The notes beneath the pieces were generated by a model. The model ran no database searches. It saw only the letters and a program-made list of their open reading frames with translations, and was not told the origin of the DNA. A stretch of DNA of 33,901 nt from Nitrososphaerota archaeon (GTDB taxonomy: Archaea; Thermoproteota; Nitrososphaeria; Nitrososphaerales; UBA57): NCBI GenBank assembly GCA_016180375.1, contig JACPBJ010000064.1, positions 1-33,901 on the forward strand, written 5' to 3'. The position numbers and the translations under genes were made by a program. The stretch's first letter is position 1. Each line of letters starts with the position of its first letter. This document shows positions 1 through 33,901 of this stretch, piece after piece.

Positions 1-2
1 CT

Positions 3-1472
3 GATAGTCCTGAAGTATTTCTGGCAAGAATATGGTGGGGAAACATTTTTGGTTTCCCGATTCAAATGATACTGATCTACCACTTCACACTCAGATTTGT
101 TAGCTCGCGGTTCAGTAAGTCGCAGTTTTATACGCTTCTAGGGGCGTACGCATATTGGCTCTTTTGGTGGGGCGCGCTAGTCTTTGATCAAACTTTAGTC
201 CTTGGAACGCCGCGACTCACATCAACTGGGTGGATAGGGGGTCAGGGATCATTAACCCCATACCTGAGCCCAAGTGGAATAGGCCTCATATATGTCGCTA
301 TTGACATTTTGATTTTCATAGCACTATTCAGGTATTACCGCTCACGAAAATCGCCGCTGGTAAAACAGCAGATACGTTACGTTTCTCTTGGGATTATCCT
401 ACTTAGTGTGGCTTATTACACATTTGGTTTAGCCAGATACTTAGGGGGTAGCAATCTAGTTCCGTATATGGATCCTGTGGCAAAGACAGTTCTACTGCTG
501 GGCCTCAGAAAACATGGATTCTTCTCCATTACACCGGAGGCTGAAATACAATCCGAAGTGCCGTTAAGGTTCAACCTAGCCCAAGGATCTGCGTATCTGG
601 CCTTTGAACCCGAACCAAAATATTCCTTCGAAGTCTTTTCCAATTTGGCTCTAAACGGCCATTTAGGACTATGCGTAACTCGATCTCCTCCCGATAACAT
701 TCGTGCAACTTACAGGTTGAAGACAACACCTATTCTATGGCTAACTGAAGAGAAGAGCGATAACGCAGTTGCCCCTTCTGATCTGCACGGAATTCTAGTA
801 ACTGTCAAAGCCTTCTTACAAAAAGCGGAGCGCTCTGTCATAATGCTACATGGATTAGAGTATCTAATTTCGATTAATGGGTTCAAACCCGTATTGAGAT
901 TAATAGTAAGATTGAATGATCTTGTCCTGCATAAGAATGGTATTCTACTACTACCCGTAGTACCAGGTACCATGAATGAGAAACAGCAGACATTTTTGAG
1001 TGCAGAATGTCCCTCGTTGCAGAGATTAGAACTCTCAGAGACCGGAGAAACTGTCACCTCTCCATTCCAGCCTAGACAAGAACTCCATCCGCTTTTGGCA
1101 AATGCACCGTTACCTGCTGAAGCGCATGTACAAGAACCATTACAGTTCAAGAGAGAAGATGCAGAAAAGGCATTCCGCTACCTAGCCAAAGCATTTCTAG
1201 CAGATTACACCGTCAACAGAGTATCCATAGACTCAGCAGGATGGAGAACATCATTAGAAATTGCAGAGGAAACAAAACTTCCTGCGTACAGGATGTATGG
1301 TAAGGGAGGACAAACAGGATCAGCTCTGGTAGAGTTATTCAAGCGAGGATTGGTAGAAACCAGATACTTCCCGGGCCAAAGAGGAAGAGGAGGAACGGTC
1401 ATGAAAATAAGGGTCAACTATGCCAACCCATATGTAAAGGAAGAACTAGATAGAATAGCAAAACAACCGTAA
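3..1472 (+). CDS. Multi-pass membrane protein with DUF835-like cytoplasmic domain and a C-terminal winged-helix-like tail; possibly truncated at the window edge
   Basis: ORF 66..1472, but the frame stays open back to nt 3 (DSPEVFLARIWWGNIFGFPIQ precedes the Met). Hydrophobic N-terminal third. The central block GLCVTRSPP..ILWLTE..VIMLHGLEYLISINGF matches my memory of archaeal DUF835 (PF05763). The C-terminal SLEIAEETKLP..LVELFKRGLVE..GGTVMKIRV looks like a wHTH. Confidence 0.6.
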   Translation, partial: DSPEVFLARIWWGNIFGFPIQMILIYHFTLRFVSSRFSKSQFYTLLGAYAYWLFWWGALVFDQTLVLGTPRLTSTGWIGGQGSLTPYLSPSGIGLIYVAIDILIFIALFRYYRSRKSPLVKQQIRYVSLGIILLSVAYYTFGLARYLGGSNLVPYMDPVAKTVLLLGLRKHGFFSITPEAEIQSEVPLRFNLAQGSAYLAFEPEPKYSFEVFSNLALNGHLGLCVTRSPPDNIRATYRLKTTPILWLTEEKSDNAVAPSDLHGILVTVKAFLQKAERSVIMLHGLEYLISINGFKPVLRLIVRLNDLVLHKNGILLLPVVPGTMNEKQQTFLSAECPSLQRLELSETGETVTSPFQPRQELHPLLANAPLPAEAHVQEPLQFKREDAEKAFRYLAKAFLADYTVNRVSIDSAGWRTSLEIAEETKLPAYRMYGKGGQTGSALVELFKRGLVETRYFPGQRGRGGTVMKIRVNYANPYVKEELDRIAKQP

Positions 1473-1585
1473 AAGCCTAACAAAGATTATGAATTACTGA
1501 ACTGCCGTCATGAATAATGCAGAGTATTAATTTACAATTACTTTATCGATCTCTGCAAATTCTTCTTCCACTTCATCATTATTTG

Positions 1586-1668
1586 CTTTATATAGGGGGG
1601 AGGGGCTAATTTTACACAGGGGCACGCCATCCATTATACTAAGATGCTATTCTTTGCAAATTTGAGCT
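1586..1668 (+). repeat. Intergenic repeat family, copy D (modules a-b-c)
   Basis: CTTTATAT(1586-1593)...CAGGGGCACGCC(1617-1628)...ATCCATTATACTAAG...CTTTGCAAAT(1652-1661). Aligns with copies B and C. Confidence 0.5.
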
Positions 1669-1741
1669 AACAGGTTTATCCCAATGATGCAACAAAACAC
1701 GACAATAAATCTTAAGAGCATGGAAGAATGCAATAGTCTTG

Positions 1742-2125
1742 ATGGCCAGCGAGCCCGACGGTGAAGGAACCCCGCGTAATCTCTCCGAAGACAGGCTAAG
1801 GGGAGCCGGAAAGCTCGAAACCAAGGAGAAGTTCGGGAAACTTTACCTTCGCCTTATGGGAAGTTTCAAATCTCTGAAGGCGATGGAAGGCAAGGCTTAC
1901 TCCGAGTTTGTTGGTTCAAAGAGCTCTCTTGATGTCGATGCATTAAGCGACCTTATAGACATTGATTCAGAACTTGCCACGATTCTTTTCCGCATGTCCA
2001 GCTGGCTTTCAAAACACAGAAATCTTCCGGTAATCGCTGATAGCGATGTAGCACTGCTGAGCGAAATGGTAGACTTGCTTCAGGACAACGTAAAAAGAAG
2101 GGAAAATATGGTACAGAAAAAATAA
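1742..2125 (+). CDS. Hypothetical protein, predicted helical, no recognisable family
   Basis: ORF 1739..2125 with ATG at 1742. Not shadowed by a larger ORF on the other strand. Followed by a hairpin shared with the convergent TFB gene. Confidence 0.4.
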   Translation: MASEPDGEGTPRNLSEDRLRGAGKLETKEKFGKLYLRLMGSFKSLKAMEGKAYSEFVGSKSSLDVDALSDLIDIDSELATILFRMSSWLSKHRNLPVIADSDVALLSEMVDLLQDNVKRRENMVQKK

Positions 2126-2130
2126 AAGAT

Positions 2131-2159
2131 AGAAAGGAAGTTTTTGGACTTCTCTTTCT
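2131..2159. terminator. Imperfect inverted repeat between convergent genes (AGAAAGGAAGT-TTTTGG-ACTTCTCTTTCT)
   Basis: Seen directly. Lies between the stop of ORF 1742..2125 (TAA 2123-2125) and the stop of TFB (2158-2160). T5 run in the loop. Confidence 0.3.
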
Positions 2160-3096
2160 ACAGCTTCAGAGCTGCTTTCAGTCCTTTGTATCTGTTCCTG
2201 ATTGTAACTTCAGTTACGCCTGCAGCCTCAGCAACGTCCTTCTGCGTCTTGTTCTCTCCTTCCAATACGCATGCTACGTAGAGTGCAGCTGCGGCCAGAC
2301 CCATAGGATCCTTTCCTGCCGATGTTCTTGTTTCTTCAGCCTTCTTAAGTATCAGAAGAGCTCTCCTCTTTGTCTTCTCTGACAGACCCGCCTTACTTGC
2401 AATTCTGGAAACACATTTTGTTGGGTCTACGACTGGCATCCTGAGATCCATTTCTCTGAGGAGCAATCTATAGCATCTTGCAATGTCCTTCTTCTTGACG
2501 TTGCTTGCAGCGGCAACATCCTTCAGGGTCCTCGGGGTCATCGTGTCCCTACAAGCCGCGTATAGTGAAGCAGATATCAGTGCAGAGATTGATCTCCCTC
2601 TGACAAGGCCTCTCTCCAAAGCCTTCCTGTAAATGTACGCAGCCTTCTCTATTACTGCATCGCTAACATTGAGCTTGTCAGCAAGCCTATCAAGTTCACT
2701 GAAAGCGGTTCTTAGGTTTCTGTCAACGGGCTCATGAACTTGGCTGCGACCGTCCCATGTCCTCAGCCTTTCAATGGTCGCCTTGATCGAGGATGGAAGT
2801 GACTTTCCAGAAGCATCCCTGTCTTCTACTCCAATAACTGTCGCAAGGCCCATATCATGCATGGCCAGCGAAGCTGGAATACCTGTTCTGCTCCTATCGT
2901 CCTTCTCTTCCTTTGAGAATGCCCTCCATTCAGGGCCTACTTCTTCGATCTTTTCTCTGACTACATAGCCGCAGTTGCTACAGAAGAGCTCTCCGCCACC
3001 AGTATCCACTACCATTGGTCCCCTTCCGCATCTGGGACACCTGTCTACTGATCTGTGCAGCTCAAAGAGTTTACCCAAGTTTTTCTCTGTGGACAA
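2158..3096 (-). CDS. tfb: Transcription initiation factor B (TFB/TFIIB)
   Basis: N-terminal Zn ribbon CPRCG..CSNCG followed by two cyclin-like repeats typical of TFB. Only a TTG start is available: in-frame TAA 6 codons upstream, no ATG before the Zn ribbon. Confidence 0.95.
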   Translation of the reverse strand: MSTEKNLGKLFELHRSVDRCPRCGRGPMVVDTGGGELFCSNCGYVVREKIEEVGPEWRAFSKEEKDDRSRTGIPASLAMHDMGLATVIGVEDRDASGKSLPSSIKATIERLRTWDGRSQVHEPVDRNLRTAFSELDRLADKLNVSDAVIEKAAYIYRKALERGLVRGRSISALISASLYAACRDTMTPRTLKDVAAASNVKKKDIARCYRLLLREMDLRMPVVDPTKCVSRIASKAGLSEKTKRRALLILKKAEETRTSAGKDPMGLAAAALYVACVLEGENKTQKDVAEAAGVTEVTIRNRYKGLKAALKL

Positions 3097-3267
3097 TTTT
3101 TCACCACAAACCTTTTATCTTCGCAATGAAGAAATGTTAGATGTTACTTATAAATGTTTTGCCATGCTGTCTTTGTGCGTCTTTTGGAGTCTACGTGCTA
3201 ACTATTTTAAATGAGCCATAAATCTGCTTCGCTGGAACGCAAATAGATGCTGGGCTTGGTGCGTTGA

Positions 3268-4611
3268 TTGAGCAAGGAAATTGGCATAACGGCAAAAAGA
3301 GCAGAGAACTTCTCGGATTGGTACGTCCAAGTAGTCATCAAAGCTGGCTTGGCAGATTACGCTGCCACAAAGGGCTTCATCGTTCTTAGACCCTATGGTT
3401 ACGCTATTTGGGAAAGGATACAGAAGTTCATTGATCACAATCTAAAGAAGAGCGGGCACCAGAACGCATATTTCCCGGTGCTAATCCCTGAAAGCCTTCT
3501 TAGCAAAGAAGCCGAACACTTTGCCGGCTTTGTACCTGAGGTATTCTGGGTAACTCAAGCAGGAAACAACCCTATAGGTGAGAGACTCGCAACAAGACCT
3601 ACCTCAGAAACTATTGCCTATGCTTCATTTGGTAAGTGGATAAGAAGTTGGAGGGATCTCCCTCTGTTGCTTAACTTCTGGAACTCGGTGCTCAGGGCTG
3701 AGATTAAAGCGACCAGACCGTTCATCAGAACTTCTGAATTTCTCTGGCAGGAGGGCCACACGGTCCACGCTACGGAAGAGGAGGCAGATGCTGAGGTTAT
3801 GATGATCGCACAATTGTATAGGAGGCTCATGGAAGATATTCTTGCGATTCCCGTCGAAATCGGCTACAAGAGTGATAAAGAGAAGTTCGTCGGAGCTCTC
3901 TATACTATCTCATTAGAAGCGATGATGCCGGATGGCAAGGCGCTTCAGATGGGAACATCACACAACCTCGGACAGAACTTTTCTAAGCCATTTGAGATTA
4001 GGTTCTTGGGCAAGGATGGCCAAGAGCATTATGCTTGGCAGGCCTCTTGGGGGATTTCATGGAGGCTTATTGGAGCAACTGTAATGATACATGGAGACGA
4101 CGAAGTTTTCACATCACTTACAGCGCAGAAGATGAGGGTCTATGTTGACTCAAGAGAGCAGTATACTCCAGGCTGGAAGTTCAACGAATGGGAGATGAAA
4201 GGAGTACCAATTCGGATCGAAATAGGACCCAGAGACATCGAGAAGGGACAGCTCACTGTAGTAAGAAGGGATACTGCGGAGAAGTCTTTCATCAAAATAG
4301 ATAATACTGCTCCAGAAATCAAGAAACTCTTGGTCCAGATACAGAAGAATCTCTCTGAAAAGGCTAAAGGGTTGCTTGCGTCGAAGACAAAGACTGCAAA
4401 TTCTTATGGTGAGCTGAAGAATTACGTTGAAGCTGATGCAGGGTTCGTAAAAGCCCCTTGGTGCGGAAAGAAAGAATGTGAGGAGCAGGTAAAGGAAGAG
4501 ACAGGAGCTGACATCAGGCTTATTCCACTAGAAGGAGAAAAGCCAGCACCAAGATGCATGGTTTGTGGTGAAAACGCGATACATATGGTGTATTTCGCGA
4601 GGGCATACTAA
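3268..4611 (+). CDS. proS: Prolyl-tRNA synthetase, archaeal/eukaryotic type, with a shortened anticodon-binding domain
   Basis: Motifs AYFPVLIPE, RPTSET, RAEIKATRPFIRTSEFLWQEGH, GTSHNLGQNFSK. C-terminal Zn domain CGKKECE..CMVCG and terminal Tyr. TTG start immediately after an in-frame TGA. Confidence 0.9.
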   Translation: MSKEIGITAKRAENFSDWYVQVVIKAGLADYAATKGFIVLRPYGYAIWERIQKFIDHNLKKSGHQNAYFPVLIPESLLSKEAEHFAGFVPEVFWVTQAGNNPIGERLATRPTSETIAYASFGKWIRSWRDLPLLLNFWNSVLRAEIKATRPFIRTSEFLWQEGHTVHATEEEADAEVMMIAQLYRRLMEDILAIPVEIGYKSDKEKFVGALYTISLEAMMPDGKALQMGTSHNLGQNFSKPFEIRFLGKDGQEHYAWQASWGISWRLIGATVMIHGDDEVFTSLTAQKMRVYVDSREQYTPGWKFNEWEMKGVPIRIEIGPRDIEKGQLTVVRRDTAEKSFIKIDNTAPEIKKLLVQIQKNLSEKAKGLLASKTKTANSYGELKNYVEADAGFVKAPWCGKKECEEQVKEETGADIRLIPLEGEKPAPRCMVCGENAIHMVYFARAY

Positions 4612-4623
4612 CAAGGTCTCCCT

Positions 4624-5253
4624 TTGAACATCATAGATCTTCAATTTTTACTGGATCTAGCCAAGGCATACATTGATCAATACGGTTTCTCTGCAATATT
4701 CGCCATCAGCCTTCTATCAAGCCTGATAGTCTTCGTTCCAATTCCGTATTTCGTTCCTCTTGCAGTCGCAGCACTACAACTTGACCCGACTCTGGTCGCG
4801 CTTACCTCAACAATAGGTGCCGTAATTGCGAAAGTGATCATATTCAGGATCAGCTATTACGGAGGGAAGATTGCAAATGACAAAACTAGGAAGCGAATGC
4901 GACCTTTCGAAATCTTGGTTTCAAGATACGGCTGGTTGGCCAGTTTCTTGGCCGCAGCAACTCCGATTCCAGATGATTTGATTTACATACCACTCGGCTT
5001 CGTGCGGTATAGCCTTTGGAAGTTTACGGTCTCGCTCTTTGCGGGTAAGTTCTTGCTGACATTTGCTATGGCATGGGGTTCTAGGCTTTCGTTTCCTTAT
5101 GTACAATTGCTGATAGATCAGGTAAGGGACCCATTCTTGGCACTTTTGGTAACAACAGGATTCATAGCAGGCTCGACTATAATCATACTGGCAATAATCA
5201 AGTTGAACTGGGAGAAACTTCTGGCCAGATGGATCTCTGAAGAGAAAGATTAG
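4624..5253 (+). CDS. DedA/VTT (SNARE-associated) family membrane protein
   Basis: About 5 TM segments. N-terminal YGFSAIFAISLLSS..VPIPYF and central PIPDDLIYIPLG resemble the DedA/VTT core. Non-ATG (TTG) start. Confidence 0.7.
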   Translation: MNIIDLQFLLDLAKAYIDQYGFSAIFAISLLSSLIVFVPIPYFVPLAVAALQLDPTLVALTSTIGAVIAKVIIFRISYYGGKIANDKTRKRMRPFEILVSRYGWLASFLAAATPIPDDLIYIPLGFVRYSLWKFTVSLFAGKFLLTFAMAWGSRLSFPYVQLLIDQVRDPFLALLVTTGFIAGSTIIILAIIKLNWEKLLARWISEEKD

Positions 5254-5263
5254 GTGTGAATGG

Positions 5264-6532
5264 TTGAGAGTGATAGGAGATTTTCATATACATTCCAAGT
5301 TTAGCAGGGCTACAAGTCCTAATCTCGATCTTAAGAGCCTCTCTGCAAGTGCAAAGATCAAGGGATTAAACCTGCTTGGAACTGGTGACATAACCCATCC
5401 CAAGTGGTTCGCCGAAGTTTCGAAAGAACTTGAAGTAGATACTTCAGGTTTCTACAAACTGAAAAATAGGGAAAATTCCCTTAAATTTGTTCCTACCACA
5501 GAGGTAGCAACAATCTTCGAAAAAGGTGGAAAATCTCGTAAGGTTCATCATTGCATAATTCTGCCAAATCTGGAAGTCGCAGAACAACTTTCAGATTCCA
5601 TCGGTAATAGCGGAAACTTGGAGTCAGATGGCAGACCAACTCTAAACATGACCGCGGCGGAGTTGGTTGAAACTGTTAAGAGACTTTCAGACGATGCCGA
5701 AGTATATCCGGCTCATGCTTGGACGCCTTGGTGGAGCGTTTTTGGTGCAAATTTTGGCTTTGATTCTCTTGACGAATGCTACGAGGACTATTCATCAAAA
5801 ATCAATGCGCTTGAAACTGGACTTTCGAGCGACCCTCCGATGAACTGGCGTCTTAGCAGTCTTGACAGGTTAACACTGCTTTCCAACAGCGACTGCCACT
5901 CTGCTTATCCATACAGATTGGGGAGGGAAGCCAACATTCTGGAACTTGGAGAATTCGACTACCCGAGCCTTCTAGATGCTATAAGAAGGAAGGGCTCAAG
6001 CAGAATCATTGCGACGATAGAAACTAAGCCGGAATACGGCAAATACCATTGGACAGGGCACCGGAATTGTGAAGTTTCCTTTCCCGCAGAGGAATCAAGA
6101 AAGCTTGGAGGTAGGTGTCCAAAATGCGGAAGGAAGTTGACCCGAGGAGTTGAGGAGAGGGCTCTAGAGCTCGCAGACAGGGAAAAGGGCTTCAAACCCA
6201 CAACTGCCGCCGATTACGTATACGCTTATCCTCTGCAGGAGTTAATTGCTGTCGTAGTTGATGAACAAAATCCTCTTTCCAAGAAAGTTCAACAGGTTTA
6301 CGACAAGGCTATTGCAGCTTTCGGCAACGAATTTAATATAACCCTGAGTGCTCCTATTGAAGCTCTGAAAGAGGTTCTTGGCAAGGAGATCGCCTCGCTT
6401 ATCAAAGCAGTTAGAGATGATACTGCTAAGGTAATTGCTGGCTACGACGGTGTTTATGGTAGACTAAAAATGAGTAATGATGAAGAGGAGAAAAGACTCC
6501 CAGCTAAAATAGGGCTGGATTACTGGACATAG
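5264..6532 (+). CDS. Endonuclease Q-like PHP-domain nuclease (deaminated-base repair)
   Basis: Collinear with my memory of Pyrococcus furiosus EndoQ: GDFHIHSKFSRA, GLNLLGTGD, ESDGRPTLNMTAAEL, AHAWTPW, LETGLSSD, SNSDCHS..RLGREAN, GKYHWTGH, Zn finger CPKCGRKLTRGVEER. Confidence 0.8.
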   Translation: MRVIGDFHIHSKFSRATSPNLDLKSLSASAKIKGLNLLGTGDITHPKWFAEVSKELEVDTSGFYKLKNRENSLKFVPTTEVATIFEKGGKSRKVHHCIILPNLEVAEQLSDSIGNSGNLESDGRPTLNMTAAELVETVKRLSDDAEVYPAHAWTPWWSVFGANFGFDSLDECYEDYSSKINALETGLSSDPPMNWRLSSLDRLTLLSNSDCHSAYPYRLGREANILELGEFDYPSLLDAIRRKGSSRIIATIETKPEYGKYHWTGHRNCEVSFPAEESRKLGGRCPKCGRKLTRGVEERALELADREKGFKPTTAADYVYAYPLQELIAVVVDEQNPLSKKVQQVYDKAIAAFGNEFNITLSAPIEALKEVLGKEIASLIKAVRDDTAKVIAGYDGVYGRLKMSNDEEEKRLPAKIGLDYWT

Positions 6533-6539
6533 ATGAAAT

Positions 6540-7358
6540 ATGTCTGCATTAAAGAAACTGCTTGCCAAGAAGGCCTTCATTTTTGACGTAGAAGGTGTAT
6601 TATGCGACGAAATTGACGATGGCAAACCTCTCCCTTCCGCAATTTCCTTTGTCAAGAACCTTAAGGAAAGAGGGAAAAAGGTTGCAGTACTTTCTAACAT
6701 CTCAAGGAAGCCCAGAGCCGTCGTATCTTCAAGGATAAGGGAGATGGGCTTTCCATTTCAAGAAGATATGGTATTCACAGCAGGAGCTACTGCTGGTCTC
6801 TATGTAAAGAACAATTATCCTCACGCAAAGTGCTTCGTCATAAGTGAATGGGGACTCAGGACTGACCTCGAAAAACAGGGCATAACCCTTGTCAACGAGG
6901 GGGATGCAGATCTGGTCTTGATAGGCGTCGATAGGCGAGTGACATATGCAGAGCTGAACCACGCCGCCAAACTCGTTCTCAACGGTGCCAAGATCATTTG
7001 TATTGGAACGACGATGATGTTCAAGGGAACCTTTCTGGGCAATGAAGATATGTTTCTTGGAGAGGCTCCATTCGCAAACGCAATTTCGATTGCAACCAAA
7101 GCACCCATAACTTACATTGGAAAGCCATACCCTGCAATTTTCCGTCAAGCAGTTTCCAGCATGAAGGTTAAGCCTAAAGAGGCTGTTATGATAGGAGATA
7201 CACTCGCGTCTGACATAGAGGGAGCAAATTCGGCAGGGATAGACAGTTTATTCCTCACAAAGGGTAACAAGGGAGAGTTAAAGAAAATAGCAAAAGAGGA
7301 GAAACCAACTCTTGTTGCAAAAGACCTAAAGAAACTGAATGATATTCTGTTTGGATAG
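6540..7358 (+). CDS. HAD-superfamily hydrolase, subfamily IIA (NagD-like sugar phosphatase)
   Basis: Motif I FIFDVEGVL, motif II VLSN, C-terminal GKP...MIGDTLASDIEGANSAG typical of HAD-IIA. Confidence 0.8.
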   Translation: MSALKKLLAKKAFIFDVEGVLCDEIDDGKPLPSAISFVKNLKERGKKVAVLSNISRKPRAVVSSRIREMGFPFQEDMVFTAGATAGLYVKNNYPHAKCFVISEWGLRTDLEKQGITLVNEGDADLVLIGVDRRVTYAELNHAAKLVLNGAKIICIGTTMMFKGTFLGNEDMFLGEAPFANAISIATKAPITYIGKPYPAIFRQAVSSMKVKPKEAVMIGDTLASDIEGANSAGIDSLFLTKGNKGELKKIAKEEKPTLVAKDLKKLNDILFG

Positions 7359-7385
7359 AAATTAAAGAATCTTTTTCTGCAGTTT

Positions 7386-8012
7386 TTACACGGTCTTCCT
7401 TTCAAATAACTTTCGATTTGTATAGATTATCAGCACTAGCCCTAATATCAGCAGGACAGTTGCACCTGCAGCGCGTATTTCGAATGCTATCGAACCTCCG
7501 CTGCCTACAAAATACACGATGGGAGCCGCCAGAAGCAGAATTATAGACAGGGCAGTTGGGGCTGCGGATTTGCCTACATTCCTAATTCTCACCGGAACCA
7601 CAATGAGAAATGAAAGGAATACCAATAGTGCTGAGTAAAGTATTGGGTATCTTCCTGTCAAGAAGGTACCCAAATAAACCGGCAGAGATGCGCTGCGAAT
7701 AGCTACCAAAGCAGCTGCAAGCGACAGTATCAATGTGACTATCGCTAGCCTTTGCATCCTTCTTGCATTCTCATCCAGCTTCCTGCTCCTTACGTCCGGA
7801 GAACTATAATACAACTCGATCAATGTTCCAGCACAGACAGCAACAACAGCAATCAAGAACACAATCGAATTGCTCGTTACAGCAACGTAGGTTTCGGCAC
7901 TAAACGCAGAAGATGTCACTGCGACATAAGTTGCAAAGGCTCCGCTAACAATTATCGGGAGGATGAACAGCAAAAACGATGCATCCTCTATGGAGCTGCT
8001 TTTGGTTTCCAT
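7386..8012 (-). CDS. Hypothetical integral membrane protein (about 6 TM)
   Basis: Long ORF, almost entirely hydrophobic segments, no recognisable motif. Confidence 0.5.
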   Translation of the reverse strand: METKSSSIEDASFLLFILPIIVSGAFATYVAVTSSAFSAETYVAVTSNSIVFLIAVVAVCAGTLIELYYSSPDVRSRKLDENARRMQRLAIVTLILSLAAALVAIRSASLPVYLGTFLTGRYPILYSALLVFLSFLIVVPVRIRNVGKSAAPTALSIILLLAAPIVYFVGSGGSIAFEIRAAGATVLLILGLVLIIYTNRKLFERKTV

Positions 8013-8052
8013 TCTTCATCAGTTCCGAAAGTCAAGGGTTCTTTAACTTTGC

Positions 8053-9102
8053 CTATTGGTTGACATACTTACGTTTGAAAGTTTCGTATGCATCAGCAAG
8101 CCTAGCTGGATTCGGAGGGCTCTTGAAGCCATAGGCAGATATGACATGCTCGGCTCCCTTCTCTCCCCTGTCCTTTGCAGCTTTTACAGATCTTACCAAA
8201 TCGACAAGAACTCCAGCGCCGTTCGGTCCGTCTTCAGTTCTGAGGTAAATATCAAACTTGACAGATGATCCTAGAAAGTGTTCTCCTTCGATCCAGAAGT
8301 AGCTAGTCCTAGAATTGCCCATGAAGTCAACATAGTCAGTAGTTCCTGCTACGGATTCAATATTATACGGCACCTCGACGGCAATGGACTCTGTCTTTAC
8401 CCTTCTTTTGACAGCTCTCAGGTCTTCAGAAAGGGTGTTCAATGTCTCAGAGCCCCCTCCAACATCGAGCTGGTAGCTCTTCTTTATCTTAATGCCCCTG
8501 CTCACCATCAAATCCAAGATTCCTTTATGGAAGACAGTTCCTCCAAACTGACTCATTAAATCGTCTCCAACAAGAATTGCCCCGGAATGAGAGTATCTTG
8601 CTGCCAGTTCCTTGTCACTAGCAATAGGGCTTGGCGTAGCATTCACGAAAGAGCACCCTGCAGAAAGTGCCGCTTCCGCGTATTTTCTTGTGGCGGAATC
8701 GCTACCAGAGGAAATCAAGTTCAATACAATGTCTGGTTTCTTTTCTCTTATTGAATCCACGATTGGCTCCTTTCTAGTTATTGGTCTAATACTTGTATTG
8801 AAGGAAGATGGAACCTCATCTCCTAGCAGACCTGCTTCAACATGAATTCCTAGAGGCCTCACACCGACATACTTTGGAGTGACGTTGGGCTTTGCAAATA
8901 TCGCCTGTGAAACATCCAAGCCAACTTTCTCTGGGTCAATATCGTAAGCTCCAACTAATTCGATATCTGAAATTGCATGACCTCCTACGTTTGGATGCCA
9001 CAAATCGGGCTTGCCTCCCTCTGAATAATACTGAATTCCTTGAACGAGCGCGCTTGCCGCATTGCCTACTCCAACTATTGCAACCCTGATCTTGGCTGGC
9101 AT
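8053..9102 (-). CDS. ino1: myo-Inositol-3-phosphate synthase (Mycobacterium/Thermotoga-type MIPS)
   Basis: IRVAIVGVGNAASALVQGIQYY, FVNATP, VGDDLMSQFGGT, LDVGGG, DGPNGAGVLVDLVRSVKAAKDRG align along the full length with Ino1 as I remember it. Confidence 0.88.
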   Translation of the reverse strand: MPAKIRVAIVGVGNAASALVQGIQYYSEGGKPDLWHPNVGGHAISDIELVGAYDIDPEKVGLDVSQAIFAKPNVTPKYVGVRPLGIHVEAGLLGDEVPSSFNTSIRPITRKEPIVDSIREKKPDIVLNLISSGSDSATRKYAEAALSAGCSFVNATPSPIASDKELAARYSHSGAILVGDDLMSQFGGTVFHKGILDLMVSRGIKIKKSYQLDVGGGSETLNTLSEDLRAVKRRVKTESIAVEVPYNIESVAGTTDYVDFMGNSRTSYFWIEGEHFLGSSVKFDIYLRTEDGPNGAGVLVDLVRSVKAAKDRGEKGAEHVISAYGFKSPPNPARLADAYETFKRKYVNQ

Positions 9103-9203
9103 AATCGCACCACCTTTATGACGAGATTTATACTTTGATAGCGATTCGAAAATTTTGCTGTAAGAAAGAAGGATTCATAAAGCACTTCGCGCTCTACTTT
9201 TGT

Positions 9204-9494
9204 ATGCCACACTTCATCAGGTTGGTTAGGTTTACGCAGACCGGTGCCAAGGATCTGAAGCAATTCCCCGCAAGACGAGCAGAGTTCATCAAAAGCGCGA
9301 AGAAGCTGGGCATAAGAGTGGTTGGAGAATACGTGACAACGGGTCGCTACGACATTGTCACAATACTCGATGCCCCAGATCTCAACTCCGTCCTCAAGCT
9401 GACTACGACGGTAGCTGCGCAAGGACGAACGACATCAGAAACTATGAGCGCTGTCACTGCAGACCAGTTCTCAAAGATAGTAAAATCTGCCTAA
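9204..9494 (+). CDS. GYD-domain protein
   Basis: FIRLVRFT..G...........G.RVVGEYVTTGRYDIVTILDAPD pattern of the GYD family. I start at ATG 9204 rather than the ORF-track start 9135. Confidence 0.7.
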   Translation: MPHFIRLVRFTQTGAKDLKQFPARRAEFIKSAKKLGIRVVGEYVTTGRYDIVTILDAPDLNSVLKLTTTVAAQGRTTSETMSAVTADQFSKIVKSA

Positions 9495-9546
9495 CCGCAA
9501 ATTGGATGAACTTTTCCGCAGATGGCCTAGTGCATAATACGTCTGA

Positions 9547-9741
9547 TTACTTTAGTTTCGCAGCGACAGCTAGCAATCCAGAGACTACCATAATTATGGA
9601 AATGAAGTAGAAGACCGGGGAAACTTGAGGAATAATAGGAGAACTGGCAGTGAGCGCAGCTAGCGCTATTCCGAATATCAAGAAGATCACCCCAAGTAGC
9701 CTAACGAGAATGTTCAGCCTGGATTCGACTGTCTGTGACAT
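9547..9741 (-). CDS. Small two-TM membrane protein, hypothetical
   Basis: 64-aa ORF with two clear hydrophobic helices, in an otherwise empty spacer. Confidence 0.4.
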   Translation of the reverse strand: MSQTVESRLNILVRLLGVIFLIFGIALAALTASSPIIPQVSPVFYFISIIMVVSGLLAVAAKLK

Positions 9742-9837
9742 CGCTTAACCTACCCAGACTTTTACAAGGGGGTTCTATATGCATTGCTACGGCTCTAGGC
9801 AATCTTAAATGCAAAGTATGTTGTTGCCTGCGTGAGG

Positions 9838-10566
9838 ATGTCCGAGTATAAGCCTCCGCTATCTAGGCAGCAGTTCATACAAAGATTGAGGAGAATAGGC
9901 GCAAGCAGGTACCAGGACAAACATCCGTTCACGGAAATCCTTAACGATGGAAAACTTACCAAAACTCAACTTCAAGCATACATCCTGAACTGGTATTATT
10001 TTGAGAAGATGATTCCTCAGAAAGATGCGGGAATAATTTCCAATTGCCCTATACCCGAAATCAGGAGAATATGGGTTTCAAGAATTCTCAGGCACGATGG
10101 CTATGGAGATGTTGAAGGGGCCACGGAAGGGTGGCTGAAACTTGCTCAGTCAGCTGGCATCGACAGAAACACGGTGATGAAGGCTAGATTTCTTCCTGGT
10201 GTCAGGCTCGCGGTCGACTCATATGTGCAGTATGCAAGAACCAAGACCTGGCTTGAAGGCATAGCAACTTCCATCACTCAAATCTTTCTGCCTAGGCTTG
10301 TTGAAAGACGCGTCAATGCTTTTGTAAAGCATTATGAGGATTATGTTTCGCCCAAGGGCTTGCAGTATTACATGTCTCTTCAAACCGTTGCTAGGGAAGG
10401 GAGCAAAGTTGCTCTGGAGTTGGTTCTTCGCTATGCAGCCACGAGAGAACTTCAGGATATGGTTACTAATGCAGTATTATACATGGATGACGTGCTATGG
10501 AGCATACTCGATGCCATATATTCAGCATACGTAGTCAGAAAGCTCCCTCTTTCCGCTTCGATTTAG
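9838..10566 (+). CDS. pqqC: PqqC-like protein (pyrroloquinoline-quinone synthase family, haem-oxygenase-like fold)
   Basis: Collinear with bacterial PqqC: HPF..........T..QLQAYILNWYYFEKMIPQKDAGIISNCP..EIRRIWVSRILRHDG..EGATEGWLKLAQSAG, LPGVRLAVDSYVQYAR, DVLWSILDA. ATG at 9838. Confidence 0.8.
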   Translation: MSEYKPPLSRQQFIQRLRRIGASRYQDKHPFTEILNDGKLTKTQLQAYILNWYYFEKMIPQKDAGIISNCPIPEIRRIWVSRILRHDGYGDVEGATEGWLKLAQSAGIDRNTVMKARFLPGVRLAVDSYVQYARTKTWLEGIATSITQIFLPRLVERRVNAFVKHYEDYVSPKGLQYYMSLQTVAREGSKVALELVLRYAATRELQDMVTNAVLYMDDVLWSILDAIYSAYVVRKLPLSASI

Positions 10567-11645
10567 AGGCTCTTTGCCTCTTCGAGCTTCTCTGGTAAGT
10601 ATTTGTCGGTAATAGTGGTTAGACCGTATTTTGAGAAAGCCTCAAGTTCGCTTTTTCGTTTGAGTTTCAGGAACACGTCGAGTTCTCTTTGCCAAATTCC
10701 TCCCTTGTATCTAGGATCCTTCTTCAGTTCATAAATCCTCTTGATGTCAATTTCTGTCATAGGTATTGTTGGAAGTTTGTACTTCACAATGTCAGATCCC
10801 CAGACACCTATCCATTTAGCATCAGGTACTGTAAGTTCTCTCAGGTGTGCAGCACCAACGGAACCAGAAATTATTACCATGGCTATATGCTCGCCGTAGA
10901 CATCCCCATCAGTAAGAATGTAGACAGGCAGACGCAGTTCTCGACTTAATCTTCTGAGCATGTATCTGGTCGAGCGTGGTGCCTGTCCAGAGGTATCTAT
11001 GATGATTGACTTAAAACGTGAATGCACTTTCTCTTCGACAAACCTTGTGAAAAGACCTCCCTTCTCTATGGCTATTATCATCTCTGCCGATGTATCACGA
11101 AATTCTGCAGTGCTGAGGCTTGGTCCTATCAGATACCCGTCTGGGTGCGATGACAGATTTAGTGTCCGACCTTCATAACCTGGAACTGTGTATTCTATTG
11201 TGAGATCTCCAAAGATTGCAGACCTCTCCTCTGGATAGATATTGAAATTTTCTCGCGGTCTTGTAAGCACTGCTTCCAGATCGGTGATTATCTCGTCTGA
11301 CTCGGACTGATCGGTAAACTCAATATCGAAGGCCTGGGATGAATAGAAGACATCTCTGAGTGTTGACGTTTTTACCTGTGTTGTCAGCTGATTTGCAAAA
11401 AATGCCAGCCATAGAAGTTGGGTGAAAGGACGGATGTGCTTTATGTTGCCTGCTGAGCGCGTTACCTTACCCTCTCCGAGTATGTATTGCTTCAGTTCCT
11501 TATCATAGACGATATTCCTCACAGATCTGCTGGGAAATTCTACTTGAGGGAATTTCTTTTGGTCAAGGTCCGTATAGACCTTCTTGCCGAGATCCCTTAA
11601 CAGGGCTCTTAGCTCTTCTTTCCTGCTAGCTGGCGAATTCTTCAA
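10563..11645 (-). CDS. top6A: DNA topoisomerase VI subunit A (Spo11 homologue)
   Basis: Spo11/Top6A N-terminal winged-helix region and Toprim LPVYILTDGDVYGEHI. 20-nt overlap with top6B. TTG start. Confidence 0.95.
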   Translation of the reverse strand: MKNSPASRKEELRALLRDLGKKVYTDLDQKKFPQVEFPSRSVRNIVYDKELKQYILGEGKVTRSAGNIKHIRPFTQLLWLAFFANQLTTQVKTSTLRDVFYSSQAFDIEFTDQSESDEIITDLEAVLTRPRENFNIYPEERSAIFGDLTIEYTVPGYEGRTLNLSSHPDGYLIGPSLSTAEFRDTSAEMIIAIEKGGLFTRFVEEKVHSRFKSIIIDTSGQAPRSTRYMLRRLSRELRLPVYILTDGDVYGEHIAMVIISGSVGAAHLRELTVPDAKWIGVWGSDIVKYKLPTIPMTEIDIKRIYELKKDPRYKGGIWQRELDVFLKLKRKSELEAFSKYGLTTITDKYLPEKLEEAKSL

Positions 11646-13281
11646 GTGTGCTCTGCTTCTCCTCTATCTCTTCGCTTTCCTGTTTTTTCTCTGAAGGTAC
11701 GATTGTCTCCACTTCAGGTTGCTCCAGTTTAGCTGCTTTCTCAGCTGTTTCTGCAGCCTGCTCTGAAGTCTGCTGTTCTCCAATTAGCGTCCTGTATCTT
11801 GGAGGTCTTTTTGCCTGCGCCAGTTCTTGCGAAAACCTCGCAATGAGAGGAAGATATTTTCCATATATGTTCAGCTTCCTCTTGACCATTTCCATTGAGC
11901 CCTTTCTGGAAAGATGACCCTTCAGCTGGCGTAGAACTTCCCTGACCGCGTTCTTGAGCTCTCTTTCAAGTTCGGGCCTGTCCGCAAGATACTCCTTGCC
12001 GACAGTCTTGTAGGGAACCTTCGTTGAGCAGACATGGGTAATGATGGCAATTGGCGCATGTTCTGGTATCTTGTAGTTCTTCCAATCTATCTCTTCATTG
12101 AGAACTTTCCAAGCAACATCATTAGCCTCATCATACAGCAATGGAATCCTGTTGGCGAATCTGAAGAGTTTCTTCCCCTCTTGGAGGACCTTACCTCCAT
12201 ATGCCAAAGCTACCTCAATGACGAACGGGAAGCCTGAGTAGGCCGAAGGAGGTCTTAATTCAATTGCCAAGAATTCTGGCTGCAGCTCTTTCTGTACACC
12301 TGCTTTGAGTATCTCTTCACCCAAAGGTGATAGACAGCTCGCATCTGGTGCAAGAAACTCATCAAACTTGTGAATCGCACCAACTAACTTGACAACTTCT
12401 TCGTTATCAAGAGATTTGGGATCCCTTTGAGGATCCAGTCTTGCAAACTCTAAGAATTTCTGGGCTGTTCTTTCACCTACCCTGTGGAAATTTGCTACAA
12501 GCAGTTTTTGCAGAGTTTTTTCATTTGCCTGCCTTAACAGCCTTCTCATCGCTTCCACATCAATTCCATGCGGATGTGGCTTCGTCTCCTGAGGAGGAGA
12601 GGGCATCGCTTCGGTACCACGGAAGTAAAAGAATGGCTTTCCTTGAGGGTCGATGTAGGTTATGTTTGCAAAGGGGTTAACAAGAGCCGTCTGCCTGAAG
12701 TAATCAGCAATCTTTTGCGAGGCACGGAGAAAGTCGCCTTGAAGAGTAACCTCTACAGAAGTGCCTGTGGAACCATCTCCTTCAACTGTTTCATGGGATA
12801 GAATTATTGGCTTGTTCTCCTGAATGTCTATCAGCATTGAGAACGAGTGCAACTTCTTGCCATCAACAGATGTGGTTATCTTGACGGGCTTGTTAGTAGT
12901 TATCTGTCCGTAAAGAATGGCCATCGTGCCACCCATGCCGAACATTCCTCTAGCCTGCCTGAGTTTGAACTTGGAGCCGTAGAATACTCGAGCGAAAGCG
13001 TTGGGGGCGTGTTTTGGATCAATGCCAAGGCCATTGTCCTGCACTCTGAGCACATATGCTCTGGGATCGGCTGATTCACCCTTTGGATCGAGAGGGGTTA
13101 TTCGAACATGAACTTCAGGCAATATTCCTGCTGTTTCACATGCGTCAAGAGAGTTCTCTACGAGCTCTCTGGCTGCCATGTACAACGCTCTAGCAGGGTT
13201 GCTGAACCCAGCAAGATCCCTGTTCCTATAGAAGAATTCACTGGGAGAAATTTCACTGAAAGTAACTTGAGCGCTAACCAA
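11626..13281 (-). CDS. top6B: DNA topoisomerase VI subunit B (GHKL ATPase)
   Basis: Bergerat-fold motifs ELVENSLDA, DNGLGI, GMFGMGG. Transducer domain. Acidic C-terminal tail. TTG start. Confidence 0.95.
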   Translation of the reverse strand: MVSAQVTFSEISPSEFFYRNRDLAGFSNPARALYMAARELVENSLDACETAGILPEVHVRITPLDPKGESADPRAYVLRVQDNGLGIDPKHAPNAFARVFYGSKFKLRQARGMFGMGGTMAILYGQITTNKPVKITTSVDGKKLHSFSMLIDIQENKPIILSHETVEGDGSTGTSVEVTLQGDFLRASQKIADYFRQTALVNPFANITYIDPQGKPFFYFRGTEAMPSPPQETKPHPHGIDVEAMRRLLRQANEKTLQKLLVANFHRVGERTAQKFLEFARLDPQRDPKSLDNEEVVKLVGAIHKFDEFLAPDASCLSPLGEEILKAGVQKELQPEFLAIELRPPSAYSGFPFVIEVALAYGGKVLQEGKKLFRFANRIPLLYDEANDVAWKVLNEEIDWKNYKIPEHAPIAIITHVCSTKVPYKTVGKEYLADRPELERELKNAVREVLRQLKGHLSRKGSMEMVKRKLNIYGKYLPLIARFSQELAQAKRPPRYRTLIGEQQTSEQAAETAEKAAKLEQPEVETIVPSEKKQESEEIEEKQSTLEEFAS

Positions 13282-13843
13282 TTGGACTCTCCTCCCAGAG
13301 CTTCAGCCTTTCAAGCTTCGCTTCGGTCTTTCTCTTTTGTAGCATGGTATAAACGGCTTTGTGAGGACTTCCCGAAGCGAGCATGTCAAAAGCTTCCTGC
13401 CCCAGCTTTACCTGCTTTGTAGTCCCTATCAGTGAAACCGTATGCCCATAGACAGAAATATATGTTCCTGTGAGCTCTTCAATTATTTTCCTAGCTTTTC
13501 CCTGAAAACCGATAACTCTTCCTTTGATTCTTTCAAGAGAGTTTCTCGACTTCCCAGCATATTGCCGCAGATCCATAATATCCAACACAGTATCTTCTTT
13601 CATCAAGCGCCCAGCTCTCTCAGGTGAGAAACCTCTTGCAACGGCAGTCACTAGCTGGACAGCCTTAATTGGATCAGAAGTTTCCAAATCTTCTCCACCC
13701 ACAACTGCAACTTCTCCAGTATCACTATTAATTTCGAGAGTGATGTTACATTGCACCTCTATCCACTTCTTGACCTTCCCCTGCTTACCCACGAGCGCGC
13801 CTAGGCGGTCAGATGATACGCGTATTGTTTGACGAAAACTCAT
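13274..13843 (-). CDS. Double KH-domain RNA-binding protein (Dim2/Pno1-like)
   Basis: Two KH GXXG loops (GKQG, GFQGKAR). Start taken at ATG 13843. Overlaps the Rio stop by 35 nt and the top6B start by 8 nt. Confidence 0.85.
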   Translation of the reverse strand: MSFRQTIRVSSDRLGALVGKQGKVKKWIEVQCNITLEINSDTGEVAVVGGEDLETSDPIKAVQLVTAVARGFSPERAGRLMKEDTVLDIMDLRQYAGKSRNSLERIKGRVIGFQGKARKIIEELTGTYISVYGHTVSLIGTTKQVKLGQEAFDMLASGSPHKAVYTMLQKRKTEAKLERLKLWEESPIG

Positions 13844-14630
13844 CTCCAACAATCTCCCTTGCAAGCTGATCGAGCGGGACTACCTCTACCCTGTTTTTAG
13901 AAAAGAAATGGTTTACGTTGGTTAAATCTCTAATCAAAAATTGTTGATTCAATGGATGGCGTATGTCTACAGATGATCCCATGTCAAAAATCACCAGTTT
14001 TCCGTCCCCCTTGAATATGTTGAATTCCGACATGTCTGCGTGAACAAGATTAGCCTTCTGGTAGAGTTTCTTGATCATCGAGATAATACGCTTGTAGTCA
14101 GATTTCGTAGCCGAAGACTCAGCAAGCAGAGGCAGAGGCCTTCCATTCTTGCCAATGAATTCCATCAGCAGAACATTTTTCTTTACAACTATAGGTTTTG
14201 GTACGCTGATACCATTCTCATACGCAGTTCGCAGATTCTTAAACTCCTTCTGCGCCCATACCTCAACCACTCTGTGAGACCAGCCCTTGATGGCTTTGAA
14301 CCGAGGATCTCCAGAAATGTAGACCATCCTCTTCTTGAATTCCACAGAGGTTGTGAGATAGATCTTGACAGCGACATCTTCGCCTTTGGAAGTAACACCC
14401 CAGTAAACCCTAGACTCTTTTCCAGCGCTGATAACGCCATTTAAATGACGAATATATCCTGCATTCATCAAATCATAGAGAGTCAGTCTAGTCGGTTTGT
14501 CGAATACCTCCTCTATGACCTGAAAGTCCTCGGATCTCTTAACCAGATAGCGACTCTCTTTCTCGTACCGATCTACTTGGCGAAGTGCCTTCTTTTCAGC
14601 ACCTTCACCCTGTTCTTCTATGGAGTTCAA
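13809..14630 (-). CDS. rio1: RIO-type serine/threonine protein kinase (Rio1-like, no N-terminal wHTH)
   Basis: ISAGKESRVYWG, VAVKIY, LVHADMSEFNI, IFDMGSSV. TTG start required. Confidence 0.9.
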   Translation of the reverse strand: MNSIEEQGEGAEKKALRQVDRYEKESRYLVKRSEDFQVIEEVFDKPTRLTLYDLMNAGYIRHLNGVISAGKESRVYWGVTSKGEDVAVKIYLTTSVEFKKRMVYISGDPRFKAIKGWSHRVVEVWAQKEFKNLRTAYENGISVPKPIVVKKNVLLMEFIGKNGRPLPLLAESSATKSDYKRIISMIKKLYQKANLVHADMSEFNIFKGDGKLVIFDMGSSVDIRHPLNQQFLIRDLTNVNHFFSKNRVEVVPLDQLAREIVGDEFSSNNTRII

Positions 14631-14640
14631 GACAAAAAGC

Positions 14641-14946
14641 CTAGGAGAACTTGTAGATCATAAGAAAAGCGGTTCCTCCTACTACTCTGACCGCTTCCCT
14701 GCTAGCCATCTCTGCCTCTAAGACCAAATCAACTATCTTCTTGCCAACCAAGTTAGCTACGTCGGAATTGCGTATCAATTCGATGACCTCTTGAGTATTA
14801 ACCAGATCCCCCTCGAAATACTCCCTTGAGATTTTCATCTGGAAACCACCATCATTGATAATCGTCCCCACGAGTTCTGGATCGCAAACATTCACAATTT
14901 TGACATCCTTGCCTGCTAATGTTCTGACCATGAATCCTTGCATCAA
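14641..14946 (-). CDS. DUF424-family protein
   Basis: About 100 aa. The pattern V.VCDPELVG......G..M.I...FY.G......E........NLVG resembles archaeal DUF424 (COG2412), which commonly sits beside translation-factor genes. Confidence 0.6.
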   Translation of the reverse strand: MMQGFMVRTLAGKDVKIVNVCDPELVGTIINDGGFQMKISREYFEGDLVNTQEVIELIRNSDVANLVGKKIVDLVLEAEMASREAVRVVGGTAFLMIYKFS

Positions 14947-14948
14947 GC

Positions 14949-15398
14949 TTAGCCTTGCCCAGTAGGTGACCTAGCGCCACAAGCTTCGCAGACAAGAATC
15001 TGCACCCTCCTTTCCTTGTCTGGATGAGTATCCGGGCTACCACAGACAGTACATATAACATATCGAGTCATGTACCTGTTTATCAGAACAGAGAAAGACT
15101 GAGGATCTTTCCTGCCTATGAATATGGCTCTGTCGCCATCCTGCGATGCCGCAGTTGCAAGTTCTTTTGCTAGGAACATAAGCAAATGGCCAGCATCCCT
15201 TCTGAGAATCTTTGGAAAGTCGCTGAAATTCCTGAATACCGATTTGTTACCCAGCCAGTACACACTAGGTTCAGGAATCTCGAGTCTGGTCACCTTACTC
15301 TTCGTGGCCACCTTACCCAAATTCTCTCTCAAACGGTTAAGAAGGGCATCGTACTGCTCCGACAATGCATTATCAACGATATAACCGAATTCATGCAA
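14949..15398 (-). CDS. eif2b: Translation initiation factor aIF2 beta subunit
   Basis: YDALLNRL, conserved core FRNF..ILRRDAGHLLMFLAKELAT, C-terminal Zn ribbon CTVCGSPDT..CEACGA. Confidence 0.9.
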   Translation of the reverse strand: MHEFGYIVDNALSEQYDALLNRLRENLGKVATKSKVTRLEIPEPSVYWLGNKSVFRNFSDFPKILRRDAGHLLMFLAKELATAASQDGDRAIFIGRKDPQSFSVLINRYMTRYVICTVCGSPDTHPDKERRVQILVCEACGARSPTGQG

Positions 15399-15455
15399 TA
15401 TAACGCTTCCTGAGATCAGATTATATTCATGTATCTTTTGGGATTGGTGACAAGC

Positions 15456-15971
15456 ATGGATCTTAAGAAGAAGATCAGGAATATCAAAGACTTCCCTAAG
15501 AAAGGTATCATCTTCCGGGACATCACCCCCATATTGAAAGATCCTGAAGCATTCTCATACGTCACTGAAAGATTTGCAAAAGAATTCCCACCTAGAAATT
15601 ACGACCTCGTGGCAGGAATAGAGTCAAGGGGCTTTATCTTCGGCGCTGCACTTGCAGTAAAAATGGGTAAGGGTTTGGTCATAGTAAGAAAACAGGGGAA
15701 GCTGCCTGGGGACACGATAGCGAAGAGCTACGACATTGAGTATGGCAGTGCTACAATGGAGATACAGACTGACGCCGTAAAGAAGGGAGATCGCGTTCTG
15801 ATAATAGATGATTTGCTTGCTACTGGAGGCACTGCTCAAGCAGCAGCAGCACTAGTGGAAAAGCTCGGAGGCAAAGTGGTTGGAATGGGGTTCGTCATCG
15901 AGCTCGTGGCGCTTGATGGGAAGAAGAAACTTTCAAAATACAATATGAAGACGCTGGTGAGGTATTCGTAA
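15456..15971 (+). CDS. apt: Adenine phosphoribosyltransferase
   Basis: DFPKKGIIFRDITP, PRPP loop VLIIDDLLATGGT. ATG at 15456 preferred over the ORF-track start 15429. Confidence 0.9.
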   Translation: MDLKKKIRNIKDFPKKGIIFRDITPILKDPEAFSYVTERFAKEFPPRNYDLVAGIESRGFIFGAALAVKMGKGLVIVRKQGKLPGDTIAKSYDIEYGSATMEIQTDAVKKGDRVLIIDDLLATGGTAQAAAALVEKLGGKVVGMGFVIELVALDGKKKLSKYNMKTLVRYS

Positions 15972-16766
15972 ATGACCAAGGAAAAGGCTGAGATTGGGAT
16001 AATCGGAGGAACCGGAGTCTATGATCCAGGATTACTCGAAGATGCAAAATCCATCAAAGTGTACACGCCCTATGGAGAGCCTTCTGATTACGTAACTGTA
16101 GGGGTATTCAAAGGAAGAAAAGTGGCTTTCCTCCCTCGACACGGTAAGGGTCATCGCATACCCCCTCACAAAATCAACTATAGAGCAAACATATGGGCCT
16201 TCAAGGAGCTTGGCGTTACCAGAATCGTTGCCCCATCAGCGGTAGGATCGTTGAAGGAAGAGATGGAGCCTGGGCATACCGTAATCCCCGACCAGTTCAT
16301 TGACAGGACGCGCTCGAGACCAAGCACCTTCTACGAAGGGGGCTTTGTCTGCCATGTTTCTACCGCTGACCCATTCTGCCCCGAGATTAGGAAACTTGCA
16401 ATAGGATCGGCAAAGAAACTCAAAATTGACGTTCACGATTACGGAACATATGTCTGCATAGAAGGGCCAAGATTCTCAACCAGAGCAGAGTCTAAGATGT
16501 TTCGCCAGTGGGGCGCTCACATAATAGGGATGACGCTTGTTCCAGAAGTGGTTCTGGCCAGAGAGGCAGAAATGTGCTACGTCAACATAGCAACTGTAAC
16601 CGATTACGATGTCTGGGCAGACAAACCAGTTAGCGCTGAAGAAGTTGTTGAAACGCTCAGGAAGAACGTAGATAAGACGAAGAAGATGCTGGAAAGAATC
16701 ATCCCTGAGATTCCAAAAAAGAGAAGATGTACTTGCGGGCAAGCGCTTGAAGGCGCTATATATTAG
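15972..16766 (+). CDS. mtnP: S-methyl-5'-thioadenosine phosphorylase (MTAP)
   Basis: IGIIGGTG, LPRHGKGHRIPPHKINYRANIWA, GMTLVPE. Its ATG abuts the apt stop. Confidence 0.9.
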   Translation: MTKEKAEIGIIGGTGVYDPGLLEDAKSIKVYTPYGEPSDYVTVGVFKGRKVAFLPRHGKGHRIPPHKINYRANIWAFKELGVTRIVAPSAVGSLKEEMEPGHTVIPDQFIDRTRSRPSTFYEGGFVCHVSTADPFCPEIRKLAIGSAKKLKIDVHDYGTYVCIEGPRFSTRAESKMFRQWGAHIIGMTLVPEVVLAREAEMCYVNIATVTDYDVWADKPVSAEEVVETLRKNVDKTKKMLERIIPEIPKKRRCTCGQALEGAIY

Positions 16767-16883
16767 GTTCGATTAAGCTGCACACTCGTTCCAAACGATC
16801 CCCCTATACGGGGAGTCATGCACGTGTGCGTGCTTTGCAAATAGAACTGTAAGCTATCTACTCTAGTAAAGTACTAAGTACTC
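16756..16883 (+). repeat. Intergenic repeat family, copy A (modules b-c-d, weak a)
   Basis: CTATATAT overlapping the MTAP stop. ATCCCCCTATACGGGGAG(16798-16815). CATGCACGTGTGCGTGC. CTTTGCAAAT(16833-16842). TACTCTAG..TAAGTACTC(16859-16883). Confidence 0.55.
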
Positions 16884-17067
16884 TTCTTTCCTTATACTCT
16901 ATGCCCCTAGGTATATACCAATCAGAGGGAATCGAATATCAGTTTCACGACTAGAAGGCGTGCGGCTCGCAATATTTTTTAATTAGAGCAAAGCAAGGTT
17001 ATACAGCAGTGATGCGTGTAAGACAGCGAGCAATTACGTCTCCGATGTTATCAATTCTGCTCCCCGC

Positions 17068-17394
17068 ATGGGAAGCGATGAAATAGTGGCGGAAGTCTGT
17101 AACAAGTGCGGCCTTCCCCTCGATCTATGCGTTTGCGAGGAACTAGAGAAGGAGGAAACTCGTATAGTAGTCAGACTTGAGATGAGAAGGTTCAGGAAGC
17201 CAACGACAATGATAGAAGGATTGAATCCGAAGAGAACAGACCTTGAGAAGATTGCCCATCAGTTGAAGAGTAAGCTTGCCTGTGGAGGCACAGCGAAAGA
17301 GGGCTACATTCTGCTTCAGGGAGATCATAGAGACAGGATCAAAGAGCATCTTATCGGACTGGGGTTCAGTGAATCGGCGATAGAGGTCCAATAA
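17068..17394 (+). CDS. sui1: Translation initiation factor aIF1 (SUI1)
   Basis: N-terminal CNKCG..C.C knuckle and SUI1 fold RKPTTMIEGL, LKSKLACGGT, ILLQGDHRDRIKEHL. Confidence 0.9.
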   Translation: MGSDEIVAEVCNKCGLPLDLCVCEELEKEETRIVVRLEMRRFRKPTTMIEGLNPKRTDLEKIAHQLKSKLACGGTAKEGYILLQGDHRDRIKEHLIGLGFSESAIEVQ

Positions 17395-17396
17395 CC

Positions 17397-17603
17397 ATGG
17401 CGGATTCCCAGCAAGGTGATAGTCGAAAAATCTCAGTAAGACATACTTTGGGAGGTTCTCCAAAATTCTGTCCGCATTGTCTTGGGAAGCTTGAAGTTGC
17501 AAGTTCCATAAGCGGATGGCTTATCCCAAGCGACTATTATTGCCCTAATTGCGGCTATCGAGGCCCAATTTCCTTTGAACGCGATAAATCTTTGGATGGT
17601 TAG
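17397..17603 (+). CDS. Small zinc-ribbon protein, hypothetical
   Basis: CPHC...CPNC pair. ATG lies 2 nt after the SUI1 stop, suggesting coupling. Confidence 0.5.
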   Translation: MADSQQGDSRKISVRHTLGGSPKFCPHCLGKLEVASSISGWLIPSDYYCPNCGYRGPISFERDKSLDG

Positions 17604-17643
17604 AGGATAAGGATAAGTGAAACGACTTACGGCTGAGATTTGA

Positions 17644-18645
17644 TTGGGCGAGGATAATAGCAGTCATAAGCTGGAAGACCTGCGCAAGAGTTTCTCAACG
17701 ACACTACTTGTGTTAATATTGATCTTTGCAGGGTTCCTGTTTCTATCATTTCCTTTGGGATCGTATGCCTTCTATAACGGTAATTTGAGCACAAGTTCTG
17801 CCGAGCCAATAATTCGCGATATTCCCGTATTCGTTGTGGGTCTTCCAATCGAGCTTCCTGCGAGGATGACCTTTAGCGACCTCTTCGCCGTGCTTTGGAT
17901 AATTCATTTGATCTTTTTTGTCATTGCAATAAATGGCCCGTATTCTTCGCTTTGGCAAGTTATCAAGAAGTTACCTAAAGGTGGGATAGTAAGGATGTAT
18001 GATAACGGTGTCACTTCCATGGTAGTTACTTTCACATCAGTCGCGTTGGTCACAAGCATAATCGAAAGGCTCCAGACAACGGTGGGTATAGCCTCTGGTT
18101 CGTTACCAGAAACAGATCCCATTCAGACCTTTACAGGAATCGCACTTGCGCCCTTAACGGAAGAGATAGGATTCAGAGTAAGCACCATAGGATTGATTGC
18201 ATTTACAATGCTCTTGGGAAGGTACCAATTGAGCTATGCGCTGAAAGCTTTCTGGCACCCCGGCAGATATCTGAACTATCCTTCAAACCGTGGGAATAGA
18301 AGCATGTATACAATCTATGCAGTTGCTATCATTTCTGGAATTCTCTTCGGTCTTGCGCATATTCTTTTTGGGGCAGGATGGCAGGTAGGAAAGTTCACGA
18401 CAAGTTCGATAGCGGGAATAATGCTAGGCATACTTTACATCAGAGTTGGGTTGCCGGCCGCAGTACTGATGCATTGGGCTTTCAACTATTTTAGAAGCTC
18501 TTACTACTATTTTGGACAGGTAATTGACGGCGTGATGGTTCAGCAAGGCATGGAAGTTTTACTTGTTGTCATCGGGGCAATGAGCCTTGGGTACGCAATA
18601 CTCACAAGAGCAACCACTAAATCATCTACTTTCGACGCTGGTTAG
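17644..18645 (+). CDS. CPBP (CAAX/Abi) family intramembrane metalloprotease
   Basis: Motifs EEIGFR, FGLAHI, HWAFNY in a polytopic membrane protein. Non-ATG start. Confidence 0.8.
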   Translation: MGEDNSSHKLEDLRKSFSTTLLVLILIFAGFLFLSFPLGSYAFYNGNLSTSSAEPIIRDIPVFVVGLPIELPARMTFSDLFAVLWIIHLIFFVIAINGPYSSLWQVIKKLPKGGIVRMYDNGVTSMVVTFTSVALVTSIIERLQTTVGIASGSLPETDPIQTFTGIALAPLTEEIGFRVSTIGLIAFTMLLGRYQLSYALKAFWHPGRYLNYPSNRGNRSMYTIYAVAIISGILFGLAHILFGAGWQVGKFTTSSIAGIMLGILYIRVGLPAAVLMHWAFNYFRSSYYYFGQVIDGVMVQQGMEVLLVVIGAMSLGYAILTRATTKSSTFDAG

Positions 18646-19102
18646 CTTGTGGTCTGAAGACTTGTAATTCTATGTTAGCTTCTTCCAGAAGCCTCCGCCC
18701 CAGATCGTCAGGATAATCGCCTCCAACAACGACCTTCCTGATCCCTGCATTGATTATCATCTTGGCGCAAATCGTGCAAGGAACATTGGTCGTATAGATG
18801 GTTGCCCCTTCCGTCCTCATTCCATGTAGTGCAGCTTGGGTAATGGAATTCTCTTCTGCATGACAACAGGCACATTTGTCAAGATCTTTGCCCCTCGGAT
18901 ACTCTTTTTCACTCGCATTACACCGAGCACAGCCCCCATCATCACAATTTCTTATACCTCGAGGAGTACCATTATAGCCCGTAGAGATTATCTGTTTGTC
19001 TCTGACAAGTATTGCCCCAACCTGTCTTCTGATACAACTCGATCTTGCCTTAACTGCGTGAGCGACATTCATGAAATATTCGTCCCATGGAGGTCTGACC
19101 AT
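18626..19102 (-). CDS. dCMP deaminase (ComEB/cytidylate deaminase family)
   Basis: WDEYFM, HAEENS, PCTICAKMI zinc motifs. ATG 19102 preferred. 3' ends of this gene and the CPBP gene overlap by 20 nt. Confidence 0.85.
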   Translation of the reverse strand: MVRPPWDEYFMNVAHAVKARSSCIRRQVGAILVRDKQIISTGYNGTPRGIRNCDDGGCARCNASEKEYPRGKDLDKCACCHAEENSITQAALHGMRTEGATIYTTNVPCTICAKMIINAGIRKVVVGGDYPDDLGRRLLEEANIELQVFRPQANQRRK

Positions 19103-19222
19103 CTTCTCGATCAATCTGGTTAGCCATCATGCGCTCAAATATATAATCGAACCGACAGGAGGTTCTGGTAACTCTACGGCTAAGCAACGCATAGCTAATT
19201 ACCATTTATTCCCATGTTTTGA

Positions 19223-19275
19223 GTTTATATTGCAAACAAGGGAAAAATTTCTACACACAGGCTTAACACACCCTC
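19223..19275 (+). repeat. Possible sixth, degenerate copy of module a (copy F)
   Basis: GTTTATATTGCA shares an 11-mer TTTATATTGCA with copy C, and ATTTCTACACACAGG resembles ATTTTACACAGGGG of copy D. The rest is diverged. Confidence 0.25.
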
Positions 19276-19304
19276 GAAGGTTATCTGAACACCCAGTTTC
19301 AAAA

Positions 19305-19312
19305 TTTATATA
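19305..19312 (+). promoter_or_regulatory. TATA box (TTTATATA) for the L12/P1 gene
   Basis: 42 nt from TATA start to ATG 19347, the same geometry as secE (41 nt) and apgM (37 nt). Confidence 0.5.
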
Positions 19313-19346
19313 GGCTTCAAGTAATTCGATTCGATTGGTAAATAGT

Positions 19347-19643
19347 ATGGAATATGTTTACGCTGCTTTGCTTCTGCACAAGCTGGCGAAGCCAATTAAC
19401 GAGGATGGTATTAAGAAGGTAATCTCTGCCACAGGAGCAACGCCGGATGACGTCAAGGTCAAGGCGTTAGTCTCGGCTCTTGGGGAGGTCAATATTGACG
19501 AGGCTCTGAAGAGCGCTACTGTAGCACCTGTTGCTACACCTGCTGCTGCTGCTCCAGCTGCCGCAGAAGCTAAGAAAGAGGAAGCTAAAGAAGAGAAACC
19601 TGCCGAAGAGGCACTCGAAGGATTATCAAGCCTATTCGGTTAG
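19347..19643 (+). CDS. rpl12: Ribosomal stalk protein P1 (aL12)
   Basis: [11 protein letters not shown], Ala/Pro hinge, charged region and C-terminal [12 protein letters not shown]. Confidence 0.9.
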
Positions 19644-19651
19644 ACTAAACT

Positions 19652-19683
19652 CCCAGCACATCTGGGGGACCTCATTTTCCTTT
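19652..19683 (+). terminator. Hairpin CCCAG-cacat-CTGGG followed by a T-rich tract, just after the L12 stop
   Basis: Seen directly, 8 nt after stop codon 19641-19643. Confidence 0.35.
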
Positions 19684-19842
19684 AAGCTTGCGGTAAGTAA
19701 TAGAAGTTCAAGTGTAAGAGATTTTTGTGCCTTATACGGTAGAATCCAGATTAGACCATACTGAGCTACGGTGGCTCACCCAAGCGCCATACGGTTGCAG
19801 TTTAGGCATTTTCTGAAATTTTCAGAAGGCAGATTTCATACG

Positions 19843-19979
19843 CTTTATATGGTATTCCCCAGTCTATTTTTGTGCAGGGGCGTGCCCTGTCCTCTTTACA
19901 GGGGGTGTTATGCGCGCACATATACTATACAACATAATTACAAACTCTAAGAGTAGCTTACTCTAGCAGTAAGTTACTC
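19843..19979 (+). repeat. Intergenic repeat family, copy B (modules a-b-d), free-standing between convergent genes
   Basis: CTTTATAT-N23-GCAGGGGCGTGCC (19843-19886). CCCTGTCCTCTTTACAGGGGG (19885-19905). A 12-bp hairpin GAGTAGCTTACT-ctagc-AGTAAGTTACTC (19951-19979) lies 14 nt beyond the L10 stop. Confidence 0.6.
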
Positions 19980-19992
19980 AAAGGATCGCATA

Positions 19993-20862
19993 CTATGACT
20001 GGTAGCCTTTCTTCTTTGCCAGATTCAATATGGCTTTGGCTTTTGCTTCGCTATCCGCAATAACTGCAGTCGCAGTATCCTTGGATATGTAACCTGCAGA
20101 TACCGCTAATGCCTTTGCATTTCTGAAACCTTTTGCGATTATAAGAGGTGTGCTCTCCTTGGTCAAATATACCTGCTGCACAGCAATGCCAAGCGCTGCT
20201 GCGAATGAATTCTTCAGTTCGTTCAGGTATGATTCGGGATCTATAGCAATGTCTTTTTCTCTGAATAATAGTCCATCCATGTATGCAATGTTTACCGAGA
20301 TTCCTGCCTTAATCGGCTTGAGACCGAGTCTTGAAAGTAGACCAGCAAGTGGTGCAGAAATCACATCTCCAGCTTTGGCTACTACAGTATCTTTGTTGAC
20401 GAATATACTGCCGCTTTCGATCTTTGTCGCCACCTTAGCCCCTTTGAACTCGCTGAGCACAGGACCAGGAGGAATTCCCGTATTGCCAGCCGGAATCACG
20501 ATTTCCTCAGTAGCAATATCACCTGCTCTTGCAGGCAAACTTACCCTGCCTTTCTGCAAGATAAGATAGAGCTTGAAGGGATTCATGTCGGTGAGAATTA
20601 GCACGTTTTGCCCTTTGAGCTCCTTCAACAACGCATCAGCATTCGGAAGATTCATCTTCGATAGAGCAATGTTTGTAAGCGTGTTCTTTGCAACTATGAT
20701 ATCGAGTTGATTCCTGAAGGACTTTTTCAAGCCCATAATTTGAGCAGCTCTAACCTTACCTATTCCGGCAACGGCTATGACTTTGCGCTTCTTCGCTAAA
20801 GCAGCGACGCGTTCTATTGCCTGCACTTTCTTGGGCTTGTACACCCTTTCAGTAACTTGCAA
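19993..20862 (-). CDS. rpl10: Ribosomal stalk protein P0 (uL10)
   Basis: N-terminal L10 fold. TTG start 1 nt after the L1 stop. Lacks the long acidic tail in this ORF. Confidence 0.9.
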   Translation of the reverse strand: MQVTERVYKPKKVQAIERVAALAKKRKVIAVAGIGKVRAAQIMGLKKSFRNQLDIIVAKNTLTNIALSKMNLPNADALLKELKGQNVLILTDMNPFKLYLILQKGRVSLPARAGDIATEEIVIPAGNTGIPPGPVLSEFKGAKVATKIESGSIFVNKDTVVAKAGDVISAPLAGLLSRLGLKPIKAGISVNIAYMDGLLFREKDIAIDPESYLNELKNSFAAALGIAVQQVYLTKESTPLIIAKGFRNAKALAVSAGYISKDTATAVIADSEAKAKAILNLAKKKGYQS

Positions 20863-20863
20863 A

Positions 20864-21529
20864 CTACTTTGCCTCCGTCACCAGCATCTTGCTTGGCTTG
20901 GACATAGTAAGTTTTACCAATACTGACCTGATATTCCCTTGACCCCTCGGTAGTTTCTTCTCAAGAGCGCTAACTACTGCAAGGCCATTTTCTGCAATCT
21001 TTGCATCGGGCATGCTTTCTTCCCCGATTTTTGCTCCAAAGGATAGCTGCTGTCTTCCTCTAACCCTAGTTGCCGTCTTGTATCTCGCAATCATGCTGTC
21101 TATCGGTGCATTCGGGGGAACTGGAGAGGGCATCTTTCCTTTAGGTCCCAAGGTCTGGCCTAATGACTTGCCTATCTTTGCCATCAAAGCAGTCTCGGAA
21201 AGGAAAAAGTCGTATGTTCTTGTAATCTTCTTTGACGCACGCTTATTCGTAGCAAGCCTATCTATTTCATCTGCCCCAATAACTTTGTCCGCCTTCGCTC
21301 GTTCAGCCCTCAAAGCCAAGTCTGCAGTAGCAAAAACACAGACCTTAGCTAGCTTGCTTGGAGGGTTTGGAAGGAATACAACCTCGTTCACGTTCAAATC
21401 CTGCTTCTTGGCATCGATGTCTTTAAGCGTGCAGATTAGCTCGAACGATTGAGAAAATTTCTTCTTTTCACTAGAGTTACGCGCTTTGCTTATCAATTCT
21501 GTGATATTTGTAGTGGTAATCAATTCCAA
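20864..21529 (-). CDS. rpl1: Ribosomal protein uL1
   Basis: FSQSFELICTLKDID, GKSLGQTLGPKGKMP typical of L1. Only a TTG start is available. Confidence 0.9.
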   Translation of the reverse strand: MELITTTNITELISKARNSSEKKKFSQSFELICTLKDIDAKKQDLNVNEVVFLPNPPSKLAKVCVFATADLALRAERAKADKVIGADEIDRLATNKRASKKITRTYDFFLSETALMAKIGKSLGQTLGPKGKMPSPVPPNAPIDSMIARYKTATRVRGRQQLSFGAKIGEESMPDAKIAENGLAVVSALEKKLPRGQGNIRSVLVKLTMSKPSKMLVTEAK

Positions 21530-21588
21530 ACAGCCCTATCGAATCCGTTTTCTCTATCTATTTTCCTTATTTTATAAATCTTGAATGG

Positions 21589-22074
21589 TTAGTCACTTAA
21601 AGCTTTATCCCACGTTCCTTCGTCCATCTGCTTCAATATCTCCCTAGGATCCTGGCCTTCGACCTTCACACCCATGCTGACACATGTACCTACAACTTCT
21701 TTTGCACCAGATCTTTTTGAGACCGCGTACGACTGTTCACTCTTGGCCTTTGCAATCTTTACGACTTGTGTCATGGTAAGATTTCCTGCAAGGTTTGCCT
21801 TTGGGGTCCCTGAACCCTTTGGAATTCTAGCTTCTTTGACTATAAGCGCGGCAGCCGTAGGGACACCGACTTCTACGGTAAATTGCTTTGTTGACGTATC
21901 GACGTTTATCTTAACCGGAACCCTCATCCCTGCATAATCCTTTGTTTTTTCATTGATATCTTTGACAATCATCATTACGTTTACGCCTAGAGGGCCCAAA
22001 GCCGGTCCTAGCGGAGGACCCGCATTTGCTTCTCCTCCAACTACAAGTGCCGATACTGCCTTCTGCTCGCCCAT
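21589..22074 (-). CDS. rpl11: Ribosomal protein uL11
   Basis: GGEANAGPPLGPALGPLGVN. The ATG overlaps the spt5 stop (TAATG). Confidence 0.95.
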   Translation of the reverse strand: MGEQKAVSALVVGGEANAGPPLGPALGPLGVNVMMIVKDINEKTKDYAGMRVPVKINVDTSTKQFTVEVGVPTAAALIVKEARIPKGSGTPKANLAGNLTMTQVVKIAKAKSEQSYAVSKRSGAKEVVGTCVSMGVKVEGQDPREILKQMDEGTWDKALSD

Positions 22075-22541
22075 TACGCCTTCGCCTTGGCCTTCTCTAC
22101 CAGCCTTAGATAGTTTGCGTCCGTAGTTACAGGCATCTGGTATGGGGCATCTAGCAGCACGAAAGTTGCCTCGTTTCGCTCAATCCTGTTGATTTTTGCG
22201 CGCATGCCTTTGAACGGACCCGATGTTACCTCCACTATATCATCCGCGCCCAGTTCCTGAGCCGCTGGCCTAGTAACTAAGAACTTCTGAATGTCTTCAA
22301 ACTGTATCATGCCAGGAATCTGGCTCTTGACGTGCTTGAAGCCTACTATAGCGTCGCCTACTGCTTGGGCATTTGGCGCCTCAAAATATACGTATCCCTT
22401 GTGTCCTTCAAGAACCAGTATTGCGTAGATGCTCTTCCCTTTCATCTGGGCCCTTGTACCTACAAAGTTCGCTACGGTCTTTTCTTGACCGCCTGTGGTC
22501 TTGACCGCATAAATCCTGCTCGGAGGAACCAATTCGCTCAT
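22074..22541 (-). CDS. spt5: Transcription elongation factor Spt5 (NusG)
   Basis: NGN domain (IYAVKTTGGQEK) and KOW motif (DIVEVTSGPFKGMRAKI). Confidence 0.9.
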   Translation of the reverse strand: MSELVPPSRIYAVKTTGGQEKTVANFVGTRAQMKGKSIYAILVLEGHKGYVYFEAPNAQAVGDAIVGFKHVKSQIPGMIQFEDIQKFLVTRPAAQELGADDIVEVTSGPFKGMRAKINRIERNEATFVLLDAPYQMPVTTDANYLRLVEKAKAKA

Positions 22542-22547
22542 ACAAAT

Positions 22548-22724
22548 CTAACCCTGAAGCCTAAGAAGAGAGCCTATTAGTTGCACAATATAGCCTATGG
22601 TTCCCACTACAGCAATCCCAAGCATTGTGAGCTTCATGTAGAGGTAAAACTCCTCTCTGTCGGACTTGTGCGCAAGTTTGAGCGTATTGATGCTGGCGCG
22701 CACGAAATTCCCTATGTCTACCAT
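22548..22724 (-). CDS. secE: Preprotein translocase subunit SecE (Sec61 gamma)
   Basis: Not in the ORF track (58 aa). My translation is MVDIGNFVRASINTLKLAHKSDREEFYLYMKLTMLGIAVVGTIGYIVQLIGSLLRLQG. It shows the K.(S/P)..EF...K....G....G.IGY pattern and the canonical position upstream of spt5-L11. Confidence 0.75.
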   Translation of the reverse strand: MVDIGNFVRASINTLKLAHKSDREEFYLYMKLTMLGIAVVGTIGYIVQLIGSLLRLQG

Positions 22725-22757
22725 TTCCTGTAATCCACAACTCTGAAAACTACCATC

Positions 22758-22765
22758 AATATATC
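22758..22765 (-). promoter_or_regulatory. TATA box (GATATATT on the minus strand) for the secE-spt5-L11-L1-L10 operon
   Basis: 41 nt from TATA start to the secE ATG at 22724. Confidence 0.45.
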
Positions 22766-22968
22766 CTTTGCAGAAAGCATTTGCTTCTCAATTCTTCCAT
22801 TGGGTTGCCACTTTCTTGCTTTTCGTGCGCATCTTCTTCCTAACTGACTTCCAAGACATTGCTTTGGCCTCTGCCGAGCCCGTGAGCAGGTATTATTTAT
22901 GCACGTAAAATCAGTGCTAGTTGACCATTTGATATCATTCACTTTAACATTCTCGAGTTCTACCTACC

Positions 22969-23019
22969 TGCAATAACGCGCCCGTGCATGCAAACTATAC
23001 GGGGAGAGTCGCATGAGGC
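22969..23019. repeat. Intergenic repeat family, copy E (module b plus GC-rich core; orientation ambiguous)
   Basis: CTATACGGGGAG (22995-23006) is identical to the 12-mer in copy A on the same strand. On the reverse strand CTCCCCGTATAG..CATGCACGGGCGCG parallels the A order (CATGCACG 8-mer shared). Confidence 0.45.
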
Positions 23020-23228
23020 AAGAAAATAATGGGCACATTAATGAGGTGATTGTTAAGCCTATGATTAAGATAGAAAAGGCCTTTCAAAACTGCTGCTTAT
23101 CATTTTCTAGTTTGGAAGTTAAGAGCCAAGAAAAATTGTAACCTTAGATGGCTCTGTAAGATGCAATAGCCAGTCTTTTTGCCGCTCGATTGTTTCATTA
23201 TGATTAACAAATACAATTGATTATACGC

Positions 23229-23236
23229 TTTTAAAG
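23229..23236 (+). promoter_or_regulatory. TATA box (TTTTAAAG) for apgM
   Basis: 37 nt upstream of the TTG start at 23266. Confidence 0.4.
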
Positions 23237-23265
23237 GAAGTCACTTCGAGAATTGTTCATCCGCA

Positions 23266-24525
23266 TTGAAGAAACTGGTTTACATACTGCTCGATGGAGT
23301 CGGCGACAGACCCGACCCGACTCTAAACTACGTTACCCCTCTGCAAGCAGCAAGAACACCTGCACTTGATAAATTGGCAAGAAATGGGAAGAGCGGGTTA
23401 GTCTACACTGTCAGAAAGGGCATTGCGCCAGAGTCTGATATTGGCGTATTTTGCATGCTGGGTTATGATTTTACAAAGAGTTACATGGGAAGAGGCGTAG
23501 TAGAATCGATTGGAGCAGGGCTGAAGTTTGAGGATGGCCACCTTGCGCTTAGAGGGAACTTTGCGACTCTAGGAAAGAAGAATAAGATAATTGACCGGAG
23601 AGCAGGCAGAAATCTTAGCGCCGAAGAAGCGAAAGAGCTGAGCCAAGCGATTTTGGATAAAGTCCAGCTTTCGAACAATGCAATGATACAATTCACTTCA
23701 ACAGTTGGGCACAGATGCGTTCTTGTTATTTCGGTAAATGGCAAGAAAGTTTCTGCAAACATTACGAATACAGACCCCGCTTACGAACGAGTTCACGGGA
23801 TAGGGGCTGCAGTTAGCGGAGATGTCAAATTCGCTCTTTCGAAATGCGCAGCACTTGACAGGAAGCCTAGCAGCAAGCTAGCAGCTGAGTTAGTAAACGA
23901 ATTCACCGGGAAATCATGCAAGGTTCTTGCTGAACATCCGGTCAACGCAAGGAGAGAGAAAGAGGGAAGGAAACCTGCCAATGTTGTGTTGCTTAGGGAT
24001 GCAGGGGACTCTCTCCTTCAGCCCGAGAGCATGGAGCAGAAGTATGGCCTGAAGTTCGCCTGCCTTCTTGACATGCCTGTGGAGAAAGGTATAGCTAGAC
24101 TGACCAAGATGGACGAATTCTCTGGTGGCTCAACTACCGATTACGAATACAAGGCAAAGACGACCCGAAACCTCCTGAAGGATTATGATGCTGTGTACGT
24201 TCACATTAAGACTACGGACGAGCCGGGACACGATGGCGATGCCAAGCTGAAAACGAAAGCAATAGAGGAAATTGATAGCAAGTTTCTCTCTCCCCTGATT
24301 AATAGTGTCGACCTTGACAAGGTCGCTTTCATAATTTCCGCAGATCATGCAACTCCATGCATAATGAAGGGGCACAGCGACGACCCTGTACCTGTTCTTG
24401 TGTCTTCCAAAGGAATCAAGAGCGACGGAGCGTGTCGGTACACAGAGAAGGAAGCAAAGAATGGCAGTCTTGGCACCATGAAGGGAGTTGATGTTTTGAA
24501 GACCGCCCTCCGTATTATTTCCTGA
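23266..24525 (+). CDS. apgM: 2,3-bisphosphoglycerate-independent phosphoglycerate mutase, archaeal type (ApgM)
   Basis: LDGVGDRP, TDEPGHDGD, SADHATP metal-binding motifs. TTG start. Confidence 0.9.
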   Translation: MKKLVYILLDGVGDRPDPTLNYVTPLQAARTPALDKLARNGKSGLVYTVRKGIAPESDIGVFCMLGYDFTKSYMGRGVVESIGAGLKFEDGHLALRGNFATLGKKNKIIDRRAGRNLSAEEAKELSQAILDKVQLSNNAMIQFTSTVGHRCVLVISVNGKKVSANITNTDPAYERVHGIGAAVSGDVKFALSKCAALDRKPSSKLAAELVNEFTGKSCKVLAEHPVNARREKEGRKPANVVLLRDAGDSLLQPESMEQKYGLKFACLLDMPVEKGIARLTKMDEFSGGSTTDYEYKAKTTRNLLKDYDAVYVHIKTTDEPGHDGDAKLKTKAIEEIDSKFLSPLINSVDLDKVAFIISADHATPCIMKGHSDDPVPVLVSSKGIKSDGACRYTEKEAKNGSLGTMKGVDVLKTALRIIS

Positions 24526-25840
24526 TTTCTCCAATCTTTTCTTTTACGAAGTCAACAAATTTTGGATGCTCCTCATCGACTATCTCAAAACGCACTCTGT
24601 AAACTGGCTTTGTGATTTTGATCAGTCTCCTCAGATCTGCTGGTGTTCCCAGCACTATAGCGTCGCATTCAACATTCTGGATTGAGTATTCAAGATCTTT
24701 TATCTGACCTTCGCTGTATCCCAAAGCTGGAAGAAGAGGCCCTATGTGCTTGTACTTCTGGAAGGTTTCGGCTATCGTCCCCACAGCGTATTTTCTCGGA
24801 TCGACTAGAGATGCCCCTGCATTTCTTGCCGCCGATGCGCCGACACCCTCCGGAAGCCCTCCATGAGTTATGGTAGGACCATCTTCGACTACTAGCACTC
24901 TTTTGTTACGGAGAGATTCTCTAGCATCGAGTTTGGGCTCCGATCTTGCCCTGAATATTGGTGCAGAGGAATTTAGAGCTTTGCAAGTTTCTATGGCGTT
25001 CCTGATCTGTTCTTTTGAGGCAACATTGCACTTGTTGACCACTATTGCGTCTGCCATTCTGATGTTAATTTCTCCGGGATAGAACATTGTCCCATGACCT
25101 GCCCTCAGAGGGTCTACAACAGCAATTGTCAGCGAAGGTCTGTAAAAAGAATAGTCATTATTCCCTCCATCCCAGATTATGATTTCCCCTTCTCTCTCAG
25201 CAGTTGTCAGAATTTGCTGATAATCAACACCTGCAAGCACTGCATCCCCCCTGTCAAGATGCTGCTCGTATTCCTCTCTCTCCTCTATGGTCGCTCTGTA
25301 TTTTTTGAGGTCTGCATGGGTGCGGAATATTTGGACTGCTTGCGAGAGATCGCCGTATGGCATTGGATGCCTAACAATTGCATACTTGATTCCCATTTCT
25401 TTTGCAATATCAACAACCTTTCTGGAGACGCTGCTCTTCCCCGCACCACTCCTTGATGCAACTACTGCGATGACAGGCTTATTCGAAGCTATCATAGTAT
25501 CTTCGGGTCCAAGAAGATGGAATGATGCTCCTTCTGCGATTGCTATTGACGCTAACTTCATCAGCTCGTTATAGGAAACATCGCTATAGGAGAAGAATAC
25601 ATCATTGACGGCATGCTTCTTTATCAGCTCTGGAATCTCCTTCTCGCTGAAGACGGGAATCCCTTCTGGATACAGAGGACCGGATAGCGATGCCGGGTAT
25701 CTCCTCTCTTCAATGAATGGAATTTGTGCCGCTGTGAATGCAACAACCCTGTAGTTGGGGTTATTTTTGAAAAAGACGTTAAAATTATGGAAGTCTCTTC
25801 CGGCAGCACCAACAATTATCGCATTCCTGACCTTAGCCAA
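24515..25840 (-). CDS. COG2403-type P-loop GTPase, the family that contains cyclic 2,3-diphosphoglycerate synthetase
   Basis: N-terminal GAAGRDFHNFN..YRVVAFTAAQIP, Walker A ASRSGAGKSS. TTG start. 3' end overlaps apgM by 11 nt. Confidence 0.7.
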   Translation of the reverse strand: MAKVRNAIIVGAAGRDFHNFNVFFKNNPNYRVVAFTAAQIPFIEERRYPASLSGPLYPEGIPVFSEKEIPELIKKHAVNDVFFSYSDVSYNELMKLASIAIAEGASFHLLGPEDTMIASNKPVIAVVASRSGAGKSSVSRKVVDIAKEMGIKYAIVRHPMPYGDLSQAVQIFRTHADLKKYRATIEEREEYEQHLDRGDAVLAGVDYQQILTTAEREGEIIIWDGGNNDYSFYRPSLTIAVVDPLRAGHGTMFYPGEINIRMADAIVVNKCNVASKEQIRNAIETCKALNSSAPIFRARSEPKLDARESLRNKRVLVVEDGPTITHGGLPEGVGASAARNAGASLVDPRKYAVGTIAETFQKYKHIGPLLPALGYSEGQIKDLEYSIQNVECDAIVLGTPADLRRLIKITKPVYRVRFEIVDEEHPKFVDFVKEKIGEIRK

Positions 25841-25937
25841 ACTTTGCCTAGATGCCTTCTCCTTGGGAGCTAATATGCCTTGAACTGCAGAGTCAATATC
25901 AGAAGGCTTTTACTAATGTTCTTGGTATTAGGAATGT

Positions 25938-26483
25938 TTGTCCCAACTCAAAACCTTGGAACTAGGCACGGAAGCCCCCGAATTTAATGATCTGCTGGGC
26001 GTGGATGGAAAAAAGTATTCTCTAAAAGACTTTGACAAGCCGATTCTTGCCGTAATTTTCAGCTGCAATCATTGCCCGTATGTTCAAGCTTATGAGGAGA
26101 GAATGATTTCGATAGCCAGAGATTATGCGCCGAAGGGTGTACAAATCGTAGCGATAAACTCCAACGATGCAAAGACTTACCCCGAGGATGATTACAAGTA
26201 CATGGTTGAGAGAGCCAAAAACAAAGGCTTCAATTTTCCATATCTTAGAGACGAGGAGCAGAGCGTCGCCACCGCATATGGAGCCGTATGTACCCCTCAC
26301 GTCTTTGTATTTGACAAAGAAAGGAAGCTCAGGTATCAGGGAAGAATTGATGACAACAGGGACGCAAAGTCAGTTAGCTCGCATGATCTGAGAAATGCGC
26401 TTGACGACCTCTTGACAGGGAGAGAAGTCAGAGTGCCTCGCACTAGACCATTTGGCTGCAGCATAAAGTGGTTCAGGATGTAA
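25938..26483 (+). CDS. Thioredoxin-fold redoxin (AhpC/TSA-like) with a CxxC active site
   Basis: FSCNHCPYV and C-terminal GCSIKW, typical of this thiol-disulfide oxidoreductase family. Confidence 0.75.
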   Translation: MSQLKTLELGTEAPEFNDLLGVDGKKYSLKDFDKPILAVIFSCNHCPYVQAYEERMISIARDYAPKGVQIVAINSNDAKTYPEDDYKYMVERAKNKGFNFPYLRDEEQSVATAYGAVCTPHVFVFDKERKLRYQGRIDDNRDAKSVSSHDLRNALDDLLTGREVRVPRTRPFGCSIKWFRM

Positions 26484-26645
26484 GTCATGCAACAGAGTAT
26501 GAATTAAAGATGTTAAGGATTCTACTTACAAAGAAAGGCTAGTCGGTCTCTGGACAAAAGCCGATTCCATTACATATTTCGATAACTTCTCAGTAGAGGG
26601 ACAGTAGGTCAAACATTTTATCCTAGCAATTAAGAGCGTAGTAGG

Positions 26646-26879
26646 ATGCCAAAGGCTTACGTGCTGATAAATACAGATCCAGAGGTCGAAGAGGAGTTCA
26701 TAAATACGCTGAAGAATACAGAAGGGGTCACCGAAGCAAGCTCGGTATACGGAATTTACGACTTTGTAGCAAAGGTTGAAGCTTCGTCAATGGAAAAGGT
26801 CAAGGAAATAATAACTTGGAAGATACGGCGTTTGAAGAACGTAAGGGCTACGATTACGCTTGTAAGTGTTGAAGATTAG
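26646..26879 (+). CDS. Stand-alone Lrp/AsnC ligand-binding (RAM) domain protein
   Basis: 77 aa. AYVLI........F...L....[17 protein letters not shown] pattern of the RAM domain without an HTH. Confidence 0.7.
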
Positions 26880-27229
26880 CCAAGAAGCATTTTGATGGCT
26901 ATGTTTTGATGCCTCCCGTCTGGGAGCAGTCTCCTTATCGAAATTGGCAACGCGCCGCTCTCCAGCTCCATCGACGCTATCGTGATTGGATCTCTAACAG
27001 TATTCGGCAGAGGTACGAAGGGAGGAGCTCCATAGGACAGCTGAAGGGCGCGGGTTCCGATGATTCTTGCCTTTTCGAACCTAGTGAGCTTTGGAGGGCC
27101 TACTTGTACTGCCGTTCCCTTTATTTCATCCCTAGTAACAGTAACAAGCTTCCTTTTGACTCTAGGCTCTGGCGGCGGTTTAACTTTCTTCTTTCTTGGA
27201 GCTGCGCGCTTCTTGGTCTTTGTAATCAT
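26876..27229 (-). CDS. rpoK: RNA polymerase subunit K (Rpo6/Rpb6) with a basic N-terminal extension
   Basis: Core [25 protein letters not shown]. Preceded by about 47 Lys/Arg/Pro-rich residues with no internal alternative start. Confidence 0.8.
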
Positions 27230-27290
27230 GATAGAGCATATCCTCTAGAAGAGGAGCGAGGCTATTTTGCTTGAATAATAAGTATTATGC

Positions 27291-27378
27291 CTTTTCGCAC
27301 GTATGCACACGCTTGACCCTAGTATAAGGGGGATAGCACGCCCCTGCGCAAAACTAGTCCGGGGGATGCAATATAAAG
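27291..27378 (-). repeat. Intergenic repeat family, copy C (modules a-b), between divergent rpoK and the cyclophilin-like gene
   Basis: The reverse strand reads CTTTATATTGCATCCCCCGGACTAGTTTTGCGCAGGGGCGTGCTATCCCCCTTATACTAGGGTCAAGCGTGTGCATACGTGCG. 36/44 ungapped identities to copy B over module a (counted by hand). Confidence 0.6.
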
Positions 27379-27401
27379 AAAGCAACTAAAAACTTAACAG
27401 A

Positions 27402-27806
27402 ATGCATTTTTTGGTGCTTGTGTTGTCATCAGTTTCTAAGATAGGGTTAAGGGCAGTTTTTGCCGGCAAGGGAGAGGCGAAGATCAACATCTATAGGCAT
27501 CTATCTCCTGTTACGGTTAGCAGCATGCAGCGAATGAATGTCTTGGCAGGCAGGATTACAAGGTTTCAGGACACTTTCATCTACGCTCCGCTCGGTGTAG
27601 GGGTCGGTGTTGAGAAAGCGAAGAAGCAGTTCAAGAGAGGAGAGGTTGCGTTCATGTCATCTACTGGCGCTGTATGTTTCTTCCTCAAGGACGCGAATGT
27701 TGGCGTAGGGATGAACCCTCTTGGTGAAGTCGTTTCCGGAATGGAGATAATTGATAAGTGCGGCGCTGGCGATACAGTTCAATTAATAGAAGAGAAAAGC
27801 ATTTGA
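27402..27806 (+). CDS. Cyclophilin-like (TM1367/PF04126-like) protein, hypothetical
   Basis: The pattern RGEVAFMSSTGAVCFFLKD....MNPLGEVVSGMEIIDKCGAGDTVQL resembles the cyclophilin-like family. The start may be a few codons downstream. Confidence 0.45.
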   Translation: MHFLVLVLSSVSKIGLRAVFAGKGEAKINIYRHLSPVTVSSMQRMNVLAGRITRFQDTFIYAPLGVGVGVEKAKKQFKRGEVAFMSSTGAVCFFLKDANVGVGMNPLGEVVSGMEIIDKCGAGDTVQLIEEKSI

Positions 27807-27828
27807 TTAGCTCGATGGTATCCTAGAC

Positions 27829-28035
27829 ATGGACGCGCAGAGTAAGATCAGAATTATTGATACTCTTTCCTTTGTAGTTGCGATAATAGCATTCGTTGGC
27901 ATCGGCTACATACTGTTTACAGACAATTTTCAGTTCTTCTTTAACTGGAAACTCATTGTGTGGGTCGGCATAATTTCAGCCATCAGTTTCATTTTAGTTA
28001 GAAAGAGACAGAACATCTTCGCAGAAACGCTCTAG
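27829..28035 (+). CDS. Small two-TM membrane protein, hypothetical
   Basis: 68-aa ORF with two hydrophobic helices. Confidence 0.4.
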   Translation: MDAQSKIRIIDTLSFVVAIIAFVGIGYILFTDNFQFFFNWKLIVWVGIISAISFILVRKRQNIFAETL

Positions 28036-28877
28036 GTTCTTGCAAGGTTAAGGATTGCCAGAGTCGCAACTATAGCCTCTTCAGTCCTAACTGTTTCGAC
28101 TGCCTGCTTCGGGATAGTGTTCAGAATTACCGAATTTGGAGGGGGGCTGAAGCGTTCGTGTTCCAAGATTTCAGGAAGCCCGTGCTTTGGAGAACCGAAG
28201 ACAACCAATGTGTTTTGTGCTCCCCCAATTCTATATGTTAGCGTGTTCCACCGCTCTTGAATGTTGTCGCCCTTTCTAGAGGTAAGAATTGCGAAAGCAG
28301 GCTTAAGACTGTTAAAGAGCTCACGGAGGCTCGAGTAAGCCTTGACCGAATAGCCCCAATAACTCCCAATGCTACTTCTGTCGATGATGCTCGCCGACAA
28401 GCCATTTCCTACGGATTCTATGCGCACTGTAACTCTTTGATTAGATGTTGCATCCCCCGATAAAGCAACATAATTCCTCAGCCCAACATCTGCGAAAAGT
28501 TTCCCGTCTTTTCTTATAACGATTCCATCTCGAATATCTCCAACCCTTACCTTGGATTCATCTGCAGCTACAAGATGGCTTGGTATGCGTAAGGGAGGCA
28601 AAAGCCCTGCAAACCGCAAATCTTCTGAGATTGGGTAAACTCTCTTGCGCAGGTATTGAGGAAGTTCTAGATACTCCAGTATTAGCTTGAGAAATTTTGT
28701 TTCATCTTTGGACTTGCCTGCAACCCCATATACGCAAATCTTAGCAACAGCAAAGATCGCCGCAGCTCTCGCTATCATGCCTATCTTCTCGGTCTTTTCT
28801 CTAAGAGTGGAACAATCCTCTAGCACGATGGATGGTATTGCAAACCAGAAATCTGGGCACACTACTTGAGTGGTCAA
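28032..28877 (-). CDS. SPOUT-superfamily putative RNA methyltransferase (DUF171/PF02598)
   Basis: FAIPSIVLED..TLREKTEKIGMIARAAAIFAV and C-terminal LVVFGSPKHGLPEIL match the DUF171 signature. Confidence 0.7.
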   Translation of the reverse strand: MTTQVVCPDFWFAIPSIVLEDCSTLREKTEKIGMIARAAAIFAVAKICVYGVAGKSKDETKFLKLILEYLELPQYLRKRVYPISEDLRFAGLLPPLRIPSHLVAADESKVRVGDIRDGIVIRKDGKLFADVGLRNYVALSGDATSNQRVTVRIESVGNGLSASIIDRSSIGSYWGYSVKAYSSLRELFNSLKPAFAILTSRKGDNIQERWNTLTYRIGGAQNTLVVFGSPKHGLPEILEHERFSPPPNSVILNTIPKQAVETVRTEEAIVATLAILNLART

Positions 28878-28945
28878 ATCAAAGCGGAAATAACTTTAGC
28901 TGTTGCGAAAATGGTTATCTATCTCTATTGCATTGAATTTCCTGA

Positions 28946-29308
28946 ATGGAAGCAGACAAAGATCTAGAGATCATCACTGCCAAGAAGATGCGGGAACTCA
29001 GAAAGAAGATTGCACAAGCGGCAGAGCCAAAGCAGAATACACCTAGAGACGTTCTTGTTTCAAGGTTGGTTGATAGGGGAGTCGAAGTTTTGGAGGCAGG
29101 CGAGAGAGCTTATCCAAAGGAGATGAAGATGATAGTCGAAAAGCTTGCTGAGCTCGTACAAAAAGGTGTAATCACCTATTACATTTCCGGTGGCGAATTA
29201 CTTTCATTAATGCGAACGTTGGGGCTTCATGTTTCTGTTCCTACCAGAATTGCCATTTCTGATCATGGCAAATTAATTTCTCTTGCAGACAAGCTAAAGG
29301 AAAAGTAG
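28946..29308 (+). CDS. PDCD5/TFAR19-like dsDNA-binding protein
   Basis: AKKMRELRKK followed by VLVSRLVDRGVEVLEAGERAYPKEMKMIVEKLAELVQKGVI resembles MTH1615-type PF01984. Confidence 0.5.
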   Translation: MEADKDLEIITAKKMRELRKKIAQAAEPKQNTPRDVLVSRLVDRGVEVLEAGERAYPKEMKMIVEKLAELVQKGVITYYISGGELLSLMRTLGLHVSVPTRIAISDHGKLISLADKLKEK

Positions 29309-30643
29309 CTACTCCTCTGCCTTTGGAGGAGGCGCGTTTGGTGCGGCTGCCTTTGCCTTGGGCGTTATCGTGGTGAATTTTGATGCAAGAACCTTCTGCA
29401 GCATCTCTTCGGAGAGCTTGAATTCGTCAAAGAATTCCTTAAGCTTTGGCTCGAGTATTTGTTTATCATCGTTCGTAAGTTCTCCATATCGCACATTCAA
29501 TTGCATCGTATACTTGCCCTCATAGAACCTCTTCACCCTTGGTATGATTTCTGCAGGAAGCTCTGTTCGCAGGTAATCGAGCGAGATTTCATCCTTCGCT
29601 TGCATGCGCTTGAACGTCTCCATATCCAACTTGCCTTCAACTGTAAGAAATTCAAGATAGTTTAGCACATCAGTCTTTGGAGGAGCAAGGCCGATGGAAT
29701 CCTGCCTGACCCTTCCGCGAATGTACATCTTCCCTCCCAGCATGCCTGTAGCAACAAAACTTCCTACGAGCTGGCCGTTGTAGTCTTTGTCCAGAGCGTC
29801 AAGACCTAGAACTAGAGCTATCCCTCCTGCCATATACTCGCCAAAGTAATCATCTGCTCTCCCCCCAATGATAGCCCATGGTTTTGAATCCCTGTATTCC
29901 CTCATTTGTATGACGGCTCTGTTTCCCACGTTACCCCTCACGAAGATGTGACCGCCCTGAAGCGCCTGTCCAAGAACATCTCGACCATCGCCGTGTATGA
30001 TAATCTTGCCAGAATACATGGCATCACCTATGTCGTCCTCACCATTCCCATAGACGATTATTTCTCCTCCTTTGTTGAAATTGCCCAGACAGTTGCCAGG
30101 TGTGCCGTATAACGTAAGCCTTCCACCAACAGGCAGATTGACTCCCATGTATCTCTGCCCGCTCACATTTGCTACGTGAACTTCCTTCTCTCCAGACTTG
30201 AAGCGTTCCAGAATTATCTGGTTTAATTCGTGATAATCAATTCCTGTGGCATCAATAAGCTCGGGAACTGCTGGCCTTTCTTGTGTGATAGAAATTAGAC
30301 TCGTATCGGTCTCTGGGAAGAAGTAATCCCTGTCACTTCTACCAGTTTCAATGATGCCCCTCTTCATAGAAGCGAGTACGAACCTTCCCGGCTCTGGCGT
30401 CCATACTCTAGCCTCAGGAGAAATCCTCCTGATCTGGCACTCCTCGCTTGCCATGTAGATGCGCTCTTTATCCTCTCCAATCACAATTGGTCTGAACTTT
30501 GACCTGTCGATCAAGCCCAGCATGTAAGCATCTTCACCATCGGTATAGCCAGCAATGACTGTGAAGGGACCATCAAGTTGCGCCCCCTTGTATCCTAGTA
30601 TGAGTTTTCTTATCGTTCTGGCAAATGTCTTATCCCCGGCCAT
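29309..30643 (-). CDS. gltB: Glutamate synthase: C-terminal part of the class-II amidotransferase domain fused to the GXGXG beta-helix domain (GltB domain 3) plus an unassigned tail of about 100 aa
   Basis: DGPFTVIAGYTDGE..GLIDRSKFRPIVIG..IYMASEECQI (end of the GATase-2 fold). Then the GXGXG repeats LYGTPGNCLGNFNKGGEIIVYGNGEDDIGDAMYSGKIIIHGDGRDVLGQALQGGHIFVRGNVGNR. Confidence 0.8.
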   Translation of the reverse strand: MAGDKTFARTIRKLILGYKGAQLDGPFTVIAGYTDGEDAYMLGLIDRSKFRPIVIGEDKERIYMASEECQIRRISPEARVWTPEPGRFVLASMKRGIIETGRSDRDYFFPETDTSLISITQERPAVPELIDATGIDYHELNQIILERFKSGEKEVHVANVSGQRYMGVNLPVGGRLTLYGTPGNCLGNFNKGGEIIVYGNGEDDIGDAMYSGKIIIHGDGRDVLGQALQGGHIFVRGNVGNRAVIQMREYRDSKPWAIIGGRADDYFGEYMAGGIALVLGLDALDKDYNGQLVGSFVATGMLGGKMYIRGRVRQDSIGLAPPKTDVLNYLEFLTVEGKLDMETFKRMQAKDEISLDYLRTELPAEIIPRVKRFYEGKYTMQLNVRYGELTNDDKQILEPKLKEFFDEFKLSEEMLQKVLASKFTTITPKAKAAAPNAPPPKAEE

Positions 30644-30645
30644 CT

Positions 30646-31356
30646 CTACGCTGTGCTCGTAGTTCCTACAAGGCTGCCTACTCCCCGAGATTTCAGGAAC
30701 TGGATGTTCGCGCCAAATGAACTGATGTCTCCATTGTGAACTATCGCAGTGTCAAAAGAGGCAAATGGATGCGACCAAATTGGAAACGCGCCTGGAGAAT
30801 TGGTAGGCTGCCTAGTATGGGCAATCCACATATCGCCAAAGGTTTCTTTGTCAAGCAGACCGCATTCTTTTGCAACATCCATCGGATACCCTACATCTTT
30901 GTAGACCTGAACATATTTGCCGAAGGAGTATATCCTGCCCCGAATTACTCCATCAGAGAGAATCTCAGCATTGACGGTATTTACAGCCTGTGAGAGAACT
31001 CTTTCTGATGCGATTGCAACTTTGGCCTTCCATACCCCAAATCTCTTGGGGCTGAAGTTGGGCTCATTCTCGGAGTCTATGGAGACGCCTCTAAAACTCT
31101 CTAGCCTCTTCTTCAGCTGCTTTACGGTTTCTTGACCATCTGCAAATGCCTTGATCGTGTAAAGCTCTCCACTCTTTTCATCGGTATGGAAGTTTGCGAA
31201 TCCTGCTCCGAAAGCACTACCCCTGAATCTGACGCAGTCAATTGCCTTCACAGCGACGCTACTCGGAATTTGTTGAGCCCCATGCTTCCTTAGAACTCCG
31301 AATACTCCGCAGTCATCCTTCATGTGAGGATCTGTGTCAGGGAAAAGCGTGAACAT
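30646..31356 (-). CDS. gltB: Glutamate synthase: N-terminal part of the class-II (Ntn) glutamine amidotransferase domain (GltB domain 1), ending prematurely
   Basis: Catalytic Cys in DDCGVFGV, then AHTRQPT, IVHNGDISSF. The ORF stops where an SDSE-like motif is expected, and the fold continues in the next ORF in the -1 frame. The start overlaps the upstream stop (TAATG). Confidence 0.8.
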   Translation of the reverse strand: MFTLFPDTDPHMKDDCGVFGVLRKHGAQQIPSSVAVKAIDCVRFRGSAFGAGFANFHTDEKSGELYTIKAFADGQETVKQLKKRLESFRGVSIDSENEPNFSPKRFGVWKAKVAIASERVLSQAVNTVNAEILSDGVIRGRIYSFGKYVQVYKDVGYPMDVAKECGLLDKETFGDMWIAHTRQPTNSPGAFPIWSHPFASFDTAIVHNGDISSFGANIQFLKSRGVGSLVGTTSTA

Positions 31357-33773
31357 TACGGTGCACCTCCTGGTTTTACTCTGAGCTTTCTCCTGATTTC
31401 TGGCTCCAAATCTACTGACCGTAGCAGTTCCCTGTTGCCTATCATAGATGTGTGGATGCTACTGACTCCTGCCGCACCAGCCAGCAGTTTGACCTCCTTC
31501 CGAAGTCCGAAGACTAAGTTCTCCAGCCTTTCCTCAGCCCTGTCAAAGTCGAATTTCTGGGTCATCCCTCTCTCGTAGCCTAACGCGATCAGTGCCGCTT
31601 TGCTTATTCCAACAGCATCTGCGCCCAGAGCTATCAGTTTGAAAATATCATCGGCCCCTCTGACTCTGCTCCCGAAGGCTAGCAAGTCAATAGAGCTTCT
31701 CAAAGGCTCATCATCAACCCTTTCCTCTCTGAGCGCCATATCTATCTGAGAAAGAGCTATTTCAAGGTCGGTTCTCCAGCCGTCAATAGAAAAGTCCCAA
31801 TCAACTATAATGCCCGCAATCGACTTTCTTGCTATCAACCCTACTTTCGGCACAATTTCTTCTGAAGCGGGAACTCTAACAAAGATAGGAATGTCTTTCT
31901 TGCTGAGGCGAAGCCTCCTGATAGTATCCTCCCAGTCTCCCTCAGTGCCTGGATAATTGACTACGAAAGCGGCTGGCATAACTTGAAGTCTCTTAGCAAG
32001 GTATTCATTACCGTCAACCATGAGGCATTTACCATACTTCTTGAGAGTCTCATCAGTAGGGTCATCTTCATCGAAGAGAAGACCCATTCCATAAGCGCCT
32101 CGTGCAAAGACCGTATGGATGCTCTCTGGTTCCATTGGCAGTCGTGCAAACATGACAGGATTGGAGAGCCTTATCCTGCCAGCAGCAAGATAGCACGAAG
32201 TTTCGATTTCTTCTCTGTACGGATCTATGCTCGGTCGAGTCACCTGCGCTCCATCAGTTCTCAGCCAGTCGCAAATTGTTTTGGGATCTTCAGTGAACGG
32301 ACCGGAAATAGTGCCCATGCTTGAAATTACTGCCTCACCGGCACCTTTGCCCTGCGTCCCCGCGAGCTCTTGAAGGTTATCCCTCCTCGTTTCAGTCCAG
32401 TAGGTTTCCTCGTCAAACTGCTTTTTCGGCGCGGGCTTGCCCACGAACGGATATCTTCCCTTCTCAACCTTGATATCAAGCACCTTGGCAGTTTCATCGT
32501 TCATATTATACCCTCTCAAGAGATCTCTCCTTCCGACCAAGTCCTCAGCTCTTGTCAACCCGAGCTCTTTCAAGATAACCTGGAATTCTTCTTTCCAGCC
32601 CAGCACCAAGTTGGTGACCCATTGTGCTGCTGTGTCAAGATCAAGTTTCCTCAATGCGTTGGGATCGATTTTGTTGGTGATTAGTGCAGGACAGAACCCC
32701 AGATGGCATTTGTGAACCATTAAGCATCCAATAGCAATCAGCGCCCCAGTTCCTACGCTTACGATGTCTGCGCCAAGCGCCATGAGCTTTGCAGCGTCCT
32801 CGGCACTGCTCACCATTCCTGCTGCGATTATAGAGAATCCTTTCCGAAGTCCTTGATCTCTGAGAACCTTGTCAACAGAAGCAACGCACAGATCTATTGG
32901 CAAGCCAACATTATCTTTTACTACAGAGGGTGCCGCTCCAGTACCGGCTCCCTGACCATCCATGATGATACCATCTGCTCCCATCCTTGCAATGCCAGAA
33001 GCGATGTACGGGATGTAATTGGTAACGCCGACCTTCACAAAGACTGGTTTCCCTGTAGCCTCTTTCAGCGCCCAGATTCTTTGTCCCAAATCCTCAATGG
33101 AATAGATGTCGTGATGCGGAGCAGGTGAGATAGCGTCTCTGCCGACCGGAATTCTTCTTGCAAGAGAAATCGGCTCTGTAACCTTTCCGCCTGGAAGATG
33201 GCCCCCAATCCCAGGCTTTGCTCCCTGCCCTATCTTGATGACTATGCCAATGCCTGTATTGAGCACATCGATGTCTACACCGAACCTTGCCGAAGCCCAT
33301 TGCACCGTTATCCTCTTGCACTTCGCAACCTCTGGATGCAATCCTCCCTCGCCAGTGCCTGTCAGGACTCCCGTGTTGTCAGCTGCCCTAGCGAGAGCGA
33401 TGTTCGGAACTCCGCTCAAAGCCCCAAAGGACATGTCGCCCAAGTAGAGAGGAGCGCTCACCGTTATTCTGCCGTAGGCTAGTTTGCTTGAGCTGTCTAT
33501 AGCATCCAAAGAAAGATTGTCTTTCTGCTTTACAAATTCCTCATTCGATTTAACCGGGTCAACGCTGTGAAATGCTACTCTGTCAAGAACCCTGTAGCTG
33601 TTTGGATGATCAGACCAAGGGCTAACTGCATGAGCCGTTGTTGCAAGTGCCCTTATGTGCTCTATCCGCTCCCTATTCCAAAATTCTTCCGAAGGGGGTT
33701 CTGGGATGCGCTGATAAGAATTAACCAAGCCAGCTCTGGGAGGGACGTATGTCTTTGGCTCTACTTTCTCCAA
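31356..33773 (-). CDS. gltB: Glutamate synthase FMN-binding domain (GltB domain 2) followed by a second, degenerate copy of the same domain
   Basis: GDMSFGALS, TGEGG, IKIGQGAKPGIGGHLPG, ISPAPHHDIYSIEDL, DGQGAGTGAAP and the 3Fe-4S-type motif CLMVHKCHLGFCP in residues about 1-480. Residues about 480-805 repeat the end of the barrel (KLIALGADAVGISKAALIALG versus KLMALGADIVSVGTGALIAIG). TTG start. Confidence 0.85.
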   Translation of the reverse strand: MEKVEPKTYVPPRAGLVNSYQRIPEPPSEEFWNRERIEHIRALATTAHAVSPWSDHPNSYRVLDRVAFHSVDPVKSNEEFVKQKDNLSLDAIDSSSKLAYGRITVSAPLYLGDMSFGALSGVPNIALARAADNTGVLTGTGEGGLHPEVAKCKRITVQWASARFGVDIDVLNTGIGIVIKIGQGAKPGIGGHLPGGKVTEPISLARRIPVGRDAISPAPHHDIYSIEDLGQRIWALKEATGKPVFVKVGVTNYIPYIASGIARMGADGIIMDGQGAGTGAAPSVVKDNVGLPIDLCVASVDKVLRDQGLRKGFSIIAAGMVSSAEDAAKLMALGADIVSVGTGALIAIGCLMVHKCHLGFCPALITNKIDPNALRKLDLDTAAQWVTNLVLGWKEEFQVILKELGLTRAEDLVGRRDLLRGYNMNDETAKVLDIKVEKGRYPFVGKPAPKKQFDEETYWTETRRDNLQELAGTQGKGAGEAVISSMGTISGPFTEDPKTICDWLRTDGAQVTRPSIDPYREEIETSCYLAAGRIRLSNPVMFARLPMEPESIHTVFARGAYGMGLLFDEDDPTDETLKKYGKCLMVDGNEYLAKRLQVMPAAFVVNYPGTEGDWEDTIRRLRLSKKDIPIFVRVPASEEIVPKVGLIARKSIAGIIVDWDFSIDGWRTDLEIALSQIDMALREERVDDEPLRSSIDLLAFGSRVRGADDIFKLIALGADAVGISKAALIALGYERGMTQKFDFDRAEERLENLVFGLRKEVKLLAGAAGVSSIHTSMIGNRELLRSVDLEPEIRRKLRVKPGGAP

Positions 33774-33862
33774 CCACTATTCAAAGATCTCAAAATCCAA
33801 TTAACTATTTATAACCCTTCTGCACTATTGATGTCCAGTTTATTGCAAAAAGTGAGAAAAAT

Positions 33863-33901
33863 ATGCGACAATTGGACGAACAGGAAATAAAGATCGTGAA
33901 G
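33863..33901 (+). CDS. 5' end of a gene running off the window; the first 13 codons (MRQLDEQEIKIVK) resemble the N-terminus of Lrp/AsnC regulators
   Basis: ATG 33863, divergent from the glt operon. Only 13 codons are visible, so this is weak. Confidence 0.25.
   Translation, partial: MRQLDEQEIKIVK

Follow-up and report, generated by a model that had tools for sequence, protein, structure and literature searches.

What kind of element lies between the convergent L12 and L10 genes of this archaeal contig, and why do parts of it recur in other spacers nearby? The window (the whole stretch of DNA analysed, a 33.9-kb contig with a GC content of about 45%) carries genes for TFB, ProRS, topoisomerase VI, SUI1/aIF1, L12, a secE–nusG–L11–L1–L10 operon convergent with L12, apgM, rpoK and glutamate synthase, some of these names being taken from the annotation of a relative, L007; no transposase, integrase or RAYT gene is found among its genes. 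The earlier note on this DNA read the recurring modules as a dispersed intergenic family of small RNAs or structured leaders, each with its own TATA box. We compared the window with relatives chosen by protein look-up, in which L10 is 97% (L018), 96% (L007), 91% (L008) and 78% (L009–L011) identical to the window L10, and with L017 (RpoK 82% identical to that of the window) and L020, a more distant relative in which the TFB protein is 99% identical and the DNA just 70–82% identical to the window. The survey of the family covered about 100 kb of DNA from this clade of uncultured, apparently non-ammonia-oxidising Thaumarchaeota; a scan of genome contigs with L10 returned only relatives at most 49% identical, none of them with the motif. 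The copies considered are the following.

19843–19886 (+): copy A, module a, with CTTTATAT, a C-tract, a T-rich stretch and GCAGGGGCGTGC.
19887–19922 (+): module-b-like continuation of copy A, CCCTGT...ACAGGGGG and GCGCGCACATA, colinear with copy B.
27302–27378 (−): copy B, modules a and b, the most complete copy.
1586–1650 (+): copy C, modules a and b, about 125 nt upstream of ORF1742; L020:11910–11859 lies at the orthologous position.
16796–16833 (strand ambiguous): copy D1, the module b of the earlier note, a GATCCCCCTATACGGGGAGTC hairpin followed by GCACGTGTGCGTGC, with an orthologue in L007.
16886–16936 (+): copy D2, a degenerate subtype-2 module a, CCTTATAC...GCCCC...CAGAGGGA, about 140 nt upstream of SUI1.
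22972–23025 (−): copy E, a degenerate module a, with the small ORF/secE operon about 124 nt downstream.
19222–19262 (+): a weak extra copy, GTTTATATTGCA...CACACAGGC, with TTTATAT at 19224, non-significant (E = 16–49).

The A/B pair is the longest inverted repeat of the window (62 nt at 74% identity; the runner-up is 34 nt). Our own recount on both sequences agrees with the 36 of 44 ungapped identities reported before, and the gapped alignment extends over about 80 nt (19843–19922 against 27378–27302), with z = 15 when all spacers are compared by Smith–Waterman alignment against dinucleotide shuffles. Copy B is the hub of the family: by the same measure C matches it colinearly over about 95 nt (z = 7.1) and D over about 90 nt (z = 4.2), and its matches to the L018 and L007 copies reach z of about 6–7, while the copy upstream of secE in L008 matches the D2 orthologue of L007 with z = 7.2. 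The A–C and A–D comparisons are non-significant, and the likeness of D and E does not go beyond a common 12-mer (z = 0.5). An unrelated pair of promoters reaches z = 7.4 in this comparison, so similarity at the level of copy C is unexceptional among promoters. That pair (3107–3132 and 26610–26635, both on the plus strand; CAAACNTTTTATCNTNGCAATNAAGA, 22 of 26 positions identical) lies upstream of ProRS/TFB and of an AsnC-like gene.

Membership was further examined by a leave-out test, in which each group of orthologues was removed from the profile and 107 kb were then searched. Copies A (E = 3.5e-4), B (1e-7), L020 (1.7e-5) and L018 (4.8e-5) each came back as the top non-training match; recovery was weak for C (0.16), the D2 orthologue of L007 (0.036), the L008 copy (0.31), D2 of the window (2) and E of the window (2.9), and no further locus scored better than E of about 1 in the 107 kb. 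A profile built from the known copies gave no other match in about 230 kb of DNA examined before the search of L020. A scan for more copies, as the earlier note had proposed, was then rewarded in the clade DNA: a profile holding no L020 sequence found a new copy at L020:11910–11859 (E = 3.7e-6), at the position orthologous to C. Given the leave-out recovery, the L020 match and the absence of any rival locus better than E of about 1, we take the family to be genuine and restricted, on these comparisons, to one clade (the window, L018, L007, L008 and L020). Outside it, a metagenome scan with CTANTTTTRYRCAGGGGCRYGC, a pattern that fits A, B and C, gave three matches, all in unrelated coding-like sequence and at chance level; a viral-contig scan with TTTTGNGCAGGGGCGTGC gave one, again by chance; and the copies had no matches in plasmid, phage or viral collections.

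A dispersed modular family with a TATA-like box does therefore exist, as profile and alignments agree, and its presence in the spacers is strong for A and B and weaker for C, D and E. Its outline differs in several respects from the one first drawn. Copies occur in five of the ten spacers of at least 150 nt, rather than five of eight. Copy E had been placed on the plus strand as a module b (22995–23006); the orthologous secE-upstream spacer of L018 reads TAGTCCCCCCCGTATAGTTTGCACACAGGGGCGCG, a clear module a, which puts copy E on the minus strand. The proposed module c is a single 10-mer common to two sites, where about ten such matches are estimated by chance among the spacers, and module d, which in A is a 12-bp hairpin arising from a 44-nt insertion at the L10 3′ end, is not above chance either. 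All five TTTATAT heptamers in the 34 kb lie in spacers, three of them in copies A, B and C; C4/G4 tracts and CTAG are, by count, only mildly enriched between genes.

In the full unit, of about 45–90 nt, a lead-in rich in pyrimidines is followed by an octamer resembling a TATA box (CYTYATRY; CTTTATAT in good copies), then by the C-tract box, by T-rich sequence placed where a promoter-proximal element would sit, and by a YR step with a G-tract box (CAGGGGCGYG). In A and B the G-tract box repeats the C-tract box imperfectly in inverted orientation, giving imperfect inverted arms of 9–12 nt that are complementary in these two copies only; copy C has a G-tract in place of the C-tract box, as though inverted. 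A, B and C are good copies, and D2 and E of the window are degenerate; the D2 orthologue of L007 starts CTTTCTTTATATTG, with 14 nt identical to copy B. The copies fall into two subtypes with about 45–70% identity among copies, and the order of modules varies, a then b in B and b then a in D. A 539-nt spacer of L020 holds several partial modules. In the TFB–ProRS spacer of L020 (9740–9795, plus strand) there is also a module-b-like hairpin, GCTCCCCTCCTAGACGGGGGTCGTGCAGGCGGGCGGGCATGC, absent from the shorter orthologous spacer of the window (3097–3267).

Orthologous copies are only 79–81% identical while L10 is 96–97% identical; the copies change no more slowly than the spacer around them, and from one close relative to the next they arise and decay. 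Orthologous positions in L018, L008 and L007 retain the secE and SUI1 copies, rpoK has no copy B before it in L017 and L008, and copy A is missing in four relatives. The history of the family, as far as these alignments reveal it, is one of fast turnover through duplication and decay.

What the unit might do is suggested by its layout and position. The order TATA, T-rich stretch, YR step is present, and the G of GCAGGGG lies about 26 nt from the TATA centre. A TATA box of the kind claimed earlier is seen in A, B, C, the L008 copy (L008P5) and the D2 orthologue of L007, where it is centred about 26–27 nt before the predicted purine start and accompanied by the T-rich element; it is weakened in D2 of the window (CCTTATAC) and degenerate (TCATAC or TCATGC), with the remaining unit kept, in three of the nine copies (those of L018 and the window upstream of secE, and that of L020). 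In forward orientation no purine-rich BRE was found upstream of the TATA, the flank being pyrimidine-rich (TTTCTT); in reverse orientation the G-tract lies upstream of it. Between the copies and the start codons that follow them, those of rpoK, ORF1742, SUI1/aIF1 and the secE–nusG–L11–L1–L10 operon, lie about 90–165 nt (for B, C, D2 and E the range is given as about 110–170 nt), and every gene-proximal copy is oriented toward its downstream gene. The distance from G-box to ATG is about 115 nt for B, 123 for C, 124 for E, 122 for the orthologue of E in L018 and about 140 for D2. The weak copy at 19222–19262 lies upstream of the proximal promoter of L12, about 95 nt before that gene.

In most window genes a TATA-like box precedes the start codon by about 25–40 nt, suggesting mRNAs with short leaders or none, and no promoter or transcription-start mapping was found published for this uncultured thaumarchaeal clade. 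The rpoK gene, ORF1742, SUI1 and the small ORF/secE each have a proximal TATA of their own, that of rpoK being conserved in L017, where copy B is absent. It should be noted that the TATA of copy B, read on the plus strand, falls at −32 to −25 of the ATG at 27402 and is equally suited to leaderless transcription of that gene.

Several other features of these spacers were recorded. Just upstream of secE, a conserved 23-codon, very basic ORF (MSWKSVRKKMRTKSKKVATQWKN; 22788–22859, minus strand) is also present in L018, L008 and L009. It has a conserved TATA to itself (GCATAAATAATACC) but matches nothing in NCBIfam, and may encode a small protein that annotation has missed, possibly a ribosomal one. 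A block of about 70 nt that immediately precedes the secE-operon TATA (GAATGTTAAAGTGAATGATATCAAATGGTCAACTAGCACTGATTTTACG; 22885–22960, minus strand) is far better conserved among the window, L018, L008 and L009 than the neighbouring repeat copy and could, from its conservation, be a regulatory site or an RNA. The 74-aa GTG ORF at 22718–22942 (minus strand) over-calls secE, relatives and conservation indicating a 58-aa SecE from 22894. Before SUI1/aIF1, a 25-codon upstream ORF (17011–17088, plus strand) overlaps the start codon; it begins about 25–30 nt past an AT-rich TATA-like stretch, AATATTTTTTAATTA, which is at once a T6 run. After L12 comes a hairpin with a T-run (19650–19682, plus strand; TCCCAG-CACAT-CTGGGGGA...TTTTCC), which in L007 and L008 has another sequence in an identical layout; this persistence of layout despite sequence change suggests intrinsic-type terminators in this clade.

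We tentatively favour a reading of the repeat as a clade-specific promoter-region cassette, fast-evolving and acting at the level of DNA, copies of which would have been duplicated into several spacers. Its good copies may supplement the proximal promoters, either as promoters themselves at a distance or as regulatory sites, and the C4/G4 boxes may bind a factor; copy A is an orphan carried on an insertion with a tRNA stump. Against this reading speak the degenerate TATA of three copies, the missing BRE, a T6 run shortly after the G-box in L020, the equally good fit of the TATA of copy B to the gene on the other strand and the chance-level matches of the metagenome scan.

The origin of copy A follows from the L12–L10 spacer. 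In the window it measures 349 nt; L018, L007 and L008 have 115 nt there, and L009 has 63 nt. Alignment shows one insertion in this spacer and a second inside the L10 3′ end, listed here with the tRNA remnants.

19703–19922 (no strand assigned): insertion carrying copy A, about 220 nt with approximate boundaries, in the L12–L10 spacer, from the alignment with relatives.
19755–19775 (−): tRNA gene stump, nt 1–21, GCCACCGTAGCTCAGTATGGT, part of a 23-nt exact match to L008:1185–1207.
19776–19842 (−): remnant of a tRNA promoter region between the stump and copy A; its TATA-like CCTAAACTGC precedes the stump by about 27 nt.
19958–20001 (no strand assigned): second insertion, 44 nt, with GTAGC direct-repeat flanks, inside the L10 3′ end.

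The larger insertion is absent from L018, L007, L008 and L009 (L10 97, 96, 91 and 78% identical, respectively). It is colinear with the tRNA–secE spacer of L008 (1130–1335), in which the stump is followed by the promoter of the tRNA and then by a module a in divergent orientation. Copy A is therefore best described, on this alignment, as a displaced fragment of a tRNA-upstream promoter region, neither an independent insertion unit nor a gene. The earlier note had argued that a copy pointing into L10 cannot be a leader and must give a free-standing RNA; a strain-specific insertion duplicating a tRNA-upstream region is the simpler account, and copy A would at most drive antisense transcription into the L10 3′ end. 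An origin by inversion was rejected, the convergent L10–L12 adjacency and both ancestral spacer flanks being retained.

The tRNA to which the stump corresponds begins GCCACCGTAGCTCAGTATGG. An intact intron-bearing tRNA gene stands at the same secE-upstream place in L018 (79–181, minus strand; Rfam tRNA, 49.7 bits), and in L021 a tRNA gene, not a family copy, lies upstream of the ORF1742 orthologue. The tRNA of L018 has about 29 extra nt in its anticodon arm, an apparent tRNA at about 2345–2540 of L021 (minus strand) has much longer insertions, and such genes with long or non-canonical introns were missed by ARAGORN. In the window, ARAGORN with and without introns found no tRNA, only artefact calls with kilobase-long ‘introns’; neither the 3′ part of the tRNA nor a second copy of the 21-mer was found there. 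Scans of viral contigs for the 21-mer gave no match, nor did blastn of the copy A insertion against plasmids and phages.

The stump has a fixed form: promoter and tRNA nt 1–21 are present in two genomes, the window and L008, in which these 21 nt and the two upstream nt are identical and end at the same nucleotide, with unrelated sequence beyond. In a split tRNA gene, a promoter-bearing piece has a flank that can pair with the leader of its partner, which is encoded elsewhere. This source for the stump is disfavoured, as the flanks past nt 21 differ between the window and L008. The 44-nt insertion changes the L10 C-terminus from GYS* to GYQS*, supplying a new stop (the old one is 46 nt downstream) and creating the 12-bp hairpin (19951–19979) in the new L10 3′ UTR.

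Both inserts can be set beside the scars of integrated elements in Thaumarchaeota (Krupovic et al., 2019; PMC6563490). The att sites of these elements are short (median 17 bp), one reported element uses the 5′-distal part of a tRNA gene, and a protein-coding gene with an integration at its 3′ end receives a new stop codon from the element. The stump, ending at a fixed nucleotide in two genomes with 23 nt identical, and the new stop gained by L10 at its 3′ end resemble such scars. They differ in that the inserts measure only about 220 and 44 nt with no integrase or element body, and in that the stump lies in a protein-gene spacer rather than at a tRNA gene. Since short att sites, 5′-distal tRNA targeting and new 3′-end stops are all known in Thaumarchaeota, a recombination scar would be the most economical origin of the insertions, although the window has no integrase.

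The favoured cassette has to be weighed against readings that share part of its evidence. The next in rank, although unlikely, is a cluster of binding sites for a clade-specific DNA-binding regulator, in which the unit is a pair of inverted boxes and the TATA is incidental or belongs to the neighbouring gene. GGGGNRTGC-like half-sites would then lie 16–17 bp apart in module a and 5–8 bp apart in module b, tuning a regulon of transcription and translation genes. Where the TATA is degenerate and the rest kept, as in the secE-upstream copies of L018 and the window and in L020, a binding site fits better than a promoter, the C-tract...G-tract core being retained in the L018 and L020 copies. The inverted arms of A and B, the inverted left box of copy C (tolerable for a dyad site), the consistent position upstream of the ATG and the genes served (rpoK, aIF1, the secE–nusG–r-protein operon and L12) agree with this. 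On the other hand, no part of the spacer varies more between close orthologues than the C- and G-tracts (E in the window and L018, D2 in the window and L007), the arms pair in A and B alone, copy B is absent before rpoK in L017 and L008, and no candidate regulator was identified.

We rank lower, as a rather improbable alternative, a non-autonomous repeat spread by mobility or recombination (a MITE, or a REP/BIME-like mosaic of short GC-rich palindromes) that incidentally carries promoter-like sequence and enters AT-rich spacers. The varying mosaic order with partial modules in the 539-nt spacer of L020, the differences in presence between relatives and the good and degenerate copies side by side would be natural for such a repeat, as would the identity of about 67–75% between the non-orthologous copies of L018 (upstream of secE) and L020, near the 79–81% of true orthologues. 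Yet neither terminal inverted repeats nor target-site duplication were found at A, B or C; the sole clear insertion, A, is a composite with a tRNA stump and not a clean unit, and the comparison of filled and empty sites, possible for A only, showed no duplication and no definable terminal repeats, the GTAGC flanks belonging to the separate 44-nt insert alone. Copies just 45–70% identical, a window lacking transposase, RAYT and integrase genes, plasmid, phage and viral collections without matches and the uniform orientation of gene-proximal copies toward their genes also speak against it. Origin-recognition boxes were considered and rejected: the copies are dispersed, with no orc1/cdc6 gene and no ORB dyad.

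Thaumarchaeota have many TFB paralogues. A bolder combination, which we hold improbable, would make the unit an archaeal counterpart of promoter-bearing REP/BIME-like or ‘mobile promoter’ repeats, a self-propagating cassette that sets a complete TATA/PPE/Inr about 120 nt ahead of genes for transcription and translation, perhaps read by a TFB paralogue and spread with tRNA-upstream fragments by site-specific recombination at short att sites.

The small-RNA or structured-leader reading of the earlier note, with its own TATA, a start at GCAGGGG and functional C-tract/G-tract hairpins, has the least support among the specific hypotheses and is improbable. The TATA-to-G spacing does suit an archaeal start site, the A–B similarity continues for about 50 nt beyond the predicted start, and a T6 run follows D2 after about 57 nt. 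The predicted transcript of A also has a fold a little more stable than those of shuffled sequence (z = −2.2), an excess due to the L10-end hairpin, which is the sole strong hairpin among the predicted transcripts; the others give +0.4 (B), +1.5 (C) and −1.2 (D), and the opposite strands −0.7 to +0.5. No covariation accompanies this. The compensatory changes sought in the C-tract/G-tract stems are not seen, 66% of cells being paired compared with 65% in shuffles (200 of 500 shuffles as high), and RNAalifold yields no consensus structure (−1.3 kcal/mol). Moreover, in A, B and C the predicted start comes after the C-tract, which would thus be outside the RNA; the transcribed parts of subtypes 1 and 2 share only the G-tract; and orthologues are no better conserved downstream than upstream of the start. 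In L020 a T6 run occurs about 8 nt past the G-box and about 20 nt past the predicted start, so a transcript starting there would be stopped. The Rfam search, which had been suggested as a check, found no family that explains the element: with gathering thresholds and in E-value mode, even at E ≤ 5–10, the window, the A region and the relatives gave no family but the L018 tRNA, the other matches in E-value mode being at chance level and none of them on a copy. Fold z-scores, missing covariation, the upstream C-tract, the degenerate TATAs and the L020 T6 run together point to a DNA element rather than an RNA gene.

Among other RNA or coding candidates, C/D-box and H/ACA sRNAs were set aside (no box C/D motifs in the copies; by eye, just a poor half-match in the secE-upstream block), and short ORFs from the predicted starts are not conserved among copies. 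Elsewhere in the window, 12037–12127 (plus strand) gives a weak Rfam match to the C/D-box snoR1 (27 bits, E = 0.08) inside the topoisomerase VI B gene, probably by chance.

Finally, chance or generic strong-promoter similarity, with common descent for the single A/B pair only, is very improbable: the unrelated promoter pair at z = 7.4, the weakness of C, D2 and E of the window once left out of the profile and the chance-level modules c and d and D–E match favour it, against z = 15 for A–B, about 6–7 for B with L018 and L007, the independent L020 match at the position of C and no false positives better than E of about 1 in 107 kb.

If the cassettes fire, they would represent an archaeal case of promoter reuse, in which rpoK, aIF1 and the secE–nusG–r-protein operon have a common distal promoter or control site. 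The orphan copy A would illustrate the movement of a fragment on a small insertion with a tRNA-gene stump, tying promoter turnover to tRNA-associated recombination. At present the family is a lineage-specific intergenic repeat with a putative function and chiefly calls for caution in annotation, since copy A ought not to be annotated as a gene for an sRNA.

Among known systems, the archaeal core promoter, with its BRE–TATA–PPE–Inr order, is outlined in transcriptome reports on Thermococcus, Haloferax and Methanocaldococcus (e.g. PMC5316973, PMC2699501). The cassette resembles it in its 8-bp TATA, in the T-rich stretch about 10 nt before a predicted pyrimidine–purine start and in the canonical spacing; it differs in its extra C-tract and G-tract boxes, in having no purine-rich BRE upstream, in being followed, about 100 nt further on, by a second, proximal TATA and in the loss of the TATA in three of nine copies. 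The REP/BIME mosaics and promoter-bearing MITEs of bacteria (e.g. Correia elements, ERIC) are short GC-rich imperfect palindromes, some of which carry promoters; REP/BIME are extragenic palindromes of 20–40 nt in mosaic clusters, with an associated RAYT/TnpA gene and a high copy number across the genome. The likeness here is that of short GC-rich sequences in variable order in AT-rich spacers, with imperfect palindromic arms in A and B only; terminal repeats, target duplications, RAYT and transposase are not seen, identity among copies is low and orientation is linked to genes. The closest described concept, by analogy, would be promoter reuse by ‘putative mobile promoters’, defined as homologous non-coding DNA upstream of unrelated genes in one genome, sharing 80% identity or more across 50 nt or more, at −150 to −50 from the start codon of non-paralogous genes (Matus-Garcia, Nijveen & van Passel, 2012; PMC3575422). 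The present family departs from them in identity, its best pair (A–B) reaching 74% over 62 nt and the other pairs 45–67%, and in being archaeal with a TATA-type architecture, whereas the examples discussed are bacterial. It agrees with them in the position of copies B, C, D2 and E, at −150 to −50 upstream of unrelated genes, in not being linked to a known insertion sequence and in a function that is likewise putative.
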